In this document: one piece after another, positions 1-64,000 of the stretch | Numbering within the stretch: position 1 is the first letter of the stretch | How the letters are laid out: each line of letters begins with the position of its first letter | IMG/VR virus record: IMGVR_UViG_2778261571_000004 | DNA: 64,000 bases | Reading direction: 5' to 3' (one strand) | DNA from: a virus | Taxonomy: Duplodnaviria > Heunggongvirae > Uroviricota > Caudoviricetes | Program-made: the position numbers and the translations under genes | Notes under the pieces: model-generated | Told to the model about the DNA's origin: nothing | What the model saw: only the letters and a program-made list of their open reading frames with translations | The model's database searches: none

Positions 1-185
1 ATTATTTATTTAGGGAACACCTTCGACGATCTCGCTTTTATTTCTAGGACTTTCATCCCTGCAGAAAATTTAAAAAAAACACTTGCAATCTTTTTTCACG
101 TATTGATAATTGAACTCGTCGAAAGCGAGCTGGCTAACGACAGTAAAAAATAAATTCATTTTAATTTTTCGTAAGGATGTCCATC

Positions 186-836
186 ATGGCTAACATTATC
201 ATTTCTAAAAAATCCATCATTGAAGCTGCTGCCATTGTATCCGACGAGCTGCGCGAAAAAGCAGATCTGGCAACTCAAACATATAACGAACATTATAAAA
301 ATGGTACGCACACCAAAGCAGACAAAGCAAATATGCAAGCTGCGACCACTAAACTTGCTTACTTCATCAACAACGTCGTAAACGCAGTAGAAGACGAAAA
401 ATTATGCTCTGTTTTCTACTATGCGATTAAAGCAAGCAAACAAGCGCCAGAAGTATTTTTCCGTGATGCAATGACTAATAGTTATTCTCTGGAAAAACTG
501 GTCTATCTGGTCAAATCAATTAAAGCTGGTAAATGCGTTTATTCCATCGCTGATATGTCAGGATCTCGTGTATTCGCTTTAATCGATATGATTAACGACG
601 AGATCGACACGTTCACCAATGGCGCTGTTTTCGATTTAATGAATGAAGCGAAAAAAGCGTGTGAAATTAAATTGGACGCTGGCTATACTCAAGCCAACCA
701 GTTGATCAATCTTTGCGAACGTCTTGGACTTGTTGAAAAAGTCAAAGGAGCTGGGAGCGCGAAAGCTGGTACTCAGCAATATCGCTTTATTAAAAATGAT
801 TTCTATAACTATCTGGCTGATGCTTTCAAAGCGTAA
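186..836 (+). CDS. hypothetical protein (track ORF 177..836; second ATG has better SD spacing)
   Basis: Long ORF; AAGGA about 7 nt upstream of ATG at 186; followed by hairpin terminator. No recognisable family. Confidence 0.5.
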   Translation: MANIIISKKSIIEAAAIVSDELREKADLATQTYNEHYKNGTHTKADKANMQAATTKLAYFINNVVNAVEDEKLCSVFYYAIKASKQAPEVFFRDAMTNSYSLEKLVYLVKSIKAGKCVYSIADMSGSRVFALIDMINDEIDTFTNGAVFDLMNEAKKACEIKLDAGYTQANQLINLCERLGLVEKVKGAGSAKAGTQQYRFIKNDFYNYLADAFKA

Positions 837-845
837 TTAATGGAA

Positions 846-868
846 TCTTGCGCCCACTATGGGCGCTT
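846..868 (+). terminator. rho-independent terminator hairpin (gcgcccactatgggcgc + T-run), approximate
   Basis: GC stem-loop followed by T-run directly after stop of 186..836; same hairpin sequence recurs at about 1121..1146. Confidence 0.5.
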
Positions 869-883
869 TTAAGGAGCTTAATC

Positions 884-1114
884 ATGTTTATTCTTATCGC
901 TGGCGTTAACGTGCGCAATGAATATTTTGTTAATCGCATCGCTGGGATCGCTGGTTACGCTGGGCGCGCAGTCGAGTTCATAAATGAAACAACGCGAAAA
1001 ATTGACTTATTGAACGACCAGGAGCGAAAAAAAGCAGACGTGAATGACGCTGATATATTTTTAATGTTAAAAGCGTTTGTAGAAATGGGATTTAAAATCA
1101 GTTTACACAAATAA
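884..1114 (+). CDS. small hypothetical protein (76 aa from internal ATG of track ORF 848..1114)
   Basis: AAGGAG SD 6-7 nt upstream of ATG at 884 (Met13 of track ORF); terminator copy downstream. Confidence 0.4.
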   Translation: MFILIAGVNVRNEYFVNRIAGIAGYAGRAVEFINETTRKIDLLNDQERKKADVNDADIFLMLKAFVEMGFKISLHK

Positions 1115-1118
1115 AATC

Positions 1119-1146
1119 GAGCGCCCACTATGGGCGCTTTTTTCGT
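1119..1146 (+). terminator. rho-independent terminator, second copy of the same hairpin, approximate
   Basis: gcgcccactatgggcgc followed by tttttt. Confidence 0.5.
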
Positions 1147-1456
1147 TTCCAATACTCCCACCATAACGCGCCAATGATGGCGCTTTTTTATTGTCTTTGA
1201 CTCACTCCAACAACATAAAAATAAGCGCCAAAATAACGCCATAGACGCGCTTTTATATCCTTGTCAGTACATACCCATTACTTAACACATTAACGCGCTT
1301 AAAACGCGTTATATTGCGCTATAGAGTATGGTTAATCATTGGCTTTTAGTCTTGCTATGTGATCCGCGTTTATTTGTCGGCGCGGATCGGCTCTTTGTGT
1401 TGTTTTGTATCCGCTCGCGTATTATGTGCGCGTGATTTTTCACATAATCACACCAC

Positions 1457-1472
1457 TTAATCACATATGTGA
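1457..1472. promoter_or_regulatory. perfect 16-bp palindrome AATCACATATGTGATT in intergenic region (candidate operator), approximate
   Basis: Read directly; lies in a 585-bp ORF-free region with further inverted repeats (gatccgcg...cgcggatc). Confidence 0.35.
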
Positions 1473-1564
1473 TTACGCTACGAAAGAAATCTGGATGTCT
1501 CAGGCGACGAAAGTCATCATAATTTTCCCCGCTCACCTGTCCGACAACCGCTGGTTGGATTCCA

Positions 1565-1640
1565 CCAGCTTCCCGATGTTTTTTCTACATAAAGGCGAAT
1601 GCAGCCGTTTCCCGAAAAAATCCTGGCCGTTCCCCCGTCG
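1565..1640. repeat. direct repeats of motif AGCCGTTTCCCGAAAA-like (about 3 copies), approximate
   Basis: Same unit as the 6-copy array at about 5569..5700. Confidence 0.4.
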
Positions 1641-1730
1641 GCTCATGAATACGTTCCTCGCCGCTTCTGAAAATTTCCCTGCGGCAGCTGGTGGCTATAG
1701 AGAAAGGGCCGTTTCTGGCCCTCTTCTCAG

Positions 1731-2213
1731 TTACACGCCATCAAGGATGTGGATGCGGTTGCTTGCGTATACATTCAGCATAAAGTTAGCGCAAAACAGT
1801 TTCCATGTATCAACGCCAGCGGTATACGTAATGTTTTTGCATTTAATCGCATTGTTGGCGATCCGCATCCCCTGCGATACTGCTTCATCGTCGGAAAATT
1901 TGAACGACGATTGAGTTTTAATCCAGACAGAAATCTGCGTAGCGAACTCAATCAGCTTGGACTGGCAGAATCGCCCGGAGCGCACCGGAAAGACGAACGT
2001 TCCGAATCCAGAATTTACCACATACGCTTTCTCAAATACCCGCGAGTAACGACGATTGCAAATGATGTCGCGTGCAATAATGCATTTTTCTTGTGCTGAC
2101 AGTTCTACCGTCTCATTGTCGCGCCATGCACCAAGTACTCGTTTTTCAATGTCAGAGAACGTTACAGCGATATTGCCATGTGCGGGTGCGTTTACAGTAG
2201 CGATAAAATTCAT
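1731..2213 (-). CDS. hypothetical protein
   Basis: 160-aa ORF with AAGGA SD; motif-1 palindrome just upstream. Confidence 0.5.
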   Translation of the reverse strand: MNFIATVNAPAHGNIAVTFSDIEKRVLGAWRDNETVELSAQEKCIIARDIICNRRYSRVFEKAYVVNSGFGTFVFPVRSGRFCQSKLIEFATQISVWIKTQSSFKFSDDEAVSQGMRIANNAIKCKNITYTAGVDTWKLFCANFMLNVYASNRIHILDGV

Positions 2214-2232
2214 GATTAATTCCTTATCGTAA

Positions 2233-2249
2233 ATAACAAATTGTTTTCT
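2233..2249 (-). promoter_or_regulatory. motif-1 palindrome (AACAAATTGTTTT) upstream of 1731..2213, approximate
   Basis: Member of recurrent AAACAA-N-TTGTTT family; TTGACG-17-TAATTA sigma70-like elements lie just upstream in transcript sense. Confidence 0.45.
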
Positions 2250-2299
2250 TGTTGGTGTTAATTATCGTTGTACGAATAAGGCGTCAAAGTAGAAAGTTA

Positions 2300-2360
2300 C
2301 GGTAGCCGGACGGGAACAGGTGGGTTTGTCGGTTGCCTGGAGGTAAGAGGTTGGTGTTTT
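2300..2360. repeat. about 62-bp element shared with 6308..6370 (cggtagcc...aagaggttggtgtttt), approximate
   Basis: Two loci align over about 60 nt with an internal tandem half-repeat. Confidence 0.4.
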
Positions 2361-2418
2361 TAGCCTGCGGTAAACAGGATGGTCATTTAAGGCCACCAGC
2401 GTAAACTGGTGGCGTTTG

Positions 2419-3117
2419 TCATGCTGGAATCATATCTAATTGAAAAGATTCCATTATATATGTTGGTTCATCGATGTAGTCCTTCAGCCTATTGTCAAAT
2501 GACTCAAGCGGATTGTGTGGCGGATGATACCAGTCCGAGTATTCATTTAAAAAATGACCCATTATCAGTTCGATACCCACCTTTACTCCTGCAACTCCGA
2601 ACCATGCATTGTGCGTTAGTTGCTGGGCGTCTGTATCCAGTACGCGAATGCCATCAACAAGCTTTATTAGATTCCTGTGGTTTTCGTGTACTGTAACCTC
2701 TCCGCTGGTTAAGTCTATTTCAGCGAGAAAATATGGTCTTTTGCTTCCGTCGGACTTTTTGAAATGACAGTCATAAGCGACAGCAAACCACGCTTTACTA
2801 AAGTCTTTGTTGGCGTAAGTGGTACACATGCAACTAGGATAATCATCAATGTTAAACCAATCAGGAAGCGGATCATCTTTAGACGAGCCAGCAAAATCAT
2901 CAGCTAGTTTGTAGTTAATGTCTGGGTTGTACTTGCTGACAAAATCATCCACATCCTCTACATCCTCAACACCTTTCCAAACTTTACATTTCTCCGACCA
3001 AAAGAATCTCGCAATATCCGAAATGACTGGGAAACGTTTTTCAATTGAATTTATCAACTCTGCATGTTCTTTAAGAGATTTACGCTTGTTGATAAGCTTC
3101 TGAAGATGCGTACTCAT
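2419..3117 (-). CDS. hypothetical protein
   Basis: 232-aa ORF, GAGGA SD upstream of ATG. Confidence 0.55.
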   Translation of the reverse strand: MSTHLQKLINKRKSLKEHAELINSIEKRFPVISDIARFFWSEKCKVWKGVEDVEDVDDFVSKYNPDINYKLADDFAGSSKDDPLPDWFNIDDYPSCMCTTYANKDFSKAWFAVAYDCHFKKSDGSKRPYFLAEIDLTSGEVTVHENHRNLIKLVDGIRVLDTDAQQLTHNAWFGVAGVKVGIELIMGHFLNEYSDWYHPPHNPLESFDNRLKDYIDEPTYIMESFQLDMIPA

Positions 3118-3400
3118 TTTTAATTCCTCGTTTGTTTTCGATGTGATAATTATCGCTGAATGAAATAGGCTAAAAAGAAGATTTATAAGGCTACTATCTG
3201 GAAGTAAGGCAAAGTGTTGTCATTTAAGGCCACCAATGCTGATGGCCTTAATAATTATCGCCCGATTACGCTAAGGATCTTTTCCTCAACTGATTTGTTG
3301 TTGCGACTAAACTGCCTTGCGTATCTGATGACAGAAGAGGCGTTTCGCTTTCTGACCATCTCGGCTCTTTCCTTCAGGCGTTTCTTGAAATCGCCCATAT

Positions 3401-3775
3401 TTACCACCAGGCGCAAAACGTCAGTCTGTTATTGTGAAAGTCGTGGTTCTTAATCAGGTCTTCCACAAGCTCTTTCAACTCCCCCACATCATGCCAGTAA
3501 CCTTCATCGTACTCCTGACTGCCGAAGAAAAAACCTTCCCGGGTAGGCAAGTACTCTTCGCAATTACTTTCGTTTATGTGCATCAAATGAGCCTTCAGAA
3601 AACAAATGTCATTCATCGTTAATTCTAAAAGCTCACAATTTTCGACTTCACCTACGTTGCGCTCCATCCACCCAACGAGCGCATTGAACTTACGGAAGTA
3701 AGCAACCCGCTTTCTGGATGCCTCATTATTCAGATCGTTTTTTGGCTGCGTCTCGATGTAGATATCAAGTCCCAT
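3401..3775 (-). CDS. hypothetical protein (start moved to Met15 of track ORF 3401..3817)
   Basis: AAGGAAA SD precedes Met15; the track start is a GTG without SD. Confidence 0.45.
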   Translation of the reverse strand: MGLDIYIETQPKNDLNNEASRKRVAYFRKFNALVGWMERNVGEVENCELLELTMNDICFLKAHLMHINESNCEEYLPTREGFFFGSQEYDEGYWHDVGELKELVEDLIKNHDFHNNRLTFCAWW

Positions 3776-3858
3776 GATGGTTTCCTTATTAAGTTGCTTC
3801 AGTGAAATCATTTTCACAAATCAGATAAGGCAGAAAACAAATTGTTATCGGGCATAAT

Positions 3859-3883
3859 AAAATGGCGCGGTTTGCGCGCCATT
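3859..3883 (-). terminator. hairpin terminator (aaatggcgcg..cgcgccattt) after gene 3893..4288, approximate
   Basis: 10-bp GC-rich stem followed by T-rich run in minus sense. Confidence 0.5.
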
Positions 3884-3892
3884 TAAAGAGGA

Positions 3893-4288
3893 TTAAGCGA
3901 ATACGCTTTCAGGGATTAAGGTGTCGGCAGGAATGCCAGAGGTAATGCGCAGACCGTACTGGCCAATCCAGGTGGTGCTGGTGTTCAGGCTGGAGGCGAA
4001 TACGGTGTTAACCATATTCATCATGGTTTCAAACACCTCTTCATCAACCTGGCGGAAGTAGTTCTCGATTTTCAGCAGCAGCGGGTCAGTTGCATCGAGA
4101 ATGGACTGGTATTGAGTCGCGTACTCGCCGTCGGAGTCATCACCTTTACGCACGATCGTACTGGCCTGTACTTCGGCGCCAGTTTCGGTGTTGTACGTAA
4201 CAACGGTGATTTTTGCCACATTCTTACCTTCGGCGGTTTCAGAGGCATAGTAAACATCAACTGTCAGTTTTTCGCGTTTAATGGTCAT
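3893..4288 (-). CDS. hypothetical protein (start at Met23 of track ORF 3893..4354)
   Basis: GGAGAG SD before Met23; motif-2 palindrome and an upstream-gene terminator precede it. Confidence 0.5.
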   Translation of the reverse strand: MTIKREKLTVDVYYASETAEGKNVAKITVVTYNTETGAEVQASTIVRKGDDSDGEYATQYQSILDATDPLLLKIENYFRQVDEEVFETMMNMVNTVFASSLNTSTTWIGQYGLRITSGIPADTLIPESVFA

Positions 4289-4325
4289 TTCACTCTCCGT
4301 AGTGTATTGGTTATTTTTATATTCT

Positions 4326-4344
4326 ATGATCGTAAGTATGTACT
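4326..4344 (-). promoter_or_regulatory. motif-2 palindrome (GTAAGTA-tg-TACTTAC), approximate
   Basis: Inverted repeat between a terminator and the SD of gene 3893..4288. Confidence 0.4.
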
Positions 4345-4414
4345 TACAATACAAAAAAGCCCCGTAAGGATGGCGGGGCTGTCGTACGGTCGACTAATTA
4401 CCACTTGCACATTA

Positions 4415-4726
4415 TCAGGCTATTGCCATCACTGATGCTCTCTGAATCTCTTGCTGGGCCACGCGGTTAACTTCCATCAAAGCCAGTTCGAGCTGATGTT
4501 CCGGCCACATTCTTTGAAATGCCACCCAGCCTTTTCCACGCTGGCGACGAACATTCATTACATAACGAGTAAAGGTGTTTTTATCGAAAGACACCGCTGT
4601 TTCACGGAACAGACGAATAGAGGTTCCATTGGCAACGATGTCCAGCAAAGTTAATTGAGCAACCAGCGCAGGCTTCTCTTTTCTCTTCTGGTCTTTGTCC
4701 AGACCAAGAACCAATGATTTTTTCAT
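4415..4726 (-). CDS. hypothetical protein (start at Met17 of track ORF)
   Basis: GGAG SD before Met17; motif-1 palindrome about 12 nt upstream. Confidence 0.45.
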   Translation of the reverse strand: MKKSLVLGLDKDQKRKEKPALVAQLTLLDIVANGTSIRLFRETAVSFDKNTFTRYVMNVRRQRGKGWVAFQRMWPEHQLELALMEVNRVAQQEIQRASVMAIA

Positions 4727-4736
4727 CACAACTCCG

Positions 4737-4753
4737 TAAACAACTTGTTTTCT
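4737..4753 (-). promoter_or_regulatory. motif-1 palindrome (AAACAACTTGTTTTC), approximate
   Basis: Recurrent motif immediately 5' of SD. Confidence 0.45.
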
Positions 4754-4879
4754 CAATGGCGTAAATAATACCAATAAGAAAACGGCTACAAAGCATAATG
4801 ATCAGGTGCATGAGCGATATGCAGGTTCCTCCCTGCGGCTATAGAGAAATTAAGCCAGCAATGCTGGCTTTGGTTGGGA

Positions 4880-5209
4880 TTACGCGAATACCTCAAGAAA
4901 CTCCTGAACGTCCCAATGCTGGACGAGGTGAAGATAGACCTTAGAAATCACGTCATTTTCGCTATCGCATGTGAAGTAGTACTTCTGGCTGCGGTTGTAT
5001 GTGTCCACACAAAATTCGCTCATATCCATAAAGTCAGCATCTTCACCCATGTCGCAAATCATCAAAGCAGGTGCGTCATCACGAGTCATCAGCTCAAGCA
5101 CCCACCGCGAATTAATCAGAGTGGAAGACCAACCTTCTAACTCATAAAACTGATCAAACTCTTTTTGAGTTAATTTCTTAATTTGGTTGATGTCGATATT
5201 TGCAAACAT
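4880..5209 (-). CDS. hypothetical protein (start at Met8 of track ORF)
   Basis: AAGGAT SD before Met8; motif-1 about 13 nt upstream. Confidence 0.45.
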   Translation of the reverse strand: MFANIDINQIKKLTQKEFDQFYELEGWSSTLINSRWVLELMTRDDAPALMICDMGEDADFMDMSEFCVDTYNRSQKYYFTCDSENDVISKVYLHLVQHWDVQEFLEVFA

Positions 5210-5220
5210 AAAGCAATCCT

Positions 5221-5237
5221 TAAACAACATGTTTTCT
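5221..5237 (-). promoter_or_regulatory. motif-1 palindrome (AAACAACATGTTTTC), approximate
   Basis: Recurrent motif 5' of SD. Confidence 0.45.
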
Positions 5238-5568
5238 TGATGGTGTTATTATCGCAATAACGCAAAGGCGAAAAAGGATTTTATTCCGGTGAATGTGGTT
5301 TTGGCAGTGAGTTTTCAGGTTCAGTACCGAGTACACTTTTTACATTATTCTGATTTAGTGGCCGAAGGTGGCTGGTGGGCAGAATAATCATCTCCCCGAA
5401 AACCTACTGAAATCGATTGTGACCCGTTGGCTGTCTGGCACAATTACGCTGTAACTGGGCATTCAGAGGGAGTCCAACGGTAAGTTAGTCCGCCTACGTG
5501 AGCGCCTCTCTTCTTCCCGCACATTACAGGTGGATAGCCGCAACTCTCCCTCTCGCTATACCGGTACG

Positions 5569-5700
5569 CCGCCGTTCCTGAACCGGCATCGAGCCTTTTC
5601 CCGAAATCCACACAGGCAACTCGACCGTTTCCCTGAAAACCTCCAGCCGTTCCCCGAAGGCAACCCAGCCGTTTCTGTAGCGGGATGCAGCCTTTTCCCT
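5569..5700. repeat. array of 6 direct repeats (consensus about AGCCGTTTCCCGAAA) at 21-23 bp periodicity, approximate
   Basis: Units at about 5569, 5592, 5623, 5645, 5667, 5688; iteron-like helical phasing. Confidence 0.5.
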
Positions 5701-5849
5701 TATGGACCGGAGGCTGACCGTAGGGGTGTTACGGGGGATAAAATCAGGAGTTGAATAAATACGAAAAAGGAGGCGACACCCCTCCTTCCCTCCCCACTTA
5801 TACATACCTGTCTTGTTCGCTATACATGTTGTGTTTTCTTCGTGTTTTA

Positions 5850-6660
5850 TCTGTCTCAACCTCTCTATAGGCGTTAATGCTCACTCCTTCCAGAACGTTC
5901 TATACGGCGACTAATTCTGTTGGTGAATTGGGTGTGTTGTTCTCTCTGTCGGTGTAAATGGTTTCGTTCGTTTTGCGGTGGTTCTTCTATGGGGTGTTCT
6001 CGTCGTTTTGGTGATTGTTCTTCTCCGTCTATGGAGTAATGGCAGGTGGGCGATTGCTTTCGTTATTGTGTTTGAGTTGTTTGTCTGGAGTGTGTGAAAG
6101 GCTTTTGTAGTTATTCGTGTATTGGGTAATGGCGTTTCCCGTGATTGTTATGTTTCGTGTCTTTTGGGGTTGAGAGAAACCTTGCGGTAACAGGCTTCGT
6201 TGGGGTTTCAGTGATTCTGGTGTTTCTTCGCTGTTTGGGGAATGGCGTGTCGTGGGTATCGCGCGTATGAATGTTTTCGGATTGCCTGTGAAAGTTAGGT
6301 TGGTTGTCCGGTAGCCTGGGAAGAAGAGGTGGGTCTTTTCGGTAGCCTGCCATAAAGAGGTTGGTTGTTTTGGGGAATGGCATATGTGTTATTTAGTTGT
6401 TTTGTTATGCCTGAAAATAAGTTGTTTATATGGTTGTGTAACGCAATGGGAGTGATTTTGAGCGTGTGTTTTTGTTGGTAGTGTGTTGGTCGTCTGTGGT
6501 GAAAATTGGACGCTGTGGCGCTGTCTGCTGCGTAGAATTACGGGTATAAGCAGTGATGTGTGAAAACGTCAATTTTTTAGACCAAATCGGGTGAAAGCGT
6601 TGATGTTTCGTTGATCTGTTATTCAGTTGTTTCCTTGATTGTATAAACAACTATAACTTA
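5850..6660. other. G+T-rich, strand-asymmetric non-coding region with short repeats
   Basis: No credible ORF on either strand; plus strand is strongly G/T-biased; contains the 62-bp element at about 6308..6370. Confidence 0.45.
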
Positions 6661-6781
6661 TTGATATTTAAGGGTGTGATTGCAGGTATGGAAGGAGAGT
6701 AGTGGCGATCAACGGATTCTTATAGAAAAGAATCAAATTGTGACCGCCATTATCAACTGATTGATTTGTTTACTTGTGTAG

Positions 6782-7180
6782 TCAGTTCTCGAAATGAATA
6801 GGGTCAACGTAATGCCGCTCACCGCTTTTACCATTACACAGCACTGTAACTTTCGCCTTTTCACTCCAGGCTGAGTATAGAAAGTTCCCATCAGGTTGAA
6901 CATGGTAACGAGAGAAGTAAACATCGCCGACTGAGGCGTCGAACATGTTCCTATCTTTTTCACTTTGGGCAAGCGAGATGGATATCACCGAATTCCCATT
7001 TGGGGAAACGATTTTAAATTTATTCCCTATATCCATAACAATATTGTAACCAGGTAATTGCTTGTGTGTTTCCGGATCTATTTTCATGCATCGTGGGTAC
7101 ACGATAGTGTTAGGCTCTTCAACTGGCGTGGCATTAGCAGAAAGCACAAAAAATATTAGTGCCAATGGTGCATATTTCAT
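6782..7180 (-). CDS. predicted secreted/periplasmic protein (N-terminal signal peptide)
   Basis: N-terminus MKYAPLALIFFVLSANA is signal-peptide-like; GAGGGA SD. Confidence 0.5.
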   Translation of the reverse strand: MKYAPLALIFFVLSANATPVEEPNTIVYPRCMKIDPETHKQLPGYNIVMDIGNKFKIVSPNGNSVISISLAQSEKDRNMFDASVGDVYFSRYHVQPDGNFLYSAWSEKAKVTVLCNGKSGERHYVDPIHFEN

Positions 7181-7474
7181 TTATCCCTCACAATTTCCAA
7201 TTTTCCAGACCATCGTCTATTTCAGCGTCAGGGTGGAATTGTACCGCATCAAATCCTACATCGAGCACCTTTCGAATGTTCTTGATGGTTTGCTATGTGA
7301 CACCGTAATCACGCAGCTTTTCTTCCCTCCCCTGACTCCCCCATACTCCGTTTCTGTACCCAATTGAGTCCGAGATCGTATGGTGCTCGAAACAGATATT
7401 TGGTAGACACTCAGAGTCATGCTGTGTAACGAGGGTAGGGCTACTAACTGTCGTCTTATACAATTTGGTGAGTT

Positions 7475-7723
7475 TCAGCATTTTACCACCCCGTTCGGAA
7501 ACAACTCATTCGCCGTAGTTGATATAACCTCCCAATTAACGCCGACATCAGCGTTATGGCATTGTCTGATTTTTTGCATCACCTGTACGCATTGTTCATC
7601 AGTGAGATCTGTCCTTACTTCAGCAATATCTTCTTTGTGCCACATAACCATGAGTAAGGGTTCGTCTTCTGGATAGTTTTTCAGTTTCTCGATGATTTCT
7701 TTTGCTGTTCCAAACATCTTCAT
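7475..7723 (-). CDS. hypothetical protein
   Basis: 82-aa ORF, GGAG SD, two motif-1 palindromes upstream. Confidence 0.5.
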   Translation of the reverse strand: MKMFGTAKEIIEKLKNYPEDEPLLMVMWHKEDIAEVRTDLTDEQCVQVMQKIRQCHNADVGVNWEVISTTANELFPNGVVKC

Positions 7724-7727
7724 CTCC

Positions 7728-7744
7728 TAAACAATTTGTTTTCT
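7728..7744 (-). promoter_or_regulatory. motif-1 palindrome (AAACAATTTGTTTTC) abutting the SD, approximate
   Basis: Second copy about 50 nt further upstream (7777..7795), flanking a TTGTTG-17-TATAAG sigma70-like promoter. Confidence 0.45.
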
Positions 7745-7776
7745 TATATGGCTTATTATCTCAATCAACAAAAGGT

Positions 7777-7795
7777 AGAAAACAAATTGTTTTAG
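7777..7795 (-). promoter_or_regulatory. motif-1 palindrome, upstream copy, approximate
   Basis: gaaaacaaattgtttt. Confidence 0.45.
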
Positions 7796-7831
7796 GGCTT
7801 GTGTAAATCAGGAGGGATTGTGTCTATATGA

Positions 7832-7858
7832 AAATGCCCAGCGTATTGCTGGGCATTG
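7832..7858 (-). terminator. metG rho-independent terminator hairpin (gcccagc..gctgggc), approximate
   Basis: Stem-loop followed by T-rich tract immediately after the metG stop. Confidence 0.55.
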
Positions 7859-7876
7859 TGAAGAATGGTTGCTTAA

Positions 7877-9910
7877 TTACTTAACCTGGTGGCCAGGTTT
7901 AGCACCGACATCCGGGCTTAACAGGAAGATATCTTTCCCGCCAGGGCCAGCAGCCATCACCATGCCTTCGGAGATACCGAAGCGCATTTTACGCGGAGCC
8001 AGGTTAGCCACCATAATGGTGTGACGACCAATCAGTGCCTGTGGGTCTGGATAAGCAGAACGGATGCCTGAGAAGACATTGCGTTTTTCACCGCCGAGAT
8101 CCAGTGTCAGACGCAGCAGCTTGTCAGAACCTTCAACAAACTCTGCGTTTTCGATCAGCGCCACGCGCAGGTCAACTTTGGCGAAGTCGTCAAAGGTGAT
8201 GGTTTCCTGAATCGGGTCGTCAGCCAGTGGGCCAGTTACCGGTGCGGCTGTGGCTTTCACTTCTTCTTTGGATGCTTCCACCAGTGCTTCCACCTGTTTC
8301 ATATCGATACGGTTATACAGTGCCTTGAACGGATTCACTTTATGGCCCAGCAGCGGTTGCTGGATACCATCCCAGGTCAGTTCTGTATTCAGGAATGCTT
8401 CTGCACGTTCAGTCAGTTTCGGCAGTACCGGCTTCAGGTACGTCATCAGCACGCGGAACAGGTTAATGCCCATAGAGCAAATCGCCTGCAGATCGGCATC
8501 GCGTCCTTCCTGCTTCGCCACCACCCACGGAGCCTGTTCATCGACATAGCGGTTAGCCAGGTCAGCCAATGCCATGATTTCACGGATAGCTTTACCAAAT
8601 TCGCGGCTTTCCCATGCTTCGCCAATCACTTCAGCGGCATCAGTAAAGGTTTTGTACAGTTGCGGGTCAGCCAGTTCGTTTGCCAGCACGCCGTCAAAAC
8701 GCTTGTTGATAAAGCCTGCATTACGGGAGGCCAGGTTAACCACTTTGTTCACGATATCGGCATTCACGCGCTGAACGAAATCCTCCAGGTTGAGATCGAT
8801 ATCATCAATGCGCGAAGAGAGTTTCGCAGTGTAGTAGTAACGCAGGCTGTCAGCGTCAAAATGATTCAGCCAGGTGCTGGCTTTAATAAAGGTGCCGCGA
8901 GACTTGGACATCTTCGCGCCGTTCACCGTCACATAGCCATGAACAAACAGGTTGGTCGGCTTGCGGAAGTTGCTGCCTTCCAGCATGGCAGGCCAGAACA
9001 GGCTGTGGAAGTAAACGATATCTTTACCGATGAAGTGGTACAGCTCGGCGGTGGAGTCTTTCTTCCAGTATTCATCGAAGCTGGTGGTATCGCCGCGCTT
9101 GTCGCACAGATTCTTGAAGGAACCCATGTAGCCAATCGGCGCGTCCAGCCAGACGTAGAAATATTTGCCCGGCGCGTCCGGAATTTCAAAACCGAAGTAA
9201 GGCGCATCGCGGGAGATATCCCACTGTTGCAGGCCAGATTCAAACCACTCCTGCATTTTGTTTGCCACCTGCTCCTGCAACGCGCCGCTGCGGGTCCATG
9301 CCTGCAACATTTCGCTGAAAGAAGGCAGATCAAAGAAGAAGTGTTCGGAATCACGCATTACCGGGGTAGCGCCAGAAACCACCGATTTCGGCTCGATCAA
9401 TTCAGTCGGGCTATATGTTGCGCCGCAGACTTCACAGTTATCGCCGTATTGATCTGGCGCTTTACATTTCGGGCAGGTGCCTTTTACAAAACGATCCGGC
9501 AGGAACATGCCTTTTTCCGGGTCGTACAACTGAGAGATAGTGCGGTTTTTAATAAAACCGTTCTCTTTCAGGCGAGTATAGATAAGCTCAGACAACTGAC
9601 GGTTCTCTTCGCTGTGCGTCGAGTGATAGTTGTCATAGCTGATGTTAAAGCCTGCGAAATCAGTCTGGTGTTCCTGACTCATTTCGCCAATCATCTGTTC
9701 CGGTGTGATACCAAGCTGCTGTGCTTTCAGCATGATCGGCGTACCGTGGGCATCGTCGGCACAGATGAAATTAACCTCGTGGCCGCGCATTCGCTGGTAA
9801 CGAACCCAGACATCAGCCTGGATGTGCTCCAGCATATGGCCGAGGTGGATTGAGCCGTTAGCGTACGGCAGCGCGCACGTCACCAGAATTTTCTTCGCGA
9901 CTTGGGTCAT
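7877..9910 (-). CDS. metG: methionine--tRNA ligase
   Basis: 677-aa product from Met44 of the track ORF; near-identical over its length to enterobacterial MetG as I recall it (HLGH and KMSKS class-I motifs, CPKC..CEVCG zinc knuckles). Confidence 0.95.
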
Positions 9911-10067
9911 AGTAGGCATTACTTCTTTGTAGTGAAAAGGGGCTTGATAGTAACAAAATGGCCTTATGTCTGCCATGTGATAACAGCATTTCTCATAAAT
10001 GATTAAATGTCGTAGCTGGAGTACACTACAAGGCGACAATTGCGCAAATTAAAATAAAGGAGACGGG

Positions 10068-11168
10068 ATGAGCGAGTCCAAATCGCCGGATGCCCTGAGA
10101 GCAATGGTAGCCGGTACGCTGGCTAATTTTCAGCACCCAACCCTGAAACACAACCTGACTACGCTTAAAGCGTTACACCATGTTGCGTTGATGGATGACA
10201 CACTGCATGTCGAACTAATCATGCCTTTCGTGTGGAATAAGCCTTTTGAAGACCTGAAAGAGCAATGTAGTGGTGATCTGCTCCGTATCACTGGCGCAAA
10301 GGCTATCGACTGGAAGCTGTCGTACAACATTGCCACGCTTAAGCGCGTCAAAAACCAACCAGGCATTAATGGCGTTAAGAACATTATCGCCGTCAGCTCA
10401 GGCAAGGGCGGTGTAGGCAAATCGTCCACAGCAGTAAACTTGGCACTGGCGTTGGCTGCTGAAGGTGCGAAAGTTGGTATTTTGGATGCCGATATCTACG
10501 GTCCATCAATTCCAACCATGCTGGGTGCGGAAAACCAACGTCCAACCTCACCGGACGGCACTCACATGGCACCTATCATGTCTCATGGCCTGGCAACCAA
10601 CTCAATTGGTTATCTGGTCACTGACGACAACGCGATGGTGTGGCGTGGCCCGATGGCGAGCAAGGCGTTGATGCAAATGTTGCAAGAAACCTTATGGCCG
10701 GATCTGGATTATCTGGTGCTCGACATGCCGCCAGGCACCGGTGACATTCAATTGACACTGGCGCAAAACATTCCTGTAACTGGTGCGGTTGTGGTAACTA
10801 CGCCGCAAGACATCGCGCTGATCGATGCGAAGAAAGGCATTGTGATGTTCGAAAAAGTCGAAGTGCCGGTACTAGGTATCGTCGAAAACATGAGTGTGCA
10901 TATTTGCAGTAACTGCGGTCATCACGAGCCAATTTTTGGCACCGGTGGCGCACAGAAACTGGCCGAGAAATACAACACGCAGTTGTTAGGCCAAATGCCA
11001 CTTCATATCTCTCTTCGTGAAGATCTGGATAACGGAACACCAACCGTTATTAGTCGTCCAGATAGCGAATTTACGGCTATTTATCGTGACCTCGCAGATC
11101 GCGTTGCTGCCCAAATGTATTGGCAAGGTGAAGTAATACCTGGCGAAATCGCATTCCGCGCAGTGTGA
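10068..11168 (+). CDS. apbC: Fe-S cluster carrier ATPase ApbC/Mrp
   Basis: P-loop SSGKGGVGKS, ParA/Mrp family, CxxC near C-terminal half; divergent from metG as in enterobacterial chromosomes. Confidence 0.9.
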   Translation: MSESKSPDALRAMVAGTLANFQHPTLKHNLTTLKALHHVALMDDTLHVELIMPFVWNKPFEDLKEQCSGDLLRITGAKAIDWKLSYNIATLKRVKNQPGINGVKNIIAVSSGKGGVGKSSTAVNLALALAAEGAKVGILDADIYGPSIPTMLGAENQRPTSPDGTHMAPIMSHGLATNSIGYLVTDDNAMVWRGPMASKALMQMLQETLWPDLDYLVLDMPPGTGDIQLTLAQNIPVTGAVVVTTPQDIALIDAKKGIVMFEKVEVPVLGIVENMSVHICSNCGHHEPIFGTGGAQKLAEKYNTQLLGQMPLHISLREDLDNGTPTVISRPDSEFTAIYRDLADRVAAQMYWQGEVIPGEIAFRAV

Positions 11169-11205
11169 TAAAAAGGCGGTGCAATGCACCGCCTAATCAG
11201 CTCTC

Positions 11206-11595
11206 CTACATCACGGGACAATCATCAAACTCGCCACTTCTTGCGTCGTTGATAATGTGAGTGATCACACCAAACACGGCATTGCTGCCCGTGCATCCAT
11301 CGTCATCCTTTGGCAATGCTTCCTTCTTACCGGTTCTTAAATCCTCCAGATGCTGACGTGGGTACTTCCGGTATCTTTTTACGCGATATTCCCCATCCAG
11401 AGCGCATACAAGCAGAGAACCATCAACCGGGGTAAGTGAGGAATCGACCACCAGCAATGCACCCTGTAATATTCCCTCACGATGATGACTATCAGCTGCC
11501 CTCATGAAGTAGGTCGCTGAAGGATGTCTAATTATCTGCTGATCAAGAGAAATACGGCTCTCAGCATAATCCGCCGCAGGAGAAGGGAAGCCCAT
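11206..11595 (-). CDS. UmuD'-like S24 peptidase-family protein that begins at the UmuD autocleavage site (no N-terminal arm)
   Basis: Starts M-GFPSPAADY, matching UmuD from Gly25 onward; Ser (ADSHH) and Lys (VKRYRK) of the S24 dyad are present; an in-frame stop lies 4 codons upstream of the ATG. Confidence 0.7.
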   Translation of the reverse strand: MGFPSPAADYAESRISLDQQIIRHPSATYFMRAADSHHREGILQGALLVVDSSLTPVDGSLLVCALDGEYRVKRYRKYPRQHLEDLRTGKKEALPKDDDGCTGSNAVFGVITHIINDARSGEFDDCPVM

Positions 11596-11613
11596 AGCGT
11601 TTTCACCTCAGAA

Positions 11614-11633
11614 TACTGTTTATCCATACAGTA
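11614..11633 (-). promoter_or_regulatory. LexA (SOS) box TACTGTATGGATAAACAGTA upstream of the UmuD'-like gene, approximate
   Basis: Perfect CTGT-N8-ACAG about 20 nt 5' of the GAGGTGA SD. Confidence 0.65.
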
Positions 11634-11759
11634 TACATTAAAGATGCTTGAAGTGTGCAATAGCGCGATGCTTTGCGCTCGCCTGGTGGTGCGTTATTTT
11701 TTGGCTATATCTTCTTTCTGATATACCGGATCGTTTCCTTTTGGCAGCAGGAGGCTTAA

Positions 11760-11957
11760 CTACCGGTAGTGCCGTAGCCGTTCCATGAAATAGGTGCGCA
11801 GGTTCTCAGGTTGCTCACGGGCTACCTGTTCCGCTATGACGGGTATGTTCAATCGCTCTTTGTAGGCAACCCCCCTGGCAGCCAGGTCAACGTTAACTTT
11901 ATTCCTTTCTTCCTGGCTTTTAGCTGCTATGTTCCATTCGTTCATATTAAATCCCAT
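11760..11957 (-). CDS. small hypothetical protein (65 aa)
   Basis: ORF only; no family recognised. Confidence 0.3.
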
Positions 11958-12413
11958 CCAGAATAATTGAATAACGGCTATTATTTAGTCGCCGCAATAT
12001 CTTCAAAGTTTTTTTTCTCACCCCATTGCTTTTTGCGCACAGCTTATCTGGCTTGCGGTGCGCGAAATGTAAATTCGCCTTCAGAGTTATCCACAAAGTT
12101 ATGCACTTGCAACGGGGCCATTTTCCTCATACCGTGTTTGCACACACAGGAAATGGATATTTTATTAATTGAATTTTATTAAATAATAATGATAAGGAGA
12201 AAATTTGAGATGTAATCATGACATTAATAGATAGGGCCTGCATTACAGGCCCCAACTACATCAAGGAATTCACAGTTCCCTGATTTTTATACCGAAAACA
12301 TGTGCCGTAAGTTCACGTTAACGACTTTCTTTCACCGAATCCAACTATATAGAGGTTGGGTTTCTACGTCAACGTGAGAGCACGCAGCTTTACATTAGAC
12401 GAGGATTACCCTG

Positions 12414-12551
12414 ATGATTGTATTTTTTCAGTTTCTAAGTGCATTTTTAAATGCGCCTGTTCTTAGCCAAGTGCTGGCGATTGTCTTCATCGTGGTTCTG
12501 ATATGGTTTTTCAAGTCAGTGATAAACAGAGGCGTGCGCTGGCTTATTTAA
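12414..12551 (+). CDS. candidate small hydrophobic membrane peptide (about 45 aa), approximate
   Basis: ATG with GAGGA SD about 8 nt upstream; product MIVFFQFLSAFLNAPVLSQVLAIVFIVVLIWFFKSVINRGVRWLI; not in ORF track (<60 aa). Confidence 0.3.
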   Translation: MIVFFQFLSAFLNAPVLSQVLAIVFIVVLIWFFKSVINRGVRWLI

Positions 12552-13083
12552 TGTCGCGATGAGATATTAATTCCCTTGCTGTTTAACCATTTTTTGTGTG
12601 TGCTGGTGAGCGTGTGAAGGCTCAATTTGTTGCCCACCAGTATTTACTATTTCTAAGCTCCACAGTGTCACTTCCGCACAAACAACTTAGCGCGGAATCA
12701 GTATTCGGCCCAAGATGTAAAAAGCCAACCTGCGTTATGGTTCGCATTTCCAAATAGTGTTCTGAACGCCCTTGCCGGGCGCGAGATGTAGATTAGCGTT
12801 CACGCTATGCTGATATACGGCTTTAGACTTTCCATATTGCTGACAGGCTTTATCTGCGGTTTTTTGCAGGCTATCCAGCCCATACCAGCCATCAGACTGG
12901 ATGCTTACCTTTTCACCGTCATTGTATTGCACCATCGCGCACCCAAACATGGCTATCATCGCACCGACAATACCACTTTTCCAAAAAGCTCTAATTAGGT
13001 CATTCGTTACCTAATGTCCGAACTGCTAAAGCATCCAAGTTGCTGTAGAATCACCGCCAATTACATAAGCCTGAAATAAGTGG

Positions 13084-14642
13084 ATGAAAATGACAAGTAT
13101 TCAACAACGTGCAGAGCTTCATCGTCAAATCTGGCAAATTGCTAACGATGTCAGGGGTTCGGTCGATGGATGGGATTTTAAGCAATACGTTCTGGGCGCA
13201 CTTTTCTACCGTTTTATCAGCGAAAATTTTTCCAGTTATATTGAAGCCGGTGATGACAGTATCTGTTATGCGAAACTGGATGACAGCGTAATTACTGATG
13301 ACATTAAAGACGATGCCATCAAAACTAAAGGCTACTTCATCTACCCCAGTCAGCTTTTCTGCAACGTAGCTGCGAAAGCAAATACTAATGACAGACTGAA
13401 TGCAGATTTAAACAGCATCTTCGTTGCTATCGAAAGTTCTGCTTACGGTTATCCTTCAGAAGCAGACATCAAAGGTTTGTTTGCTGATTTCGATACCACC
13501 AGTAACCGCCTGGGTAACACCGTTAAAGATAAAAATGCCCGCCTGGCTGCGGTTCTGAAAGGGGTTGAAGGGTTAAAACTTGGTGACTTCAACGAACATC
13601 AGATTGACCTGTTCGGTGATGCCTATGAGTTCCTGATTTCTAACTATGCGGCAAATGCCGGTAAGTCAGGCGGTGAGTTCTTTACACCGCAGCACGTCTC
13701 CAGGCTGATTGCACAACTGGCAATGCATGGCCAGACCCACGTTAACAAAATCTACGACCCGGCAGCGGGTTCCGGCTCACTGTTGTTGCAGGCGAAAAAA
13801 CAGTTTGATAACCACATCATCGAAGAAGGCTTTTTCGGTCAGGAAATCAACCATACGACCTATAACCTGGCGCGTATGAACATGTTTTTGCACAATATCA
13901 ACTACGACAAGTTTGATATCAAGCTGGGTAATACACTGACTGAGCCGCACTTCAGAGATGAAAAACCGTTTGACGCCATCGTATCTAACCCACCGTATTC
14001 GGTGAAATGGATTGGCAGCGATGACCCGACGCTGATTAACGATGAGCGTTTTGCCCCGGCTGGCGTTCTGGCCCCCAAATCCAAAGCTGACTTTGCGTTT
14101 GTATTACATGCACTGAACTATCTTTCTGCCAAAGGTCGTGCTGCGATTGTCTGCTTCCCGGGTATTTTTTACCGTGGCGGCGCGGAGCAGAAAATCCGTC
14201 AGTATCTGGTCGATAATAACTATGTCGAAACCGTGATTTCACTGGCACCGAACCTGTTCTTTGGCACCACCATTGCAGTAAACATTCTGGTGCTGTCTAA
14301 ACATAAAACGGATACCAACGTTCAGTTTATTGACGCCAGCGAACTGTTCAAAAAAGAGACTAACAACAATATCCTGACCGATGCCCATATCGAACAGATT
14401 ATGCAGGTATTTGCCAGCAAGGAAGATGTTGCTCATCTGGCGAAATCTGTCACGTTTGAGACCGTTGTCGCGAATGACTATAACCTGTCGGTAAGCAGCT
14501 ATGTGGAAGCGAAAGATACTCGCGAAATTATCGATATCGCTGAGTTGAATGCAGAACTGAAAACCACGGTCAGCAAAATCGACCAGTTGCGTAAAGATAT
14601 TGATGCGATTGTGGCTGAAATTGAAGGCTGCGAGGTGCAGAA

Positions 14643-14646
<4 letters not shown>
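13084..14646 (+). CDS. hsdM: Type I restriction-modification methyltransferase subunit HsdM (Type IC, EcoR124-family)
   Basis: 520 aa; NPPY catalytic motif (NPPYSVKW), AdoMet motif [10 protein letters not shown]; matches my recollection of EcoR124 HsdM. Confidence 0.9.
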
Positions 14647-15890
<1,244 letters not shown>

Positions 15891-16011
15891 TTGACCATTG
15901 CTACCGACCGGGCCACCTTAACACCCGGTCTGTATATAGACTATTTTTTACGCGCCGGAAGTCACTCTTAACGCCCTTCCGGCCCTTGCCAGGCGGCACA
16001 AAGGATGCGCT

Positions 16012-19000
16012 ATGACTCATCAAACACACACCATTGCTGAATCCAATAACTTTATCGTCCTTGATAAGTACATCAAAGCTGAGCAAACAAGCGACAGCTA
16101 CCAGAGCGAATCGGACCTGGAACGTGAACTGATTCAGGACCTGCGGAATCAGGGTTATGAATTTATTTCCGTAAAATCACAGTCGGCAATGCTGTCCAAT
16201 GTTCGGGAACAGCTTCAGAGCCTCAATGGTGTGATGTTTAATGACAGCGAGTGGCGGCGCTTCACGGAGCAGTATCTGGACAATCCCAGCGATGGTATTC
16301 TGGATAAGACCCGTAAAATCCATATCGACTATATCTGCGACTTTATTTTTGACGACGGGCGTCTTGAGAACATCTATCTGATCGATAAAAAGAATCTCAT
16401 GCGCAACAAAGTGCAGATTATCCAGCAGTTTGAACAGGCAGGTTCTCATGCTAACCGTTATGACGTCACGATCCTGGTTAATGGCTTGCCTCTGGTGCAA
16501 ATCGAACTGAAAAAGCGCGGCGTGGCGATTCGTGAGGCTTTCAACCAGATACATCGTTACAGTAAAGAGAGTTTTAACAGCGAAAACTCCCTGTTTAAGT
16601 ATCTGCAACTGTTTGTCATTTCTAACGGCACCGATACCCGTTATTTTGCCAACACAACAAAGCGCGATAAAAACAGTTTTGATTTCACCATGAACTGGGC
16701 GAAATCAGACAACACGCTGATTAAAGACCTCAAAGACTTTACCGCTACCTTTTTCCAGAAACATACTCTGCTGAATGTTCTGGTGAACTACAGCGTGTTT
16801 GACAGTAGTCAGACGCTACTGGTGATGCGACCGTACCAGATTGCCGCCACCGAGCGCATTCTGTGGAAAATTAAGAGCTCCTTTACAGCGAAGAACTGGT
16901 CAAAACCGGAAAGCGGTGGGTATATCTGGCACACTACCGGTTCTGGTAAAACCCTTACCAGCTTTAAAGCCGCGCGTCTGGCAACAGAGCTGGACTTTAT
17001 TGATAAAGTCTTCTTTGTGGTCGACAGAAAAGACCTCGATTACCAGACCATGAAGGAATATCAGCGTTTTTCGCCAGACAGCGTCAACGGCTCGGAAAAT
17101 ACCGCAGGCCTTAAACGAAATCTGGATAAGGACGATAACAAAATTATCGTCACTACTATTCAGAAACTCAATAACCTGATGAAAGCAGAAAGCGACCTGC
17201 CTGTATATAATCAGCAAGTGGTGTTCATATTTGATGAATGCCACCGCAGCCAGTTTGGAGAAGCGCAGAAAAACCTGAAGAAGAAATTCAAACGCTATTA
17301 TCAGTTTGGTTTTACCGGCACCCCTATTTTCCCGGAAAACGCCTTAGGCTCAGAAACAACCGCCAGCGTATTTGGTCGTGAATTGCATTCGTATGTAATT
17401 ACCGATGCGATTCGTGACGAAAAAGTGCTCAAATTCAAGGTGGACTACAACGATGTGCGGCCACAGTTTAAGTCTTTAGAGACAGAAACTGACGAGAAAA
17501 AACTAAGTGCGGCTGAAAATCAGCAGGCGTTTCTTCATCCCATGCGTATTCAGGAAATCACGCAATATATTCTGAATAATTTCCGCCAGAAAACTCACCG
17601 TACCTTCCCTGGCTCAAAAGGTTTTAATGCTATGTTGGCAGTGAGCAGCGTGGATGCCGCGAAAGCCTATTATGCGACGTTTAAACGGTTACAAGAAGAA
17701 GCCGCTAATAAATCGGCTACCTATAAACCGCTGCGTATTGCGACAATCTTCTCCTTTGCCGCTAATGAAGAACAAAATGCCATTGGTGAAATTTCCGATG
17801 AAACTTTTGATACCAGCGCAATGGACAGCAGTGCTAAAGAGTTTCTGGACGCTGCAATTCGTGAATATAACAGCCATTTTAAAACTAACTTTAGCACCGA
17901 CAGTAACGGTTTTCAGAACTACTATCGTGATTTAGCCCAGCGGGTTAAAAATCAGGATATCGATCTGTTAATTGTCGTTGGGATGTTTTTAACCGGCTTC
18001 GACGCTCCAACATTGAACACGCTATTCGTCGATAAAAACTTGCGTTTTCACGGCCTGATGCAGGCATTTTCCCGCACCAACCGTATTTATGATGCAACTA
18101 AAACCTTCGGTAATATCGTCACTTTCCGGGATCTGGAACGCTCAACCATCGATGCCATAACGCTGTTTGGTGACAAAAACACCAAAAATGTAGTGTTAGA
18201 AAAGAGTTATGCAGAGTATATGGAAGGCTTTACTGATGCTGCTACAGGTGAAGCTAAACGCGGCTTTATGGCAGTAGTTTCAGAACTGGAACAACGGTTC
18301 CCTGACCCTGCCAGTATTGAAAGTGAAAAAGAGAAGAAAGACTTCGTTAAACTGTTTGGCGAATACCTGCGTGCCGAGAACATCCTGCAAAACTATGATG
18401 AATTTGCCACGCTGAAAGCCCTGCAACAAATCGATCTTAGCGATCCTGTTGCGGTAGAAAAATTCAAAGAAGAACATTATGTGGATGATGAAAAGTTCGC
18501 TGAATTGCAAACGATTCGTCTCCCTGCTGAACGCAAGATTCAGGATTATCGTTCTGCCTATAACGATATTCGTGACTGGCAGCGCCGCGAGAAAGAAGCT
18601 GATAAAAAAGAAAAATCAACCACTGACTGGGATGACGTGGTTTTTGAGGTCGATTTGCTGAAGTCTCAGGAAATAAACCTGGATTATATCCTTGGACTGA
18701 TTTTCGAACACAACAGACAAAATAAAGGCAAGGGCGAAATGATCGAAGAGGTCAAACGCTTAATTCGTTCAAGCCTGGGGAACCGGGCGAAAGAGGGCCT
18801 GGTGGTCGATTTTATTCAGCAAACGAACCTGGATGATTTACCAGACAAAGCCAGCATCATTGACGCGTTCTTTACCTTTGCTCAACACGAACAGCTACGT
18901 GAAGCAGAAGCGTTGATTAAAGAAGAAAATCTCAATGAAGAGGCGGCGAAACGCTATATTCGCACGTCTTTAAAACGCGAATACGCCACCGAAAATGGCA

Positions 19001-19128
19001 CAGAATTAAACGAGACATTACCAAAACTTAGTCCGTTAAACCCGCAATATAAAACGAAAAAACAGACGGTTTTCCAGAAAATCGTCACGTTTATTGAAAA
19101 GTTCAAAGGAGTAGGTGGGCAGATATAG
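16012..19128 (+). CDS. hsdR: Type I restriction endonuclease subunit HsdR (Type IC)
   Basis: 1038 aa; SF2 helicase motifs (TGSGKT, DECH) and N-terminal nuclease domain; length matches EcoR124 HsdR as I recall it. Confidence 0.9.
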
Positions 19129-19186
19129 TGTATTAATCTGAACCAGATCTGGCAGATATCTGTGCAAATTGCAGATAGCTGTCAGA

Positions 19187-19663
19187 TCAAGCCATCGTAG
19201 GGATGTCTGTATCCACTTTGAACTCCGGTACACCAACGAACTCTTTAACCTTCATCTGATAGCCGGTTCTGTCAGTTTTGATGACTTCCTGCTTGCCCTC
19301 GATAAATTGCTCACGCCACTCGTCGCGACGGGAAGCTGGCATGATCAGCAAAACGTTAGTCATATCCGTGACCTTCCTCCAGTACTCGGCCCAAATATTC
19401 TGTTTCACCCATTCCAGATCGACTTTATCCAGCCAAGCTCGATTCAAACGTGAGCGTTCTTCATCTGGTCGATGGTTCAGTTGCAGCAGGCGATTAATCA
19501 TGTTGTGGCGTTCGTCGCCATAAACGAAGTCGTGAACCTGATACATGAAGGCGATCTCTTTCTCGCACTCGGCTACGATTTCGTGGATGACGTTCATTTC
19601 CTGACGATAATCGATAGCAGTGTTTGAGTTGGTATCGTCGATGATGGAAAGAGCTGTATTCAT
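19187..19663 (-). CDS. hypothetical protein (158 aa), convergent with hsdR
   Basis: ORF only; weak SD; no motif-1 or motif-2 upstream. Confidence 0.45.
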   Translation of the reverse strand: MNTALSIIDDTNSNTAIDYRQEMNVIHEIVAECEKEIAFMYQVHDFVYGDERHNMINRLLQLNHRPDEERSRLNRAWLDKVDLEWVKQNIWAEYWRKVTDMTNVLLIMPASRRDEWREQFIEGKQEVIKTDRTGYQMKVKEFVGVPEFKVDTDIPTMA

Positions 19664-19766
19664 AATTGCACCATTAAGAAAAGATTTGTTTAATAGTGCA
19701 ATTATTTCAAAAATGAAAAGGTGCTAAATAGAAATTAACAGGCAATCCTTTAAATAAAGGTATTTG

Positions 19767-20381
19767 CTAATCATACTTTGAGGTATTTATAACCAGGATT
19801 TTGTTTGTATAAATCTTCTTAATATCCCATGTGACATTACCGGAATACCATTGACCGTTATATACTTGGTTTCCAGTTGCACCGGTCATAGTTACATAGA
19901 CAGGTCTGTCGTAATCGGTTCGTCTATAGTTATAAACCCCAACCATAGCAGGCATTACTGCGCACGGATACCCCATATCTATTGTAAATTGTGGGTCAGT
20001 AATAGTGATAAGTTTTGCATCAAGGGGCATCATCTCACCGTGATACACCATTGCGCCTGCGCTGTTATACATGGCAATGCCATAGCCAGAATGTGGTAAC
20101 ACCATATCAGAAAAAGCATAAACTGTTATTGTTCCGGGGCTACCATTTACCTGATGCAATCTGAGAGCATTGTATCCGTTACTATGTTCATGAATAAACA
20201 TCATGTTCGCCTTATTGCTGCTTTTTATGAAGAAAAAGCATGATTTGTTTGATGGGATTGATGTTTGAAAAACAGAACCTTTAGATGTAGACATTGTCCC
20301 TTTATTAATCAGATTTTGCGGAGTAAATTCAGGACTCATCCACAAACTTCCATCTGATTGAGTAATTGACATCCCGAACAT
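19767..20381 (-). CDS. hypothetical N/T/Y/G-rich protein (start at Met20 of track ORF 19767..20438)
   Basis: ATG lies 2 nt after the stop of 20384..20665; AT-rich region distinct in composition from neighbours. Confidence 0.4.
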   Translation of the reverse strand: MFGMSITQSDGSLWMSPEFTPQNLINKGTMSTSKGSVFQTSIPSNKSCFFFIKSSNKANMMFIHEHSNGYNALRLHQVNGSPGTITVYAFSDMVLPHSGYGIAMYNSAGAMVYHGEMMPLDAKLITITDPQFTIDMGYPCAVMPAMVGVYNYRRTDYDRPVYVTMTGATGNQVYNGQWYSGNVTWDIKKIYTNKILVINTSKYD

Positions 20382-20383
20382 AA

Positions 20384-20665
20384 TTATCCCCAGTATGTGT
20401 ATATGTAAGAACCAAGCCCCGTATATAAATTTGACCAACTAACCGTATTTCCATTAATAGTAACATTTGGAACAGGTAAATTGATGTAGTTGTCGTTGTT
20501 AAGAGGCATTAATGACCACACGGCATGTAGTGATTTACCCGGTGGCGGATTAGAGTACGTCTTAGAGCCTGATGACGCCGTAAATCGATCAAGAAAAAAA
20601 ATAGGTGTAAGGAAGCCAGTAACGTTAATTCCTTTATTGTTGTAAATCCCTGTACCGTATGCCAT
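20384..20665 (-). CDS. hypothetical N/T/Y/G-rich protein (93 aa)
   Basis: ORF tightly coupled to downstream ORF; AT-rich. Confidence 0.4.
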   Translation of the reverse strand: MAYGTGIYNNKGINVTGFLTPIFFLDRFTASSGSKTYSNPPPGKSLHAVWSLMPLNNDNYINLPVPNVTINGNTVSWSNLYTGLGSYIYTYWG

Positions 20666-20719
20666 TTTTCACCCTTGTTTTTATCAACACAATATGGCCG
20701 ATCATGCGGCCATATCAGA

Positions 20720-21289
20720 TCAATTAGAGCTTTGAAAGACTTTGTGTGGTTGTGTTGCGAGGTTATGTCGATGGCTTAACTCACGCATCATGTCTTCAAG
20801 GCGACTCTTTGTGTCGTCGAGTTGGTCGGCCATTGCTCCCAAAAGCTGACGAACGGCCATCGGATCATCGCTGTTTAGTGATGGCATTTTATAACCCGCC
20901 TGAGAAGACATAAGATTGAACGCAGACATCAACATCGTTAGAGAGGATTTAAGCCCAGCAATTTCACGATCTTTGCTGGCAATAATCGTCTCACTCTTGT
21001 TAGTGTCATCAGTTCGTTGAGTCTCGCTCACCATATCCAAAGTCGCCTGCAACTTATCAGCGCGCTCTTTTTCAGCAAGATAATGAACACCGAAATGATG
21101 TGCTAAAGCTACAACCTGAGTTGGCTCTTCAAAGGTGGACTCAAAATTAAGTGCTGTAACCACTCTCTCAAATATGGAAACGTCTTCTATTCCTCGAAGA
21201 ATGGCTAACATTTTGACCAGTTCATTAGCATCCATTTCTTCGAATAAGGCGTTTTGTTCATCAGCTATCGCTTTGCATTTCTTACACAT
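20720..21289 (-). CDS. hypothetical protein (189 aa)
   Basis: AGGAAAAACAC-ATG initiation context shared by backbone genes; motif-1 upstream. Confidence 0.5.
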   Translation of the reverse strand: MCKKCKAIADEQNALFEEMDANELVKMLAILRGIEDVSIFERVVTALNFESTFEEPTQVVALAHHFGVHYLAEKERADKLQATLDMVSETQRTDDTNKSETIIASKDREIAGLKSSLTMLMSAFNLMSSQAGYKMPSLNSDDPMAVRQLLGAMADQLDDTKSRLEDMMRELSHRHNLATQPHKVFQSSN

Positions 21290-21304
21290 GTGTTTTTCCT
21301 AATT

Positions 21305-21325
21305 CTTAAACAAGTTGTTTTCTTA
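21305..21325 (-). promoter_or_regulatory. motif-1 palindrome (TTAAACAAGTTGTTTTCTTA), approximate
   Basis: Recurrent motif 5' of SD. Confidence 0.45.
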
Positions 21326-21586
21326 TTGGCTTTATTGTGATGTGGCATAAAAGGGGAGCAAGCTAAACGTAAAGGTGCAAACTCTCTATTTCGGTCAACG
21401 AAACACAAGGGCCATTTGGCCCTTGTCATTAACACGTTGCTTTACGGACTAGCGGATAAGCGAAGTAGATCGCCAGACCAATGAGGACGCCATCAGAAAT
21501 GACAGACATCATCTTTCCCGTAAAATCCACCAACACCGCCATCACCAGAAGAGCAATGACGGTCACAAGCCGGAATCTCTCAAGCA

Positions 21587-22012
21587 TTAGAGATAAGCAT
21601 CCAGTGACAACTGAAGCGCCTGGGCGATCTTTTTCAGTGCCTGCTCTTCTTGTTCACCAATGCCGTCCTGGTCGGCAATATCAAGGCACAGACACAGAAC
21701 ATCGACCGCCTCTGGAGTGCCCGCAATATCAGCCAGCTCACGCATAGCCTGCGCATTCGCAGAACGAGGGGACGCTTCGTAACGAGCACGGATATTGGCG
21801 CTCATTTGGGCAATTTCACCAGCAAACGGAGAAAACGCAGGCAGAGCTGCAATTGTCTTCTCAAGAATGGCAATTTCTTTTGCGTCACATGTGCCGTCGG
21901 CATAGGAGATCATGTACGCGCCCCACACGGTGGCCTCAACCGCATCACGGTTCTCCATTTTTTTGACTTCGATAACAGCTTTACGAGTTTTCTTTTTGAA
22001 GAAACCTAACAT
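21587..22012 (-). CDS. TerB-like domain protein (tentative)
   Basis: Segment YADGTCDAKEIAILEKTIAAL resembles TerB-type acidic motif; weak, from memory. Confidence 0.35.
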   Translation of the reverse strand: MLGFFKKKTRKAVIEVKKMENRDAVEATVWGAYMISYADGTCDAKEIAILEKTIAALPAFSPFAGEIAQMSANIRARYEASPRSANAQAMRELADIAGTPEAVDVLCLCLDIADQDGIGEQEEQALKKIAQALQLSLDAYL

Positions 22013-22033
22013 GTGTTTTCCTTTTGTTATTTG

Positions 22034-22052
22034 TCAAAACAAGTTGTTTTAT
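22034..22052 (-). promoter_or_regulatory. motif-1 palindrome (AAAACAAGTTGTTTT), approximate
   Basis: Recurrent motif. Confidence 0.45.
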
Positions 22053-22105
22053 AGTTTCATAAATTGCTTACGCAAAGATGGTCAATGCATATGCACTAAC
22101 AGCCG

Positions 22106-22294
22106 TCAGAAATAACCAAGTACCGAACCGACTGGAAAAACAAAAATCCCTACTACACGAGCCAGAGTCATGCCAGCCTGAAACTTGAGATCACCTGAGC
22201 AAACGAGTTTTATAATGTTGGATACCCAACCGGCGGCCATGAGAGCCAGAATTGCCAGCCAAATTTTCCCAAAGTGATTTGAAAGCCAGTTCAT
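22106..22294 (-). CDS. small membrane protein (62 aa)
   Basis: Hydrophobic segments; AAGGTGG SD; ATGA overlap with stop of 22291..22542. Confidence 0.45.
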   Translation of the reverse strand: MNWLSNHFGKIWLAILALMAAGWVSNIIKLVCSGDLKFQAGMTLARVVGIFVFPVGSVLGYF

Positions 22295-22542
22295 ACAACC
22301 ACCTTAGTCACAACATGATCCTGAGTAACTGGATGAACTTGAGGTATCGCATCCACCGTCATCCCATCCAGAGTGACAGGACGCTCTACTGTAGTGGTGG
22401 TAATTGTCGTCGACGGAGGTGTGGTGATGGATGAACCCGGCATCAAAAGGCTCTGGCCGGCTGGAACGGCTACCGTCGCCAGTGAAACTATAATGAGAAC
22501 GTAGGCCATTGGTTTCAGCCTCTTTCTTTGAAAATTTTCCAT
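22291..22542 (-). CDS. small secreted/membrane-anchored T/P-rich protein (83 aa; possible start at internal Met)
   Basis: Basic N-terminus + hydrophobic core + AVPA-GQS signal-peptidase-like site; AAGGA SD; embedded out of frame in 22304..22798. Confidence 0.35.
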   Translation of the reverse strand: MENFQRKRLKPMAYVLIIVSLATVAVPAGQSLLMPGSSITTPPSTTITTTTVERPVTLDGMTVDAIPQVHPVTQDHVVTKVVV

Positions 22543-22798
22543 TCGAACTGTCCTTGTTGTTTTTCTCCTTCACTAAAGGCCGTGTACTTTTCGCTTCGCG
22601 TGAAGAACCAGAGGCAACAATCGCCCCCACGTTCGCAACAACTGACGCTTGATTATCTAAACGTTCATTCAGCAACCGAACGGTAGTCTCTAGTTCATCA
22701 AGACGTGACATAACACGACCGCTAAACAATTCGGCCAAAATTTGACGTAAAGAACGAGGACGTTTAGTTGCAGAAGTGAAATAGGTTTGACGTGCCAT
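22304..22798 (-). CDS. hypothetical protein; N-terminal about 80 aa coiled-coil-like, C-terminal half low-complexity and overlapping 22291..22542
   Basis: Two long overlapping frames; only one may be real over 22304..22542. Confidence 0.35.
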   Translation of the reverse strand: MARQTYFTSATKRPRSLRQILAELFSGRVMSRLDELETTVRLLNERLDNQASVVANVGAIVASGSSREAKSTRPLVKEKNNKDSSNGKFSKKEAETNGLRSHYSFTGDGSRSSRPEPFDAGFIHHHTSVDDNYHHYSRASCHSGWDDGGCDTSSSSSYSGSCCD

Positions 22799-22943
22799 GT
22801 GGACTCCATCCAGTGTCAGAAAGAGTTGCGGCTGGCGATTGCCAGCCGCCTTTCTCGTTCCATCCTGGAACTGTGTCTTACCGACACATTGTCATCCTGA
22901 CGCTGATAAGATACATGATTTAAAATGATAGGTAAACACTTAC

Positions 22944-23537
22944 TTACCACTTGTTATAAACAAAACCAATATCTTTCTTGTGAGGCATATCTGCTGCTGA
23001 AAAAGCTGCGATCTTCGCGAGTCGATCACATATTTCATTTTCACGATGCCCGGCGTGACCTTTAACCCACTTCCAGCGAACATTATGTCGACTTGCGGCC
23101 TCATCCAGACGCTTCCACAGATCAACATTCTTTACCGGTTTTTTGTCAGAAGTCATCCATCCATTGCGTTTCCACCATTTCATCCACTGTGTCATGCCGT
23201 TTTTCAGATACTGGCTATCAGAGTGCAAAATAACGTTGCATGGATATTTCAAACGCTCCAGCCCGATAAGTGCGCCCATCATCTCCATGCGGTTATTGGT
23301 GGTGCTATGAAAACCATCTGAGAACTCGCGTTCCTCACCACGATACTGGAGAACGATACCGTAACCGCCCGGGCCACCCGGATTTTTAAGGCAAGAGCCA
23401 TCACTAAAGATTTTCACGGTTTTGAGCTGGGGATTGAACTCTACGACAGGCGTTGTGGGATTGGTGCGGGGAGAATTTTTGTTTTTGGCTTTTTTGCGAG
23501 TTTTTGCTTGCGATCGGGCTGGTGTCTTCGTCGTCAT
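22944..23537 (-). CDS. rnhA: ribonuclease HI with lysine-rich N-terminal extension
   Basis: DGSC..GPGGYG..TNNRMEL..HSDSQY..VKGHAGH..NE.CD motifs as in bacterial RNase HI; AGGAG SD before Met18 of the track ORF. Confidence 0.8.
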
Positions 23538-24119
23538 ATAAACTCCTGAATCAAGCGCCGCGCCGATTTTTTCCTCGCGCGTGCGCACACGCGTGCGTGT
23601 TAATAATTATTAAAATAAACAAATTACTTCCCAGAACAGGTTTTTATAAACCTGAACTGAACGAACGAAGTGAGTGAAGTTCACCTCGAACGAAGTGAGA
23701 GGTTGTCTTTTCAGGTAATACTCTCCCAGGGAGGTGAGTATAAAATTCCTCACCAACCTGGTCGTTTCATAACCTGAAAAGCTATGGTCTAAGTCTACTG
23801 CCAGCTTAGACTTGGGAAGTTATGGATGACAGCACCCCAGAACCGAGATCTTCCCACACTTTATGAAGGGGAGTACTGGATTCAACCTCTCGAAACACCC
23901 CAGACTCGACAATCATAAAGTGACCCTTGTCTCTGCTCACTTTGGTTCCCCCTTCCCCGACACCTATACGGCACCGGTTCTACGCTGGTAGTGAGCTTTT
24001 TTAAACCTGACGCCAGTGACGCTTACCCCCACCCATCAGGTCGAGCCTCCAGTCTACGACTGGAAACTATCATATCTTAGCACTTACAATTCACTTTATG
24101 AATAGTTTGTACTTATCTA

Positions 24120-24350
24120 TCATTGTGATTGATTATTTTCTCGACCATGTAGTTGAACATTCAAGGCAAACACCTCATTGATCAACTCACCTAAAAGCTG
24201 TTCAACAAGTTCGCGATGCTCGCCAAGATGCAAGCACTTAATTGCCCACTCGTACAAGTTGAAAGCCTGCTCACGATCTTTCATCATTTCACGAGCCTGG
24301 GCCAGAAAATCGCTCTCTACGAGCGCAACGACATTAGTCGGGTATGACAT
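24120..24350 (-). CDS. small hypothetical protein (start at Met9 of track ORF)
   Basis: AAGGAAA SD before Met9. Confidence 0.4.
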   Translation of the reverse strand: MSYPTNVVALVESDFLAQAREMMKDREQAFNLYEWAIKCLHLGEHRELVEQLLGELINEVFALNVQLHGRENNQSQ

Positions 24351-24535
24351 GTTGGTTTCCTTAAAGTGGTTCATAAAATCGATTTTAAAGCGTCTGGGAA
24401 GGGGTTCTAGTGGATTCTGTAGTGATGTTCAGGTCTGGAGTCTCTGATACAAAACAGCCTGCTTCCGTATATTAATAATTAATATGTAGTTATTTATATA
24501 TACAGAAGCAGGCTAATTACAGACGCCAGAACAAA

Positions 24536-25129
24536 CTAAGCAGCCTTCTTTGATGGTCTTTTTTTCCTGATCACATTCGCAGGATCATACCCTCCCAGAC
24601 TTTTCATGACGTCCAAAGGGATCTTGCTTATAGAGTGCCCAGCGTCCTGACAGAATCCTCGAAAAACAACGAGCATACTGCCACCGGGGTTGATGTTTAC
24701 TTCTACCTGACCCAAATTGACGTCAGGCTCGACAAACGCTACGCGGCCACCAGACAGAATAATCGTCTCATTCGCACACTCTGTTGCACGCTCATACCAC
24801 TTTGTATCGAGGGATTGAGGAATTAGCATCACTGTTGTAACTCCGCGAGCCTGCTCACGTATAGCCGCATCAATCCAGGGGGAGATTTTGGAGTAGGGTG
24901 GATTGAGGAAGGCAATTGTACCTGGCTGTCCCCATTCAGATTTCAAAGCATCACGCTCAACGCCTATGAAATTAGGCAGCTTCGCATTGTCCTTGTTGCA
25001 GGCAACGTCAACATCAAATGTCACTCCAAGATAACGTTGAATGGCAGAAAACAGCCAGTCAGGTGTTCTCCAGAGGTCACGAAGAGAGTTGTCGCGCTTT
25101 CGCTGTTTGATTTTTTCGGCTGCAATCAT
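24536..25129 (-). CDS. DNA N6-adenine methyltransferase, phage Dam family (orphan)
   Basis: WRTPDWLF...FDVDVAC...FLNPPYS signature of small phage Dam-type MTases; no cognate nuclease adjacent. Confidence 0.7.
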   Translation of the reverse strand: MIAAEKIKQRKRDNSLRDLWRTPDWLFSAIQRYLGVTFDVDVACNKDNAKLPNFIGVERDALKSEWGQPGTIAFLNPPYSKISPWIDAAIREQARGVTTVMLIPQSLDTKWYERATECANETIILSGGRVAFVEPDVNLGQVEVNINPGGSMLVVFRGFCQDAGHSISKIPLDVMKSLGGYDPANVIRKKRPSKKAA

Positions 25130-25140
25130 CTTCTTTCTCG

Positions 25141-25160
25141 ATAGGTAAGTGATTACCTAT
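25141..25160 (-). promoter_or_regulatory. motif-2 palindrome (ATAGGTAAG-tg-aTTACCTAT) upstream of Dam-family gene, approximate
   Basis: Inverted repeat about 12 nt 5' of the start. Confidence 0.4.
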
Positions 25161-25312
25161 TTTTGCATTTGATTTTATGTCTGGCAATCAAATAAAACGC
25201 GCCAGAAATGCAAACGAGAAGCTCTCTGGCGCGTTTTTGTGGTGCTGGATATGTGATTGGCTTACCCAGCACTATAAAGCTCTCTATGGGCTTTATTTTC
25301 AGTAGGGGGACG

Positions 25313-26122
25313 TCATCCAATAGTGTACTCCGCTACAAACTTCTTAACGATCGGTGATTCTTCGTTCAATGTTAGATTTCCACCGTCTCTAACGGCAATT
25401 CCTGTCGCTGGAAATACAGCCATCATTTGCCCAGCCTGAGTTGACGCAGTGTTAAGCGGATACGGTTTTTCTGGATTGCTCATTAAAGCAATCTTAATAC
25501 TATTACTTGTAGCCTTCTTTTCTGTGAGAAGGTGTCTCATGGAAATTACCGTGTAAACACTAATATCTGGACCTCCGCTAAACCAATTAAGAAGGTTTAA
25601 TATCTTATCCTTTGCTTTGACAGGCGCGTTATCGTAAGCGTCTAAGAAAATATCTGTTTCTAAGCCTGCTTTATTGAAAAACGAATCATCTTTATCACTT
25701 AAAGTAAAACGAGGACCTCTTGCAGTACGCGCTTTTTTATTTGTGTTGCTATCATTTGACTGTTGAACTTTTAATTCATCATTAACATCAACACACTCTT
25801 CAACCTCAATCAATCCCAATTGTTCTGGCTCATTTTCGGCAACTTCACCACTTTCAGTGTTAATTACGTTTATAGGCTCATGAGCTAACTCCAACTCATT
25901 TAAAGCGGAGCTGAAATCACCTGCTTTTTCTTCATTGAACAGTTCTTTGGCAACATCATCAGAACTCATGGCTACGCCAGCATCGAGGCCGAGAAGCAGA
26001 TCGTCAATATCATCAGTATTTTCAACCTGTGCAGCTTTTTTTACTGGTTCATCAAGTGATTGCAACATGGCTGTCAGCTCATCCAGATCATCATTTGTCA
26101 TTACATTTTCAACCGAACTCAT
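25313..26122 (-). CDS. hypothetical protein with strongly acidic N-terminal half
   Basis: AGGAGA SD; first about 120 aa D/E-rich. Confidence 0.5.
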   Translation of the reverse strand: MSSVENVMTNDDLDELTAMLQSLDEPVKKAAQVENTDDIDDLLLGLDAGVAMSSDDVAKELFNEEKAGDFSSALNELELAHEPINVINTESGEVAENEPEQLGLIEVEECVDVNDELKVQQSNDSNTNKKARTARGPRFTLSDKDDSFFNKAGLETDIFLDAYDNAPVKAKDKILNLLNWFSGGPDISVYTVISMRHLLTEKKATSNSIKIALMSNPEKPYPLNTASTQAGQMMAVFPATGIAVRDGGNLTLNEESPIVKKFVAEYTIG

Positions 26123-26282
26123 GTAAGTCTCCTTCTGTTTAGTTGCATTTGCGTTTCGATGGCTACATTTTGACTAAACCTATCAGGCGGAAAAGTATTA
26201 AATACAGGCAGGAAATGATTGAAAGGCGACTGTTCTTTAAAAGAAAGCCTGCTTCAAACTCTCTTTAAAGCAGGCTTTTGTT

Positions 26283-26840
26283 TTACACAATTTCAGAGGG
26301 TAATTTAAAAAATCCGTATTTATTACGTGCCTTAAAGAAGCATTGCATCATTAAGTTTGTGTCATATAAGGCACTATGTGCTTTGGCATGATCGTATATA
26401 AAGCCAAGAGAGAAGGCCAATTCTTCAAGGCGAGGACGTTTACCGTCTTCTGTGGCCCACAATCCCGATAACATAGTATCTATAACGGGAACGTCTGGCA
26501 GTCTTACTCCATACCCTGAAAACTCGTGTCTAATAAATGGTATATCAAACGCTTCGCCGTTATGAGCAACCCACGCACTACATGCCTCCATATAAGCGCC
26601 AATTTCGCTGGCATGATTTGACAACAAAGGTTCAGCTGCCAGCTGTTCTAATGAAATGCCATGAACGGCTTGAGCTTTCGGATCTATGTTTCTGCGAGGG
26701 TTAAAACGCATCTCCAGACTATCAATATGTCTCTGTGTCTCCAGTTCATAGCGGGTAATTGCGATTTCAATAATTTTATGACCAGCAAGGAAATCCAGTC
26801 CCGTAGACTCGATATCGATGCCTGCAACAATCGTTGTCAT
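26283..26840 (-). CDS. DEDDh-family 3'-5' exonuclease (DnaQ/ExoX-like)
   Basis: IDIESTG (Exo I), HNGEAFD (Exo II), HSALYD (Exo III) motifs. Confidence 0.7.
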   Translation of the reverse strand: MTTIVAGIDIESTGLDFLAGHKIIEIAITRYELETQRHIDSLEMRFNPRRNIDPKAQAVHGISLEQLAAEPLLSNHASEIGAYMEACSAWVAHNGEAFDIPFIRHEFSGYGVRLPDVPVIDTMLSGLWATEDGKRPRLEELAFSLGFIYDHAKAHSALYDTNLMMQCFFKARNKYGFFKLPSEIV

Positions 26841-26849
26841 CAGAACTCC

Positions 26850-27269
26850 TTACAACTTCTTAGCGCCCTTAAGTAGTGCGCTACGTACAAATTGAGCCGC
26901 TTTTTTCAAAGTTTCTTCACTGGTTTCACAGACAATCGGATCTTTCCACTTACCTGACGCAGTGTTGAGAATATTGATTTGGTTGCTATCCAGACAAACA
27001 GAGATATAAAGCACCGTGCCACCAGCCAGCATCAAATGCATAGGAAACAGAGGCTTTTTACTGCCTTCACTGAACTGAGACATGGCGATGTTAATGGCTT
27101 CACCCACTTGTGTACCAACAAGCCCCTGCGCAGTTTCGAATATGGCACGAATAGCCAGACGAGCCTCTCGATCGCTCATAAGCGACCGGGAATGTTCGTC
27201 CGCTACACGAATCAAAGCCTCTGTTGTTTTCCGATCCAGTTCATCTTCAAGCAACATTTCACTAAACAT
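26850..27269 (-). CDS. hypothetical protein
   Basis: ORF with AAGGAT SD. Confidence 0.5.
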   Translation of the reverse strand: MFSEMLLEDELDRKTTEALIRVADEHSRSLMSDREARLAIRAIFETAQGLVGTQVGEAINIAMSQFSEGSKKPLFPMHLMLAGGTVLYISVCLDSNQINILNTASGKWKDPIVCETSEETLKKAAQFVRSALLKGAKKL

Positions 27270-27330
27270 TTTTTATCCTTAACCCATTTTGAGAGTTTTA
27301 TTGTCGCAATGTCGAAGAGGCGAACAATTT

Positions 27331-27975
27331 CTAATGAACGGTTACTCGGCCACAGAACCGGTTTTCTATCTTTTCTACAGCGTTATCTAGCATTCTCATC
27401 ACTGATCTGGCTCTTGCTTCAACCGTGCGATATCGGTTGGAAACGACGAAGGTTTGCAGATCCCCCCTTTGCGGATGCAGGTGAATTTTTGTCAGTTCCC
27501 CGCACATCAACGCATCAATACGAGCGACATACAGACGGTCTAATGATGCTCGTTGTGATCGCAAGTAATCTCGCTCTGAGAGAGCGACTCCCGGGCGTAA
27601 GCCAGCAATGGCGTTAAAGTTTGAAATAGCAGTTTTGTGGCAAAACTTTTCGATATCGAGGGCTAACTCAATACATCGATCTTCATTGGTATGGCCGACC
27701 AAATCCAACGTGTAGGCCATAACATCAGCAGGTGTGCGATCGATAACAAAGCCTTCAACACCACGCGTAAGTAGCTCTATATGCTTTGCTATTTCCATTT
27801 GAATCTGAAGCCGCTCATATAGAGGCATAGACTCACCTACTCGAACACCGAGTCGGCTCATCAAACTTCCGACACCAGCATCCACGTAAGGGATTCCGTA
27901 ATGTTTGTCGATATATTTAGCCAGGGTTGTTTTCCCACTGCCCTGAGCACCAGTGATCCCAATCCGGTAATCCAT
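27331..27975 (-). CDS. P-loop NTPase, probable nucleotide kinase
   Basis: Walker A GAQGSGKTT near N-terminus; TAATG coupling with upstream DHFR gene. Confidence 0.55.
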   Translation of the reverse strand: MDYRIGITGAQGSGKTTLAKYIDKHYGIPYVDAGVGSLMSRLGVRVGESMPLYERLQIQMEIAKHIELLTRGVEGFVIDRTPADVMAYTLDLVGHTNEDRCIELALDIEKFCHKTAISNFNAIAGLRPGVALSERDYLRSQRASLDRLYVARIDALMCGELTKIHLHPQRGDLQTFVVSNRYRTVEARARSVMRMLDNAVEKIENRFCGRVTVH

Positions 27976-28451
27976 TACGACCTTCTGTATACGATCTGCG
28001 AAAAGCCAGGCTCTTCCTCGCTGGCTCGTTGGGTATAAGCTGTTTCAACAGGCACAAAGCCTAAGTTACGCATCATGCTTGCCGGGAAGAATGCATCGGC
28101 GTTTGGTACATCAACGCCGATGTGGGAGAGCCAAATCTCTTCAACATGCGGCATGAATAGCGAGTAAATTTGTTCCCCGCCAATCACCCACACAGGCTCT
28201 GGTAATCGCAACACATCATCCACACCAGCAGGGTAGAATCCATTTGGTACAAAGCCATGAGAGCGCGTCAAAACGAGGTTATGACGCTCTGGAAGAGGGC
28301 GTTTGAGACTTTCCATCGTTTTACGCCCCATAACGACAGTGGCGTTTTTGGTGAGTCTCTTAAATAGCTTCAGATCGGTAGAACAACGCCAGGGCAGTTC
28401 GTTCGCTATGCCGATCTCATAGTTACGGCCAACAGCAGCGATCATCTTCAT
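27975..28451 (-). CDS. dihydrofolate reductase
   Basis: N-terminal IAAVGRNYEIG..LPW, VVMGRKT, PLPERHNLVL, VIGGEQIY motifs typical of DHFR. Confidence 0.85.
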   Translation of the reverse strand: MKMIAAVGRNYEIGIANELPWRCSTDLKLFKRLTKNATVVMGRKTMESLKRPLPERHNLVLTRSHGFVPNGFYPAGVDDVLRLPEPVWVIGGEQIYSLFMPHVEEIWLSHIGVDVPNADAFFPASMMRNLGFVPVETAYTQRASEEEPGFSQIVYRRS

Positions 28452-28861
28452 TTGCTCACCTCATAGATGACCGGTCGATGGTGAGAGTCGGCTAAAGCGG
28501 CACGGAGTCGAGGATCGTGCACCAGCGCAGCGATAAGCAGATCGCCTTTATGCTCCGCTAATGTGCGCTTAATATGCTTCTCATAACTGGTGCCATTCGG
28601 TACGAGATGAAGCCAGTCATAATCAACGCCAAAATCTTTCAGCCATCGTTTAGTTGGCGCTTCAAGAGTTTCAGAGCGGCTACTGATAAGCACCACTTCA
28701 GCCCCTGAGCGAGCAAAACCACGCAACATACGGCTGGTGGGGAAAATGAGTTCATCACCGGCAATGAGCTGGCCTGCATCCGCGTCAGATACTGATTTAC
28801 GATGGCTGGCATTTGCCAGCACACCTTCAATTTCGCATAAGACATACATACCTCTTGCCAT
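28448..28861 (-). CDS. hypothetical protein, possibly HAD-like (start at Met17 of track ORF)
   Basis: ATGA overlap with DHFR start; N-terminal VLCEIEGVL is an atypical DxDG-like motif with Glu in place of Asp. Confidence 0.4.
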   Translation of the reverse strand: MARGMYVLCEIEGVLANASHRKSVSDADAGQLIAGDELIFPTSRMLRGFARSGAEVVLISSRSETLEAPTKRWLKDFGVDYDWLHLVPNGTSYEKHIKRTLAEHKGDLLIAALVHDPRLRAALADSHHRPVIYEVSK

Positions 28862-28862
28862 A

Positions 28863-29966
28863 TCACACCGCCACTGGAACCTTGATCCACGGTAGAGGGT
28901 CATAGCCAAGAATTAAAACCTCGTCCCATTTGAAATCATCCAACTCTGACCATTCATGAGGGAAAATAACGACCGGATCTGAATGCTCTGGAGCCTGTCG
29001 TTTCATTAGCTCACACACACCTTCCATGTGGTTGTTGTACAAATGCACGTCAAAGCCAAAATGCACAAATGCACCGGCCATGTGACCCGTAATCTTCGCG
29101 AGAAAATGAGTGAGAATGCCATAGCCAGCAATATTGAATGGCATACCAACAAAAGTGTCTACGCTACGCTGTACGAGGCAGGAGTTGAGGATGCGTTTGG
29201 GGATTCCAAGTTCATCCAGTTCAGCTTCAGTAACACTGCCGTCCATATCCAGATCGTATAGCATCTTGGTGTAGATAGACTCGTAACCGAGGCGACTGTG
29301 TTGAAGACCAATGTCAGTTGCCATCGTTAAACGGGTTTCAAAATCCAGCTCACGACTCCACAAAGAGAAGACAAAGTGGCAAGGTGGCAGTTTCATATCC
29401 TCAAGCTCGCCTACGTTCCATGCGTTAAGCATGATGCGACGATCGGTAGGGTTCGTGCGCAGTGTATCGACAATACGCTGTAGCTGATCGATTTCACGGG
29501 ACAGCACTACGCGATCTTCACTGATACCCAGGTATCCCTCGACTTTGTACCCGCGTTCACGGAAAGTAGCGATCTTGCTCAGATATTCACTATGGCTCAC
29601 GATGCGGGTATCTTCCCATCGACGCCACTGCTTACCGTAAACCGGCCCCAAATCGCCATTCTCATCGGCCCATGCATCCCAAATCTTAACGCCGTTATCC
29701 TTGAGAAATTGGATGTTGCCCGTGCCTTTCAGATACCACTCAAGTTCGACAAGTAGTGGCTTAAGATTTACCGCCTTTCCAGAAATAAGCGGCACAGTCC
29801 CACCAGTAAGCATGTAGTAAGAGGGAACGTAGCAGGTGCTTAAAGTACCAGTGCCTGTGCGATCATCAGCCTGCACGCCGCTTTTAAGCACCGTCTCAAT
29901 AACTTTTGCATACGATGCGTTTGTTACCTGACCGTTCGTATGCTCTCGATTCAAAAGGAGTGACAC
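28863..29966 (-). CDS. thymidylate synthase (ThyA family) with about 45-aa internal insertion
   Basis: DRTGTGT, catalytic PPCH, QRSVD, PFNIA (Asn = dUMP-type) motifs; insert between PCH and QRS blocks. Confidence 0.8.
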   Translation of the reverse strand: MSLLLNREHTNGQVTNASYAKVIETVLKSGVQADDRTGTGTLSTCYVPSYYMLTGGTVPLISGKAVNLKPLLVELEWYLKGTGNIQFLKDNGVKIWDAWADENGDLGPVYGKQWRRWEDTRIVSHSEYLSKIATFRERGYKVEGYLGISEDRVVLSREIDQLQRIVDTLRTNPTDRRIMLNAWNVGELEDMKLPPCHFVFSLWSRELDFETRLTMATDIGLQHSRLGYESIYTKMLYDLDMDGSVTEAELDELGIPKRILNSCLVQRSVDTFVGMPFNIAGYGILTHFLAKITGHMAGAFVHFGFDVHLYNNHMEGVCELMKRQAPEHSDPVVIFPHEWSELDDFKWDEVLILGYDPLPWIKVPVAV

Positions 29967-29979
29967 AAAAACCTCACAA

Positions 29980-29998
29980 AGATAAGTAATTACTTATT
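29980..29998 (-). promoter_or_regulatory. motif-2 palindrome (GATAAGTA-at-TACTTAT), approximate
   Basis: About 15 nt 5' of the ThyA-like start. Confidence 0.4.
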
Positions 29999-30136
29999 CA
30001 TCGTGTGAGTTTACATTCATTGAGAGAACAAGACCAGACAGATAAAAAAATGGTGGCCATAGGCCACCAAAACGAATAGTCATTCCAGAGTTTTATTACG
30101 CATGTTAAATATACACAGATAGATAACTACCTACAA

Positions 30137-31006
30137 TTATTTTTTGATCATTCCGTACATTGCTGAGGCTTTAGCTTGCTCAACAAAGGAGGATAAATCG
30201 ACATCACTATAGGTTGGAGACTTCAGAATCTTTCCATCGGAAATTCGAAAACCGATCATCTTATCGGTGCCATCAGCATGGCGGAATCCCAGATCTGAAG
30301 AGTCGTATTTGCAGTTGGCCACAGCCTGGCGACGTTCCTCAACATCAGCAGGCCATAATTTTGTCATGTTAGACCGATGAATTTCGCCAACCAGCTCGAC
30401 GACATTGATACCGAGGAAATCAGCCAGTCGATAAGTCATCATGCACGCCACATAGATTTTGTTCATGACACGGCGCAGTTCCTGAATCAGCTCAGAATCC
30501 TTAACAGTCTTGTTCTCAAGTTTATCTGCCAGCTCTTCGAGCATACATGACGCCTCACGAGCTTCCTGAAATGGCATTGCCATATCATCGAAAACAGTGT
30601 TACCGGGCACAAAAATTGTCTGCATAAAGCGATCAATGCTCTGTTCCTGCGTGTAATAGGTCATGCCGGTAGAAATACCACCTTTGATGGCGACCATCGT
30701 ACCAACACCAACGTATAAAAAGTCGGCCATTGCATCCAGCAGTTGCTCAATATCCCCATTCATTGCGGCTGGAATACCTTCCACTACAGCTTCTTCATGA
30801 ATCAGGCTTGCACGGAGACGAAGCAGCTCTGGTGTCGGCATAACGCGTCTCGGATGCTGGAAGAGTTCATGAAACTGATCGACCATCTTGTAAATACTTT
30901 CAGTAGCTACACCATGACCTTCATGCAACTCATATGGTTCTGGCTTAAATCCAATGAGACGATCGGTGGCAAGTTTCAGGTGGTCAGTCAGTTTGGTAAA
31001 GTTCAT
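30137..31006 (-). CDS. hypothetical protein, possibly MazG-like NTP pyrophosphohydrolase (tentative)
   Basis: Two helical repeats with EE..E/D patterns; weak. Confidence 0.3.
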   Translation of the reverse strand: MNFTKLTDHLKLATDRLIGFKPEPYELHEGHGVATESIYKMVDQFHELFQHPRRVMPTPELLRLRASLIHEEAVVEGIPAAMNGDIEQLLDAMADFLYVGVGTMVAIKGGISTGMTYYTQEQSIDRFMQTIFVPGNTVFDDMAMPFQEAREASCMLEELADKLENKTVKDSELIQELRRVMNKIYVACMMTYRLADFLGINVVELVGEIHRSNMTKLWPADVEERRQAVANCKYDSSDLGFRHADGTDKMIGFRISDGKILKSPTYSDVDLSSFVEQAKASAMYGMIKK

Positions 31007-31083
31007 GCTAGTTTTGTTCCTTCTTAATTCTTGTGATCCATTGTGGCCCAGCGTTGCCAGGCCACATAATGCTTTGTATCGGT

Positions 31084-32226
31084 TTACAGGTCTGCAAACT
31101 GGCTTAGAGAAGCCTTATCCACGGTAGAATCGATCTGACCTACCAGATATGTGCTTTGCTCTGCCTCTTGTGGTGCAATTTGCAGTGTGTCGGTTAACAA
31201 CCACTTGTTCATCCAGACCAGCGGATCTGTGGTAACTTCTGGAAATAAAGCCTTCAGGCCAAGACGATTCATAGCCAGATTGGTGCGGTATTTTACATAG
31301 GTCTTCAGAATATCCGCGTTTAAACCAATCATCGAACCGTCTTTGAAGAGATAGTCTGCCCAGTTCATTTCTTGTTCGGCGACTGATTTCATGGTGTCGT
31401 AAATGACGTTTTCTTCATCAGCAGCAATCTCTTTCCACAATAAACCTTCGCGACCGGTACGCATGAAGCGGATCATGCGTTCAGTTCCTTCGCAATGCAG
31501 AGCTTCATCACGGGCAATAAAGCGCATAATTTTGGTGTTACCCTCAAGCAACTTCCGTTCGCCAAAGGCAAACGTACATGCAAAACTTACATAGAAACGG
31601 ATCGCCTCAAGCGCATTAATGGACACCAACGTGCGGAAAAGCTGACGGTGCAAAGGGTATGGCTCCCAGCCATATTCATTTACGTACAGACGTTCAAACT
31701 CTTTCTCACCTAACGACTGGCGCTCGCAGGTCATCCTATAAAGCCTGTCATATTCAGCAGAGATACTGATCGCTCGGTTGATGATTTCTTCATCCGTAAC
31801 AATACCGTCAAAAACAATACTCGGATCGTCCACCATGCCACGAATAATGTGGGTGTAGCTGCGGCTATGGATAGTCTCAGAGAAAGACCATGTTTCAACC
31901 CACGTTTCCAGTTCAGGAATAGAGATAAGCGGCAGCAGCGTTGCATTTGGGCTACGTCCCTGAACTGAATCGAGTAACGTTTGATAACGGAGATTGCTCA
32001 GAAAAATGTGACGTTCGTGGTCCCGCAGCTTCGTGTTGAAGTCGATACGATCGCTCGAAATATCAACTTCTTCCGGCCGCCAGAAGAAAGACAATTGACG
32101 TTCAATCAACTTTTCAAAATCACGGTATTTTTGCTGATCGTAACGTGCCACGTTGACAGATTGTCCGAGGAACATAGGCTCTTTGGTTGCATCATTAGCA
32201 CCCAAACGGAACGTTGAATATGACAT
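31084..32226 (-). CDS. nrdB: ribonucleotide reductase class Ia small subunit
   Basis: Di-iron/tyrosyl-radical family features; adjacent to nrdA. Confidence 0.9.
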
Positions 32227-32254
32227 GTGTTTTTCCTTTTTCTTTTTTGGTGCG

Positions 32255-32277
32255 TTTAAACAAGTTGTTATCTTATG
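32255..32277 (-). promoter_or_regulatory. motif-1 palindrome (TTTAAACAAGTTGTTATCTTA) upstream of nrdB, approximate
   Basis: Recurrent motif; preceded in transcript sense by nrdA terminator hairpin. Confidence 0.45.
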
Positions 32278-32308
32278 TGTTTAAACAAGGCTTACAAATC
32301 AAAGAGAA

Positions 32309-32327
32309 GGTGGGGATATCCCCCACC
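32309..32327 (-). terminator. hairpin terminator after nrdA (ggtgggg..ccccacc + T-rich), approximate
   Basis: Stem-loop then ttctctttgattt in minus sense. Confidence 0.5.
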
Positions 32328-32332
32328 ATATG

Positions 32333-34648
32333 TCAGATTTTGCAGGCTCCGTCGCACTCATCTTCTGGCTCGACGGCTACAGCTTGCGTCAGTGGATTCT
32401 GCGGTTCGTCGTCATCACGCTTTCCTGCCCCATCTCTGGTGTTGTGGTAGTAAAGCGTTTTAACTCCCATCTTGTAGGCGAGAAGCAAATCTGACAGTAG
32501 CGTCATCATTGGGACTTTATCGCCTTCAAAGCGAGAAGGGTCATAGTTGGTATTGGCTGAAATAGCCTGGTCAAAGAACTTCTGGATGATCGCCACCTTT
32601 GTCAGATAGCCGCGGTTGTCCGGCATATCCCACAGGTATTCATACTGTTCCTTCAGTTTTTCAAACTCAGGCACGACCATCTTAACGATGCCGTCCTTAG
32701 AAGATTTCACCGACACCGGGCCACGAGGCGGTTCGATGCCGTTGGTGGAATTAGTGATCTGGCTGGAAGTCTCGCATGGCATTTGTGCCGTCAGTGTGGA
32801 GTTGCGAAGGCCGTATTTTGCAATACGTTCACGCAGTTCTTCCCACGGCATCTTTAACTCAAAGTTGGTTTCGCCACTTTCGTCTAATGAAGAACGGTAA
32901 TGGTCGATCGGCAACTGACCAATTGCGTACTTGGTCTGCTCAAACCAGTCACACTCACCTTTTGCTTCAGCAAGTCGGCAGCTGGCATCAAGAAGGTAAT
33001 ACTGGATAGCTTCGAACGTTTCATGCACCAGTTTATTGCCAGCGGTATCAGAATAACGAACGCCATTCTTTGCCAGGTAATAAGCAAAGTTGGTTACACC
33101 AATTCCCAAGCTACGACGAGCTTTGGCAGGCACTTCGGCTGCCTCCATCGGATAGTCTTGATAATCCAGTAACGAATCCAGTGCAGCAACGGCATAGAAC
33201 GCCACCTCTTTAAGAGACTCCAGTGAACGGATGGCTCCGAGGTTAAAAGCGGATAAAGTGCATAGCGCGATCTCACCGTTCGGGTCGTCGGTAAATGCCA
33301 GTGGACGAGTGGGTAGAGTGATCTCCATGCACAGGTTTGACTGGCGGACAGGTGCAAGAGCAGGAATGAAAGCGCCATGCTCATTAATATGATCGACGTT
33401 CGCAATATAAATTCGGCCCGTGGACGCTCGTTCCTGCATCAGAGATGAGAACAGCTCAATGGCAGGTACTGACTTCTTGCGAATTGAATCATCGGCTTCG
33501 TATTTATGGTACAGCTTTTCAAACAGATCCTGGTCTGTGAAGAAGGCTTCGTACATATCAGGCACATCATGCGGGCTGAACAGAGTGATGTTCTCGCTTC
33601 TGACGAGTCGACGGTACATTAGACGGTTACTCATGACGCCGTAATCAAGATGGCGAACGCGGTTTTCATCAATACCACGGTTATTTTTCACCACCAGCAG
33701 ACTTTCAACTTCAAGATGCCAGATCGGGTAAAACGCTGTTGCTGCGCCACCACGAACACCACCTTGCGAGCAAGATTTAACAGCAGTCTGGAAATGCTTC
33801 AGGAATGGAATAACTCCGGTATGGGTGGCTTCACCATTGCGGATCTCACTGCCCAGCGCACGGATACGGCCAAAACCAATACCAATTCCAGCACGACGTG
33901 AAACGTAGTCGATAATTGCGGCTGAAGCTGCACTAATCCCTTTCAGACTATCGCCAGACTCAATCAGCACACAACTGGAGAACTGACGGGTTGGAGTACG
34001 GACGCCAGCCATGATTGGTGTGGGCAGAGACAGTTTGAACGTACTTGTAACGTCATAGAAACCTTTGACCATCTCCATACGTGTTTTGCCCGCGCAGTCG
34101 TCTTCCCAATTCTGGAACAGACACATGCCCACCAGCATATAGATATGTTGCGGGCCTTCGTGAATCTCACCAGTAACACGGTTTTGAACGAGGTATTTGC
34201 TTTGCAACTGCACCGTAGCTGCATAGCCAAAAAGATCGTCACGTTTCGGCTTAATGTAATTGCCGAGTTCTTCGATCTCTTCAAACGAATAATGTGTCAG
34301 CAAATCCTTGTCATAAACGCCCTTGTTAACGTTCTTGACAATGTGTTGGTAGAAGTTCGGATAGTCGTAACGACCGAAGGCATCTTTGCGGATTTTAAAA
34401 ATGTTCAGGCGGGCAGCCACCTGTGAGTAATTTGGTGCTTCTGGTGAGATCAAATCAGCGGCAGATTTAACCAAAGCCTCATGCAACTGGCTGGTGGTAA
34501 TCCCATCAAAAATGCTGGCCGCAGCTCCCATTGCTACAGCGGATGCGCTTACACCACGAATGCCTTCTACGCCATACATTACGACGCGGTTGTATTTTTC
34601 TTCGGATAACGGCTCTGTTTGGCCGTTACGTTTTACGATGCTTATCAT
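32333..34648 (-). CDS. nrdA: ribonucleotide reductase class Ia large subunit
   Basis: 771 aa; N-terminal ATP-cone-like segment, catalytic Cys/Glu blocks (NLCMEI), C-terminal redox Cys pair. Confidence 0.9.
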   Translation of the reverse strand: MISIVKRNGQTEPLSEEKYNRVVMYGVEGIRGVSASAVAMGAAASIFDGITTSQLHEALVKSAADLISPEAPNYSQVAARLNIFKIRKDAFGRYDYPNFYQHIVKNVNKGVYDKDLLTHYSFEEIEELGNYIKPKRDDLFGYAATVQLQSKYLVQNRVTGEIHEGPQHIYMLVGMCLFQNWEDDCAGKTRMEMVKGFYDVTSTFKLSLPTPIMAGVRTPTRQFSSCVLIESGDSLKGISAASAAIIDYVSRRAGIGIGFGRIRALGSEIRNGEATHTGVIPFLKHFQTAVKSCSQGGVRGGAATAFYPIWHLEVESLLVVKNNRGIDENRVRHLDYGVMSNRLMYRRLVRSENITLFSPHDVPDMYEAFFTDQDLFEKLYHKYEADDSIRKKSVPAIELFSSLMQERASTGRIYIANVDHINEHGAFIPALAPVRQSNLCMEITLPTRPLAFTDDPNGEIALCTLSAFNLGAIRSLESLKEVAFYAVAALDSLLDYQDYPMEAAEVPAKARRSLGIGVTNFAYYLAKNGVRYSDTAGNKLVHETFEAIQYYLLDASCRLAEAKGECDWFEQTKYAIGQLPIDHYRSSLDESGETNFELKMPWEELRERIAKYGLRNSTLTAQMPCETSSQITNSTNGIEPPRGPVSVKSSKDGIVKMVVPEFEKLKEQYEYLWDMPDNRGYLTKVAIIQKFFDQAISANTNYDPSRFEGDKVPMMTLLSDLLLAYKMGVKTLYYHNTRDGAGKRDDDEPQNPLTQAVAVEPEDECDGACKI

Positions 34649-34695
34649 GTATCACCAAATAAAGAGGGCCACTAAATATAGTGGCCCATGTTAAT

Positions 34696-34715
34696 AGATA
34701 AGTACTTACCTATCA
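34696..34715 (-). promoter_or_regulatory. motif-2 palindrome (GATAGGTAAGTACTTATC) upstream of nrdA, approximate
   Basis: Followed in transcript sense by hairpin gggccact..agtggccc. Confidence 0.4.
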
Positions 34716-34721
34716 ATGAAA

Positions 34722-35291
34722 TCAAATGAGAGACTTAAGAACATCGCGCACCTGGCGGAACTGATCTGTTTGCATACCGGTATGGATGGCAGCCACCGCA
34801 TCAGCCAAATGTTCGTTTTTGTTCACGAGAACATCCTGTCCAGATTGCTTACGACGCAGCCACGGTGCTTTAGGGTGTTTTTTCGTAGCCCACTGGATAA
34901 TCTCTTCTTTCGATGTAGTAAGTTTATTGCCGACAAAATGCTTGATTTCGTTTGGAGTAACCTGGATCAATGGCTTATCCACACACGCAAGTACACCGAT
35001 ACAAATACCGTAAGACGTCTGCGAACGAGAGTTTTGGCTCCCAACCGGTAGCTCACAAAAAACCATATTTGCCTTATCAATGATTGGCTTCGCAACACGC
35101 CATATTTCACTGGCGCGGCGCAGATCGTCACTGTTCACACGAACGGTCTTTTTGTTACTCCCCGCTTTAGTCTCAACAAGAGTAAGGCCGTGAATCTCAA
35201 GTTCGTCCGTTTCAAGGTCTAAAGTGCCCACAGCAAGCCCAAAGTTGCTCATAGAGGGATCAACACCAACTACGCTGATTTTTTTACTCAT
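34722..35291 (-). CDS. RuvC-like Holliday-junction resolvase (tentative)
   Basis: N-terminal VVGVDPS and later acidic residues in RuvC-like spacing; AAGGAGA SD. Confidence 0.5.
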   Translation of the reverse strand: MSKKISVVGVDPSMSNFGLAVGTLDLETDELEIHGLTLVETKAGSNKKTVRVNSDDLRRASEIWRVAKPIIDKANMVFCELPVGSQNSRSQTSYGICIGVLACVDKPLIQVTPNEIKHFVGNKLTTSKEEIIQWATKKHPKAPWLRRKQSGQDVLVNKNEHLADAVAAIHTGMQTDQFRQVRDVLKSLI

Positions 35292-35300
35292 ATAGTCTCC

Positions 35301-36044
35301 TTACCATGTTCCCCATATAGGGTTTTCCAATAATCTCGCCTCCAACGAATTGGCTACTATTGCCGTTTGCAACGTTGGTTGGGGATAGTTTGCAAAGTCT
35401 GAATACTCATTTTCCTGCGTGACACGTTTATCTGCGGCATGTTTAACACCACTTGCTATGAAATGACGCATGATGCCCAACAGCCTCCGACTGTCTGCAC
35501 TATCGTTTGCTAAAACATGAGGGAGCTGAAGTTCGATTTCTACCATTTCTCCATACTTACCAACAAACTGTAGTTTGTCCGCACTGTACTTTTTATCCCT
35601 CCTTTGGATAAGGAAACCAGTAAAAGCATCACCTGGCGATGCCAAACTATCCACCCGCTTATTGGCAAGTCGAATAAGGTTCGTGAAAGCCATACAGAGA
35701 TGCGCATCCATTGCCCCAAAGAACCCTTCGCTATCAATGTTAAGATCTTCAGTTTCATGGGTTGCGATAAACCCAGGCCCGACGTTGGGGAGATATCCCC
35801 CCTCAACAAAAGGATTAATCAGGATCGGCGCAATACATCCAGGTGGTAGTGATTTCAAACTTTGCATCAATGGTGTCTCGGATATTAGACCAAGCAACGC
35901 GGCGAATTGTACTCCGTCAATATTGTTGCTGCCCCACAGAATACGTGGAGCCGCACCATTGGAAGTATGCCCATTGATCAGTTTTATCGACTGCATCACT
36001 GCAAATACCTGCAAAAACTGCGAGCGGCTTAATTTAAACGACAT
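35301..36044 (-). CDS. hypothetical protein
   Basis: 247-aa ORF overlapping stop of sbcC-like gene. Confidence 0.5.
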   Translation of the reverse strand: MSFKLSRSQFLQVFAVMQSIKLINGHTSNGAAPRILWGSNNIDGVQFAALLGLISETPLMQSLKSLPPGCIAPILINPFVEGGYLPNVGPGFIATHETEDLNIDSEGFFGAMDAHLCMAFTNLIRLANKRVDSLASPGDAFTGFLIQRRDKKYSADKLQFVGKYGEMVEIELQLPHVLANDSADSRRLLGIMRHFIASGVKHAADKRVTQENEYSDFANYPQPTLQTAIVANSLEARLLENPIWGTW

Positions 36045-37950
36045 AGCTGCGCCCCTCTTTAACTTCCAGCGTAATAGTTTCCCGGAACCATGACTTCATC
36101 TCTTTATGGGAGATAATCAGCACAGTACCTCGCTCGCGAGCTTTGGACTCCAGAATACCCATGAGGCGTTCAAGACCGGCTGTATCGAGTGCATCGTCAA
36201 TTTCGTCGCCGATAAACAAATCGATGTTTTTACTCGCCCGGTTACTAACCAGATCCTGCAATGCCAAAGAACACGCAATGCGAACCTTCCGCTTCTCACC
36301 ACCAGAGAGGGTTTGGAACGACTTACTTGAACCTTTCTTCTGCACACTAATGTTGAATTTGTCGCGATACTCACCTTTTTTAGTGGTATCCATCGTCGAC
36401 CACTCAGCAGTAATATTCCCGTCAGACAACGTATTGAGATACTCGGCAGTGCGTGTATTCAGGAAAGGCGTAACAGACGTCAAAATATGAGAACGCACCC
36501 CGGCAGGAGAGTAGACCTGACGAGCTTTTTCCAATAGCAACGTTTGTTCCTGAATAGCCTTCAACTCATCTTTTAAGGACTTGAAGGTAGACTTACTGGA
36601 TACCAAGTTATCTTCGTGTCTGGCGATAAGAGCAATAAACGGATTAATCTCTTTTGATATACGATCGACCTCAGTACGAGCACGAGTCACAAGAGACTCA
36701 ATAGCAACAACCTCCTTCTCACGATGACGCAAAGATGAGAGTTGTTTCGTAAGCTCTTCAATCCGGGCAATGATAGCCGTTACATCAGGTGTCGTTTTAA
36801 CAAGGGCAGACTCAATGCTTAACGCTTTCTCAAGATTCGTTTTGTGTTTAGCCATTGCCTCTGCAAGTGTCTTCGCCTGACCAATTTCCTGACGTGCTTG
36901 TTCAATGAAATTCTCCTTCACCGTTGATAGATCTTCTTCGCAGTAGGCTTTGCCACAAGTAGGGCATGGTGATCCCACTTTAGTACCAACCTCTTCTGCT
37001 TTGGTCTTAAAATTACGCGCGCGGTTCATTGCATCAGCCTGACTATTTTCTGTAGCTTTGATGCTTGCCCGAATATCAGTTATCGCACCACGAACTTTGA
37101 GCAACTTGGCGTCATGTTCTTCTTTTGAGGCTAACTTTTTGCGCTCACTTTCGATTGCCTTCTCGGTATCACGTATCTGTTCGGGAAGAGTGCGGATCTC
37201 AAGTTCAACTTCCGTTAACTCAACTTCGGCACTGGCCAGCCCAGCCAGGGCATCGTCATAACGTTTAGAACGCTCTTGCTCCCATGATTCAGAGGAGGCT
37301 TTCGCTGACTCAATTTCTGACTGTGTTGCCTCAATGGTCGAGATTGTCGACTCCAATTTGGTTTTAACCACATCCATACGTGCGGCAGCTGCATTAGCTC
37401 GCTCACGAGCAATAGCGTAGGCGCGTGTCAGTCTGTCAACGCCAGCGGCTTCTTCTACGATGGTTTTGAGGTTTTTGTCGGACATTCCAGGTAAATCTGG
37501 CATAGCTTCTTGGCTCGCATAGATGGAAGCCATGAAAACCTCTTTAGATGCACCGATCAGACGCTCGACGAACTCCTGCGTCAGCGCATCTTTGCCTTTC
37601 GTCATATCGCCATCTTCACCACGAACGATAAGACGATTTTTGAACTCTTTGTGTTTACGGTGACGAATGATTGCGTATCTCTTGCCTTCATCCTCGATGG
37701 TTACTGCAACACGACAGTTCTTTTCATGGTCGGTAGACAACACATCGTCACCCTTCACACCATGAGCTGTTTCGCCATAAAGACACCACATCAGGCTATT
37801 CATTAGAGTTGACTTTCCAGAGCCATTACTTGATGCGGAACTATCATCACTATTAACACCCTGAATGAGCACTAAACCACGCTGATCTAACTCGACCTCC
37901 GCGCTGGCGATAGCCATAAAATTCTCAACCTGGAGCTTTAAAAACTTCAT
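36034..37950 (-). CDS. SbcC/Rad50-like ATPase (phage gp46-like)
   Basis: Walker A GSGKST, long coiled coil, central CPTCG zinc hook, signature/D-loop at C-terminus. Confidence 0.8.
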   Translation of the reverse strand: MKFLKLQVENFMAIASAEVELDQRGLVLIQGVNSDDSSASSNGSGKSTLMNSLMWCLYGETAHGVKGDDVLSTDHEKNCRVAVTIEDEGKRYAIIRHRKHKEFKNRLIVRGEDGDMTKGKDALTQEFVERLIGASKEVFMASIYASQEAMPDLPGMSDKNLKTIVEEAAGVDRLTRAYAIARERANAAAARMDVVKTKLESTISTIEATQSEIESAKASSESWEQERSKRYDDALAGLASAEVELTEVELEIRTLPEQIRDTEKAIESERKKLASKEEHDAKLLKVRGAITDIRASIKATENSQADAMNRARNFKTKAEEVGTKVGSPCPTCGKAYCEEDLSTVKENFIEQARQEIGQAKTLAEAMAKHKTNLEKALSIESALVKTTPDVTAIIARIEELTKQLSSLRHREKEVVAIESLVTRARTEVDRISKEINPFIALIARHEDNLVSSKSTFKSLKDELKAIQEQTLLLEKARQVYSPAGVRSHILTSVTPFLNTRTAEYLNTLSDGNITAEWSTMDTTKKGEYRDKFNISVQKKGSSKSFQTLSGGEKRKVRIACSLALQDLVSNRASKNIDLFIGDEIDDALDTAGLERLMGILESKARERGTVLIISHKEMKSWFRETITLEVKEGRSYVV

Positions 37951-38225
37951 ATAACACCTCTGATACCGTGTGTTAGCTTTTGGCCTTCTTTCAATCTGAA
38001 CTCCGTATGCGCCGGGAAGGATCTGCGCCTCAATACGCCTTTTCTTGTTAACCTTCCAAGATAAAACGCTACGGGATTTCCTTGTGGCGGGTAGGGCTTG
38101 TGAAACATCACCGTCTGGCCTCGTTCAAGTCTTTTCATCGTGATGGCAAAGTCTCGAAAGCTCCCATAACGACTTTGCTTCACACTGCCTCCGAACTCTC
38201 CGCTTCGGTGAGGATTTCCTGACAC
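37947..38225 (-). CDS. small basic hypothetical protein (true start probably internal)
   Basis: Stop overlaps sbcC-like ATG (ATGA); 5' part overlaps sbcD-like gene. Confidence 0.3.
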   Translation of the reverse strand: MSGNPHRSGEFGGSVKQSRYGSFRDFAITMKRLERGQTVMFHKPYPPQGNPVAFYLGRLTRKGVLRRRSFPAHTEFRLKEGQKLTHGIRGVI

Positions 38226-39265
38226 AAAATATCCAATTTGCTCAGATCAAATCCGCCGTCAGTATCGTGGACAATCTTGCAATAAGCAGATACCGACTCT
38301 CCCAGGCTATCGATTTTGCTGGTTTCAGTTGTGCTGGCTGTCCCTTCCATCATTGATGACTTACGGATGAAGTTGCACACGACACCTTTTGCACCCATTG
38401 TTTTGAGGATGTTCTGGTACTTAATGCCTTCTTCATCGTTCTCAATTACGGCGCGGAAACGCACGTAGTTGCCGCGAATTTGGTCATCAGCAACATCATC
38501 TTCCAGGTTAATGAATTTAGGCGCACTGGTTTCGTAGTGACTGAAACTGCCGTCCGGGTTTACGATCATGTAGCCAGCCAGAGATCCAACATCTCCCCAA
38601 TTTTGATGAGTCAGTGCACCGACACTGATAACTCCAGGAATGACCTCTTTGTGGTTGTGGTAATGCCCACTAAGCACGAGACGAAAGCCGATATCCTTTA
38701 ACTCCTGCGCATCGATACCGACGTCAGGCATTGTTGGAATGGCTTTGTTAATGGATGTATGGATAACAACGTCATGATTATCACCTTCTACGCTCTTACG
38801 TAATGCTTTCAGATCGCTGATAAGCTCCGCATGATTGTTACGCCAGCTAATCAGGTGGACAGTCACATCACCAATTTTTATTGAGTGTGGGCGCTTGCCA
38901 CATACGATTACCACGCCGATAGAACTCAGCGATGCTGCTGCGTTGGCGCTATATACTGAATCGTTGGTTTCAAGATCGTGATTACCGGCCAGCATTACTA
39001 CTGTCAGATCAAGCTCGTTGATAATCCACTTGTACGTTTCAGTTACGTAATGCAAAACAGAAGGGGACACAGTTCCTCGGACGTGAAATGTATCACCGGC
39101 AACCAACATGTACTTACAACCGGCCTTCTTCATGGCGATGGCTGCTTCTTTCGTTGCTTCCAACTGTATTTCAAGTCTGGAGTTAAGCCCCTCAGCGTTC
39201 GTCGTGGAGAACGCATCCCATTTGTGGTAGTGGCAGTCAGAAATGACGCCGTATGGCAAAGTCAT
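38180..39265 (-). CDS. SbcD/Mre11-like nuclease (phage gp47-like)
   Basis: Calcineurin-like phosphoesterase motifs (DCHY, GDTFH, GNHD, GHYH). Confidence 0.8.
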   Translation of the reverse strand: MTLPYGVISDCHYHKWDAFSTTNAEGLNSRLEIQLEATKEAAIAMKKAGCKYMLVAGDTFHVRGTVSPSVLHYVTETYKWIINELDLTVVMLAGNHDLETNDSVYSANAAASLSSIGVVIVCGKRPHSIKIGDVTVHLISWRNNHAELISDLKALRKSVEGDNHDVVIHTSINKAIPTMPDVGIDAQELKDIGFRLVLSGHYHNHKEVIPGVISVGALTHQNWGDVGSLAGYMIVNPDGSFSHYETSAPKFINLEDDVADDQIRGNYVRFRAVIENDEEGIKYQNILKTMGAKGVVCNFIRKSSMMEGTASTTETSKIDSLGESVSAYCKIVHDTDGGFDLSKLDILCQEILTEAESSEAV

Positions 39266-39519
39266 GTGTTTTTCCTTTGTGGTTATTTTGATACAAATTC
39301 TAAGAGCAATGAGGAGGTAAACAACTATGCATAACGGTATGTTAGGAATGAAACGAGCGCCTTAATATACAAAATTTATAAGTAAGTATATACCTATTTA
39401 TCGTGGCGTAACTTTGCTTGTCTGTATGACTAAAAATAAGACAGGATCACTGTAGAACGCTATGAGAGCTATTTTGAGGGGGCGTAGATTCTATCTACGC
39501 CAATATACGATCTGGAGGG

Positions 39520-40164
39520 TTACAGCGCGTCAGTGGGCTTTTTACGCGCTGCGTTTATGCTTATGACGCCAGCTTTTGGACGTGGGTCAACAAGGTTAAG
39601 CTCTTCTTCGCTGTGGTATTCGAGGTCGAACTCACGTTTTACGTGTCTGATGTAGATTGCGGTGAGCAGGCTATCTTTGGTCAGAAAGTGTCCGTAGGAT
39701 TTGCGGATCACTTCTTCTACCTTCTCGATTTTCTCACCACCCATACAGAGATGATTAAACCGGCTGTGTTTCCGCAACATTTCGTCTACTGGGCCTGAGT
39801 AAACCTTGTCTACTTTCCCAAAACGGATGATTTTCCCTGTGTCTGCGGATACGAGGCAAATCAGCTTGTCTGGTGATAAACGATCTCGCCACGTCATACC
39901 TGAACGGAGTGTGTTGAAGTAGGGAGCATCCAATCCGATGATCGGTTTACGAAATGCGAGTAATGGAACGTACCTGATGCAACTGTTTAAATGAAAATTC
40001 ACACCAGCCTTATCAAGTTTAATTCTGGTTTCGTAGATCGGGCACTTCGCCGCTATACCGCAGATGTCACAAAGCAACTTCTGCTTATTCAGGTTGGAAT
40101 TTGATTCGATAGTGTAGGAGCCGTCTTCAAGACGACGAACCCAGCGCGTGCGTTTTAGATCCAT
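39520..40164 (-). CDS. hypothetical protein, divergent from rep
   Basis: 214-aa ORF. Confidence 0.5.
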   Translation of the reverse strand: MDLKRTRWVRRLEDGSYTIESNSNLNKQKLLCDICGIAAKCPIYETRIKLDKAGVNFHLNSCIRYVPLLAFRKPIIGLDAPYFNTLRSGMTWRDRLSPDKLICLVSADTGKIIRFGKVDKVYSGPVDEMLRKHSRFNHLCMGGEKIEKVEEVIRKSYGHFLTKDSLLTAIYIRHVKREFDLEYHSEEELNLVDPRPKAGVISINAARKKPTDAL

Positions 40165-40363
40165 ATGTCATTTTTCTGTGATTGTTAGCCGAGGCAACGA
40201 TAACCCACCAGGTGCGCCGAAGGTAGTAAATGCCTGTTTTAATTATTCACATATCCACAGGATAGATCCTAATAAAGAGATCCATAGATAGATCCTTGTA
40301 TAGATCAAATAAGATCCCCGATCGCTGTAAGCCGCGCCACGACTGGTCTGAAGCCATGTTCAT

Positions 40364-40467
40364 GTATGCTGCCAGCGGTAATTGATAGTCTGTCAACGGT
40401 TCGCCGTATGCTGCCAACTGTTTTTGGTATGCTGCCAGCGGCAAATCAAGTATGCTGTCAGCGGTTG
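40364..40467. repeat. iterons upstream of rep (about 5 copies of GTATGCTGYCAGCGGT-like 16-mer), approximate
   Basis: Direct repeats read in sequence. Confidence 0.7.
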
Positions 40468-40485
40468 AATGACAAAGGTGTCCAC

Positions 40486-41580
40486 ATGTCCACAAAAAAT
40501 AAAAAAGGTAAAAATAACAAAGAAGTAGAAGATAATCTCGACAACTTTGAAGAAGGCTCCCTTGAATTGTACACAGGGGAACTTGTCCCTAATAGCAACA
40601 ATACAGTCCAACCAATTGCGTTGATGCGGCTGGGGTTGTTCGTGCCCACGCTCAAGGGTACAAAATACAGCAAGCGTAACAAGCCAAATGAGATTGATGC
40701 TTCAAAGGAGCTTGTTCAGCTCGAAGTAGCCCGTTCTGAAGGCTATTCCGATATCAAGATAACCGGTCCTCGTCTCGACATGGATCATGATTTCAAAACG
40801 TGGGTGGGCGTTGTGCGTTCGCTGGCAGAATACGGCGAACCTAACGGTCGTGTCGAGTTAAGCATCACGAAATTTGCGAAGTTTTGTGGCTATCCATCGT
40901 CACAGATCCGCAAAACACTCCGCGACCGGCTTACAAACAGTCTTTTGAAGATCATGCGTACAACTCTGTCTTTCCAGAGAACGTATGAAGAAAAGAACGT
41001 CGACGGCTCTAACAAGATCTCGCTTCTGATGGTGCACCTCATCAATAGCGTGGACTACAACGAGCAGAAAGATACGGTGGTGTTCTATGCAGAACCGAAG
41101 CTGGCCGAACTATATCGCTTTGACCATAAGGTTCTTTTGCAGTTAAAGGTTATCAATAAGCTACCACGCAAAGAAACAGCACAGGCTCTGTACACCTTCA
41201 TCGAAAGTCTTCCAACCAAGCCTGCGCCGGTATCGCTTGCTCGATTGCGTGCGCGACTCAATTTGAGTAGCAGGAATGTCAGCTCGCAGAATCAGACTAT
41301 ACGCAACGGCTTAAAAGCTCTCCAAGATTTGGGTTATCTCGAATACAGCGAGATTAAGCGTGGGCGGTCGATCTATATCCAGATTCACAGCCGCAATCCA
41401 AAACTCAAAGTCGCACCGCCAAAACCTGAAGACATCGAACCCAAAAAACCAGATGAGAAAGCCGGGGAAATTGATGCCAAACAGAACATTATCAATAAGA
41501 TAACCGAACTTTCGCAGAATTTGACGCCTGAAAATATCAAGATGATTGAGATCCTTTCCAATAGTCTCAAACTGCTTTGA
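40486..41580 (+). CDS. replication initiator protein (iteron-binding Rep)
   Basis: Gene flanked on both sides by iteron arrays; AAGGTG SD before Met41 of the track ORF; basic protein. Confidence 0.65.
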   Translation: MSTKNKKGKNNKEVEDNLDNFEEGSLELYTGELVPNSNNTVQPIALMRLGLFVPTLKGTKYSKRNKPNEIDASKELVQLEVARSEGYSDIKITGPRLDMDHDFKTWVGVVRSLAEYGEPNGRVELSITKFAKFCGYPSSQIRKTLRDRLTNSLLKIMRTTLSFQRTYEEKNVDGSNKISLLMVHLINSVDYNEQKDTVVFYAEPKLAELYRFDHKVLLQLKVINKLPRKETAQALYTFIESLPTKPAPVSLARLRARLNLSSRNVSSQNQTIRNGLKALQDLGYLEYSEIKRGRSIYIQIHSRNPKLKVAPPKPEDIEPKKPDEKAGEIDAKQNIINKITELSQNLTPENIKMIEILSNSLKLL

Positions 41581-42112
41581 TATGCTGTCAGCGGTGAAAT
41601 GTATGCTATCAGCGGCTATTTTTCTGAAAAGTATGCTGTGAACGGTTAAAGATATGCTACCAGCGGTATAGTGAGATAAACGTATGCTGTGAGCGGTAAA
41701 TCATCTATCACCACTCAATGCTCTTTTATACCTCCCCAGTGGTTACTAACCTCGAAGAGTGCATTCCATATAGGTTTGCGCTCACTAACATTCTATTCCC
41801 ATTGCGCTGATTACTTGTAGTGAAAGGTATTTATTGCCTGCTGCTCCCTGATAGAACGTATGCTGTCAGCGGTGTTTTATTGAGGAATTTTTGTTTGGAT
41901 ATGCTATCAGCGGTAATTAATGGCATATGTCAGACCTTCGTATGCTGCCAGCGGTAATTTTGTTCTGGTTATACCCATACCGGTACACATTATTCATGCA
42001 ATGTCTTAAGTATGCTGTCAGCGGTAAAAAATCGAGTAAAGTATGCTGTGAGCGGTGAGATAGACTCTCGATATGCTATCAGCGGCAGTTGATTGTGTAT
42101 GCTGTCAGCGGT
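41581..42112. repeat. iterons downstream of rep (about 13 copies in two clusters separated by an AT-rich segment), approximate
   Basis: tatgctgtcagcggt and variants at about 41581, 41601, 41631, 41652, 41682, 41858, 41899, 41940, 42010, 42040, 42071, 42097. Confidence 0.7.
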
Positions 42113-42159
42113 GACGACTATGAAATATGACTGCGGAACGTGCCGCAGTCAGTTTGCAT

Positions 42160-42372
42160 TTAGTGTATTTTCTTCAACAGACCCCAAAGTGTTCCGGCTT
42201 TTGTAGTCAGTTTTCCTGTTTCTGGATCGTACATACGCCATTCACGCCGCTGGTGGACGATATACCCATCTTCACGTTCCAGACGCTCAAGAATGCCAGG
42301 CTGCTTGAAACCCTTAGCACGCCAGTATCCGCTTGTTTTCTCGATTTCCAGACCTGCCAGTGTTAATGCCAT
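42160..42372 (-). CDS. small hypothetical protein (70 aa)
   Basis: Start overlaps stop of upstream gene (TAATG). Confidence 0.4.
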   Translation of the reverse strand: MALTLAGLEIEKTSGYWRAKGFKQPGILERLEREDGYIVHQRREWRMYDPETGKLTTKAGTLWGLLKKIH

Positions 42373-42707
42373 TATCCAACCTCCTTGCAGTCATCGAAAA
42401 GGTAGCTTTGCTGAGAAGCGTGAACGCCATAGAAGCCCTTGTATTTGTTGTATACGAAGTGGTCTTCTCCGACGCCGGTTAATTTGCCATTACGATTTGT
42501 GAGATATGGGGATGACAATACTCGATCGTCACGCACAACATAGAACTGGTCGCCGCTGTCTACGACCATCGCTCCATATGGTGCTTTTATGACGTCGGTA
42601 AGAGCGCCATTCTTAACGTCGGCTACAGACATTTCACACTGATAAACAGTGGTGTCGGCCACAACGATCGAGGAAAGGAACAACAGAGCGAATGGGATGG
42701 CCTTCAT
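42372..42707 (-). CDS. predicted secreted protein (signal peptide)
   Basis: N-terminus MKAIPFALLFLSSIVVA. Confidence 0.5.
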   Translation of the reverse strand: MKAIPFALLFLSSIVVADTTVYQCEMSVADVKNGALTDVIKAPYGAMVVDSGDQFYVVRDDRVLSSPYLTNRNGKLTGVGEDHFVYNKYKGFYGVHASQQSYLFDDCKEVG

Positions 42708-42883
42708 GCTGCCACCTCTTTGATTACATCAAATGCTGAATTAAATACGAGCACGATAGCCAAAGCGTTTATGACTACGTCGTTCACCGGGGAAAAGACT
42801 TTACGAATGACACCAGTGAAAATGCAGTCGATGACAAAAGCTATTGAAACGATGAGTAACAAGTATTCAATAAAAATCTTCAT
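42704..42883 (-). CDS. small membrane protein (about 59 aa), approximate
   Basis: Hydrophobic product; stop overlaps ATG of 42372..42707 (ATGA); not in ORF track. Confidence 0.35.
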   Translation of the reverse strand: MKIFIEYLLLIVSIAFVIDCIFTGVIRKVFSPVNDVVINALAIVLVFNSAFDVIKEVAA

Positions 42884-42922
42884 GATAGGTAGATACTAAC
42901 TTATATAAATTTTACTGTAAAC

Positions 42923-43198
42923 TCACTCAAAAGTGCTGATGCTTAAAATACGCTCAAGATGTTCGGCATCTTCATCACTGATTTGTTGAGTCTCTTCTAC
43001 GTACCAACAGTTGCCGTTATGCCAACAAACACCATCATCATCAACCATCACTGAATCAGCGTCATGACCTGTATATTCAACGAGAATACGCTGGATCAGC
43101 GCGTCAGTTTCTTCGTCGTTAAGGCCATCGGCTTTGACCATAAAAAGCGGAAACACGTCATAGACAGTGCTGGTAACGATTCGAACTAAAACTCTCAT
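42923..43198 (-). CDS. acidic hypothetical protein (91 aa)
   Basis: ORF with conserved AGGAAAAACAC-ATG context. Confidence 0.4.
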   Translation of the reverse strand: MRVLVRIVTSTVYDVFPLFMVKADGLNDEETDALIQRILVEYTGHDADSVMVDDDGVCWHNGNCWYVEETQQISDEDAEHLERILSISTFE

Positions 43199-43253
43199 GT
43201 GTTTTTCCTTTTGTGGTTAGTGTTTACTTATTTTGTTAGTTATGAATAGGCGA

Positions 43254-43679
43254 TCAATCTTCTTGTTTAGGGAAAAACTGTTCAATAACTCTGTCAACGG
43301 CTGTGTCTATATGGAGTAGATGCCACACAACCATATCTTTGCTTCCCATGCCTTGTGTGAATATCACGTCATACTTACGCCATGCGCAGTGGAACCAATA
43401 TGCTGAGTCATCAATTGGTAAATCCTCTCCCGCCTCTTTGAAGTATTTCAGCAGCATTGCCTGCTCTGCCGTTGGCGTTGGACCTATTTCCTGAGCGTAC
43501 ATACGGATGAATCGCTGCCAGTCTGTCTCGTCGGGGGTTGGATCTGGTGGGGTCATTTCTGCGATAGCGTTTCGTAGCTGATGCGCCCAATCAGGTTCAG
43601 GAAAGCCTTTTGCTACTTCATCATCAATAACATCCAGAGCCACGTTTGCGGCATCGTAGAGTTTCTTAATAGCTGCCAT
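43254..43679 (-). CDS. hypothetical protein (141 aa)
   Basis: Motif-1 palindrome upstream. Confidence 0.5.
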   Translation of the reverse strand: MAAIKKLYDAANVALDVIDDEVAKGFPEPDWAHQLRNAIAEMTPPDPTPDETDWQRFIRMYAQEIGPTPTAEQAMLLKYFKEAGEDLPIDDSAYWFHCAWRKYDVIFTQGMGSKDMVVWHLLHIDTAVDRVIEQFFPKQED

Positions 43680-43690
43680 GTTTTCTTATC

Positions 43691-43718
43691 CTTTTAAACA
43701 AATTGTTTTCTTAATAAG
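43691..43718 (-). promoter_or_regulatory. motif-1 palindrome (TTTTAAACAAATTGTTTTCTTAA), approximate
   Basis: Recurrent motif. Confidence 0.45.
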
Positions 43719-43758
43719 ATAATTGCGATAAAAAAGGCGTCCTGTGGACGCCTTGTGT

Positions 43759-46098
43759 TTACTCTTCTACTGACTCGGTGGGGGTATCTTTTGCTCTCCG
43801 GTCATCGATTGCCTGCAAAGCCGCAATGATTTCAGCCAGTGGCTTCTCCCGATACATCTCGACGATCTGCGATTTGGTGTATTTCTTGTCACCAATTTCA
43901 ACTCGCCCGCTGGCGTTCTTTGGCAGGTATCCTTCTTCCAGCATGTACTCGACGAGCGATTCGATAACGTCGAGGCCACGAGTAGGATCGAAGTAGAATT
44001 TCCAGGTGCATTTGCCATACGGTGGTGCAACTTTGTTTTTGATGCATTCTGCGCCTACGTCCTGGCCGATCTTCTCTTTACCATCCTTCATCACCGATGC
44101 ACCAAGACGGATACGTACAGAAGCGTAGAACTTCGGTGAATCTCCACCTGGCGACGTAGTAGGGTCGCCAAACATTACACCGATTTTTGTGCGAACCTGA
44201 TTCAAGAAGATGATGCAGGCGTTGTATTTGCGTGCCCACAAAGCCAGAGTAGGGAAGTTCGCACTCGTCGCACGAGCCAGTGCCGTATTGTCGTTCATGT
44301 TTAGCTGATCTTTGTCTTTGGCTGTGCCTTCAGCCATCTTTTCGAACTTCTCGGCTTTGGAGTTCGGAACCATAGACGCAAGAGAGTCAGCCACGATACA
44401 GATAGGTGCTGATTCGGGGATAAGCTCTTCATCACGAACCAATTTAAGTATTGTGCCGATCAACTCTACAGAGTCTTCGAAGGTATCTGGCTGCTTGTAT
44501 ACCCACTGACCGTCATCCTCATCTGCGTTCAGGCCATTGGCTACAGCCAGGCCAACGTCAAAACTGTTTTCATGATCGAGGAATACCGCCAGACCATCTT
44601 GTTTTTGAGCGGAGATCATCGCTGCTGTTGCAAGGAATGTGTTGTGGCTGATAATCCCGTTAGACCAGAAAGAGTGTGTTTCCGGCATCGCTACGTCGAA
44701 CGTTGGTGCTTCACCTTCCTCAATAGCCACGACTTCGTCGTAGAACAAGTTAGAGCCAATTACCGCTGCCAGTTGTGCAAACAGATGCTCGTTAAAACGA
44801 TTCTTTCTGCCAATGAAGGAGACATAGATTTCTCGCAGTTTGTCTATTCCGACACGATCGCCGCGGCCAATAACGTGGTCTACCAGAGCGTAGTCTTCAC
44901 GGGTGGTCTTGGTGAGCGACTCGTAGAGTGATTTCACTAAGCCGCTGATGTGCGGAACATAGCCTGAGTAAGTGCGGTCAAAACCAATGTCCCGTTTGGT
45001 TGCCACTGATAAACGTGCCGGAGATTCGAAACCAATCGTTGACAGAAAAAGGTCGTAATTAGAGCCACTGAATGACAGCCGGTAATATGTATTTTCATAA
45101 CCCGCGACGTGTTTTTCAGAGATAGTTGACGTAATCCCCAGATTCAGGAGCATGAGGCGAATTTGCTGTAGCAGCAGCCCACTCGCGCTCACAACCTCAA
45201 TGCAGCGACCATCATTGACGTGGCATTCCAGCTCAAAGTAGCCGCGAAGGAATGCAATTTGAGCCTCGCTATTGGCGCGACGCACACTCAACGGAACCTG
45301 CTTGCCAGCAGCTTTCTCATACTCCAGACCATATTCTTTAAAAAGCAGCGAACGCACCTCTTTGCTAAACAGCACATGGTCTTCCGAGCCGTTATGTTTT
45401 CTCGTAACTGGCATCTTGTCTGATACCAGCGAAATGAGGCGGTAGTACTCATCCTTGATGAAAGGATCTGTGTTAGAAAAATTCACTGAATTTTCAGAGG
45501 CCACGTATCCGTCAGCAATTAAATAGCCCATCAGTTTTGCGATATTGGCATCCAGGTGCTGATCGCCGAATTGATGTGTGCCAACCATTGAAGGAATCGT
45601 GTCGCCTACACTGATTTTTTCAGCATGTCGCCAGACGACATTACCTAAGTCGTCAACCACACGGATTGGGTGACGGAACGTAGCCTCGATATAACCGCCT
45701 GATGCCAGCTTAATACGCTTGAATTTGCGACGGTTGTTCCATGTCAGGTGTGAGGTCTTCTCTATCACGCCATTTTCATTGATGAGTCCAACGTTATGCT
45801 CTACATCGCGAGTAGTGCATGTCGCTTTGTACCCTTCAATCTCAAACAACTCTTTCACTGTTACCATTCCACGCTCCGTCAGCAGCATGGTGTCTGCGGT
45901 AACACATTTCCCCGCGCTTGGTGGCCCGAATACTTCTACGATACGACCACATGGGAAACCGCCATCGTAACGACCGGAAATAGCTTTGTTTAACGGAGGA
46001 AAGCCTGTGTCAATCCAATGAGTTACTTTCTGAATTTCGTCGTTGCTACCGATTTTCTTTTTCAGAGCAAGTGCCAGTGCGGATTTTCCTTTTGCCAT
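43759..46098 (-). CDS. RecA-family recombinase interrupted by an in-frame intein
   Basis: N-extein ...GRIVEVFGPPSAGK (Walker A) then Cys; C-extein resumes TFLATAAM...; exteins total 357 aa, RecA-sized. Confidence 0.8.
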   Translation of the reverse strand: MAKGKSALALALKKKIGSNDEIQKVTHWIDTGFPPLNKAISGRYDGGFPCGRIVEVFGPPSAGKCVTADTMLLTERGMVTVKELFEIEGYKATCTTRDVEHNVGLINENGVIEKTSHLTWNNRRKFKRIKLASGGYIEATFRHPIRVVDDLGNVVWRHAEKISVGDTIPSMVGTHQFGDQHLDANIAKLMGYLIADGYVASENSVNFSNTDPFIKDEYYRLISLVSDKMPVTRKHNGSEDHVLFSKEVRSLLFKEYGLEYEKAAGKQVPLSVRRANSEAQIAFLRGYFELECHVNDGRCIEVVSASGLLLQQIRLMLLNLGITSTISEKHVAGYENTYYRLSFSGSNYDLFLSTIGFESPARLSVATKRDIGFDRTYSGYVPHISGLVKSLYESLTKTTREDYALVDHVIGRGDRVGIDKLREIYVSFIGRKNRFNEHLFAQLAAVIGSNLFYDEVVAIEEGEAPTFDVAMPETHSFWSNGIISHNTFLATAAMISAQKQDGLAVFLDHENSFDVGLAVANGLNADEDDGQWVYKQPDTFEDSVELIGTILKLVRDEELIPESAPICIVADSLASMVPNSKAEKFEKMAEGTAKDKDQLNMNDNTALARATSANFPTLALWARKYNACIIFLNQVRTKIGVMFGDPTTSPGGDSPKFYASVRIRLGASVMKDGKEKIGQDVGAECIKNKVAPPYGKCTWKFYFDPTRGLDVIESLVEYMLEEGYLPKNASGRVEIGDKKYTKSQIVEMYREKPLAEIIAALQAIDDRRAKDTPTESVEE
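44641..45906 (-). mobile_element. intein (about 422 aa) with LAGLIDADG homing-endonuclease domain inside the recA-like P-loop
   Basis: Starts CVTADTMLL, ends ...ISHN followed by Thr+1; LMGYLIADGYV and FLRGYFELECHV LAGLIDADG-type motifs; coordinates from residue counting. Confidence 0.7.
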
Positions 46099-46100
46099 GA

Positions 46101-46367
46101 TCAGGCTCCTTTTGTTTCGTTGATTCGTTTTAAAGCGGCGGATTCGTCGAATACAATCGCATCGTGATTAAGGAGTCTGGATACACGAGCGAGGATTTTT
46201 ACGACCTGCTCGCTGACTAATCCAAACTCGCGATCTGTCGCTTTCATTCCGGCAGCGCCTAGAATTGACGGCAGTGCGATGACAGCGTACTCACCGTGAT
46301 AAAAGACAATCTCTTTTGCCAGTTGGGTGGGGGTGGTTGTAGCGCCATTAATAATCGATTTAAGCAT
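46101..46367 (-). CDS. small hypothetical protein (start at Met3 of track ORF)
   Basis: TAATG coupling with upstream FEN gene. Confidence 0.4.
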   Translation of the reverse strand: MLKSIINGATTTPTQLAKEIVFYHGEYAVIALPSILGAAGMKATDREFGLVSEQVVKILARVSRLLNHDAIVFDESAALKRINETKGA

Positions 46368-47311
46368 TAGCAATACCTTTCGAATGGAAGAACAAACACT
46401 TCAAGGTCTTCAAGGAACGAACGGAAATTCAGCTCGTAGCACAGTTGCTCGAATGCTTTCACGTCACGATTGCCTTTGATTGTTTCGATTTCGGTAGGCG
46501 GAAACTTCGTCTCAATCAGGTTCATTAGCGTGATGTTTCTCTTGAACGCTTCGAGCATTCGACAGCCTGTTTTCTCGTTGAAGGCATTCTTCGCTAGTTT
46601 GTTGAAGGCGGTCTTATGGCGTCCTTTGTCAACCACGATTGAGCCGTCGTTGATGCCGCGTACCATCGTTGCGACACTTCCCCATTCATGCAGCAGCTCT
46701 TTCGCACCGCCAGCACCAATGCCACCAACACCGCTAATGTTGTCCGATTTATCGCCTTGTAATGCTTTTGCTTCCAAAAATGCGCGAGGAGTAGCGAATC
46801 CTGTCAGCTCCGCAAATTGCTCAAAATTAACCTGCTTGTTTTTGGCGTCTTCACGCAGGCTGACCCAGCTTACGTTTTCACGAACTAACTGAAGCCAGTC
46901 GCTATCGCCTGTTAACAGATAGATGTGTTCAACGGTTGGCTGCGGTGCCATGCGGGATACCAGCAGCCCGGCCAGATCATCCGCTTCTGCATCTTTTGCA
47001 ATGAGTTGGGTAACTCCAAGCGCGGTCATCATTTTGAGGATGTATGGCTTCTGGATAGCAAAGCCTTCCTTCATCTTTTTCATATCAGGATCGTCGTCGC
47101 GATTTGCTTTGTAGTCCGGGTAAAAGTCGCGACGCTTGTCACTAAATCCATCCCAAAGAATCATAGGTCGGGCATGGAGGATGGAGGCATAACGACGGAC
47201 GTTCTTAACAAAGCCGAAAGCAGCCTGTACTTCCATTTCGCCGTTGTGCAATTTGTCAGATTGTTGGTGGTAATAACCCAGGCTATTGCCATCTACGAAG
47301 AGATAATTCAC
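46367..47311 (-). CDS. 5'-3' exonuclease / flap endonuclease (T4 RNase H / Pol I 5'-exo family)
   Basis: YLFVDGNSLGYY, LTGDSD, GDKSDNI, GVGGIG motifs; GTG start with GGAAGGA SD assumed after an upstream terminator. Confidence 0.7.
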   Translation of the reverse strand: MNYLFVDGNSLGYYHQQSDKLHNGEMEVQAAFGFVKNVRRYASILHARPMILWDGFSDKRRDFYPDYKANRDDDPDMKKMKEGFAIQKPYILKMMTALGVTQLIAKDAEADDLAGLLVSRMAPQPTVEHIYLLTGDSDWLQLVRENVSWVSLREDAKNKQVNFEQFAELTGFATPRAFLEAKALQGDKSDNISGVGGIGAGGAKELLHEWGSVATMVRGINDGSIVVDKGRHKTAFNKLAKNAFNEKTGCRMLEAFKRNITLMNLIETKFPPTEIETIKGNRDVKAFEQLCYELNFRSFLEDLEVFVLPFERYC

Positions 47312-47371
47312 CGGTACATTCCTTCCAAAAAGTAAGGCGTCCGTAGACGCCTTACTGGTCACGTAATGGGA

Positions 47372-48400
47372 TTACAGAGAGTCCAGCTCTCTCAGTAGGT
47401 CATCCAGACCTTCATCTTCCGTCGCAGATGCGGTTGCTACAGATGTCGCTGCGACTGCTTCAGACTCTTTGACTGATACGGCAACGGCAGCGGAACTTGC
47501 CTCTGGTTTAAATTCAGTTTCAACGGCACGGAGGATTTCTTCATCAACCAGACTGGTTGGTTCAGAAGCCGGTGTGTGCGCGGTTGCTACAGCCGTCGCT
47601 CCTTCTGTATGACCAGTGACAGAGCCAAATCCAGGTAGTGCCGCAGCCGATGTTTTCGCGGTTGAGGAAATTGCTGGTGCAGATGCTGCGGCAGTTGGTG
47701 CAGCGATGCCAATCAGACGACCCATAGTGCGAACTGTCGACAGAAGACGAGTTTCATCAGCCTGATTTGCGTATGCGATCAGATCATGCTGGGTGTTCCA
47801 GAATTTATCTTCGATATCGCCTTTGTAGACTTTACGCTTAGGCGAGACGTCATATTTGGTATCGCGACCAGAGCCAGTACGTTTAATCAGGAATGCGTAG
47901 CCTTCCTCTTTGCTCAGTGGATTGCCGATATCATCAGCGATGTCTTCGGTGATTGCTTTGCAGATATCATCGAATACAGTAGACGGCAGCTCGATTAACT
48001 GGCATTTCTCAGCATCTGCGAAATCCTCACGAGCAGAAAGAATGCCGTTGACCAGGTAGCGAGGAGTGGCACGCATTTGACCGATGCGTTCTTCCATTGC
48101 TTTGTTACCCTTGTGACGAGCGCGACCTTCCATAACCATTTCGCATAGCTGACAAGCGCGACCGTGAGTATGTTGCTCACAAATATAAGCGTTGGTTGCT
48201 TCTTTACCTTCCTCGTTCTGATACTTAACGTAGTGCATACCGAAAGTCTGGAAGAACTTACCGTTTGGGTCGTCCTTATTCGGGAAGATACGGATATAGT
48301 TGACGCCATCTTTTAAGCGAGTCAGATCAACGTTGTTACCACGTTTGGCGGCAATGTCTTCACGAGTTTTGTTAAGCAAATCAAGTAATGTCTTAGACAT
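47372..48400 (-). CDS. single-stranded DNA-binding protein, T4 gp32-like (tentative)
   Basis: Zn-site-like C..H..C..C (ICEQHTHGRACQLCE), Ala/Ser-rich linker, acidic C-terminal tail EDEGLDDLLRELDSL. Confidence 0.55.
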   Translation of the reverse strand: MSKTLLDLLNKTREDIAAKRGNNVDLTRLKDGVNYIRIFPNKDDPNGKFFQTFGMHYVKYQNEEGKEATNAYICEQHTHGRACQLCEMVMEGRARHKGNKAMEERIGQMRATPRYLVNGILSAREDFADAEKCQLIELPSTVFDDICKAITEDIADDIGNPLSKEEGYAFLIKRTGSGRDTKYDVSPKRKVYKGDIEDKFWNTQHDLIAYANQADETRLLSTVRTMGRLIGIAAPTAAASAPAISSTAKTSAAALPGFGSVTGHTEGATAVATAHTPASEPTSLVDEEILRAVETEFKPEASSAAVAVSVKESEAVAATSVATASATEDEGLDDLLRELDSL

Positions 48401-48517
48401 GTGTTTCTCCTTATTGTGATTTGGCCGATGGCGCTATGCGCGTTGGGCTTTCGTTCATTCGTGGCTCTTTCGAGCTGTTAAATGATAGATCAGTACTTAC
48501 TTATTATCTATCAAAAA

Positions 48518-48949
48518 TCAACGGGGAGTAATAAAGCGTTCAGAGCCTAATCGCTCTAATTCAACGATAGCCATCTTCGACGCCTGAACGATCATGTCTC
48601 GGCGATGCGAAAAGGCGGCGACAGCATGTTTGTATATGTCTGCGATGTGCCGTGCTTCATCCAACTTCTGCCGTTTAGACAGATACTGTGGGTTTGTTTT
48701 AACCTTAGCGTCCAGTACAGACTCATTGAACTTAATGCCGTTCATACTCAAGTTCTTACGCTCTGTGTCGTATAGCTTTGCTTCAACAGCTTCAAGGTTA
48801 AGTTTTGCTTCTGCGACATCTCGATCTGCCTGCGCTAGTTTTGACCCATACTCCATTAAAAGCCGTGGCTGTTTACGCCATACTTCCTCAAGGTTGTCGC
48901 GGTCGAACTCCAGATCGGCCATGATTTTAGAAAAAATATCAGTGTTCAC
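48518..48949 (-). CDS. hypothetical protein, possibly UvsY-like recombination mediator (weak)
   Basis: Size and helical character only. Confidence 0.3.
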   Translation of the reverse strand: MNTDIFSKIMADLEFDRDNLEEVWRKQPRLLMEYGSKLAQADRDVAEAKLNLEAVEAKLYDTERKNLSMNGIKFNESVLDAKVKTNPQYLSKRQKLDEARHIADIYKHAVAAFSHRRDMIVQASKMAIVELERLGSERFITPR

Positions 48950-49157
48950 TCTAATAGGTTCCTACTTATAAAATCTGTATCAATTATATCAAACAGAGAA
49001 CGGGTTTATGGCGTCATGTCAACTTTGTTCAGGGGAAGATATTGAGATCACCGAAGATAATTAGTTGTCTTATTTTGGTAAGCTGTGCTGACCATCTTTA
49101 GGTCACATACATGAGATGGATGGGGGTGTGGCATGAACGGATGAAATTCAGTCGCCG

Positions 49158-49186
49158 TTGACAGATGTCAACACTGTGAATAGAAT
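49158..49186 (+). promoter_or_regulatory. sigma70-type promoter TTGACA-17-TAGAAT, approximate
   Basis: Consensus -35 and near-consensus -10 with 17-bp spacer about 20 nt upstream of the 49204 ATG. Confidence 0.55.
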
Positions 49187-49203
49187 ACTATTATCGGAGG
49201 CGA

Positions 49204-49428
49204 ATGAAGCAACATCCGAATAAGCATATTCAAGCAGCCATTGACTATGCATTAAGTAAAGGCTGGATCTGGGTAGCAGCTGGTGGTGCTGCACATTGTT
49301 TTTGCAGACTGCGATGCGGTAATCCAGAAGGTGAACACAAAACTCACCAAATGAGCGTATGGTCGACTCCGGGTAATCCCGAAAACCATGCCAAACAGAT
49401 CAAACGAATGGTTGATCGTTGTAAATGA
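49204..49428 (+). CDS. small protein, HicA-like toxin candidate (tentative)
   Basis: 74 aa; GW.WV..GG.AH pattern resembling YcfA/HicA; plus-strand in a minus-strand block. Confidence 0.35.
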   Translation: MKQHPNKHIQAAIDYALSKGWIWVAAGGAAHCFCRLRCGNPEGEHKTHQMSVWSTPGNPENHAKQIKRMVDRCK

Positions 49429-49488
49429 TTTCAAGGCGGCATTAGCCGCCTTTTGCAGAAACTGTCCAACTATCTTCAAAGGAAAACT

Positions 49489-50052
49489 ATGGCGCTTTAT
49501 AACTTCACTCTGACGCTCTCAGGCGTATCGTATGAGACGGAAGGACTGGAAGACGCGCTGTACCAAAACGGCTGTGACGATGCGCTAATTTGCGCATATG
49601 GAAACTCCGTCTATGTAGAATTTGACCGCGAAGCACAATCACTTGATGCAGCTATCGCATCTGCGGTCGACAATATTGAATCAGCCGGTATCGGTGCAAT
49701 TGTTGAATCCGTCGACTCGGCTCTTGTGGGCTTAAGCGATATCGCGGAACTGACAGACCTGTCTCGCCAGGCAGTGGCGTTGCTCAAAGACGGTAAGCGC
49801 GGAAGCGGCGACTTCCCTTGCCCTGTACAACGCATAAAAGGCCAGTCTCCTCTCTGGGATTGGGCTGATGTGGCTGAATGGCTCATGAATAACGGACGAC
49901 TTAAAGAGGGCGATCAAATTGTCCAAAATGCCCGAACTTTGAGTAAATGGAATCTGGCGCTTCGAAACAGCGTCTCGAAAGATTTCAACGAAATAGAGCA
50001 AATTGCGGAGAAACTGATTAAACGCCGCAAAGATATTGCGAAATGCGCATAA
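49489..50052 (+). CDS. HTH-containing protein, candidate antitoxin/regulator partner (start at Met13 of track ORF)
   Basis: AAGGAAA SD; C-terminal LSDIAELTDLSRQAVALL helix-turn-helix-like segment. Confidence 0.4.
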   Translation: MALYNFTLTLSGVSYETEGLEDALYQNGCDDALICAYGNSVYVEFDREAQSLDAAIASAVDNIESAGIGAIVESVDSALVGLSDIAELTDLSRQAVALLKDGKRGSGDFPCPVQRIKGQSPLWDWADVAEWLMNNGRLKEGDQIVQNARTLSKWNLALRNSVSKDFNEIEQIAEKLIKRRKDIAKCA

Positions 50053-50381
50053 TGATGCCCGCCAATTGGCGGGCATCTGTTCTCTGTAAAGGTGTCTGGC
50101 ATCGTCTGGTTCGTTAACGTTTACTAAACCAATGGTGACAAAAATTAGTTATCTTTGAAAAATAAAGGTTGCATGAAAAGAAGGGGTATGCGTTAATAGC
50201 ATCGTTGGTTTGCAAGACAGACCTTATGTAAGCAGTTTTAGTAAAGCAGTCTCAGTTCAGTGTTATCTTCTGATTTCCCTTCTTCGTGAGTCTCCTCCTT
50301 AAGTGCCTAAGTAAGTCCCAATCTATACAGATCAAATTCTCGCCGCACTATGTGGCTCACAAAATTAAGAAGGTAATATCT

Positions 50382-50597
50382 ATGTCTAATAAAATGACTG
50401 GTTTAGTAAAATGGTTTAACTCTGATAAAGGCTTTGGCTTTATTTCTCCTGCTGATGGCAGTAAAGATGTTTTTGTACATTTTTCGGCAATTCAGAGTAA
50501 TAATTTCCGCACTTTGGAAGAAGGCCAGCAGGTCGAATTCTCTATCGAGAATGGTGCTAAAGGCCCAGCAGCAGCAAATGTCGTTGCTCTAAGCTGA
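50382..50597 (+). CDS. cold-shock protein, CspA family
   Basis: [20 protein letters not shown]...[11 protein letters not shown]1/RNP2 motifs; long 5' leader. Confidence 0.85.
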
Positions 50598-50873
50598 TTC
50601 AACGCTGATGATCCTCATTTCTACAATAACGAAGACGGTGTAAGCCTGAGTGGATAGATTTGTAGGATTGTACAAGTTGAATAAATTAGCATGGTAAGGC
50701 CATGCTAATTAAATCGACACAACGGCCAGTTTATTCCATAAAAGTGAATTGCCCATTGTGGCGAAATGCGGGGTTGCCGCATGAATAGTCAAAGGCAGAA
50801 GCTAACTGCCGGCATGGCAAAACAAAGTGCGTAAGAGGAGTGACTTCCTCAACAAGCGCCATAATTCTTTATA

Positions 50874-50896
50874 AACCCGCCAACAGGCGGGTTTTC
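50874..50896. terminator. bidirectional rho-independent terminator (cccgcc..ggcggg + T-run), approximate
   Basis: Between convergent csp and dnaE-like genes. Confidence 0.6.
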
Positions 50897-50900
50897 TTTA

Positions 50901-53900
50901 TTACTTATTTATTGTCTCCGCGATATCAGCCAGAATGGCCTCCAGTCGCTCTCCTTCTTCCGGTCGGAAGTACAGGATATTCGGGTTAAATCCGTAGAAG
51001 ACGGTTGCATCAAGCTCTGGGAAGTACTCCTTACGACCAATCAGATCTGATGGTTTACTCTTATTGTTAAATAGTGCGGTTGAACGACTACCACACGTCA
51101 AAATGTAGGTCGGACGCACCAGATTGATCTCTTCACGTATAAAGTCGGTGAACTGGCCGATCTCGTCTTTGGTATAGTCTTTCTCTTTGTCCTTAACCTT
51201 CTTACAAACACCCGTGACATAAAGATCGCCCATGCGCAGATCTCCAACTGTCAGTAGTTTTGCCTTAAAGTCGTCGTATCCGTTCTCCATGAAGTAGCCG
51301 GTACGAGCGTCATTGCCGTTCGCATTGTCCAGAATGATCATGATTTTGGGTTTAATACCAATAGTCGGGCGTATCAACTCCTCACCCAAGCCCATTTCAG
51401 CCGCCATACGTGTCATGAGTACGTTGATTTCGGCAGAACGCTTAGGATTCATTTCGAACGGACGTGATGCTTTAACAGCGTCAATGATGAGATTGCCCAT
51501 CAGCTCAGCCTGGTCGCGCAGTCGTTCAGGATCAGTTGCTGGCAGACTGCCTGGCTCAATTGACGCAAAAGCCCCTACTTTATGAAGCGACTCGCGTACA
51601 CGACTGTTACATGCACGCTTCTCGACCGCTTCATCGAATTGTGCCACTGACTCGAATTTGCCACCAACTTTCTCACGCGCACGCATAATTGCCTGACAAC
51701 CATTTTCAGAACAGCCTTTCACAGCAGAGAATGGCGCATACAGTGCCTGACTGCCGTCTTCGAGTGTGCGGATCTCAATTCGGTTAGATGACACATTAAC
51801 GTCTGGTGGCAATACGCGAATGCCATAGGTCAGCGCATCCTTCACCAGCCCCTGATGCTTATCCTCGCCCAGAATGGTGAGCGCAGCTGCGAAGAACTCA
51901 GCAGGGTAGTGCGTCTTTAGCCACATAGACTGATAACTGATTAAAGAATAAGCAACGGAGTGTGATTTATTGAAGGCATATCCACCGAACTTCTCAAAGG
52001 CGTCCCATATTTCTTGGGCTTTTTCCTTACTGAGACCTTCTTGTTCAGAGACGATCTCCACGTAGTCTATGCCGTCACTAATAGCCTCGCTGTAGCTTCT
52101 ACGCTTACCGTCTGAGCAATCCAGTTTTGCGTGTTTGTGAACCTCTACAGTACCTCCATTTTTGAGTGACAGTGTCACCCAGCCTGCTTGTGCTCGTTCT
52201 ACAAAATCGCTGCCGATCGCTTTCATCTTATCCATGTTCTTTTTACCGATAGCGGAACGCAGAGCGTCTGCTTCGGCCATAGAGAACCCGGCAAGTACTC
52301 GGGAACTTTGCATGATTTGTTCCTGATAGAGCAAAACACCATTAGTCTCCCGGGTGACTTCCTCAAGACGCGGATGAATTGAATGTGGAGCCATGAAGCC
52401 TTTGGCCACGGAGACATAGTCGTCCAACATGCCGGATTGGATCGGGCCAGGTCGGAAGAGTGCGGTCGTGGCGACAACGGTTTTAAAGCTCATTGGCTCA
52501 ATGCCACCGCCTAGATCTTTAAGCAGCTTGCGCATGGGGCCGGACTCCAGCTGGAATACGCCCTGTGTATACCCTGCAGCAAAACCATCCAGCACCTTGC
52601 GATCTTCAAGAGAAATGGCATCAAGATTGATATCTTCACCTGTGTTCTCTTTTATGTAGCGTTTTGCACTATCGAGCAAATCGAGAGTTGCCAGGCCAAG
52701 CACGTCCAGCTTAATTAGGCCCATAGCCTCGCAGTAACGCTTATCAAATGCGATACAACGCGCGTCACCACGGCGCTCAACCGGTGTACGTTCTGTCAGA
52801 GGAACACCTGCTACAATCATCCCTGCCGCATGTCTACCAAAGCCACGCATAAGGCTTTGTAACTTGCAGGCTGCATTGAATGCATCAGGATATTTTGTTG
52901 CGTATTTGTCGAGACTTGCCAGTTGTTCGCGCAGCTCTTCCAATGGAAGGCTATCATCCTCGACGTTCTTCAGTTCTTTTGATACCGCCATATCTGCGGA
53001 CTCCACACCATAAATACGAGCGGTGTCACGTAGTGCAGAGGCTGCGCCCAGGTAGGTGAAGTTCGGAATGCCTGCAACGTAATCTTCGCCGTAGCGTTCA
53101 TTCAGATACTCGATCACCTCATGGCGACGTGCCTGGCTGAAGTCCAAGTCCGCATCCGGCAAGTCGAGACGCTCAGGGTTGATGAAACGCTCAAACAGAA
53201 GACCGTGACGGATTGGGTCGACGTTGGTTATGCCTATGCACCACGCCACCAGAGAACCGGCAGAGGAACCACGACCAGGCCCGACAGGAATGCCAGTTTC
53301 ACGGCTGTGATTCATCAGATCGCGTACCATCAGGAAGTAACCACAAAATCCCAGGCGAGTCAGCGTGTTCATTTCGTACTTTAGCCGCTCAACATAAACC
53401 CTGTTCTCAGAAGCAGGTGGTGTGTATCCAAACTCTTTTGTGGTAAGACGTTTACGCAGCCCTGCAACAGCCAGTTTCATCAGCGTTGCAGGTTCGTCGT
53501 CTGCCATCTTGGGCAGTGCTGGTGGCAATTCATGCCAGCGCCATGTGCAGGCATCGATAATGGAGTCCTGCGTTGTTGAGGCCATTGCAGCTGTTACCGG
53601 CACATCCATGCGAACGGAGAAGGCTTTAAGCGCCTCAAGGAGATGGCGACGACCATTGATGGCGTTATCTCGCTGGTGGGGGATACGCAGACGATGCGGC
53701 TGGTCGATTTTTATGTTGTTCGTAACCATGTGCGCAATGTCTTTAATGTCTGCATCGTCGATCGATTCGTAATAAGCGGGATAGAACGCTACTGGCTCTA
53801 TTTTCAGTGCGCTGGCGACTTTCATCGCCCGGACGTTAATCTGGTCGTAGAATGGGGTAGGGTGCGGATAGACCACACTATAGAAGTTGTCTTTTCCACC

Positions 53901-54407
53901 CGCTGTAATCAGTGTGCTTATGATTTTTGCAAAATCGTTGCGTTGGAACACGCTACCGATGTCGGAAGTAAGCAGGATGATGTTGCCTTTGGCATATGTA
54001 GAAACCAACTGTTCGAGCGAGAGACGCGGTACAAAGTAGAACTGTTCTCGTGTGTTGGCCACCGTCATTAGTTCGCAGATGTCGCGATATCCTTGCTCAT
54101 TTTTAATTAGAGCGGTAAATGAGTAGTTACGTCCCCGCTCTAATGATTCCATACATCTCATAGATTCTTTAGCAAGTTTAGCCCGGTGCTCGTATGTGGG
54201 ATCATCAACAATGTTTAGTTTCACACCACAAATAACCGCCATGTCGTCACCAGCGGCACGTTGTAGTGGAATAACGCTCGCAATATTCATGCTATCTGCT
54301 GAAATTACAGCGGTGTAGCCAGCTTCTCTGGCAATCTTCACCGCGTTTTCTGCTTTTAGAGCCGACTCCCCAAGTGAGAAGTCAGTTCGAACCATCAGTG
54401 CCTTCAT
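50901..54407 (-). CDS. dnaE: DNA polymerase III alpha subunit homolog (DnaE-type, PHP domain)
   Basis: 1168 aa; Pol III alpha signature GRGSSAGSLVAWCIGIT and PHP N-terminus. Confidence 0.9.
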   Translation of the reverse strand: MKALMVRTDFSLGESALKAENAVKIAREAGYTAVISADSMNIASVIPLQRAAGDDMAVICGVKLNIVDDPTYEHRAKLAKESMRCMESLERGRNYSFTALIKNEQGYRDICELMTVANTREQFYFVPRLSLEQLVSTYAKGNIILLTSDIGSVFQRNDFAKIISTLITAGGKDNFYSVVYPHPTPFYDQINVRAMKVASALKIEPVAFYPAYYESIDDADIKDIAHMVTNNIKIDQPHRLRIPHQRDNAINGRRHLLEALKAFSVRMDVPVTAAMASTTQDSIIDACTWRWHELPPALPKMADDEPATLMKLAVAGLRKRLTTKEFGYTPPASENRVYVERLKYEMNTLTRLGFCGYFLMVRDLMNHSRETGIPVGPGRGSSAGSLVAWCIGITNVDPIRHGLLFERFINPERLDLPDADLDFSQARRHEVIEYLNERYGEDYVAGIPNFTYLGAASALRDTARIYGVESADMAVSKELKNVEDDSLPLEELREQLASLDKYATKYPDAFNAACKLQSLMRGFGRHAAGMIVAGVPLTERTPVERRGDARCIAFDKRYCEAMGLIKLDVLGLATLDLLDSAKRYIKENTGEDINLDAISLEDRKVLDGFAAGYTQGVFQLESGPMRKLLKDLGGGIEPMSFKTVVATTALFRPGPIQSGMLDDYVSVAKGFMAPHSIHPRLEEVTRETNGVLLYQEQIMQSSRVLAGFSMAEADALRSAIGKKNMDKMKAIGSDFVERAQAGWVTLSLKNGGTVEVHKHAKLDCSDGKRRSYSEAISDGIDYVEIVSEQEGLSKEKAQEIWDAFEKFGGYAFNKSHSVAYSLISYQSMWLKTHYPAEFFAAALTILGEDKHQGLVKDALTYGIRVLPPDVNVSSNRIEIRTLEDGSQALYAPFSAVKGCSENGCQAIMRAREKVGGKFESVAQFDEAVEKRACNSRVRESLHKVGAFASIEPGSLPATDPERLRDQAELMGNLIIDAVKASRPFEMNPKRSAEINVLMTRMAAEMGLGEELIRPTIGIKPKIMIILDNANGNDARTGYFMENGYDDFKAKLLTVGDLRMGDLYVTGVCKKVKDKEKDYTKDEIGQFTDFIREEINLVRPTYILTCGSRSTALFNNKSKPSDLIGRKEYFPELDATVFYGFNPNILYFRPEEGERLEAILADIAETINK

Positions 54408-54586
54408 GTGTTTTTACCTTTCTGGTTTTTTTTGATTTTGTCATTGGGGAAGCCTACGAACTTCCCATGCATCGAAATCGCAACTTCTTTTGCTGATTGG
54501 TGACAATCGGGCTTGTCTGGACACACCAGACAAGCCTTACCAGTTTCAGAAGCAGCGATAAGAGAGCCGAAACATCCTTTACGCAC
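54404..54586 (-). CDS. possible small zinc-ribbon protein (60 aa), doubtful
   Basis: C-x13-C-x2-C-x5-C; GTG start without SD; Cys codons lie in a perfect 11-bp inverted repeat. Confidence 0.2.
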   Translation of the reverse strand: MRKGCFGSLIAASETGKACLVCPDKPDCHQSAKEVAISMHGKFVGFPNDKIKKNQKGKNT

Positions 54587-54588
54587 GA

Positions 54589-55824
54589 TTAACCAAATAT
54601 TTTTTGAACAACTTCACGAGCCGCTTGTGCAGAAGCTGAAGGGAGTTTGTTAATGAAAGAACGCTCAATACCTGTCACAAAGTCGCCTCGCATCATTCCA
54701 ATCTTGGCCGACAACAAAAGTTCACGAGGGCCAATTGGCTGACTAATAAGGTGTTCTTCGTATCCATCGCGAACGATACCGGCAAACTTAACCATCTTTT
54801 CAGCGTATTCATCCACGATGCCTGCATTTGTCAACATGTTGATCTCTGCGTCTTTGCTCATGTATTTCACATTCGAAACGATGCCAAAACGCGAAAAGTT
54901 CGCGGCGTTCTGGATGTTTGTACCCTGGTACAAGCCGGTTTCATCACCAGATCCGTTCGTGTTGCCAGTGCCAATGAAAGCAAACCGTTCATGCGGAGTA
55001 ATGCGACGCCATTCTGGAGTTGCCTCTTTGATGACCAACGCTTCACCTTCCAGCACTGGCTGATACACGCCAAGAATCTGTGGAAACGCAAAGTCGTATT
55101 CATCCGCGAGGTAAACCCAGCCATGCTTCATTGCGAGCGCAAGCAAGCCAGGCTCGAAATACGTAGAGCCATCACGCGCCAGAATTTGCCCCGTAACATG
55201 TGCCTCTTCCATTGATGCTGTATGTTGGGCACGGATCAACGGACGATTGAGCAAAGCACATAGTTGTGTAGGCAATGACGATTTGCCTGTTCCTGCATGA
55301 CCCCACAAATAGCCAGGTATGCCAAGTTCAAGCATCATGAAAATGTCTTTGATCAGTTCGAAGTCGCCATATACGTAGCCCTTCTTCACTTCTGGAACGA
55401 ACTCTGGAAACGGCGTATTGACGTTGACGCTAACCATGAGCGGCGTCCCACGTTTTGTTCCGAGTTCTTTCACCGTTACATTTAGCAGTTCGTGAGCTGC
55501 GACCAGATCTGTCTTGTACTCAACTGTGCCTGTGTAGCCTGGGCTACTGGTCACGCCAGATGATTTGGCCATTTCGCTTTTTTGCTCGGCACGTTTAGCT
55601 TGAATTGCATCAAGTGCCTTTTTCGATAGCGTTGGCTCATCTGGAAACTGTGTTGTGTACATTTTCAGTACGGTGTCAGGATCGGCATCTTTTACTGACT
55701 CAGGAATGCCCTCGCAATTACCATTGGCTACATGGGACTTAAAATAGTGAAATGATTTTCCGCACCACTTGCAAACAAGGTAATCAGAAGGATTTTTTTC
55801 ATTTTGCAGTGCAGTAGTCGTCAT
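54589..55824 (-). CDS. AAA+ ATPase, CobS/MoxR-like
   Basis: Walker A GHAGTGKS, Walker B VYLADE; paired with downstream vWA protein. Confidence 0.65.
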   Translation of the reverse strand: MTTTALQNEKNPSDYLVCKWCGKSFHYFKSHVANGNCEGIPESVKDADPDTVLKMYTTQFPDEPTLSKKALDAIQAKRAEQKSEMAKSSGVTSSPGYTGTVEYKTDLVAAHELLNVTVKELGTKRGTPLMVSVNVNTPFPEFVPEVKKGYVYGDFELIKDIFMMLELGIPGYLWGHAGTGKSSLPTQLCALLNRPLIRAQHTASMEEAHVTGQILARDGSTYFEPGLLALAMKHGWVYLADEYDFAFPQILGVYQPVLEGEALVIKEATPEWRRITPHERFAFIGTGNTNGSGDETGLYQGTNIQNAANFSRFGIVSNVKYMSKDAEINMLTNAGIVDEYAEKMVKFAGIVRDGYEEHLISQPIGPRELLLSAKIGMMRGDFVTGIERSFINKLPSASAQAAREVVQKIFG

Positions 55825-55882
55825 GCGTTTTTCCTTTGTTCTCTAATGAGCGTTCAACTTCTTATATAAATATATCATCATC

Positions 55883-55903
55883 TATCGTAAGTGGTTACTT
55901 ATC
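55883..55903 (-). promoter_or_regulatory. motif-2 palindrome (GTAAGT-ggt-TACTTATC) upstream of CobS-like gene, approximate
   Basis: Inverted repeat in intergenic region. Confidence 0.35.
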
Positions 55904-55919
55904 ATTAAGGCTGTTTTGT

Positions 55920-58028
55920 TCACTTTAAAATGATACGAGATAGTTCAGTAACTACAGATGAACCAAGACTATCAACGCTCGTTACCAGGGCATGATTTGA
56001 GTAAAATCTCTCCGGTGCGTCAGTCATGATGCCAATTGCCATCAAATCAATATCAGTCTGCGTTTCAATTTGCTTCGCAACTGAACGCAAATGAGCGTCA
56101 AAACCTCTCCCAACAGCCCACGGCGCGCCATCACTCAGAACAAGCATGATCTTCCTGTCCTCCATGCGACCGGAAAATAACGATGCAAGGCTGGCTATGC
56201 TTTCACCATCCACGTTATTAAGAAGTGGGAATGTGTACCCTACGCACCCCATACGTGAGCGAACTTCGCGAGAATTTACCTTTTCATTCCAATTTTTGAT
56301 GATAGGTAGCATTAAAGATTCAAAGCGAGAGAACTCATACTTGACAGCCTTAAGTTCTCCTGCCGCCATATGACTACCAAATGTAGTGAAGCCGGTGATA
56401 ATGTTGGGAACATTTATTCGATCAAGGGCATCGGCGATGGTATATGCACTTGCAAGAGCCAGTTTAATCGTTATACCACTCATTGAACCTGATAAATCAA
56501 TCACTTGTTGAACACAGGCGTTAACGGCTTTAGATTCTTCTTTTTTACGAAACACGCGAGCATCATTCATTGCTAATCTGTAGATACTAGAACCATGAAT
56601 GCGCCCCCGACGCTGGCCCGGTATAAACTGAACTCTGTTTCTGCTTGCTATTGCTCGCTCCAGGTCTTTTGCCAGCGTCGACGAAACACCTGACGAAAGA
56701 TGCTTTTCAATATATTTGTCGAAGAGCTGGTTGCCTTCAGAAACGATGCGATAGCGGCTGATTGGACATCCTCCTAAATCAATATCGGAGAATGTTTTAA
56801 TAAGCCGTTTGATATGGGCTTCTGCCTGATCAATCGAGCCGATGAAGTCGTATGAGCGATTGTATGGCCTGTATTCGCTTTTCGAGCTTTCTGTTAACTC
56901 GCTTTTAATCGTTTCGGATAGAGCATCTTCTGTCATGCCTCCGACTTCATCTTCTATGCTATCCAGCTCCTCTAAAGCCTCTTCCAGACTCATTTTTGAC
57001 GGAGTTGGAATATCTGAAGAGCCGTCTTCTGTCGTTTTTCTTTTTTCGTGGTCAGCGGTTAATGATTCTGACGCCGCGTTATCAGAAGCATCAGAATCTG
57101 ATACCTCTTTATCATTTTCTGTATCATCGAATATTGTTTCTGATGATTCAGAATTATCTGAATCATCGCTGTCGTTATTATCATGTTTGTGCTTACTGTG
57201 TGATTCTGATTTGATAGATTTGTGATTATCTAACGCTGAGGGTGTCTCATGATCTTCGTTGTCTTCATTGTTTTCTCCAGAGGCATCCGTCTGGTCAGCG
57301 TCTGAAGGATCGGAAGTTTTTCCCGGAGCTGACTCCTTACCTTTGCTTTCACTTTCAGTGTCTTTGAGGATCTTAGCTATGGTCGCAGCCACCTTTACAC
57401 AATCCTCGGTGCAAGACATGTTACGCACGGCCACATCGATACCATGTTCTTTTAATAATGAAATTGGTTTCTCAATGACAGGCCAATATTCATCCATGAA
57501 ATCTACGAACGGTGCTTGGCCATCCCAGGCTCTTACAACCGGACAGAGAAAGAAGTTTAGAAAAAGCGCGCGCTGATCTTTGCCACAATAAGCAATAGCC
57601 TCTGAAGCCTTTGGTTTAAAGACTTTTTCGATTATAAGGCGCTGAGTTGCCATCAGATTACGTCTTGTTCCGTTAAAGATCTGACCCATTTTTCGCTCGA
57701 TGAACACGTCTTCTAAGGCATTCCATAGCGACCAGGAAGGAACGCGTCCTTTTTCTCTCATTTTGTTGGACACACGAATATCGGTAAACAAAATGTGAGC
57801 AACCTCATGATCGAGAAATCCGCGCACAGCATTCATCAATGCCGGTGTTGCGTTATCCGGGATTGATGGGATGTTTACGAGAATTGGCTCTCCATCATCG
57901 TTATAGCGTACATAAGCGTCGTCCCCTCGTTCTGCAACAGGGATGTTTTTACCTGAAAGGAGAGCGACTACTCGTTTTACACTGTCACGGAAGTCCTGAA
58001 CCTCTTTGATGGAACGTTTTTTAGACAT
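55920..58028 (-). CDS. von Willebrand factor A domain protein, CobT-like, with acidic low-complexity central region
   Basis: MIDAS-like DLSGSMSG near C-terminal third; D/E/S-rich stretch. Confidence 0.6.
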   Translation of the reverse strand: MSKKRSIKEVQDFRDSVKRVVALLSGKNIPVAERGDDAYVRYNDDGEPILVNIPSIPDNATPALMNAVRGFLDHEVAHILFTDIRVSNKMREKGRVPSWSLWNALEDVFIERKMGQIFNGTRRNLMATQRLIIEKVFKPKASEAIAYCGKDQRALFLNFFLCPVVRAWDGQAPFVDFMDEYWPVIEKPISLLKEHGIDVAVRNMSCTEDCVKVAATIAKILKDTESESKGKESAPGKTSDPSDADQTDASGENNEDNEDHETPSALDNHKSIKSESHSKHKHDNNDSDDSDNSESSETIFDDTENDKEVSDSDASDNAASESLTADHEKRKTTEDGSSDIPTPSKMSLEEALEELDSIEDEVGGMTEDALSETIKSELTESSKSEYRPYNRSYDFIGSIDQAEAHIKRLIKTFSDIDLGGCPISRYRIVSEGNQLFDKYIEKHLSSGVSSTLAKDLERAIASRNRVQFIPGQRRGRIHGSSIYRLAMNDARVFRKKEESKAVNACVQQVIDLSGSMSGITIKLALASAYTIADALDRINVPNIITGFTTFGSHMAAGELKAVKYEFSRFESLMLPIIKNWNEKVNSREVRSRMGCVGYTFPLLNNVDGESIASLASLFSGRMEDRKIMLVLSDGAPWAVGRGFDAHLRSVAKQIETQTDIDLMAIGIMTDAPERFYSNHALVTSVDSLGSSVVTELSRIILK

Positions 58029-58039
58029 GGCTAATCCTT

Positions 58040-58056
58040 TGTTATGAAAACAAATT
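58040..58056 (-). promoter_or_regulatory. degenerate motif-1 (AAAACAAATTATTT), approximate
   Basis: 5' of CobT-like start. Confidence 0.3.
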
Positions 58057-58126
58057 ATTTACTAGTGTGTTTAATGTAGCACTGCGCGAACAGGGAACTA
58101 AGCCATTCGCGCAGGGAGAAGAGGGG

Positions 58127-58339
58127 TTAACAGATTCTGACGGCTAAAGACCCGGAGCCGGTATTGAGAAGCGTGAAGCGTTTGTTGTTAAGTTCGAATA
58201 TAAATCCAGTTGTGTCATTCACACCAACCTGAATCTGCTCATTCGGTAGATCGGTGAGGATGTCAGCTACACACTCATCAGCTAATTTCTGTACGTGTCC
58301 GATCTCAAGAGCGATTAGGCTGGAAATAGTGGTGTTCAT
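58127..58339 (-). CDS. small hypothetical protein (70 aa)
   Basis: Divergent from HTH regulator; weak SD. Confidence 0.3.
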   Translation of the reverse strand: MNTTISSLIALEIGHVQKLADECVADILTDLPNEQIQVGVNDTTGFIFELNNKRFTLLNTGSGSLAVRIC

Positions 58340-58545
58340 TCAATCAATCCATTCTAACTTATACTATGGTAAGGAATACTACTAAAATTTGTATCAATAC
58401 TGAATACATTCATATCATATGCAAGTTGATTTTCTTACCTGTTTTGGGCTAATTTTTCTCCGTGCAATGGCCTTTAACCGGTCTTTTAAGTGCCTATCGA
58501 AAAAAATGATAATAGCTTTACAACCCTAACCTTTGATGTAATATC

Positions 58546-58561
58546 GGTAAGCACTTACCAG
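58546..58561 (+). promoter_or_regulatory. motif-2 palindrome (GGTAAG-ca-CTTACC) about 30 nt upstream of the HTH regulator gene, approximate
   Basis: Perfect 6-bp arms. Confidence 0.45.
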
Positions 58562-58590
58562 AGAGAATTGAACGCGCAAAGGTTGTAACC

Positions 58591-58977
58591 ATGTCTGATA
58601 ACAAGATTGAATTTATAGAAAGTCGCTACGCTGCTTTTATCGCAGGGTTGATTGAATCCTCACCTATGAGCCAGGCCCAGATAGCCAAAACAATTGGGTA
58701 TAAAAACGCCAACAACCTTTCTTTAATTAAAAGCGGCAAAATTCCTTTGCCTATCGATAAGGTTCGTCCGCTGGCGCTGGCACTGGGTATTGAGCCAAGT
58801 CGTCTTATGATGATGGTGCTGGAAGAACGCCAACCTGAACTCGCAGCATTTTTATACAAAGAAGGCACCGCTCCTCTTAACGAGGACGAAAAACAGGTTC
58901 TTGCTGCATATAACGAGCGATTCGGTAAAGAGAAAGGCGCATCACAAAAGGTTGTTGAGGCCATAAAGTCTCTATGA
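58591..58977 (+). CDS. HTH (XRE-family) transcriptional regulator, repressor-like
   Basis: SQAQIAKTIGYKNANNLSLIKSGK helix-turn-helix; plus-strand, convergent with integrase. Confidence 0.6.
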   Translation: MSDNKIEFIESRYAAFIAGLIESSPMSQAQIAKTIGYKNANNLSLIKSGKIPLPIDKVRPLALALGIEPSRLMMMVLEERQPELAAFLYKEGTAPLNEDEKQVLAAYNERFGKEKGASQKVVEAIKSL

Positions 58978-60075
58978 AAAATTTACACGAATAAGCTCTG
59001 TTGATAGACGATCTCCCTTAAATTTGTGGTCAATTTCGTCTAAATCCGGTTGCTCTACGATTGATGCGATGTACGTCGAGAAACTTTCTAAGGCGTCTCG
59101 CATCTCGTCCATATAATCGTGCCGGTCGTAGACCCGATCTATCCCCTCAAGACTGTGGTTCATGATTTTACGTGATACCTCCTGGCTTATGCCTAATGCT
59201 GGGAAGTAACTACGCGCAGTACGGCGCAAATCTCGGGGTGTAAATGGCTCAAGCTCCATCAGTTCTGGTCGTTCCAGAATACGACGTAATGCCTGGGCTA
59301 TTGCCACTTTAGACATAGGAAGGTCTTTCCCGATTTTTTTATTCGAAGGCACGAGCCACTGGCTGTCTTTACCATATTCGAACAACTCTTCAATACAAGT
59401 GCGCATTAATGAGCTTAAAGGCAGAGAATGCTCACGGGCAGATTTGTTCCTCTTGCCTTGATTCCAAACCCCACGCTTAAGATTGAACTCACTTTTTTTA
59501 GCCCGCAGTACTTCGTCAGGTCGTCTTGCGGATACAAGACATAGCCTGGCAGCCCATTTTGTACCAGCACACACATTGAAGTAGTCCCATATATTCCAGA
59601 ACACCCATACCTCTGCGTCGGTCAGCTTCCGCTCGCGAGGTGTGGGCTTTGCGCCACCGGCAACTTTGTTAAGTGACATATCGTTTAACGGTGACACGTC
59701 TATCATCCCCTGGAAGGCGCACCAGCTAAGGAACTGCTTCATCAGAGAGAAAACGCGGCGGCCCATAACAATTTTGCCATCCAGTATTAGTGGGTTGACC
59801 AGTTGGTTCACCATGAACCTATTAATGTCACTTACTTTTACATCGGCAATGTGCGGCAAAACATGTATCAAAATACAATGAACAGCGATCTCTGGCCGAC
59901 GTCTGGTTATCAGCAGAGATAAGCGAGTGAATAACATGAATGCGTCCGAGAATCTCATGTCATTGCTAACCTGCGAGATCATAACGGCCTGCATTTGAGA
60001 TGCTCTTTCGAGATACTCTATCGCCTCTTTTGAGGTGTTCTCCGCAGCGCGTGCTCTGTCAAAGCTATTTTTCAT
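58972..60075 (-). CDS. tyrosine recombinase / integrase
   Basis: C-terminal catalytic blocks (ARRPDE, RDLRRTA, NHS, VYDRHDY). Confidence 0.65.
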   Translation of the reverse strand: MKNSFDRARAAENTSKEAIEYLERASQMQAVMISQVSNDMRFSDAFMLFTRLSLLITRRRPEIAVHCILIHVLPHIADVKVSDINRFMVNQLVNPLILDGKIVMGRRVFSLMKQFLSWCAFQGMIDVSPLNDMSLNKVAGGAKPTPRERKLTDAEVWVFWNIWDYFNVCAGTKWAARLCLVSARRPDEVLRAKKSEFNLKRGVWNQGKRNKSAREHSLPLSSLMRTCIEELFEYGKDSQWLVPSNKKIGKDLPMSKVAIAQALRRILERPELMELEPFTPRDLRRTARSYFPALGISQEVSRKIMNHSLEGIDRVYDRHDYMDEMRDALESFSTYIASIVEQPDLDEIDHKFKGDRLSTELIRVNFS

Positions 60076-60171
60076 ATGACAATCACCGAGTTACGCCGAT
60101 GCACTGTATAAGTAAACAGTATATTAGGCATAGATTCTTATAGGATCAAGAGTAAAAGTAACTCATTTTCA

Positions 60172-60206
60172 GCAATGATTCCATACATAGTAGGTATGGA
60201 ATCATT
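60172..60206. promoter_or_regulatory. perfect 12-bp-arm palindrome ATGATTCCATAC-N7-GTATGGAATCAT upstream of integrase, approximate
   Basis: Half-site ATGTATGGAATCATTT recurs at about 61987..62007 and 62997..63017. Confidence 0.4.
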
Positions 60207-60285
60207 TTGACGTTGTTTTTTGAATTTTAAGGGAAACGGGAGTGAGTTTGGTGGGAATAAAAACGGCTCCTGTGAGCCGTTAAAA

Positions 60286-60531
60286 TCAGAGGGTGCTGAC
60301 GTATGCAGCCAGTTCTGTGTATCCGCCAATCGGCTGGCCATCGATCAGCACTTGGGGGATAGTCTCTACCGGTTTACCAACAATTTCACTTAGTTTTTCC
60401 TTGTCGATACCGGCAGTGGTGATGTCGATGTACTCATAATCACCGTAGCCATGTCCCTTTAGTTGCTTCGCCAGCTCGACCGCACGTTTGCAGTATGAGC
60501 AGTTATCTCGTCCGTAGATAGTGATCGTCAT
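60286..60531 (-). CDS. glutaredoxin (phage NrdC-like)
   Basis: CSYC active site, PQVLIDGQPIGGY glutathione-binding-type motif; ATGA coupling with upstream gene. Confidence 0.75.
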   Translation of the reverse strand: MTITIYGRDNCSYCKRAVELAKQLKGHGYGDYEYIDITTAGIDKEKLSEIVGKPVETIPQVLIDGQPIGGYTELAAYVSTL

Positions 60532-60878
60532 TGCTTTGCCTCATGCCACTTTTGCTTCAGGAGATAGCCTTCCAGGGGCCAGATTTGATCGATAGCATCT
60601 TTTCGAGCGTACTCGCGACCAACATCAAAGTTGAAGATTTCTGGTCTTACGCACGCAGATTTTCCCGTTACGGTATATCCATTTTTGAGAACCATAACGC
60701 AGAACGTTAAGAGTTTTAACGACTCATGACATTTGTCGATATCTGTTTTTGAATTGTAAACGGAGATGAAGTTATCCCCGTGGCTGGCATCATATGCAGT
60801 GAAATAATGTTCACTTTGAATGAGTTGTTCAATGTGTTCAGGGGTGACTTTTAGTGGTGTGTTATCTTTGCTGGTCAT
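60528..60878 (-). CDS. hypothetical protein (116 aa)
   Basis: AGGAAG SD. Confidence 0.5.
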   Translation of the reverse strand: MTSKDNTPLKVTPEHIEQLIQSEHYFTAYDASHGDNFISVYNSKTDIDKCHESLKLLTFCVMVLKNGYTVTGKSACVRPEIFNFDVGREYARKDAIDQIWPLEGYLLKQKWHEAKQ

Positions 60879-60921
60879 TATTTCTTCCTACAAAGTTCGT
60901 AGACTTGACTCTTTCAGTTGC

Positions 60922-60950
60922 AAAAAAGGGGCCGAAGCCCCTTTGAATTT
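60922..60950. terminator. hairpin terminator (ggggcc gaa gcccc flanked by A-run and T-run), approximate
   Basis: Direct reading. Confidence 0.5.
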
Positions 60951-61100
60951 TGCGCTGAAAAAAAGTGTTGCTAGGATGTTAGCAAGCTATGGTTAAGAAC
61001 GTCTGCCGTAATTGTCTATCACAGCGTTGAGCGGTCTGGTTTATGTTAGCGGAGTCTTAATCTGGGTGATTAAAAGGCCAAACCGCTCAACGCTGTGTCT

Positions 61101-61186
61101 GGCGGAGAGTAATGGAATCGAACCATCATCGCTTGCGCAATGGGACGGTTTTCAAGACCGCTTGAGCACCATGCTCCCTACTCTCC
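61101..61186 (-). tRNA. tRNA-Ser (anticodon UGA), type II with long variable arm, approximate
   Basis: GGTTCGATTCC T-loop, CUUGAAA anticodon loop, 7-bp acceptor pairing, encoded CCA; hand-folded. Confidence 0.55.
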
Positions 61187-61550
61187 GGCCGTTGTGGTGG
61201 CCGGTACTGAATCTCCGGCATACGGTGCAGCCAATTAGGACTACGGACGATCACCGCTCGCGAAAGGGAAGATTTGCGGCCGCATTTCCCTAACATCCAA
61301 GAAAGCTATCGCATCAGTCTGCGAATCCACCACAACGGTAAGATCACTACCTTTCGACCAGTCATTGTGCACATGAACGACGATTAACCGTAATGATCTT
61401 ATCGTTGTGTTGTGAAGCCAGATGCTTATCTTCTGGTTGCTTCAAAGAGCTGCACTTCCTCACAACGGTAAGAGCACTGGTCTGACTCTATCGATTTACG
61501 GGCTTGTGGGTCAGTATCGCCGATTCGCCCAATGCTCTTACCTGTTGTGT

Positions 61551-61626
61551 TGGTGCCGGTTAACGGGATCGAACCGCTGACATCCTGCTTACAAGGCAGA
61601 CGCTCTACCAACTGAGCTAAACCGGC
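61551..61626 (-). tRNA. tRNA-Thr (anticodon UGU), approximate
   Basis: GCCGGTT acceptor, D-arm GCTCAGTTGGTAGAGC, anticodon loop CUUGUAA, GGTTCGATCC, CCA. Confidence 0.65.
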
Positions 61627-61630
61627 AATT

Positions 61631-61717
61631 TGGTGGGGAGTGATGGAGTCGAACCACCCGAGTCGCAATGACAGTAGATTTACAGTCTACCCCGCTGCCC
61701 CTACGGACTAACTCCCC
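61631..61717 (-). tRNA. tRNA-Tyr (anticodon GUA), type II, approximate
   Basis: Anticodon loop CUGUAAA, long variable arm, GGTTCGACTCC, CCA. Confidence 0.6.
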
Positions 61718-61722
61718 TAAAT

Positions 61723-61797
61723 TGGCGATGGTGGGTGGATTCGAACCACCGACCAGTTGGTTAACAGCCAACTGCTCTACCGCTGAGCTACACCATC
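61723..61797 (-). tRNA. tRNA-Asn (anticodon GUU), approximate
   Basis: GATGGTG acceptor, GCTCAGCGGTAGAGC D-arm, anticodon loop CUGUUAA, GGTTCGAATCC, CCA; sequence differs from E. coli tRNA-Asn as I recall it. Confidence 0.7.
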
Positions 61798-62546
61798 AAT
61801 TCAGCACTGCCAGTATTTATTACTCAACAGTGCCAATCGCGACGGTTTAGTTTCTGCCAGGAAACGCACCGCTACTTGCACTTTTCGTTAGTGCCAGACG
61901 CTTTCGACTTCGCTCAATAGTAGAAGGCAAAATCTTTAAGTAGATGATGTTTCTGAGGACAGCACCTACTTTGTAATTTATACAATGTGATGTATGGAAT
62001 CATTTGTTGTGAAAACAGGCACCAATGGCAACAGTGGTTAAACCTACACAACAATCCTGTCTTCACAACGTTGAGGCCACTACTCCGATTGAATGTTTGC
62101 CCAACATGTTACATATCAACGCTCGCCGGTATCTCTGTGAATAGAACCTTAGAATTGATAAAAATGTAATGGCCTCAACGTTGTGTGCTGGCTAACCATA
62201 CCAGCCGGGCTACGTCGCCGCTTTTTAACCCAGTATAAACGACATAATTGAACAAAATGACGTAACAGGATGGGCGGTCAGTGGCTAAGAATCCGGGAGT
62301 CATATGGAGTTGAAAATATACCAACCGCCCATTCTGTTACTTCATCGGAGGGAACATGAATGTTCCCTCCTGCGTTCTGCAATCACACTCGCTCAGTGTG
62401 TCCCATTTCGGTAACGAGGCTGGAAACTGACCTCGCTGGTGTTTGGCTTATTAGGCTACTGCCAGATAGACTTCTTCGTTTGCACTTGTATTTAAGTTCA
62501 AACAGTCGCGTCTCAACGAAAACAAAGTCATCTTATATATAAAAGA

Positions 62547-62570
62547 TAAGTAAGTAAATACTTATCACCA
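62547..62570 (-). promoter_or_regulatory. motif-2 palindrome (GATAAGTA-agtaaa-TACTTATC), approximate
   Basis: Perfect 8-bp arms. Confidence 0.4.
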
Positions 62571-62575
62571 TGTTT

Positions 62576-62866
62576 TTATTCGGTTGTGACTTTTTTGATC
62601 AAGGCCACTCTACGACTAGGTGTTCTTGTGATGGTGGCAGTGAATCGTTTCGCTTGGATAGTAATGGTTTCGTTCTCCTTAAGTTGCCCGTAGCGAGTTT
62701 CCACCAGGGTGCCAAGACGCCACAGACCATCATCGATACGTTTATGACTGGCAAATTTAATCAGCAGCAGTTTTACAACTAACTGACCTACGTAAAAGGC
62801 GAATGCGACTCCGGCCGCTAAGAAATAGGTGGCCAACCACCAGTCCCAAGAAGTTAAATTGCTCAT
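62576..62866 (-). CDS. membrane protein (N-terminal TM helix), hypothetical
   Basis: 96-aa ORF with hydrophobic N-terminus. Confidence 0.45.
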   Translation of the reverse strand: MSNLTSWDWWLATYFLAAGVAFAFYVGQLVVKLLLIKFASHKRIDDGLWRLGTLVETRYGQLKENETITIQAKRFTATITRTPSRRVALIKKVTTE

Positions 62867-63011
62867 TTTCTAACCTTTGTTTCATGAACTACCCGATACA
62901 CACGCTTTCCGATGCACAGTGTTTTGGTTTTAAGTTCCTGCTTAATTAAATCACGACAGATGCCGAAGCCGATAAGGAAGCCACCCATAAAAGCTAATGA
63001 GATGTATGGAA

Positions 63012-63227
63012 TCATTTTAACGCTCCTGATTCTACTAATTGCTGTAGCAATACTTTCCCTTTATCAGTTAACTGGTAGTTGGCCGAACACCACGTTTCAG
63101 AAACGTTTGCAACCAACCCTAACCGCTCTAACTTAGCTCGCGTTTTAGGCTTCCAGTACTCAGGGAACTCCGGCCACTTACTTATTTCATGAAGCGTTTC
63201 TTTCTCCCGTTTACTTAATACGATCAT
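63012..63227 (-). CDS. small hypothetical protein (71 aa)
   Basis: ATGA coupling with ligase stop. Confidence 0.45.
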   Translation of the reverse strand: MIVLSKREKETLHEISKWPEFPEYWKPKTRAKLERLGLVANVSETWCSANYQLTDKGKVLLQQLVESGALK

Positions 63228-64000
63228 TCTTTATCTCCGATTCGATCTTCGGTATCGCGTAAGCAACGCGGCCATTTCAGTCGTGGGTGGCGTAAGCTGC
63301 CATCCGGCGTTTTCTCGTGACAATGAACCTCGACAATACGACCACGGTACTTCTCTTTGTTGTTCCAGATCTCGTCCAGATATTTATGCTTAATGCCGCT
63401 CGCACGAACAATCACACCGTTTTCAAGGCGAATAACAATTTTTCCAAGCGTGTTGGCAAAACCAGAGTCCGGGTCGCCAGGCTCAAAGTCGATAATTTCA
63501 CCATCTTCTGAATCTTCGTCTTTTAACTTCCACCAGCTGCGGGTACGTTTAAACTCGTAAACAGAGTTCGGATCTTTGCCCATCTCCCCTTCTTCGTTAT
63601 CGTCCAGGCGTTTCATGAAGCGTTCGATGAAGTCTTCGTGGCTATGGATGATATAGAACGGATGCAGGTGAATGTCTTGTGCGTAGCCTTCACTGCGATC
63701 GTTTTTAAACAACGCCACCAGCATAGCCAGGCGCTCTTTCAGCTTCATACCTGTCTTTGCATACTCTTTGGATTTAGCCTGTGCCCGCCATTCCGGTAGG
63801 AAGAAGTCGAAAACATGATAAATAGCGCCAATTGCCTGCACGTTCTTTTTGCGCAATGCAGATACGGACTGGTTAAATGAACCGGCTGTTCCTTCACCAT
63901 CGAAGAAGATGTGTTTGTGGCCTGAAAGTTTGCCTAATTCGAGCATTGCTGGCTTTAGGTGATCGAGAGACGTGATTGGATTACCAGTACGAGAAAGGAA
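63224..64000 (-). CDS. ATP-dependent DNA ligase, C-terminal part (5' end lies beyond window)
   Basis: OB-fold/C-terminal ligase motifs (EGEIID, VEVHCHEKTPDGSLRHPR); reading frame continues past position 64000. Confidence 0.6.
   Translation of the reverse strand, partial: FLSRTGNPITSLDHLKPAMLELGKLSGHKHIFFDGEGTAGSFNQSVSALRKKNVQAIGAIYHVFDFFLPEWRAQAKSKEYAKTGMKLKERLAMLVALFKNDRSEGYAQDIHLHPFYIIHSHEDFIERFMKRLDDNEEGEMGKDPNSVYEFKRTRSWWKLKDEDSEDGEIIDFEPGDPDSGFANTLGKIVIRLENGVIVRASGIKHKYLDEIWNNKEKYRGRIVEVHCHEKTPDGSLRHPRLKWPRCLRDTEDRIGDKE

Follow-up and report, generated by a model that had tools for sequence, protein, structure and literature searches.

Anatomy of a probable plasmid-prophage replicon of pECOH89-type SSU5-supergroup phage-plasmids, related to P1 oriR-repA-incA and RepFIB

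The rep locus of the 64,000-nucleotide stretch of virus DNA analyzed here (the window) is, with high confidence, the plasmid-prophage replicon of a pECOH89-type phage-plasmid of the SSU5 supergroup. We regard it as a diverged homologue of both P1 oriR-repA-incA and the RepFIB replicon of F/P307, with a Rep/iteron copy-control mechanism proposed by analogy with P1. PlasmidFinder names this replicon IncFIB(H89-PhagePlasmid), and SSU5-group phage-plasmids have been typed as IncFIB (PMC7969092; 10.1101/2025.09.12.675607). The DNA is 98.2% identical to pECOH89 (NC_023916), 98.9% to phage PhiR41_1, and 99.3% to p503440_100, the flanks of which are collinear with most of the window. A literature search found no experiment on the present replicon type, no paper joining SSU5-type elements with iterons, and nothing relevant on PhiR41_1. 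The pECOH89 announcement mentions RepA only, and a heteroresistance preprint was set aside as a source since it concerns an unrelated 49-kb phage-plasmid family. The features of the replicon and its neighbors are collected in Table 1.

Table 1. Features of the replicon and its immediate neighbors, in window coordinates
Feature	Coordinates	Strand	Basis
Conserved 214-aa ORF, left backbone neighbor	39520..40164	-	ORF list; oriented away from the origin
Two tandem DnaA boxes, TTATTCACA and ATATCCACA	40243..40259	+	Pattern scan; each 8/9 versus TTATCCACA
AT-rich block with six GATC (Dam) sites	40260..40323		Pattern scan, GC profile, P1 alignment
GC-rich spacer between GATC block and iterons (…GCCGCGCCACGACTGG…)	40324..40363		GC profile, alignment
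Origin iterons, incC equivalent	40364..40469	+	Repeat scan; five slots
Putative autoregulated rep promoter, within iterons 3 to 5	40421..40453	+	Position relative to P1
Two weak tandem DnaA-box-like sites, GTGTCCACA and ATGTCCACA	40478..40494	+	Pattern scan; 7/9 each
rep, 364-aa iteron-binding initiator of the P1 RepA/RepFIB family, tandem winged-helix fold (predicted)	40486..41580	+	Homology, predicted fold
Cluster A of the downstream iterons, five direct copies	41580..41701	+	Repeat scan
Conserved non-iteron two-box element, in the 156-bp inter-cluster spacer	41735..41797	+	Conservation
Cluster B of the downstream iterons, seven direct copies and one weak candidate	41858..42116	+	Repeat scan
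GC-rich hairpin (TGACTGCGG…CCGCAGTCA), terminator-like on both strands	42128..42151		Terminator scan
70-aa Cre-associated (Cra-like) gene, right backbone neighbor	42160..42372	-	ORF list

The distribution of the replicon bears out the earlier proposal that the element lives as a plasmid. The replicon is present in 120 of 5,426 complete E. coli genomes, where all 186 matches lie on plasmids and none on a chromosome, and 188 plasmids in PLSDB carry it. None of the PLSDB plasmids whose typing was read is mobilizable, and rep_cluster_488 is the sole replicon typed by MOB-suite on the 64- to 113-kb phage-like plasmids among them. In E. albertii, degraded derivatives of 62 to 64 kb still carry this rep and survive as circular plasmids; in the one examined, a shortened dnaE and IS insertions were seen in the first 50 kb, and no capsid, tail, or terminase genes were found in that portion. 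The replicon also occurs in non-phage IncF mosaics, in one of which only three downstream iterons are left, beside IS21. A plasmid lifestyle is therefore well supported. In Cyrano, a backbone relative, 5.5 copies per cell have been measured (PMC9928086).

The product of rep belongs to a known family of plasmid initiators. A profile comparison of Rep, proposed in the preliminary description, matched Pfam Rep3_N (E = 3.9e-9; 37.5 bits against a cutoff of 22.4), which places the protein in an initiator family. The protein shares 46% identity with P1 RepA over 278 aa (E = 4e-86), 52% with F RepFIB RepA over 317 aa (E = 2e-110), and 48% with SSU5 RepA, and tblastn with Rep also matches repA of P1 and P7. 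No significant sequence similarity to F RepE/ori2 was detected (E = 0.26). The label “P1/F-like,” applied earlier to the replicon, thus stands for P1 and, on the F side, for RepFIB, but not for RepE. Because searches with the Rep sequence against the PDB and NCBIfam returned no match, we turned to a fold search. The AlphaFold model of Rep has a mean pLDDT of 70.7, with block means mostly between 75 and 92 over residues 71 to 300. Foldseek matched this model to RctB domains 2-3 (E = 1e-7), RepE (7e-5), MSBI1.176 WH1 (4e-4), pi (9e-3), and TrfA (4e-2), and the fold predicted for Rep is that of the RepE/pi/RctB initiators.

Translation of rep most plausibly begins at 40486, where AAAGG lies 7 nt upstream and where most homologues also begin. 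We rejected a 404-aa model of Rep starting at 40366, whose 40 additional residues are encoded by iteron DNA. The Cronobacter ATG that corresponds to 40366 lies 121 nt upstream and is not in the reading frame of rep. The N terminus of the RefSeq Rep is probably over-extended through the iterons.

Upstream of rep, the DnaA boxes, GATC block, and GC-rich spacer form an origin core with 77% DNA identity to P1 oriR over 118 bp. The outer pair of DnaA boxes lines up with the segment of P1 oriR annotated as binding DnaA (K02380 729-746), and the same pair is found in F RepFIB. The GATC block, with sites at 40265, 40279, 40291, 40303, 40313, and 40320, is the densest such cluster in the window (average, 3.9 per kb) and corresponds in the alignment to the Dam sites annotated in P1 oriR; five of its six sites sit in heptamers of the form (T/G/A)AGATC(C/A). 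GC content is 31.6% at 40260-40316 (5th percentile of the window), and by comparison with P1 the strands probably open in this AT-rich portion of the replicon. The GC content of positions 40317-40363 is 59.6% (98th percentile), and alignment revealed that the GC-rich spacer is kept in P1 and Klebsiella. At the inner end of the origin, the two weak DnaA-box-like sites overlap the rep start codon. The P1 counterpart at this end is a DnaA box, CTATCCACA, and we infer a DnaA role for the 7/9 sites as well. A rep promoter may be embedded in iterons 3 to 5. Its candidate hexamers, TTGGTA and AAGTAT separated by 18 nt, align with the annotated -35 and -10 of P1 repA (K02380 904-909 and 928-933). These hexamers and an alternative pair, TTTTTG/TCAAGT, are weak consensus matches, and a consensus promoter scan did not call the candidates. 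An Rfam search of positions 39400-42800 at E values up to 1 returned no match to a regulatory RNA.

The iterons that flank rep are real repeats, far above chance level. A scan of the window for GTATGCTGYCAGCGGT with up to three mismatches gave 20 matches where 0.62 was expected, and the maximum in any of 100 shuffles was 2. Sixteen strong copies, all on the + strand, lie within 40364-42116, and a repeat-family search grouped the iterons into one 20-nt family. The preliminary description had counted about five copies before rep and about 13 after it in two clusters, which agrees with the five phased slots, one of them degenerate, that we find upstream and with the 12 firm copies downstream, or 13 if a weak candidate at 41970 (9/15 core positions) is included. 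The upstream slots begin at 40364, 40385 (the degenerate one, in phase), 40406, 40427, and 40450, at spacings of 21, 21, 21, and 23 bp. This spacing recurs unchanged in each of the seven relatives that were mapped in detail, and every slot is occupied by a good copy in the Klebsiella and Cronobacter relatives. In a survey of 75 IMG/VR loci, most have five upstream copies, with three or four where slots are degenerate. Small ORFs that span the iteron arrays were treated as spurious. A 19-nt inverted match that links 40398-40416 (iteron 3 and adjoining sequence) to a stretch inside rep (40823-40841) is probably fortuitous or recent; it is present in near-identical relatives only and absent from Klebsiella, Salmonella, and Cronobacter.

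Downstream of rep, the copies of cluster A begin at 41580, 41601, 41631, 41652, and 41682 (spacing of 21, 30, 21, and 30 bp), the first of them overlapping or abutting the rep stop codon. Those of cluster B begin at 41858, 41899, 41940, 42010, 42041, 42071, and 42097, spaced by 41, 41, (30, 40), 31, 30, and 26 bp, where the bracketed values take in the weak candidate. The downstream total varies from 8 to 12 among the 75 surveyed loci, and PhiR41_1 has lost three cluster B copies through an 87-bp iteron-to-iteron deletion. The segment between the clusters (41702-41857; 156 bp) had been described as AT rich. This is not borne out, as its GC content of 42.9% (25th percentile) is no lower than that of the iteron arrays (41 to 43%).

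The replicon sits between two conserved backbone genes. The 214-aa ORF on its left has no Pfam match, and a 645-bp homologue is annotated beside rep in E. coli, Salmonella, Cronobacter, Enterobacter, Klebsiella, and SSU5 records. On its right, the gene annotated as Cra-like in the SSU5, pJN2-26, and Cyrano records converges on the replicon, and the hairpin lies between this gene and the last iteron; in a Salmonella relative, the stem of the hairpin is conserved in the alignment and the loop is different. Homology to the SSU5 backbone (77%) spans 39530-40324, stops at 40324, and restarts at 42162. No par operon adjoins the replicon, and tblastn with P1 ParA and ParB found no match in the whole window. 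A candidate small ATPase pair (putative par) is present elsewhere on full-length relatives, outside the window.

The spacer between the two downstream clusters contains a conserved element that is not an iteron. It consists of box 1, CCCAGTGGTTACTAACC, and box 2, GGTTTGCGCTCACTAAC, about 40 bp apart. The element is kept in Salmonella, Cronobacter, and Enterobacter although the flanks diverge, and it is present in every surveyed IMG/VR locus with a Rep identity of at least 85%. SSU5 has it in inverted orientation (75% over 64 nt; E = 3e-4), so that replicon types with unrelated iterons and Reps only 48% identical have it in common. Further copies were found neither in the window nor in one full-length relative. 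We considered a palindromic operator of the form GTTAGT-N4-ACTAAC and rejected it, as the window copy is degenerate and there are no extra copies above chance; the element is not an operator reused elsewhere on the phage-plasmid. Box 2 forms a clean GTTAGT-N4-ACTAAC palindrome in some lineages.

The two-box element could be a functionless, decayed relic of SSU5-type iterons, left behind when one specificity module replaced another. We take this explanation seriously but lean against it. The two halves of the SSU5 iteron are found in the boxes when these are read as reverse complements, TAACCACTG in box 1 and TAGTGAG in box 2, and the iteron/rep cassette (40325-42161) is the part that differs between backbones otherwise 73 to 77% identical. 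Against it stands the conservation of the element in Escherichia, Salmonella, Cronobacter, Enterobacter, and Klebsiella, between flanks that diverge. Its retention in SSU5 as a unit separate from that replicon's own iterons and the clean palindromic box 2 of some lineages likewise argue against decay. A more speculative proposal, to which we assign a low probability, is that the element is an undescribed cis-regulatory site of SSU5-supergroup replicons, which may bind a dimeric host or phage factor linking copy control to phage state; together with the 8 to 12 iterons, it would make copy number tunable.

The parallels with P1 and RepFIB suggest how origin firing, its dependence on Dam and DnaA, and copy control might proceed. 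Rep monomers would bind the five phased origin iterons (40364-40469) and host DnaA the flanking boxes; the duplex would open in the AT-rich GATC block (40260-40323), methylated by Dam, and loading of the host replisome would follow. The element encodes a DnaB-like helicase, a primase, and a Pol III alpha subunit of its own, and the use of the host replisome in plasmid mode is therefore an assumption. Rep would repress its own promoter inside the iterons. The 12 or 13 downstream iterons (41580-42116) would titrate Rep and pair with the origin iterons by handcuffing, the accepted mode of control in iteron plasmids, including P1 (PMC6312765). Titration and handcuffing together would give low copy number and incompatibility, and the downstream array would be the locus of both.

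Alternatively, the downstream arrays, cluster B above all, might not be a copy-control locus, having arisen by neutral duplication of iterons or serving as a centromere-like or silencing array. The variation from 8 to 12 copies among relatives, including the three missing from PhiR41_1, is consistent with this idea, as are the Klebsiella types that have no iteron cluster after the two-box element, the IncF mosaic with just three downstream copies next to IS21, and the failure to identify a partition site near rep. We nevertheless judge it improbable. At least eight downstream copies, always direct and starting from the rep stop, are found in 75 of 75 phage-plasmid loci. The spacings here are near whole helical turns (21, 30-31, and 41 bp), as in P1 incA, and putative par genes are located elsewhere on the element. 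Moreover, because the downstream copies have the sequence of the origin iterons, Rep should bind them and be titrated.

Least credible of all is the suggestion that the iteron-rep module is a phage lytic origin, like lambda O/ori, with plasmid maintenance left to another function: although the phage family is functional (the record of PhiR41_1 is that of a phage, with E. coli K-12 as its host, and Cyrano virions are produced [PMC9928086]) and the element carries helicase, primase, and polymerase genes, Rep is homologous to the plasmid-mode initiators P1 RepA and RepFIB RepA, this is the sole MOB-suite-typed replicon on the phage-like plasmids examined, rep is kept in the 62- to 64-kb degraded plasmids, with no virion genes in the 50 kb examined of one of them, and the replicon occurs in non-phage IncF mosaics. 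The reading of the module as a plasmid-prophage replicon also has a precedent. In P1, the homologous replicon serves the plasmid and a separate replicon serves lytic growth.

Because its type, family, and plasmid lifestyle are already known and catalogued, the replicon answers no open question. It explains how a phage family that disseminates CTX-M-15 and other resistance genes is maintained in plasmid form in about 2% of E. coli with complete genome sequences. Its anatomy, as annotated here, offers candidate sites at which to cure the element by incompatibility, a fragment with defined limits for building mini-replicon vectors, and a correction of the RefSeq Rep start codon, together with a warning that iterons are mis-annotated as att sites or small ORFs.

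The incC-repA-incA layout of P1, recognized in the preliminary description, reflects homology, with 46% identity between the Reps and 77% between the origin cores. The two replicons share the order of two DnaA boxes, GATC heptamers, GC spacer, five iterons spaced by about 21 bp, rep, and downstream iterons. P1 incC has five repeats spaced by about 21 bp as in the origin here, incA likewise begins at the repA stop (K02380 1866), and both elements are phages with a plasmid-prophage life. As previously noted, the iteron sequences differ, being GTATGCTGYCAGCGGTAA here and GATGTGTGCTGGAGGGAAA in P1. P1 incA has nine copies in both orientations, whereas the 12 or 13 copies here form two clusters and are all direct, so the geometry of control may differ. 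In addition, the array here contains a non-iteron element, Rep has 30-aa N-terminal and 55-aa C-terminal extensions relative to P1 RepA, and no counterpart of the parAB-parS that follows incA in P1 is present after cluster B. P1 is a P1-like myovirus and the phage here is an SSU5-like siphovirus.

The closest characterized initiator is the RepFIB RepA of F/P307, which has in common with Rep a linker and a short helical C-terminal tail. The RepFIB origin of F has the same DnaA boxes, GATC block, and five iterons, and its repeats also flank repA on both sides. The RepFIB iterons are of the ATAAGCTGTAGTCAGTA type, unlike those here, and specificity and incompatibility therefore probably differ. 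RepFIB is one of several replicons in IncF plasmids, whereas the present replicon is the only one typed, on a phage-plasmid backbone. The RepFIA replicon of F (ori2/incB-repE-incC) has an analogous layout, with iterons flanking the initiator gene; the likeness to its RepE is a predicted fold match only, with no family-level kinship.

The RepA replicon of SSU5, pHCM2, and pLF82 (Cyrano) occupies the same slot, from the 214-aa ORF to the cra-like gene. It has in common with the present replicon the DnaA/GATC origin core (77%, a backbone-level identity), the two-box element, and iterons on both sides of rep. Its Rep is only 48% identical to Rep here (PMC3999498), and its iterons (TAACCACTGTAGTGAGTA) are unrelated to those here. 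The downstream iterons of SSU5 are in both orientations and its origin core is duplicated. Compared with SSU5, the present replicon amounts to a different specificity module on the same backbone.

The locus is very probably a replicon of the P1/RepFIB type, which is its best-supported reading; the individual steps of its mechanism are less certain. Rep matches Pfam Rep3_N above the curated cut-off and, in profile and sequence comparison with the RepA and RepE families, proved to be a RepA homologue. Its identity is 46% with P1 RepA (278 residues aligned; E 4e-86), 52% with RepFIB RepA of F, and 48% with SSU5 RepA; it has no significant sequence similarity to F RepE. Sequence searches of PDB and NCBIfam gave no match. 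An AlphaFold model built with 30 homologues (mean pLDDT, 70.7; core mostly 75-92) had as its best structural matches RctB domains 2-3, RepE, the MSBI1.176 WH1 domain, pi, and TrfA, all of which are iteron-type initiators. Rep and RepFIB-type proteins share a C-terminal linker and short helical tail that P1 RepA lacks.

The RefSeq/PGAP model of Rep is longer, at 404 residues, and starts at 40366, inside iteron 1. Its 40 extra residues (40366-40485; MLPAV…) are translated iterons. The ATG corresponding to 40366 is out of frame with rep in Cronobacter, and the majority of Rep homologues start at the short position. Judging from these sequences, the 404-residue form is probably an annotation artefact.

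Features of the replicon, in window coordinates
Feature	Coordinates	Strand	Description
Two tandem DnaA boxes	40243-40259		Left of iterons; 8/9 match each
GATC cluster	40265-40323		Six sites, densest in window; five in AGATC[C/A] heptamers; 31.6% GC
GC-rich spacer			Between GATC cluster and iterons; 59.6% GC
rep	40486-41580	+	Best read as 364 aa
Downstream cluster A	41580-41701	+	5 iterons; first overlaps rep stop codon
Two-box element	41735-41797		About 63 bp, in inter-cluster spacer; boxes CCCAGTGGTTACTAACC and GGTTTGCGCTCACTAAC
Downstream cluster B	41858-42116	+	7 iterons, plus weak thirteenth candidate at 41970

Searching the 64-kb window for GTATGCTGYCAGCGGT with up to 3 mismatches returned 20 matches against 0.62 expected. 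Sixteen of these are strong plus-strand copies at 40364-42112, the same coordinates as in the preliminary description, and a repeat search grouped the strong copies into a single 20-nt family. About five iterons had been proposed before rep and about 13 after it, in two clusters, and both counts hold. The upstream array has four strong copies and a degenerate in-phase copy at 40385, giving five slots spaced 21, 21, 21, and 23 bp apart; all five slots contain a good copy in the Klebsiella and Cronobacter relatives. Downstream of rep, spacings are close to whole helical turns (21, 30-31, and 41 bp). Only one point of the description did not hold, the AT-rich segment said to separate the downstream clusters: the 156-bp spacer has a GC content of 42.9%, at the window's 25th percentile and no less than that of the iteron arrays. 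Separately, iteron 3 and its 5' flank (40398-40416) have a 19-nt inverted match (18/19) to 40823-40841 within rep, which is probably nonfunctional because only near-identical relatives have it.

Left of the iterons, the DnaA boxes, GATC cluster, and GC-rich spacer follow one another in that order. Over 118 bp they share 77% identity with P1 oriR, and their features line up one by one with the DnaA site and Dam sites marked in the P1 replicon record (K02380); the F RepFIB origin has the same design. A pattern scan found two weaker DnaA-like boxes overlapping the rep start codon.

From the observed layout and homologies, we infer how the replicon would operate. Rep monomers would bind the five origin iterons and DnaA the flanking boxes, with the duplex opening in the AT-rich, Dam-methylated block. 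The downstream iterons would titrate Rep and handcuff the origin, limiting copy number and setting incompatibility. This model draws in part on established work on P1. Titration of Rep and handcuffing by iterons have also been described as copy control (PMC6312765). Rep would in addition repress its own promoter. Weak -35/-10 candidates lie inside the iterons at the position of the annotated P1 repA promoter; because a consensus promoter scan does not call them, we infer autorepression rather than observe it.

In a comparison of 75 IMG/VR loci and several plasmids, the five-slot upstream array was nearly constant, with 3-4 copies detected where slots are degenerate. Downstream iterons number 8 to 12, usually in two clusters, and are direct except for one outlying reverse-strand match in three loci. 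PhiR41_1 has lost three downstream copies through an 87-bp iteron-to-iteron deletion. All surveyed loci whose Rep is at least 85% identical have the two-box element, and in Salmonella, Cronobacter, and Enterobacter it is conserved between flanks that diverge. It is placed after both iteron clusters in Klebsiella and is inverted in SSU5 (E 3e-4). No further copies were found in the window or a full-length relative, and the region matched no Rfam family. The element could serve to bind a factor, or it could be left over from SSU5-type iterons.

The proposal that the element lives as a plasmid is well supported by its distribution. The replicon was found in 120 of 5,426 complete E. coli genomes, with all 186 matches on plasmids and none on a chromosome. 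Of 188 matching PLSDB plasmids, 166, mostly about 100-115 kb, are 98-99% identical to the region, and matches include phage PhiR41_1 and pECOH89 (98.2%), a plasmid described as a phage-like relative of SSU5 and pHCM2 (PMC3999498). Plasmids whose typing was read are nonmobilizable, with rep_cluster_488 as the sole typed replicon; SSU5-group phage-plasmids have been typed as IncFIB (PMC7969092; 10.1101/2025.09.12.675607; PMC8969562). Cyrano, present at 5.5 copies per cell (PMC9928086), shares its backbone with this element but has an SSU5-type Rep. E. albertii plasmids of 62-64 kb retain this rep; one is circular with the H89-type rep as its sole typed replicon, and its first 50 kb has no annotated virion genes, a shortened dnaE, and IS insertions. 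Non-phage IncF mosaics also carry Rep relatives (~80% nucleotide identity) adjoining IS elements, and in one a ParA/ParB pair is located some 2 kb from an H89-like rep.

Over most of its length, the window runs collinear with p503440_100, which carries SSU5-like capsid, tail, and terminase genes and encodes a DnaB-like helicase, a ligase, and a Pol III alpha of its own. Window positions 11635-36532 (~25 kb) have no counterpart in p503440_100, which has IS100 and other insertions/deletions there; the corresponding side of pECAZ155_2 has nrdA, an AAA ATPase, and other genes. The RecA-like gene at 43759-46098 (minus strand; Pfam RecA, Intein_splicing, and LAGLIDADG_3) encodes 779 residues because an intein with a LAGLIDADG endonuclease is inserted. 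PhiR41_1 has the long form, and other close relatives, such as p503440_100 and pECAZ155_2, have a 357-residue intein-free form.

The preliminary observation and its interpretation are thus essentially correct. Since replicon type, family, and plasmid lifestyle are already catalogued, novelty is low; the searchable literature yielded no explicit account of how the iterons of these replicons are arranged, so the fine map, start-codon correction, and two-box element are modest additions.

The likeness to P1 extends to incA, where spacings are likewise near whole helical turns; the nine copies in incA, however, lie in both orientations, whereas the downstream copies here are all direct. The kinship proposed with F is with RepFIB rather than RepE, and no par operon is adjacent. 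To the right, 42160-42372 (minus strand) encodes a homologue of the P1 Cre-associated protein Cra, and many SSU5-like plasmids with the other Rep type share no part of the query except the 41-bp end of this gene. In the record of Klebsiella phage pJN2-26 (L005), two rep-flanking iterons (2753-2772 and 4023-4042) are annotated in GenBank as attR and attL; the direct repeats almost certainly misled a prophage finder. SSU5 (L004) has downstream iterons in both orientations and two copies of the DnaA-box/GATC core (2780-2823 and 3155-3198, 375 bp apart), and iterons follow both copies. Homology to the SSU5 backbone (73-77%) extends to 40324 and picks up again at 42162, and between these limits only short patches within rep match. 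The iterons, rep, and control array thus form a diverged specificity cassette, and the DnaA/GATC core is part of the backbone that both elements share.

What the first reader, a model, noticed from the sequence alone, without database searches (positions are those of the whole stretch)
42160..42883. Three translationally coupled small genes: membrane peptide, secreted protein, 70-aa protein
The stop/start overlaps (ATGA, TAATG) link a 59-aa hydrophobic protein, a 111-aa signal-peptide protein and a 70-aa soluble protein, directly beside the replicon. Compact operons of this kind often encode superinfection-exclusion, immunity or toxin-related functions; none of the three matches a family I recognise.
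Basis: inference. Interest (0 to 1): 0.4.

Follow-up and report, generated by a model that had tools for sequence, protein, structure and literature searches.

The report
Conserved three-gene envelope operon beside replicon
Three tiny overlapping genes (a membrane peptide, a secreted protein and a P1 Cra-like protein) form a real, conserved operon of unknown function next to the replication origin of an SSU5-type phage-plasmid; in a near-identical element its RNA is at background in broth but rises strongly inside macrophages.

Summary
On the minus strand, A (59 aa, two hydrophobic segments), B (111 aa, cleavable signal peptide, no lipobox, two conserved cysteines) and C (70 aa, basic) overlap by ATGA and TAATG. 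They lie between a conserved sigma-70-like promoter and a hairpin that abuts the iteron array of the replicon.

The window is an SSU5-like phage-plasmid of E. coli. The trio is close to core in that family, pMT1 of Yersinia pestis included:
- 787 PLSDB plasmids match the region.
- 210 of 5,426 complete E. coli genomes carry it, always on a plasmid.
- All three ORFs are intact in 79 of 80 IMG/VR loci.

All three genes are under purifying selection. B belongs to a very small family of secreted phage proteins with no known function or solved fold. A has no relatives outside this plasmid family.

Public RNA-seq of the near-identical Cyrano element shows the trio at floor level in LB and 36- to 78-fold higher in macrophages, independently of the upstream genes.

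The function is untested. My best guess (about 0.35) is a conditionally expressed, envelope-acting accessory module for exclusion or protection. No toxin, immunity or defence family matched. Interest is moderate.

The parts
42893..42921 (-). Sigma-70-like promoter of the trio, TTTACA-17 nt-TAGTAT, in the 39-nt gap after the upstream 91-aa gene. The -10 hexamer ends 9 nt before A's ATG, so A's mRNA would be leaderless or have a leader of about 3 nt.
   Evidence: Consensus scan. The block ATTTACAG..TATAAGTTAGTAT(C/T)TACCTAT(C/T)ATG is conserved in E. coli, SSU5, Enterobacter, pMT1, Cronobacter and Klebsiella. In Cyrano RNA-seq, expression steps up about 12-fold between the upstream gene and A in macrophages. 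The transcription start site itself is inferred, not mapped.
42704..42883 (-). Gene A: 59-aa hydrophobic peptide with two predicted membrane-spanning segments (about residues 4-25 and 36-52). They are joined by the most conserved stretch, G-x-I-R-K-x-L-x-P-V-N. There is no Shine-Dalgarno sequence.
   Evidence: ORF; hydropathy; phrog_2535, E 1.4e-31, unknown function; conserved and intact in 79/80 loci; pN well below pS. Topology is inferred from the positive-inside rule.
42372..42707 (-). Gene B: 111-aa exported protein. The signal peptide is residues 1-17 (42657-42707), with cleavage predicted at VVA|DT. The mature protein is about 94 aa and all-beta, with Cys24 invariant and Cys107 nearly invariant. 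B's start overlaps A's stop (ATGA), and GAGGTGG lies at 42718-42712.
   Evidence: ORF; alignments; phrog_2077, E 8.5e-64; AlphaFold model with pLDDT 83.5, ten strands; no Pfam, PDB or PADLOC match.
42160..42372 (-). Gene C: 70-aa basic soluble protein of the P1 Cra family, with core motif E-I-E-K-x-S-G-Y-W-R-A-K-G-F. C's start overlaps B's stop (TAATG), and AAGGAGG lies at 42386-42380.
   Evidence: tblastn to P1 Cra: 43.5% identity over residues 8-69, E 1e-4. phrog_804, E 6.5e-34. Annotated 'P1 Cra' / 'Cre-associated' in Cyrano and SSU5. Alignment with P1 Cra. dN/dS 0.03-0.05 against the distant relatives.
42128..42151 (-). 9-bp G+C-rich hairpin starting 9 nt after C's stop. It is the likely terminator or 3' stabiliser of the operon and separates it from the iterons.
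   Evidence: Terminator-like scan. A stable hairpin is predicted at the same place in SSU5, Enterobacter, pMT1, Cronobacter and two divergent lineages although the sequences differ; no strong one was seen in Klebsiella. The T-tract is weak, so the function is inferred.
41581..42112 (+). Context: array of 12 iterons (TATGCTGTCAGCGGT) downstream of the Rep3-type repA, towards which the operon is transcribed.
   Evidence: Pattern search: 15 matches in the window against 0.13 expected by chance. RepA Pfam Rep3_N.

Best explanation
SHOWN. The trio is a self-contained, conserved accessory operon of an SSU5-like phage-plasmid. It runs promoter -> A (small inner-membrane peptide) -> B (Sec-exported, non-lipidated, all-beta protein with a conserved cysteine pair) -> C (basic cytoplasmic Cra-family protein) -> hairpin. 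All three genes are under purifying selection. In the near-identical element Cyrano the RNAs of the three genes rise together and independently of the upstream genes. They are at background in LB stationary phase, low in DMEM, and 36- to 78-fold higher inside THP-1 macrophages.

INFERRED.
- A is made in small amounts from a leaderless or near-leaderless mRNA.
- B and C are made in larger amounts from strong ribosome-binding sites.
- A and B work together at the inner membrane/periplasm. A would tether or position B, the role a lipid anchor would play in the structurally similar phage proteins annotated as lipoproteins.
- Together A and B alter or shield an envelope component. That would make the trio a conditionally expressed exclusion or protection module, blocking incoming phage DNA or envelope-attacking agents.
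- C, shared with P1 where it precedes cre, is a small regulatory or nucleic-acid-binding partner.

The confidence given refers to this functional reading. That the trio is a genuine, co-transcribed, conditionally expressed operon I hold at about 0.9.
For: Anatomy and coupling.

Conservation:
- 787 plasmid records match the region.
- 210 of 5,426 E. coli genomes carry it, all on plasmids.
- 79 of 80 IMG/VR loci have all three ORFs intact.
- The same overlaps and promoter block occur in six genera.
- Purifying selection: dN/dS about 0.2-0.3 (A), 0.1 (B) and 0.03-0.05 (C) against the distant relatives.

Expression (PMC9928086, S1 Table). CYRAN_60/61/62, as log2(fpkm+5):
- LB stationary: 2.3 / 2.5 / 3.7.
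- Macrophage 1 h: 7.0 / 6.2 / 7.2.
- Macrophage 6 h: 8.6 / 8.4 / 8.9.
- The upstream genes CYRAN_59 and CYRAN_58 reach only 5.0 and 4.1 at 6 h.

Envelope location:
- Hydropathy of A.
- Signal peptide and cysteine pair of B, conserved down to 24% identity.
- B's model matches predicted structures of phage proteins, several annotated 'lipoprotein' (Erwinia phages Huxley, Kwan, Joad; Pectobacterium phage Possum). The eight best hits have TM-score 0.61-0.74 and E 7e-7 to 3e-5; Joad is weaker (TM 0.56, E 1e-3).

Module logic:
- Divergent SSU5-like lineages, where B is only 28-32% identical, still keep small membrane peptide -> B-like -> C-like -> Rep3.
- The unrelated Pantoea phage PdC23 and its relatives carry a small soluble protein -> B-like -> one-segment membrane peptide, again with TAATG overlaps, at the head of an operon divergent from a Cro-like regulator.
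- A and B are found fused in nature: in-frame in pHCM2, and as one full-length fusion in Pseudocitrobacter.
- B diversifies faster than C: 39 against 17 distinct sequences in 80 loci. This fits a protein at an interface with something external.
Against: - No experiment addresses function.
- No similarity to any annotated exclusion, defence, immunity or toxin family.
- The operon is at background in LB-grown lysogens and is not in the source paper's list of lysogeny-expressed morons. That is odd for a gene meant to protect the lysogen at all times.
- Macrophage induction may reflect general stress derepression. Toxin-antitoxin genes, an integrase and some structural genes of Cyrano also rise.
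- B-like genes also occur alone, without membrane or soluble partners, in other mobile elements.
- The small partners in PdC23 are not demonstrably homologous to A or C.
- Only one of five AlphaFold models of B was confident.
- The constant position beside the iterons is not explained by an envelope role.
Confidence: 0.35

Rival explanations
1. Replicon-linked regulatory or maintenance function. C (Cra family) binds DNA or a replication/recombination protein, or stress-induced transcription of the operon runs towards the downstream iteron array. Either way, plasmid copy number or maintenance would be tuned under stress. A and B would be passengers or membrane-linked helpers.
For: - The trio sits immediately next to the 12-iteron array in every lineage examined, including very divergent ones.
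- Among phage records, Cra-family genes were found only in two unrelated phage-plasmid families, P1-like and SSU5-like. In P1, cra lies between lox and cre, a plasmid-maintenance locus.
- C is by far the most conserved of the three.
- The hairpin between C and the iterons has only a weak T-tract.
Against: - A and B are envelope proteins by sequence.
- B-like genes occur in phages and islands without a plasmid replicon.
- pHCM2 persists in S. Typhi with A and B fused and half of each deleted, so A and B at least are dispensable for maintenance.
- No DNA-binding fold or family could be assigned to C.
- repA RNA hardly changes when the trio is induced.
Confidence: 0.15
2. Membrane-toxin, abortive or lysis-control module. 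A is a small membrane-damaging peptide (holin- or Hok-like) kept nearly silent, and B and/or C modulate it.
For: - A is a 59-aa peptide with two hydrophobic segments and no ribosome-binding site, a set-up that keeps translation low.
- The operon is silent in normal growth and rises together with the kacAT and hicAB toxin-antitoxin genes of the same element in macrophages.
Against: - No hit in PADLOC or in toxin or holin families.
- A lacks the charged C-terminal tail usual in holins (own knowledge) and is not next to an endolysin; its neighbours are the 91-aa gene and B. In Cyrano the lysis cassette is elsewhere, at CYRAN_22-25.
- Divergent lineages give A' an ordinary ribosome-binding site.
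- The partnership with an exported beta protein is not typical of known small-toxin systems.
Confidence: 0.12
3. B is a periplasmic inhibitor of lysozyme of the MliC/PliC type, giving protection inside phagocytes.
For: - Weak Foldseek hit to Pseudomonas MliC: probability 0.89, TM-score 0.36-0.40.
- Similar size, an N-terminal Y-Q-C-(D/E) motif and a Cys near the C-terminus as in E. coli MliC.
- Induction in macrophages.
Against: - Profile-profile comparison of the B family with MliC sequences gives probability 0.25%.
- Pfam MliC is not hit by any of 14 family members even at E <= 10.
- The MliC motifs SxSGAxY and TKG(D/E)EA (seen in the three MliC sequences) are absent from B, and so is a lipobox.
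- TM-scores are below 0.5.
Confidence: 0.04
4. The ORFs are chance or decaying reading frames without function.
For: They are small, have no Pfam family, and A is missing from several RefSeq annotations.
Against: - Purifying selection on all three.
- 79 of 80 loci intact.
- Conserved overlaps and ribosome-binding sites.
- PHROG families with E 1e-31 to 1e-64.
- Regulated transcription.
Confidence: 0.01

Closest known systems
Cra ('cre-associated' protein) of phage P1/P7 (phrog_804)
   Same: C aligns with P1 Cra over nearly its whole length: 43.5% identity, with shared motif L/I-E-x-E-K-x-x-G-Y-W-R-A-K-G-F and a hydrophobic C-terminal helix. The size is similar (70 against 73 aa). Both are carried by phage-plasmids of Enterobacteriaceae, next to a plasmid-maintenance locus.
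   Different: In P1, cra stands alone, immediately upstream of cre and co-oriented with it. Here C is the last gene of a three-gene operon beside the iterons, with no recombinase gene adjacent; in Cyrano the integrase is about 17 kb away. Cra itself has no known function: the P1 record calls it a 'putative cre associated function'.
The pdc_050-049-048 cassette of Pantoea phage PdC23 and related IMG/VR contigs
   Same: It has a B-family exported protein (31% identical to B, with the same signal peptide, cysteine pair and S-P motif), flanked by a small soluble protein and a small membrane peptide, with TAATG overlaps at both junctions.
   Different: The gene order is permuted: soluble -> B-like -> membrane. 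The membrane peptide has one segment, not two. The soluble protein is not demonstrably related to Cra (hhalign probability 0.2-1%). The host element is a 45-kb phage without a plasmid replicon, and the cassette lies next to the Cro-like regulator.
Small phage-encoded envelope proteins that exclude superinfecting phages (T4 Imm and Sp, HK97 gp15, T5 Llp, Cor lipoproteins; recalled from the literature, not tested here)
   Same: These are small membrane, periplasmic or lipoproteins encoded by compact accessory genes of phages. B's predicted fold resembles phage proteins annotated as lipoproteins.
   Different: There is no sequence or profile similarity to any of them; the PHROG hits are 'unknown function' families. 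The trio is not expressed in LB-grown lysogens. It includes a cytoplasmic Cra-like third component.
MliC/PliC periplasmic lysozyme inhibitors
   Same: Small exported beta proteins with an N-terminal and a C-terminal cysteine, and a weak structural hit.
   Different: Sequence profiles do not match. The inhibitory motifs and the lipobox are absent. TM-scores are below 0.5.

Membership tests
P1 Cra family (phrog_804), for C | Significant sequence similarity to P1 Cra over most of the length | tested here: met
   tblastn: 43.5% identity over residues 8-69, E 1e-4. phrog_804 HMM: E 6.5e-34, covering 1-70 of 70.
P1 Cra family (phrog_804), for C | Conserved core motif (E-K-x-x-G-Y-W-R-A/S-K-G-F) and invariant Trp45, Leu65 and Leu66 | tested here: met
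   Alignments A6 and A7, which include P1 Cra and two divergent SSU5-like lineages.
P1 Cra family (phrog_804), for C | Genomic association with cre/lox (the origin of the name) | tested here: not met
   The neighbours are gene B and the iteron array. In P1, cra directly precedes cre. This is context, not a criterion of homology.
Sec-exported soluble periplasmic protein, for B | N-terminal positive residue, hydrophobic core and small residues at -3/-1 of the cleavage site | tested here: met
   MK-AIPFALLFLSSIVV-A|DT. An N-terminal signal-like segment is present in all 14 family members aligned, and the close homologues keep Ala at -1. This was judged by inspection; no dedicated predictor was available.
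Bacterial lipoprotein, for B | Lipobox [LVI][ASTVI][GAS]C at the end of the signal peptide | tested here: not met
   The first Cys is residue 24, in V-Y-Q-C, seven residues after the predicted cleavage site.
MliC/PliC lysozyme inhibitors (PF09864), for B | Match to the family profile | tested here: not met
   No Pfam hit for B or for any of 14 relatives at E <= 10. hhalign against E. coli, Pseudomonas and Brucella MliC gives probability 0.25%.
MliC/PliC lysozyme inhibitors (PF09864), for B | Same fold | tested here: inconclusive
   Foldseek hit to 3f6z_B: probability 0.89, but TM-score 0.36-0.40 and rmsd 10 A.
Holin (class II), for A | Two membrane segments, a charged C-terminal tail, and a gene next to an endolysin | tested here: not met
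   There are two hydrophobic segments. The C-terminus is only D-V-I-K-E-V-A-A, and the neighbours are the 91-aa gene and B. There is no holin family hit.
Known anti-phage defence systems (PADLOC-DB 2.0) | Profile match of any component | tested here: not met
   No hits for A, B, C or the two upstream genes at E <= 0.1.
Superinfection-exclusion function | Reduced infection by the same or related phages when the genes are expressed | not testable with these tools
   Needs plating, adsorption and injection assays.
SSU5-like phage-plasmid backbone gene set | Presence and synteny across the family (DUF7238 gene - 91-aa gene - A - B - C - iterons - Rep3 repA) | tested here: met

The most novel reading that the evidence does not exclude
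The trio is a host-cell-induced survival module carried by phage-plasmids of intracellular or invasive enterobacteria (adherent-invasive E. coli, Y. pestis pMT1). Inside phagocytes the element switches on a periplasmic binder (B), held at the membrane by A, that shields the envelope from a host antimicrobial factor. The Cra-like C would couple this response to the adjacent replicon, for example to copy number. That would be a new kind of lysogenic conversion and would give Cra its first function.
Probability: 0.08. Interest if true: 0.7.

Novelty: new member of a known kind. Interest (0 to 1): 0.4.

Why it matters
SSU5-like phage-plasmids are common in clinical Enterobacteriaceae. This operon alone is present in about 4% of complete E. 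coli genomes and in hundreds of Klebsiella, Enterobacter, Salmonella and Yersinia plasmids, pMT1 included. The operon is close to a core gene set of the family, yet none of its three products has a known function.

Three leads are new as far as the tools show:
- The operon is a separate transcription unit that is at background in broth and strongly induced in macrophages.
- The exported protein B defines a very small family restricted to mobile elements of Enterobacterales: 27 hits among 1.84 billion representative proteins. In two unrelated phage groups it is coupled to a small membrane peptide and a small soluble protein.
- The last gene links the operon to the uncharacterised Cra of P1, the classic phage-plasmid.

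If the operon proves to act on the envelope or on plasmid copy number under host stress, it would be a useful handle on how phage-plasmids behave during infection. If it proves to be a plain exclusion cassette, it is ordinary.

Tried and rejected
- **Family searches.** Pfam, NCBIfam and PADLOC gave nothing for A, B and C. PHROGs gave only 'unknown function' families.
- **PDB by sequence.** B-family and C-family profiles gave nothing significant. A bL36-like stretch in C has E 0.25 and was dismissed.
- **PDB by fold.** No match for B (best E 0.03, TM-score <= 0.42) or for C (model pLDDT 66; best E 0.67).
- **MliC hypothesis for B.** It was raised by the weak fold hit and the Y-Q-C / C-terminal Cys pattern. 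It was rejected by hhalign (probability 0.25%) and by the absence of Pfam hits in 14 family members.
- **PdC23 pdc_050 as a Cra homologue.** It was suggested by the shared ...LLKK(V/I)H end. It was rejected by two profile-profile comparisons.
- **Two long proteins hit by the B profile (P0097, P0101).** They are repetitive sequences with scattered spurious Pfam hits, and I ignored them.
- **YPMT1.66c.** This pMT1 gene is needed for survival of Y. pestis in macrophages (PMC3968184). I checked it as a possible identity for the trio and excluded it. It is described as a putative DNA-binding protein or helicase, and it is absent, like ymt, from the Bronze Age LNBA- genomes. In pMT1 the trio lies next to repA.
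- **LexA control.** There is no perfect CTGT-N8-ACAG box near the promoter; the nearest is at 60104.
- **Failed or unproductive steps.** A scan of genome contigs with the full B-family alignment failed because the alignment was too diverse. The P1 genome paper could not be read. A literature search on Cra found nothing useful. A heteroresistance preprint concerns another phage-plasmid family.
Full report
**What the window is**

The region 41500-43700 is 98.6-99.7% identical to Escherichia phages CMS-2020a, PhiR41_1 and Cyrano, and 75% identical to Salmonella phage SSU5. It matches 425 PLSDB plasmids of Escherichia, Enterobacter, Yersinia, Salmonella and others, almost all non-mobilisable and about 110 kb. 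The window is therefore part of an SSU5-like phage-plasmid.

In Cyrano, SSU5 and PhiR41_1 the three ORFs are annotated as two hypothetical proteins plus a 'P1 Cra protein' / 'putative Cre-associated protein'. They lie between a Rep3-type repA and a run of early genes ending in recA.

**The observation**

The sequence shows the ATGA and TAATG overlaps. GAGGTGG lies 7 nt before B's ATG and AAGGAGG 7 nt before C's ATG. Nothing resembling a ribosome-binding site precedes A.

- **A** has two hydrophobic segments.
- **B** has a typical signal peptide ending V-V-A|D-T and no lipobox.
- **C** is basic and not hydrophobic.

Fifteen copies of TATGCTGTCAGCGGT flank repA (0.13 expected by chance). Twelve of them lie between repA and C's stop, and the last ends 48 nt from that stop.

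**Are they genes?**

Yes, on four grounds.

- PHROG profiles match full length with E 1e-31 (A), 8.5e-64 (B) and 6.5e-34 (C).
- The region is found in 787 plasmid records and in 210 of 5,426 complete E. coli genomes, always on a plasmid.
- In E. coli, SSU5, Enterobacter, pMT1 of Y. pestis, Cronobacter and Klebsiella, the three ORFs keep their lengths, overlaps and ribosome-binding sites. Of 80 IMG/VR loci fetched through the C motif, 79 have all three ORFs intact.
- Non-synonymous divergence is far below synonymous divergence. For window against SSU5, pN/pS is 0.154/0.856 for A, 0.174/0.704 for B and 0.037/0.610 for C. Where dS is not saturated, dN/dS against the distant relatives is about 0.2-0.3, 0.1 and 0.03-0.05.

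**A separate, regulated transcription unit**

The 39-nt gap upstream of A holds TTTACA-17-TAGTAT. The block ATTTACAG...TATAAGTTAGTAT(C/T)TACCTAT(C/T)ATG is conserved across six genera while the flanks diverge. The -10 hexamer ends 9 nt before the ATG, so A would be translated from a leaderless or roughly 3-nt-leader mRNA. This is inference; no start site has been mapped. Three divergent lineages carry an insertion here that supplies an ordinary GGAG/GAGG site. That fits a transcription start near this point.

After C's stop a stable hairpin is predicted in the window and in six of the eight relatives compared, although the sequences differ. Klebsiella shows no strong one, and the CP102 fold is not a simple hairpin.

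Public strand-specific RNA-seq of E. coli LF82 gives direct support. LF82's plasmid Cyrano encodes an identical B, and an A and a C that each differ from the window at one residue. The values for CYRAN_60/61/62, from PMC9928086 S1 Table (data of GSE154648), are below. Each value is the mean of the two replicates, in log2(fpkm+5).

| Condition | A (CYRAN_60) | B (CYRAN_61) | C (CYRAN_62) |
|---|---|---|---|
| LB stationary (floor is 2.32) | 2.3 | 2.5 | 3.7 |
| DMEM 1 h | 4.3 | 4.7 | 5.4 |
| DMEM 6 h | 3.3 | 3.1 | 6.3 |
| THP-1 macrophages 1 h | 7.0 | 6.2 | 7.2 |
| THP-1 macrophages 6 h | 8.6 | 8.4 | 8.9 |

That is a 36- to 78-fold rise over LB on this scale. The two genes just upstream reach only 5.0 and 4.1 at 6 h.

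The trio is among the most strongly macrophage-induced genes of the element, together with the kacAT and hicAB toxin-antitoxin genes, CYRAN_46 and the integrase. repA hardly moves. The authors list the genes expressed in LB lysogens ('morons'); the trio is not among them, and they do not discuss it. No perfect LexA box lies near the promoter. The regulator is unknown.

**Gene C**

tblastn finds C-like genes in only two groups of phages. One is the SSU5-like group (83-100% identity). The other is P1, P7 and relatives, where the hit is Cra (43.5% identity over residues 8-69, E 1e-4). The alignment shows a shared core E-(I/L)-E-K-x-x-G-Y-W-R-(A/S)-K-G-F, an invariant Trp45 and a hydrophobic C-terminal helix.

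In P1, cra lies between lox and cre and is co-oriented with cre. The record calls it only a 'putative cre associated function'. The AlphaFold model of C is mediocre (pLDDT 66; beta strands plus a C-terminal helix), and neither fold nor profile searches of the PDB give a match. So C is a member of an uncharacterised family. Its only contextual clue is that both host families are phage-plasmids and that both copies sit next to maintenance loci.

**Gene B**

The word-indexed search found only SSU5-like relatives. An exhaustive HMMER search of 1.84 billion representative proteins with a B profile found just 27 hits at E <= 0.001. Twelve of them are full-length proteins of 112-155 aa that are 24-57% identical to B. 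All have an N-terminal signal-like segment. Cys24, Phe55 and Ser66-Pro67 are invariant and Cys107 nearly so. None has a Pfam domain.

The best AlphaFold model is confident (pLDDT 83.5, pTM 0.71, ten beta strands), though the other four models are not. It has no counterpart in the PDB. It does match predicted structures of phage proteins (11 hits at E <= 0.001), several of them annotated as lipoproteins (Erwinia phages Huxley, Kwan and Joad; Pectobacterium phage Possum). The eight best hits have TM-scores of 0.61-0.74.

A weak hit to the lysozyme inhibitor MliC, together with the Y-Q-C and C-terminal Cys pattern, prompted a direct test. Profile-profile comparison with E. coli, Pseudomonas and Brucella MliC gives probability 0.25%. 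The MliC motifs seen in those three sequences are absent from B. I reject that assignment.

**Where B-like genes live**

1. **Divergent SSU5-like plasmids.** These are Enterobacter sp. CP102 and two metagenomic contigs. B is only 28-32% identical, yet the order small membrane peptide (45-50 aa) -> B' -> C' (70 aa) -> Rep3 is kept. In CP102 the peptide gene is not annotated, and B' is annotated with a false 34-residue N-terminal extension.
2. **Pantoea phage PdC23 and four related IMG/VR contigs.** The order is a 76-81-aa soluble protein -> B-like -> a 39-46-aa one-segment membrane peptide. In PdC23 both junctions are TAATG, and the cassette is the first unit divergent from a Cro-like regulator. 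The soluble protein is not detectably related to Cra.
3. **B-like alone.** It follows an Arc/KilA-N pair in one phage contig, follows a primase in another, and lies in an integrase-bearing island of Pantoea next to a Tlde1-domain gene.

So B is the portable core. In two unrelated phage groups it is tightly coupled to a tiny membrane peptide and a small soluble protein. Natural A-B fusions exist. pHCM2 of S. Typhi has an in-frame deletion joining A's first segment to the last 67 residues of B, and its C has lost three residues. One Pseudocitrobacter sequence is a full-length fusion.

**Interpretation**

The following are shown:
- a conserved, selected, separately transcribed, condition-dependent operon;
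- products that are, by sequence, a membrane peptide, an exported disulfide-type beta protein and a basic Cra-family protein.

The following is inferred: A and B act together at the inner membrane/periplasm. Three observations point that way: their coupling, their fusion in nature, and the lipid anchors annotated on structurally similar phage proteins, which B lacks. On this reading they modify or shield an envelope component, and C regulates or links the system to DNA.

I put about 0.35 on this envelope exclusion/protection reading. The main rival (0.15) takes the constant position beside the iterons and the P1 lox-cre parallel at face value and makes the operon, or at least C, a modulator of plasmid maintenance or copy number. 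A membrane-toxin or lysis-control role (0.12) fits the near-silent, leaderless-looking A and the co-induction with toxin-antitoxin genes, but it has no family support. The remaining probability is simply unknown.

**What it is not**

It is not a housekeeping lipoprotein locus, not a known defence system and not a holin-endolysin pair. It is also not YPMT1.66c, the pMT1 gene reported to be needed for macrophage survival of Y. pestis. That gene is described as a putative DNA-binding protein or helicase, and it is absent, like ymt, from the Bronze Age LNBA- genomes. The trio lies next to repA in pMT1.

**Novelty and score**

The sequences are already in hundreds of records as hypothetical proteins, and C is already labelled Cra-like in two of them. 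Four points appear to be new:
- the operon definition;
- its induction in macrophages, which sits unremarked in a supplementary table;
- the very narrow B family;
- the recurrence of B with a membrane peptide and a small soluble protein in an unrelated phage.

As a kind of thing, a small phage accessory operon for envelope proteins, it is familiar. I class it as a new member of a known kind and score interest at 0.4.

Noticed in passing
window 43759-46098 (-): The recA-like gene encodes 779 aa because it carries an intein with a LAGLIDADG homing-endonuclease domain (Pfam RecA, Intein_splicing, LAGLIDADG_3). SSU5 and pMT1 have an intein-free gene of 1,077 bp (about 358 aa); Cyrano has the long form.
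   Followed up: partly
window 43680-43758: Cyrano, PhiR41_1, SSU5 and pMT1 have an SPFH/stomatin-like gene plus a small membrane-protein gene between the DUF7238 gene and recA. This window has only 79 nt with a terminator-like hairpin (43734-43754) at that place. I did not check whether the pair lies elsewhere in the window.
   Followed up: no
window 40365-40465 and 40366-41580 (+): The mechanical 404-aa repA ORF starts inside three upstream iterons. Relatives annotate 351-364 aa (Cyrano 351, SSU5 354, PhiR41_1 364), so the true start is probably further downstream.
   Followed up: no
L012 (S. Typhi pHCM2, NZ_CP029857.1) 779-1287: In pHCM2, A and B are fused in frame into one 101-aa ORF by a deletion between the similar N-G-A-M and Y-G-A-M codons. 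C has lost three residues (LERLER -> LER). The fused protein is seen on at least 1,000 contigs (the counter's cap). This may be decay of the operon in a host-restricted pathogen.
   Followed up: partly
L005 (pCP102) 3457-3606; L010 (Cronobacter) about 777-956; L011 (Klebsiella) about 780-959: Gene A is missing from the listed annotation of several records. In the CP102-type lineage B' is annotated with a false 34-residue N-terminal extension (155 aa) that overlaps the unannotated peptide gene. The PLSDB gene tables are incomplete, so some of this may be a listing gap.
   Followed up: partly
window 49204-50052 (+); L020 (pMT1) 15792-16679: A HicA/HicB-like pair lies about 7 kb from the trio. 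The Cyrano genes annotated HicB and HicA (CYRAN_50/51) are among the most macrophage-induced genes of that element. At the syntenic place pMT1 has a gene of the same length as CYRAN_50 (564 bp) annotated 'DNA-binding protein', which may be YPMT1.66c, the gene reported as needed for Y. pestis survival in macrophages (PMC3968184). Neither the correspondence between these genes nor the identity with YPMT1.66c was verified.
   Followed up: partly
window 50286-50597 (+): A CspA-like cold-shock protein gene (core [17 protein letters not shown]...) sits between the hicAB-like pair and the DNA polymerase III alpha gene.
   Followed up: no
L013 (Pantoea sp. CS_6 island) 2676-4711: A distant B homologue lies in an integrase-bearing island. 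It follows a Tlde1-domain (L,D-transpeptidase-type effector) gene and a 104-aa membrane-anchored protein, and it is followed by another 117-aa protein with a signal peptide. This may be a periplasmic effector/immunity neighbourhood.
   Followed up: no

Follow-up and report, generated by a model that had tools for sequence, protein, structure and literature searches.

The window, as we call the whole 64,000-nucleotide stretch of DNA analysed here, carries at positions 43,759–46,098 a recA-like gene whose ATP-binding P-loop is interrupted by a long in-frame insert. This raised the questions of what kind of recombinase gene is interrupted, what the insert is, and whether it is likely to splice out of the protein and to move between alleles.

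A phage-type recombinase gene interrupted in its Walker A motif

According to the ORF list, the minus strand of 43,759–46,098 is a single open frame without interruption that encodes a complete precursor of 779 aa plus stop (86.5 kDa), and the plus-strand translation of the same interval contains many stops. The ORF is thus real, and its strand, which the first-pass annotation did not give, is minus. PHROG 9666 matched the precursor from end to end (1868 bits), and Pfam placed RecA, LAGLIDADG_3 and Intein_splicing matches on it. The computed anatomy comprised an N-extein of aa 1–64 (45,907–46,098, minus strand) whose last residues are the Walker A motif GPPSAGK (aa 58–64; 45,907–45,927), an insert of aa 65–486 (44,641–45,906; 1266 bp, 47.5 kDa), and a C-extein of 293 aa (43,762–44,640), which is spanned by the Pfam RecA and PDB RecA alignments. 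The insert begins with Cys65, directly after Walker A, and ends in SHN (His485-Asn486); the next residue, Thr487 (ACA), is Thr+1 and would complete GPPSAGK-T after splicing. The insert is therefore exactly 422 aa long, and the exteins add up to a RecA-sized protein of 64 + 293 = 357 aa (39.0 kDa). The first-pass annotation had proposed this same arrangement, down to the extein sum and the terminal His-Asn before Thr+1, and its observation on this locus was confirmed in every detail.

The assignment of the host protein to the RecA family was borne out by profile and structure-database searches. Pfam RecA matched the precursor at 3e-36, above the curated cut-off, and the spliced extein at 2.2e-42 (145.8 bits; cut-off 27); PDB RecA chains matched the recombinase at E about 1e-26, and PHROG 97 ('UvsX-like recombinase') matched at 1e-83. 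The protein has the ATPase core of the RecA/RadA/UvsX superfamily, with Walker A and Walker B. We considered whether the gene is a cellular recA and rejected this, since the extein scored 153.7 bits against the bacterial RecA equivalog TIGR02012, under its cut-off of 325.3, and none of the copies in 5426 complete E. coli genomes was chromosomal: all 252 lay on SSU5-type phage-plasmids. The Pfam scan of the spliced extein gave no match to the RecA C-terminal domain (PF21096). The host gene is a phage-type RecA-family recombinase and not the recA of the host cell.

The window itself is an SSU5-like E. coli phage-plasmid with 99% identity to phage Cyrano/pLF82. Upstream of the recombinase gene and on the same strand, a PHROG scan and the Cyrano annotation identified four recombination-module genes (46,101–48,949): a 90-aa ORF that abuts the recA start (46,101–46,373), a 5'-3' exonuclease (46,367–47,362), a gp32-like SSB (47,372–48,400) and a 143-aa protein that is UvsY-like according to the Cyrano annotation (48,518–48,949). 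This gene order is also kept in the distant relative L013, where the recombinase gene is called as split; we rejected a different architecture as the explanation, because the split is due to one in-frame TGA at the conserved block G Trp. Cyrano, which carries the intein, produces virions (PMC9928086), and the paper describing it makes no mention of an intein. The GenBank record of another intein-plus phage, PhiR41_1, gives E. coli K-12 MG1655 as host.

Splicing and endonuclease domains of the insert

The insert was identified as an intein by block matches and by fold. PF14890 (Intein_splicing) matched the precursor at 2e-11 (44.3 bits; cut-off 35.8), TIGR01445 (intein_Nterm) at 35.5 bits (cut-off 24.5) and TIGR01443 (intein_Cterm) at 17.8 bits (cut-off 15.6). 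The N-terminal splicing region (about intein residues 1–110; 45,577–45,906) contains block A, C1-V-T-A-D-T (45,889–45,906), and block B, T76-F-R-H79 (45,670–45,681), and the C-terminal splicing region (residues 386–422; 44,641–44,751) contains block F, P-T-F-D404-V...E-T-H-S-F, and block G, S-N-G-I-I-S-H421-N422. In an alignment with relatives, the block B TxxH, the block F D404 and the block G HN all line up. An AlphaFold2 (AF2) model of the intein (pTM 0.83, pLDDT 79.8), built from an input of only 10 sequences and of low confidence at the block G residues, gave Foldseek matches to mini-inteins and to the hedgehog Hint domain, besides those to endonuclease-containing inteins described below. 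The insert is thus a canonical class-1-type intein with a HINT fold and blocks A, B, F and G, placed exactly between the Walker A Lys and Thr. An unrelated in-frame domain was rejected because Pfam and NCBIfam models matched the intein blocks and the fold search pointed to inteins, and chance is no serious alternative, because the Pfam matches exceed curated cut-offs and an intein-less allele differs by an exact 1266-bp insertion.

The splicing residues that had been pointed out at the two junctions, Cys1, His421-Asn422 and Thr+1, are present in the window copy and in the six further copies examined, and the reading frame is open in 7/7. From the sequence we infer that the 86.5-kDa precursor is spliced into a 39-kDa ligated recombinase and a 47.5-kDa intein. 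The precursor would be incapable of normal ATP binding because its P-loop is split; the HINT domain, using Cys1, Thr76/His79, Asp404, His421-Asn422 and Thr+1, would excise itself and join the exteins, yielding a 39-kDa GPPSAGKT recombinase equivalent to the product of the intein-less allele, together with the free 47.5-kDa intein.

If splicing were inefficient, the gene would be an effectively dead recombinase, with host RecA or other functions compensating. Copies disrupted by insertion sequences speak for this reading: IS1 lies inside the intein in one decayed copy and IS911 in the C-extein of another, in E. albertii, so at least some plasmids can do without the recombinase. Topilina et al. 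(PMC4513877) also describe steric clashes when the E. coli RecA precursor is modelled, which points the same way. Yet no other part of the intein is as constrained as the splicing region, where dN/dS is 0.02–0.07 compared with 0.12–0.20 in the endonuclease region (estimates based on small counts, 13–57 synonymous changes); such constraint is to be expected only where release of the recombinase is required. The catalytic residues, moreover, are intact in all copies examined, and the allele is found in functional phages and in 46% of the carrier E. coli genomes. We regard a dead recombinase as very improbable.

The endonuclease in the insert was confirmed to be of the LAGLIDADG type. LAGLIDADG_3 (PF14528) matched precursor aa 279–356 at 2e-17 (63.4 bits; cut-off 22.5), and the two motifs noted previously were located at intein residues 125–133 (motif 1, block C, L-M-G-Y-L-I-A-D132-G; 45,508–45,534) and 220–228 (motif 2, block E, L-R-G-Y-F-E-L-E227-C; 45,223–45,249). 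In the AF2 model, Asp132 lies at the C-terminal end of a predicted helix (120–131) and Glu227 at the end of another (213–227), so that each of the two helices closes on an acidic residue within the alpha-beta-beta-alpha-beta-beta-alpha fold of LAGLIDADG endonucleases. The best Foldseek matches were the TliVMA intein, PI-PfuI, PI-PkoII and PI-SceI, and the I-DmoI fold was matched too. Motif 2 ends in Glu-Cys and not in Asp-Gly, a form that is conserved among the relatives of the intein. The distant relatives P0007, P0012 and P0013 have no motif 1 in the alignment, and endonuclease decay therefore occurs in this intein family.

Intein-less alleles and probable transfer between lineages

Empty alleles define the insertion to the nucleotide. 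Phage CMS-2020a has an intein-less allele that lacks exactly 1266 bp relative to the window gene and otherwise shows 22 differences, 21 of them synonymous; the 357-aa product of this allele is the predicted spliced product except for T350N. The N- and C-exteins are contiguous there and in p503440_100, and GPPSAGK-TFLATAAM is read through unbroken in CMS-2020a, p503440_100, SSU5 and pJN2-26. At the empty site, p503440_100 reads GCG GGG AAA ACG, CMS-2020a GCA GGG AAA ACG and pJN2-26 GCT GGT AAA ACC. One near-isogenic plasmid (14 kb, 99.3%) is intein-less. The polymorphism is common: the intein is present in 114/250 carrier E. coli genomes (46% plus, 54% minus) and in about 240/736 PLSDB plasmids.

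Three matched plus/minus pairs differed near the junction at positions -7, -4 and +3 only, where all intein-plus alleles have the synonymous bases G, G and A, respectively. The exact intein-type flank was found in 0/115 empty sites of complete E. coli genomes (best 98.8%); a precisely excised allele, that is, an empty site retaining this flank, was thus not among them. CMS-2020a also differs from the window gene by a cluster of synonymous changes in the last 31 nt before the junction. We rejected both a long co-conversion tract and target-site immunity as its origin, because the N-extein of the near-isogenic intein-less allele p503440_100 agrees with that of the window at each of these sites. 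The cluster belongs to the haplotype background, and -7, -4 and +3 are the sole positions linked to the intein. These three positions are central to the presumed homing site, which consists of two half-sites of 40 nt on either side of the intein (44,601–45,946, minus strand).

Divergence between genera differed sharply between the intein and its surroundings. The intein of the window element is 96.8–97.0% identical to those of Klebsiella, Enterobacter and Citrobacter elements, compared with 80–86% for the exteins and 72–83% for neighbouring genes; dS between genera is about 0.09 for the intein and 1.0–1.8 for the exteins. The intein is sporadically distributed, its divergence is at odds with that of the host gene, and the bases linked to it in the flanks point to co-conversion. 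The low intein dS relative to the exteins, together with the recurring flank changes at -7, -4 and +3, indicates that the intein has probably homed recently between lineages.

Homing of the endonuclease into intein-less alleles thus has strong comparative support. When two phage-plasmids occupy one cell, the endonuclease of the free intein (Asp132, Glu227) would cut the intein-less recA at GGG AAA | AC(N) TTC, and repair off the intein-plus copy would transfer the intein with a few flanking bases. Alternatively, the intein may splice with an inactive endonuclease and be inherited vertically or carried by general phage-plasmid recombination. The atypical motif 2 (E-L-E-C), the loss of motif 1 in P0007, P0012 and P0013, and mosaic haplotypes within the intein, where ordinary recombination evidently acts, would fit this explanation. 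It is nevertheless unlikely: intein dS is at least 10-fold below extein dS across genera, the endonuclease region is under purifying selection (dN/dS 0.12–0.20, as above), both catalytic acidic residues are retained, and in each of three separate lineages the transferred segment ends no more than about 7 nt from either junction, a pattern that general recombination would not repeat. We favour, with high confidence, a self-splicing, homing intein in the Walker A motif of the RecA-type recombinase of an SSU5-like phage-plasmid.

With near-isogenic alleles that have or lack the intein, co-conversion tracts that span 3–7 nt and a more than 10-fold dS gap, the locus illustrates recent homing in nature with unusual clarity, and its carriers are organisms that allow direct homing tests. 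It is conceivable, as a tentative reading, that the so-called 'first E. coli intein' belongs to SSU5-type phage-plasmids as an element still mobile today, homes among Escherichia, Klebsiella, Enterobacter and Citrobacter lineages in shared cells and may also switch recombinase splicing. If so, it would offer a naturally occurring E. coli system, amenable to genetics, for the study of intein homing and regulation, and a built-in marker for phage-plasmid co-infection.

Comparison with previously described inteins

Neither the intein nor its site and boundaries are new: the element has stood in a published catalogue since 2015, and it is frequent among plasmids of enterobacteria. Table 1 of Topilina et al. 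2015 (NAR 43:6631, PMC4513877) gives the RecA insertion point c2 (65–486), with E. coli, Enterobacter and Salmonella as carriers, including E. coli MS 145-7, whose plasmid copy is 99.8% identical to the window gene. The c2 intein and the window intein are the same element, with identical boundaries and P-loop site. The host context differs: the accessible text of that paper refers to bacterial E. coli RecA without a plasmid or phage, whereas the gene studied here belongs to an SSU5-type phage-plasmid, so the name under which it was published, 'E. coli RecA intein', conceals a non-chromosomal, phage-plasmid host gene. In the same text, the E. coli RecA intein is catalogued and modelled only. 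Literature searches (intein in SSU5, phage-plasmids or pHCM2; E. coli or Enterobacter RecA intein, 2015 onwards) returned no phage-plasmid placement and no splicing or cleavage assay. Relative to the accessible text of Topilina et al., the plasmid-only location and prevalence, the dS contrast and the intein-linked flanks appear to be additions. RefSeq uses five names for the gene, sometimes 'intein-containing recombinase RecA' and often 'LAGLIDADG family homing endonuclease'; under the latter name, the recombinase goes unrecognised in hundreds of annotated plasmids.

The closest parallel in position is the Pyrococcus horikoshii (Pho) RadA intein (c1), which shares the insertion point between the Walker A Lys and Thr as well as Thr+1 (PMC4513877), and whose splicing domain has a related fold (4e2t, E 8e-5, Foldseek). 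In contrast to the window intein, it is an archaeal, hyperthermophilic mini-intein without an endonuclease and with little sequence similarity, and it represents an independent invasion in the judgement of the authors (PMC4513877). Its conditional splicing was shown experimentally. By analogy, the window intein may have been co-opted as a conditional switch on the phage recombinase that responds to redox, temperature or single-stranded DNA. The insertion point shared with the regulated Pho RadA intein (PMC4513877) is in keeping with such a role, the allele is very common, and a disulfide trap is conceivable given Cys1, three more intein cysteines and Cys50 of the N-extein. A selfish element without benefit, however, fits the plus/minus polymorphism in near-isogenic plasmids and the homing signature, and we consider co-option quite unlikely.

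The RecA inteins of Mycobacterium tuberculosis (PI-MtuI, site a) and M. leprae (site b) are likewise LAGLIDADG endonuclease inteins in RecA, and RecA activity in these species depends on splicing (PMC4513877, PMC5050341). Unlike the window intein, they are inserted at residues 252 and about 206–211, at the monomer-monomer interface, in a chromosomal host gene (PMC4513877, PMC5050341); their sequences are unrelated to that of the window intein, with only a weak splicing-domain match (2in0, E 2e-3). In architecture, the window intein resembles endonuclease-containing inteins of known structure, TliVMA (7qss), PI-PfuI (1dq3), PI-PkoII (2cw7) and PI-SceI (1vde), which all combine HINT and LAGLIDADG domains with an extra helical domain (Foldseek E 2.5e-19 to 3.5e-15, TM 0.60–0.68, identity 15–22%), but their host proteins and sites differ. 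The P-loop is the commonest intein niche (PMC4760082, PMC5050341), and the P-loop inteins DnaB-b, MCM-a, RFC-a and mycobacteriophage TerL1-a occupy it in other host families and as separate lineages.

The interrupted recombinase gene and its intein

A single ORF fills the interval 43759-46098 without interruption; it has 779 codons and lies on the minus strand, and translation of the plus strand gave many stops throughout. The coordinates in the first-pass annotation were correct; the strand, which it had left out, is minus. The computed anatomy consists of an N-extein (45907-46098), an intein (44641-45906) and a C-extein (43762-44640), all on the minus strand. By calculation, the precursor weighs 86.5 kDa, the joined exteins 39.0 kDa and the intein 47.5 kDa. 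The split of the Walker A motif proposed in that annotation was reproduced: G-P-P-S-A-G-K occupies residues 58-64 of the precursor, and the insertion starts at Cys65, ends in S-H-N at residue 486, is exactly 422 residues long and is directly followed by Thr487. The exteins sum to 357 residues (64 + 293), the size it had assigned to them.

Pfam searches of the precursor detected RecA in two stretches (3e-36), LAGLIDADG_3 (2e-17) and Intein_splicing (2e-11, residues 73-486), all scoring above the curated cut-offs, and the NCBIfam models of the N-terminal and C-terminal intein splicing regions were both matched. The joined extein alone matched Pfam RecA (2e-42) and solved RecA structures (~1e-26), which bears out its placement in the RecA family. 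A cellular recA identity was rejected, since the bacterial RecA equivalog model gave the extein 153.7 bits, below the 325.3 cut-off, and the best PHROG functional family was 'UvsX-like recombinase'; within the RecA superfamily the protein is of phage type.

The canonical intein blocks A, B, C, E, F and G were all present (intein numbering): block A, C1-V-T-A-D-T; block B, T76-x-x-H79; block F, P-T-F-D404-V...T-H-S-F; and block G, S-N-G-I-I-S-H421-N422. The two LAGLIDADG-type motifs that had been reported correspond to block C (motif 1, LMGYLIAD132G) and block E (motif 2, LRGYFELE227C). An AlphaFold2 model of the intein built from ten sequences (pLDDT 79.8, pTM 0.83) best matched the TliVMA intein (7qss; E 2.5e-19, TM 0.68). 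The other top matches, PI-PfuI, PI-PkoII and PI-SceI, were likewise full-length endonuclease inteins, and mini-inteins, the Pyrococcus RadA intein among them, ranked lower. Predicted helices 120-131 and 213-227 of the model each have one of the motifs at their C-terminal end, the expected place of the catalytic acidic residues. The splicing models and the fold match agree with the earlier reading of the insert, which is almost certainly a true intein; both the observation and its interpretation were right.

Phage CMS-2020a matched the window gene at 98% in two pieces. Nucleotides 1-192 of the gene strand directly adjoin 1459-2340 there, and the 1266 bp that separate the Lys64 codon from the Thr65 codon in the window gene are missing. 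Its 357-aa product is the predicted spliced product with T350N as the sole change; of 22 nucleotide differences, 21 are silent. Plasmid p503440_100, 99.3% identical to the window across 14 kb, is also intein-less. An intein-less allele that occurs in nature pins down both ends of the intein.

Signature of recent homing

The window was compared with Klebsiella, Enterobacter and Citrobacter plasmids. Nucleotide identity was 96.8-97.0% in the intein (dS 0.09), 80-86% in the N-extein (dS at least ~1.0, one comparison being saturated), 82-84% in the C-extein (dS 1.3-1.8) and 72-83% in neighboring genes (dS saturated). Judged by these divergences, the intein is much younger than the recombinase gene hosting it.

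Conversion tracts were delimited by comparing three intein-plus alleles, each with an intein-less allele from its own lineage. The window and p503440_100 differed only at +3 within 488 nt; PhiR41_1 and CMS-2020a differed only at -7 and +3 from -52 to the end of the first 1000 nt compared; and Klebsiella CP035909 and pJN2-26 differed at -7, -4 and +3, with the next difference not before +84. All intein-plus alleles shared the flank GCG GGG AAA (intein) ACA, and none of the 115 empty E. coli sites had this exact flank, indicating that both transfer boundaries fell repeatedly within a few bases of the junctions. Such boundaries would be predicted by double-strand-break repair after endonuclease cleavage; general recombination does not predict them.

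The empty sites were retrieved from E. coli genomes with an 80-nt query rebuilt from window positions 44601-44640 and 45907-45946. About 100 of the 115 empty alleles were 90-95% identical to it; sampled rows of this band mostly had the CMS-2020a-type flank, with six synonymous differences per 80 nt, and few of the 115 had the window-type flank. The CMS-2020a-type flank may be common among empty sites as a poorer endonuclease target or through mere population structure. PhiR41_1 illustrates a haplotype with this flank that is open to intein invasion.

The N-terminal splicing region had a dN/dS ratio of 0.02-0.07 and the endonuclease region one of 0.12-0.20; the frame was open in all seven intein copies examined. 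Constraint on the splicing region would make sense only if the recombinase must be released. The intein was a mosaic of two haplotypes in nested tracts anchored near its 5' end: Cyrano had the second haplotype at intein nt 57-84, PhiR41_1 at nt 57-444, and the Klebsiella, Enterobacter and Citrobacter copies throughout. Intein-plus alleles therefore recombine among themselves as well. The window variant at nt 57-84 was otherwise seen only in E. albertii.

Two copies were disrupted. In E. coli plasmid CP059946.1, whose record leaves the recombinase gene unannotated, a ~770-bp IS1-like element lies within the N-terminal region of the intein with a ~8-nt duplication matching window ~45476-45483; this copy is inactivated by a second mobile element. 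In Escherichia albertii plasmid NZ_CP034165.1, an IS911-family element breaks the C-extein; its intein, the most diverged copy seen (94.0%), has an open frame and a dN/dS of 0.09.

The standard intein account is the most likely one for this gene. The precursor would be inactive because the intein splits the P-loop, and self-excision would restore GPPSAGKT. The freed intein would then cleave empty recA alleles on co-resident phage-plasmids and be copied in during repair. On the sequence evidence, the intein very probably splices, and its endonuclease is probably active at present or was very recently.

Phage-plasmid setting and distribution

The window gene matched 'RecA' of Escherichia phage Cyrano at 99.0% identity and a gene of phage PhiR41_1 at 98.4%; the recombinase of Salmonella phage SSU5, which has no intein, is a further relative. 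Cyrano, identical with pLF82, is a phage-plasmid and makes siphovirus particles (PMC9928086). The closest plasmid across 14 kb was NZ_CP126951.1 from avian pathogenic E. coli (99.5%). The gene is the last of a minus-strand recombination module that also contains a protein called UvsY-like in the Cyrano annotation, a gp32-like single-strand DNA-binding protein, a 5'-3' exonuclease and a 90-aa ORF. Just downstream of recA (stop at 43759), before the next gene, the window lacks a ~1.1-kb segment coding for an SPFH/stomatin-like protein and a small membrane protein, which is present in Cyrano, PhiR41_1, SSU5 and p503440_100. The two BLAST pieces at the breakpoint (43727-43753) overlap by ~27 nt, suggesting a repeat-mediated deletion, and the closest plasmids, NZ_CP126951.1 and NZ_CP010144.1, have the same arrangement. 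Four minus-strand tRNA genes (Ser-TGA, Thr-TGT, Tyr-GTA and Asn-GTT) cluster at 61100-61797.

The recombinase gene was carried by 250 of 5426 complete E. coli genomes, 114 of which had the full-length intein form, and all 252 copies were on plasmids, with none on a chromosome. In PLSDB, 736 plasmids matched the gene, ~240 with the intein: Escherichia (123), Klebsiella (71), Enterobacter (41), Citrobacter (6) and Salmonella (1), with no Yersinia among the intein matches listed.

Relation to known inteins

An intein-only search returned just a handful of more distant relatives (27-45% identity). Those with extein kept on both sides were inserted between the Walker A Lys and Thr-Thr, and the hosts were RecA proteins with one exception. 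They included a canonical recA on a 550-kb contig, a phage-like contig, and L013 (metagenome contig ERZ27257820 k141_7541), whose intein occupies the same site and is 44% identical. L013 has a distant SSU5-like module (PolIII-alpha, gp32, exonuclease, RecA and DNA ligase), in which the order from PolIII-alpha to RecA is that of the window. At L013 9380-9470, the conserved block G Trp gives way to an in-frame TGA (HSF*SNGFISHN, then T), splitting the gene call in two; either a nonsense mutation or an error in sequencing may account for it. LAGLIDADG motif 1 was lost in several relatives, consistent with the familiar life cycle in which an intein first invades and its endonuclease later decays. 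The exception, P0014, is a 542-aa metagenomic RuvB Holliday-junction helicase with a mini-intein at the equivalent Walker A point (GPPGLGK, then C...NHN, then TT), and its splicing blocks are similar to those of the window intein (E 2e-4).

RefSeq names the Enterobacter and Citrobacter copies 'intein-containing recombinase RecA' and most E. coli copies 'LAGLIDADG family homing endonuclease' or 'hint domain-containing protein'. At least five names occur among the RefSeq/GenBank matches, 'recombinase RecA' and 'hypothetical protein' also among them, so the recombinase identity is hidden in most E. coli records. The protein is PHROGs family 9666. A survey of RadA/RecA inteins named the site insertion point c2 and listed 'c2 (65-486)' in eight E. 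coli, two Enterobacter and one Salmonella strain (Topilina et al. 2015, Nucleic Acids Res 43:6631, PMC4513877, Table 1). The plasmid copy of one listed strain, E. coli MS 145-7, is 99.8% identical to the window gene. Given this publication and the RefSeq and PHROGs entries, the finding is correct but not new, the intein having been known since 2015. The survey passages that were searched gave no plasmid or phage context for c2, and our literature search found no paper linking an intein to SSU5-type elements. The residual value lies in a clean comparative signature of recent homing between genera, in a phage-plasmid, not the chromosome, as host of 'the first E. coli intein', and in exposing the inconsistent RefSeq naming. 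A regulatory role such as the Pyrococcus RadA intein has is a bare possibility, which none of the present results supports. In its residue numbers, 65-486, the window intein is identical to the published c2 intein.

What the first reader, a model, noticed from the sequence alone, without database searches (positions are those of the whole stretch)
49158..50052. Oppositely oriented two-gene cassette with its own strong sigma70 promoter: HicA-like small protein plus HTH protein
This is the only plus-strand protein-coding pair inside a long minus-strand block. It is driven by a near-consensus TTGACA-17-TAGAAT promoter; the first gene (74 aa) has a GW..GG.AH pattern reminiscent of HicA-type mRNA interferases and the second (187 aa) has a C-terminal HTH. 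Order (small toxin-like gene first) matches HicAB-type toxin-antitoxin, but the match is weak and the second protein does not look like canonical HicB, so it may be an uncharacterised addiction or defence pair.
Basis: inference. Interest (0 to 1): 0.5.

Follow-up and report, generated by a model that had tools for sequence, protein, structure and literature searches.

The report
Self-repressed toxin-antitoxin-like pair on phage-plasmid
A small two-gene cassette on an E. coli phage-plasmid looks and evolves like a self-regulated toxin-antitoxin module, but it belongs to a widespread, untested family (PADLOC candidate PDC-M06) that is not a true HicA/HicB pair, although the public record labels it so.

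Summary
There are two co-oriented genes, 49204-49428 (74 aa) and 49489-50052 (187 aa). They sit behind the window's only 11/12 sigma-70 match (49158-49186) and end at a terminator (50054-77). The window is an SSU5-type phage-plasmid, 99.8% identical here to E. coli LF82 phage Cyrano. That record calls the genes HicA/HicB, and both are transcribed in lysogens.

In 78 of 80 loci from many phyla, gene 1 is followed by gene 2's N-domain. The HTH is optional. The palindrome GTTGAC-N4-GTCAAC, which overlaps the -35, occurs in 45 of 52 HTH-bearing loci, in 0 of 26 HTH-less loci, and nowhere else in 1.15 Mb. Gene 1 is broken while gene 2 is intact nine times; the reverse occurs once, and that case is ambiguous.

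Best reading: an autorepressed type II toxin-antitoxin-like module, HicAB-like in logic but with an unrelated antitoxin domain. Toxicity is untested.

The parts
49157..49172 (+). Palindromic operator GTTGACA-GA-TGTCAAC, which overlaps the -35 hexamer. Proposed binding site of the gene 2 HTH (autorepression).
   Evidence: It is the only exact GTT[GT]AC-N4-GT[AC]AAC site in the window. The same palindrome lies 27-53 nt upstream of gene 1 in 45 of 52 loci whose partner has the HTH, and in 0 of 26 loci whose partner lacks it. It has no other occurrence in 1.15 Mb of fetched loci.
49158..49186 (+). Sigma-70 promoter TTGACA-17 nt-TAGAAT (11 of 12 consensus positions).
   Evidence: The layout is conserved in relatives. 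Both genes are transcribed in LF82 lysogens (PMC9928086).
49196..49200 (+). Ribosome-binding site GGAGG of gene 1.
   Evidence: Read from the sequence. GGAGG is conserved upstream of the start codon in Enterobacterales relatives.
49204..49428 (+). Gene 1, 74 aa. A small His/Cys-rich protein with an alpha-beta-beta-(short alpha)-beta-alpha fold. Proposed toxin (PDC-M06A, PHROG 5923, CYRAN_51).
49433..49452 (+). Intergenic hairpin AAGGCGGC-ATTA-GCCGCCTT followed by TTTTG. A possible partial terminator or mRNA-stabilising element between gene 1 and gene 2.
   Evidence: Predicted at -16.1 kcal/mol. A hairpin at the same place in Enterobacterales relatives shows compensatory changes in 5 of 6 pairs. 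The published transcript ratio is 30x for gene 1 versus 14x for gene 2.
49489..50052 (+). Gene 2, 187 aa. Ferredoxin-like N-domain (residues 1-75), winged HTH (about 80-135) and a C-terminal helical hairpin (143-186). Proposed antitoxin and autorepressor (PDC-M06B, PHROG 2620, CYRAN_50).
50054..50077 (+). Intrinsic-terminator-like hairpin that ends the two-gene unit.
   Evidence: 10-bp stem with 8 GC pairs, followed by a T-rich tail.

Best explanation
The cassette is an autoregulated type II toxin-antitoxin-like module carried as a 'moron' by an SSU5-type phage-plasmid.

Proposed mechanism:
- A strong promoter drives gene 1, then gene 2.
- Gene 2's HTH binds the palindrome GTTGACA-GA-TGTCAAC across the -35 and represses the operon. 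The comparative evidence for this step is strong.
- Gene 2's ferredoxin-like N-domain binds and neutralises the gene 1 protein. This is inferred from universal co-occurrence.
- Gene 1 is the harmful partner. This is inferred from asymmetric gene decay.
- Gene 1 probably acts on RNA through a HicA-like alpha-beta-beta-beta-alpha domain, using conserved His residues (H31, plus H4 and H62). A Cys/His cluster (C38, C/H48, C73) probably holds zinc. This last step is speculative.
- On the low-copy phage-plasmid the module would favour plasmid retention and/or abort or exclude competing phages.

It works like HicAB, but the antitoxin's neutralising domain is unrelated to HicB. It is therefore a distinct family, the one catalogued without testing as PADLOC PDC-M06.
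For: Identity and expression:
- The window is 99.8% identical to Cyrano/pLF82 over the cassette.
- Both genes are expressed 30x and 14x above local background in lysogens (PMC9928086).
- Both proteins hit PDC-M06A/B, at E 1e-19 and 1e-32.

Pairing:
- Gene 1 is immediately followed by a gene 2 homologue in 78 of 80 loci. These span Gammaproteobacteria, Neisseria, Planctomycetota, Latescibacterota, Anaerolineae, Balneolales and Nitrospinota.
- The genes often overlap by 4 nt.
- The partner comes in three sizes: N-domain only (about 85 aa), N-domain plus HTH (about 148 aa), and N-domain plus HTH plus helices (about 185 aa). The same modularity is described for HicB classes 1 and 3.

Operator:
- The exact palindrome is present in 45 of 52 HTH-bearing loci and 0 of 26 HTH-less loci (Fisher p = 1e-14).
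- It has zero other hits in 1.15 Mb of loci and occurs once in the window.

Decay asymmetry:
- Gene 1 is pseudogenised or deleted with gene 2 intact in L022, L059, L063, L084, L047, L109, L129, L133 and L145.
- The reverse occurs only in L132, which is ambiguous.
- Gene 2 is the larger mutational target. If gene 1 takes about 30% of random hits, my estimate of the binomial chance of at least 9 of 10 events falling on it is about 1e-4.

Context:
- Immediate neighbours are mostly unrelated housekeeping genes, which fits a mobile, selfish two-gene insertion.
- In Histophilus the pair sits beside YefM-YoeB in a P2-like prophage.
- In E. coli it is found in 134 of 5426 genomes, always on plasmids of about 100-140 kb.

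Against: - No toxicity, binding or cleavage data exist for any member. PDC-M06 is an untested candidate.
- In Enterobacterales a hairpin sits between the genes, and gene 1 mRNA is about twice as abundant as gene 2 mRNA. That is not the antitoxin excess usually expected.
- One locus (L132) has an apparently intact gene 1 with a 5'-deleted gene 2.
- The decay asymmetry would also arise if gene 2 simply had an independent useful function.
- The operator versus HTH correlation is partly phylogenetic.
Confidence: 0.6

Rival explanations
1. It is a genuine HicAB system, as annotated in the Cyrano GenBank record: gene 1 is a HicA mRNA interferase and gene 2 is a HicB antitoxin.
For: - The record names the genes 'HicA toxin protein' and 'putative antitoxin HicB'.
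- The gene order, sizes, optional DNA-binding domain and palindromic operator match HicAB classes 1 and 3.
Against: - There is no Pfam HicA_toxin or HicB hit.
- hhalign against E. coli HicA/HicB and against a HicA alignment is not significant in the collinear register.
- Foldseek is negative.
- Gene 1 carries a conserved Cys/His cluster and a beta2-beta3 insertion; the E. coli-type HicA alignment A6 has no equivalent conserved cysteine.
Confidence: 0.1
2. Its primary role is anti-phage defence (abortive infection or superinfection exclusion), as the PADLOC candidate label PDC-M06 implies. In this reading the phage-plasmid uses it to protect its host from other phages.
For: - Both proteins match the PDC-M06 models.
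- The candidate was derived from cassettes embedded in BREX/DISARM/type I RM loci.
- It is expressed in lysogens, as morons are.
- HicA-type modules have been proposed to act in defence.
Against: - It has never been tested.
- Of the 150 immediate neighbours scanned, only 5 hit any PADLOC model, and most are housekeeping genes.
- This reading is not exclusive of the toxin-antitoxin mechanism; it concerns biological role rather than how the module works.
Confidence: 0.25
3. It is a non-toxic regulatory pair. Gene 2 is a transcription factor and gene 1 is a small zinc-binding modulator (co-repressor or anti-repressor) of it, with no addiction or killing function.
For: - There is strong evidence for operator binding by gene 2.
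- Orphan gene 2 copies keep the operator and promoter (L129, L133).
- Gene 1 has a Cys/His cluster typical of small zinc-binding regulators.
- Gene 1 mRNA is at least as abundant as gene 2 mRNA.
Against: - In about a third of loci the partner has no DNA-binding domain at all, yet gene 1 and the N-domain stay paired. The conserved core is therefore a protein-protein pair, not a regulator.
- The window holds only one operator, the pair's own, so there is no regulon to control.
- The patchy, mobile distribution among unrelated neighbours fits a selfish module.
Confidence: 0.18
4. Gene 2 is an excisionase or recombination directionality factor, following the PHROG 2620 label 'excisionase and transcriptional regulator'.
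For: - PHROG 2620 matches at E 2e-105, with weak hits to other excisionase-type PHROGs over residues 71-150.
- Some NCBI records name homologues 'AlpA family'.
Against: - The element is a plasmid-prophage.
- No integrase is adjacent in the stretch of the Cyrano record examined, and no integrase family is among the 25 commonest Pfam families of the 150 immediate neighbours scanned.
- The only conserved DNA site is a palindrome in the pair's own promoter.
- The HTH is dispensable in many lineages.
Confidence: 0.03

Closest known systems
HicAB type II toxin-antitoxin systems (Pfam PF07927 HicA_toxin plus HicB; classes 1 and 3 of Gerdes 2023, bioRxiv 10.1101/2023.12.08.570793)
   Same: - The toxin-like gene comes first.
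- The first protein is small (about 60-85 aa) with an alpha-beta-beta-beta-alpha architecture and a conserved His at the start of beta2.
- The partner has an N-terminal neutralising domain and an optional C-terminal DNA-binding domain.
- A palindromic operator lies in the pair's own promoter.
- The genes are often overlapping or coupled.
- The pair occurs on phages, plasmids and chromosomes.
   Different: - There is no significant sequence or profile similarity to HicA or HicB.
- The partner's N-domain is ferredoxin-like, not a partial RNase H fold.
- The HTH is of the excisionase/MerR-like winged type rather than Xre or RHH. This rests on weak PHROG hits and the secondary-structure pattern.
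- Gene 1 has a beta2-beta3 insertion, an N-terminal H-P-N-K motif and a conserved Cys/His cluster.
PADLOC-DB phage defence candidate PDC-M06 (CAS_00046, FAM_01986>>FAM_01364; Payne et al. 2024, bioRxiv 10.1101/2024.01.29.577857)
   Same: Both proteins match its two HMM sets (A: E 1e-19; B: E 1e-32) in the same order, so this cassette is a member of that catalogued family.
   Different: PDC-M06 is only a bioinformatic candidate, reported as 497 cassettes, with no function, fold or mechanism described. In the loci examined here the pair is mostly not next to defence genes.
'Toxin-first' type II modules with an HTH antitoxin (HigBA, MqsRA)
   Same: Reverse gene order, an antitoxin that carries an HTH, and autorepression at palindromes that overlap the promoter.
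   Different: The toxin folds are unrelated (RelE-like). No similarity of either protein to these was detected in any search here.

Membership tests
HicA toxin (Pfam PF07927) | Sequence match to the HicA_toxin profile | tested here: not met
   No PF07927 hit for gene 1, nor for any of 127 family members at E<=1. As a control, E. coli HicA relatives do carry PF07927. hhalign against a HicA alignment finds only a 19-residue out-of-register match (probability 62%); the collinear alignment has probability 0.1%.
HicA toxin (Pfam PF07927) | [quoted passage not shown] | tested here: inconclusive
HicA toxin (Pfam PF07927) | Catalytic histidine at the start of beta2 | tested here: inconclusive
   H31 is present in 121 of 127 members and sits at the beta1-beta2 junction. 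The collinear hhalign alignment puts it on E. coli HicA H23, but that alignment is not significant.
HicA toxin (Pfam PF07927) | mRNA interferase activity and growth arrest on expression | not testable with these tools
   No experimental data were found for any member.
HicB antitoxin | N-terminal partial RNase H fold (beta-beta-beta-alpha-beta) | tested here: not met
HicB antitoxin | DNA-binding domain that autorepresses through a palindromic operator in the promoter | tested here: met
   This is met at the level of comparative genomics. The palindrome that overlaps the -35 co-occurs with the HTH (45 of 52 versus 0 of 26 loci). Binding itself was not tested.
Type II toxin-antitoxin module (generic) | Conserved adjacent pair of small co-transcribed genes that moves as a unit | tested here: met
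   78 of 80 genome loci and 48 of 58 viral loci carry both genes intact and adjacent, in unrelated neighbourhoods.
Type II toxin-antitoxin module (generic) | Asymmetric decay: the toxin can be lost alone, the antitoxin cannot | tested here: met
   Nine loci have gene 1 broken or deleted with gene 2 intact. One ambiguous locus shows the reverse (L132). Two lineages have lost both genes.
Type II toxin-antitoxin module (generic) | Toxicity of one partner, neutralised by direct binding of the other | not testable with these tools
   This needs expression and rescue assays and pull-downs.
PADLOC PDC-M06 candidate defence system | Both component HMMs match, in order | tested here: met
   PDC-M06A gives E 1.2e-19 over residues 2-74. 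PDC-M06B gives E 1.3e-32 over residues 3-161.
PADLOC PDC-M06 candidate defence system | Association with defence loci, or anti-phage activity | tested here: not met
   Only 5 of the 150 immediate neighbours scanned hit any PADLOC model. Anti-phage activity has never been assayed.
Excisionase / recombination directionality factor (PHROG 2620 label) | Linked to an integrase and att sites | tested here: not met
   No integrase is adjacent in the Cyrano record stretch examined. No integrase family is among the 25 commonest Pfam families of the 150 immediate neighbours scanned. The element is an extrachromosomal phage-plasmid.

The most novel reading that the evidence does not exclude
PDC-M06 is a previously unrecognised toxin-antitoxin family, found across many bacterial phyla. 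Its toxin would be a zinc-stapled, highly diverged (or convergent) HicA-like RNA-targeting domain. It would be neutralised by a ferredoxin-like antitoxin domain that has no relation to HicB. In Enterobacterales a dedicated GTTGAC-N4-GTCAAC operator and an intergenic hairpin would set the toxin:antitoxin ratio. On SSU5-type phage-plasmids (including Y. pestis pMT1 relatives) it would act as an addiction and/or phage-exclusion module.
Probability: 0.4. Interest if true: 0.6.

Novelty: new variant of a known kind. Interest (0 to 1): 0.45.

Why it matters
If gene 1 is toxic and gene 2 neutralises it, this adds a new antitoxin domain and a new, zinc-site-bearing toxin lineage to the type II repertoire. 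The family is large: 712 clusters at 50% identity, across many phyla.

It would also correct the 'HicA/HicB' label now in the Cyrano record, and the 'excisionase' and 'RuBisCO small subunit' labels found on relatives.

It would give a testable maintenance or exclusion function for a cassette carried by clinically common SSU5-type phage-plasmids of E. coli, Enterobacter, Klebsiella and Yersinia pestis.

The operator defined here gives an immediate handle for reporter and EMSA experiments.

Tried and rejected
- Pfam and NCBIfam scans of both proteins found nothing meaningful.
- PDB sequence-profile searches with both family alignments gave only chance-level hits: lectins, RuBisCO small subunit and vaginolysin.
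- hhalign of the gene 1 family against a single E. coli HicA, and of the gene 2 family against E. coli HicB, was negative.
- hhalign against a 31-sequence HicA alignment consistently pairs gene 1's N-terminal R-H-P-N-K-E-I motif with HicA's C-terminal P-R-H-P-x-x-E-I motif (probability 62%). This is out of register, so I treat it as motif resemblance, not homology.
- Foldseek of the gene 1 model against the PDB gave no significant match.
- Searching the literature for 'PDC-M06' returned no papers. Only a supplementary table of the PADLOC embedding paper lists it.
- A search for further operator copies in the window, which would reveal a regulon, found none.
- The excisionase reading was rejected because there is no integrase context.
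It was repeated with A1, which biases the sampled loci towards the M-x-x-H-P-N-K-[HE]-I-[QR] N-terminus.

Full report
WHAT IS THERE

The flagged interval holds two co-oriented + strand genes. Gene 1 runs from 49204 to 49428 (74 aa). Gene 2 runs from 49489 to 50052 (187 aa from the ATG; the ORF opens at a TTG at 49453).

Upstream lies TTGACA-17-TAGAAT at 49158-49186. This is the only site with at least 11 of 12 consensus matches on either strand of the 64-kb window. Block shuffles give about 1.8 such sites per window, so the match alone proves little. A GGAGG ribosome-binding site sits at 49196-49200. A GC-rich terminator-like hairpin at 50054-50077 closes the unit.

The statement that this is the only + strand coding in the block needs correcting. 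A cspA-like gene with a complete cspA thermoregulator leader follows on the + strand (Pfam CSD E 1e-33; Rfam RF01766, 187.6 bits, at 50204-50622). A repA-like ORF at 40366-41580 is also on the + strand.

WHERE IT COMES FROM

The cassette is 99.8% identical to Escherichia phage Cyrano (OV696614). Cyrano is the SSU5-type phage-plasmid pLF82 of the adherent-invasive E. coli strain LF82 (PMC9928086). Over the same stretch it is 100% identical to several E. coli plasmids of about 110 kb.

The Cyrano record names the genes 'HicA toxin protein' (CYRAN_51) and 'putative antitoxin HicB' (CYRAN_50). The LF82 paper lists them among morons transcribed in lysogens, at 30x and 14x the local prophage background. 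The promoter is therefore active in the plasmid state.

In 5426 complete E. coli genomes the cassette occurs in 134, always on plasmids and never on chromosomes. In PLSDB it is on 313 plasmids, mostly non-mobilisable and about 100-140 kb. These come from Escherichia, Enterobacter, Yersinia (including Y. pestis), Citrobacter, Klebsiella and Cronobacter.

WHAT THE PROTEINS ARE

Pfam and NCBIfam recognise neither protein. PHROGs places them in phrog_5923 (unknown function) and phrog_2620 ('excisionase and transcriptional regulator').

PADLOC-DB matches both, as PDC-M06A (E 1e-19) and PDC-M06B (E 1e-32). PDC-M06 is one of 145 untested 'phage defence candidates'. These were derived from cassettes embedded in BREX, DISARM or type I RM loci. 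PDC-M06 is listed as CAS_00046, with 497 cassettes.

Gene 1's family is large: 712 representatives at 50% identity with E<=1e-3. Nearly invariant residues are H4, K7, W21, H31, C38, C/H48, T55, P56, H62 and C73. C38, C/H48 and C73, with H45 or a C-terminal C-x-H, look like a structural zinc site. That is inference only.

Profile-profile comparison with a HicA alignment gives only a short out-of-register motif match (R-H-P-N-K-E-I against P-R-H-P-x-x-E-I). The collinear alignment would put H31 on the catalytic H23 of E. coli HicA, but it is not significant. HicA-likeness is therefore a reasonable lead, not an established membership.

Gene 2's model (pLDDT 91.5) has three parts:
- a beta-alpha-beta-beta-alpha-beta N-domain (residues 1-75);
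- a winged HTH (about residues 80-135);
- two long C-terminal helices.

COMPARATIVE ANATOMY

A scan of one genome per species returned 192 relatives of gene 1, and 80 loci were fetched. In 78 of these, gene 1 is followed directly by a gene 2 homologue.

What is conserved everywhere is gene 2's N-domain:
- In Planctomycetota, Latescibacterota, Anaerolineae and Nitrospinota the partner is about 85 aa, the N-domain alone.
- In Pasteurellaceae, Neisseria and Acinetobacter it is about 148 aa, the N-domain plus the HTH. It often overlaps gene 1 by 4 nt.
- In Enterobacterales it is about 185 aa, with the extra helices.

The conserved core is thus a protein pair, with an optional DNA-binding add-on. 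The same modular logic is described for HicB classes 1 and 3.

THE OPERATOR

The window's -35 lies inside a perfect palindrome, GTTGACA-GA-TGTCAAC (49157-49172). The pattern GTT[GT]AC-N4-GT[AC]AAC lies within 150 nt upstream of gene 1 (27-53 nt before the start codon) in 45 of 52 loci whose partner has the HTH. It is found in 0 of 26 loci whose partner lacks the HTH (Fisher p = 1e-14). The seven exceptions examined carry degenerate versions.

The pattern occurs nowhere else in 1.15 Mb of fetched sequence, and only once in the window. Flanking sequence is unalignable between these lineages. This is strong comparative evidence that the HTH autorepresses the operon at this site, although related lineages are not independent samples. 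The single copy in the window argues against a wider regulon.

WHICH PARTNER IS DANGEROUS

Gene 1 carries a premature stop or a frameshift, with gene 2 intact, in the following loci:
- L022, L059 and L063 (three Providencia isolates, each with a different lesion);
- L084;
- L047;
- L109.

Gene 1 is cleanly absent, with gene 2 kept behind the same operator and promoter, in L129 and L133. It is 5'-truncated in L145.

The reverse pattern appears once, in a metagenomic contig (L132). There gene 2 has lost its first 16 or so codons, and gene 1's start region is also altered. Both genes are destroyed in L078 and in a lineage of SSU5-like E. coli plasmids that keeps only a gene 2 remnant.

Gene 2 is the larger mutational target, so nine to one is unlikely under neutrality. 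Assuming about 30% of hits fall on gene 1, my estimate of the chance is about 1e-4. This is the pattern expected for a toxin (gene 1) and an antitoxin (gene 2). It would also arise if gene 2 simply had an independent useful function.

CONTEXT

Of the 150 immediate neighbours scanned across the genome loci, most are unrelated housekeeping genes: LysR regulators, short-chain dehydrogenases, Mur ligases, Hda, ArgRS and MurJ. Only 5 hit any PADLOC model. This fits a mobile, selfish two-gene insertion better than a defence-island resident.

In Histophilus the pair sits next to YefM-YoeB in a P2-like prophage. In SSU5-type elements it occupies a variable slot between the uvsY-like gene and dnaE.

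AN ODDITY

In Enterobacterales a GC-rich hairpin follows gene 1's stop codon (window 49433-49452, -16 kcal/mol). The stems covary between relatives: 5 of 6 pairs show compensatory changes. The U-tract is variable. Together with the published 30x versus 14x transcript levels, this suggests attenuation or differential mRNA stability in favour of gene 1. That is the opposite of the usual antitoxin excess, and I count it against a simple toxin-antitoxin model.

VERDICT

The best-supported explanation, at about 0.6 confidence, is an autorepressed type II toxin-antitoxin-like module. It works like HicAB but is not a HicAB member: the antitoxin's neutralising domain has a different fold, and the toxin's link to HicA is weak.

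My own estimates for the individual steps are:
- autorepression at the palindrome, about 0.85;
- interaction of gene 1 with the N-domain, about 0.8;
- toxicity of gene 1, about 0.55-0.6;
- RNase chemistry and a zinc site, speculative.

The biological role on the phage-plasmid (addiction versus phage exclusion) is open. The defence label rests on an untested candidate list.

The family was already catalogued (PDC-M06, PHROGs) and was already annotated, loosely, as HicAB. New here are the domain dissection, the operator, the decay asymmetry and the correction of the HicB assignment.

Noticed in passing
window 50204-50622 (+); CDS 50383-50597: A cspA-like cold-shock gene with a full-length cspA thermoregulator 5' leader (Rfam RF01766, 187.6 bits against a gathering score of 78; Pfam CSD E 1e-33). 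It lies directly downstream of the pair on the + strand. No CDS is annotated at this position in the Cyrano record, so a phage-plasmid appears to carry a temperature-sensing csp gene.
   Followed up: partly
window 49433-49452 (+): A hairpin, AAGGCGGC-ATTA-GCCGCCTT, sits immediately after gene 1's stop codon. It is conserved, with compensatory changes, in Enterobacterales relatives, while other lineages have a 4-nt gene overlap instead. It may attenuate transcription or stabilise the gene 1 mRNA; published transcript levels are 30x for gene 1 and 14x for gene 2.
   Followed up: partly
L088 (NZ_CP101235.1 17893-18452) and viral loci L139-L143: Another lineage of SSU5-like E. coli plasmids keeps only a remnant of gene 2 in the same slot between the uvsY-like gene and dnaE. 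In L088 the remnant is 5'-truncated and frameshifted, with the promoter, operator and gene 1 deleted. L139-L143 likewise lack gene 1, the operator and the first ~20 residues of gene 2. The cassette is therefore dispensable for the phage-plasmid.
   Followed up: yes
P0039 (Shewanella sp. 1180_01 homologue of gene 1): NCBI names this homologue 'ribulose bisphosphate carboxylase small subunit'. 14 of 127 family members give weak sub-threshold hits to Pfam RuBisCO_small, so this is almost certainly a mis-annotation.
   Followed up: partly
window 40366-41580 (+): A 404-aa + strand ORF matches phrog_775 'replication helicase' (E 6e-133). Gene coordinates here do not map collinearly onto Cyrano, whose RepA is 351 aa. 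The window is therefore a close relative of Cyrano rather than Cyrano itself in this region.
   Followed up: partly
window 43759-46098 (-): The RecA-like gene is 779 aa. The homologous 780-aa gene in a related Enterobacter phage-plasmid carries Pfam Intein_splicing and LAGLIDADG_3 together with RecA_N (L002), so this gene appears to hold an intein with a homing endonuclease. In the same relatives dnaE is interrupted by an HNH/NUMOD4 gene.
   Followed up: no
window 50873-50894: A GC-rich hairpin (AAACCCGCC-AACA-GGCGGGTTT) with T-runs lies between the convergent csp gene and dnaE. It is probably a bidirectional terminator.
   Followed up: no
L071 (Pirellulales MAG) 1235-2451: Two tandem copies of the gene 1 / short-partner pair sit on one contig, suggesting local duplication of the cassette in Planctomycetota.
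   Followed up: no
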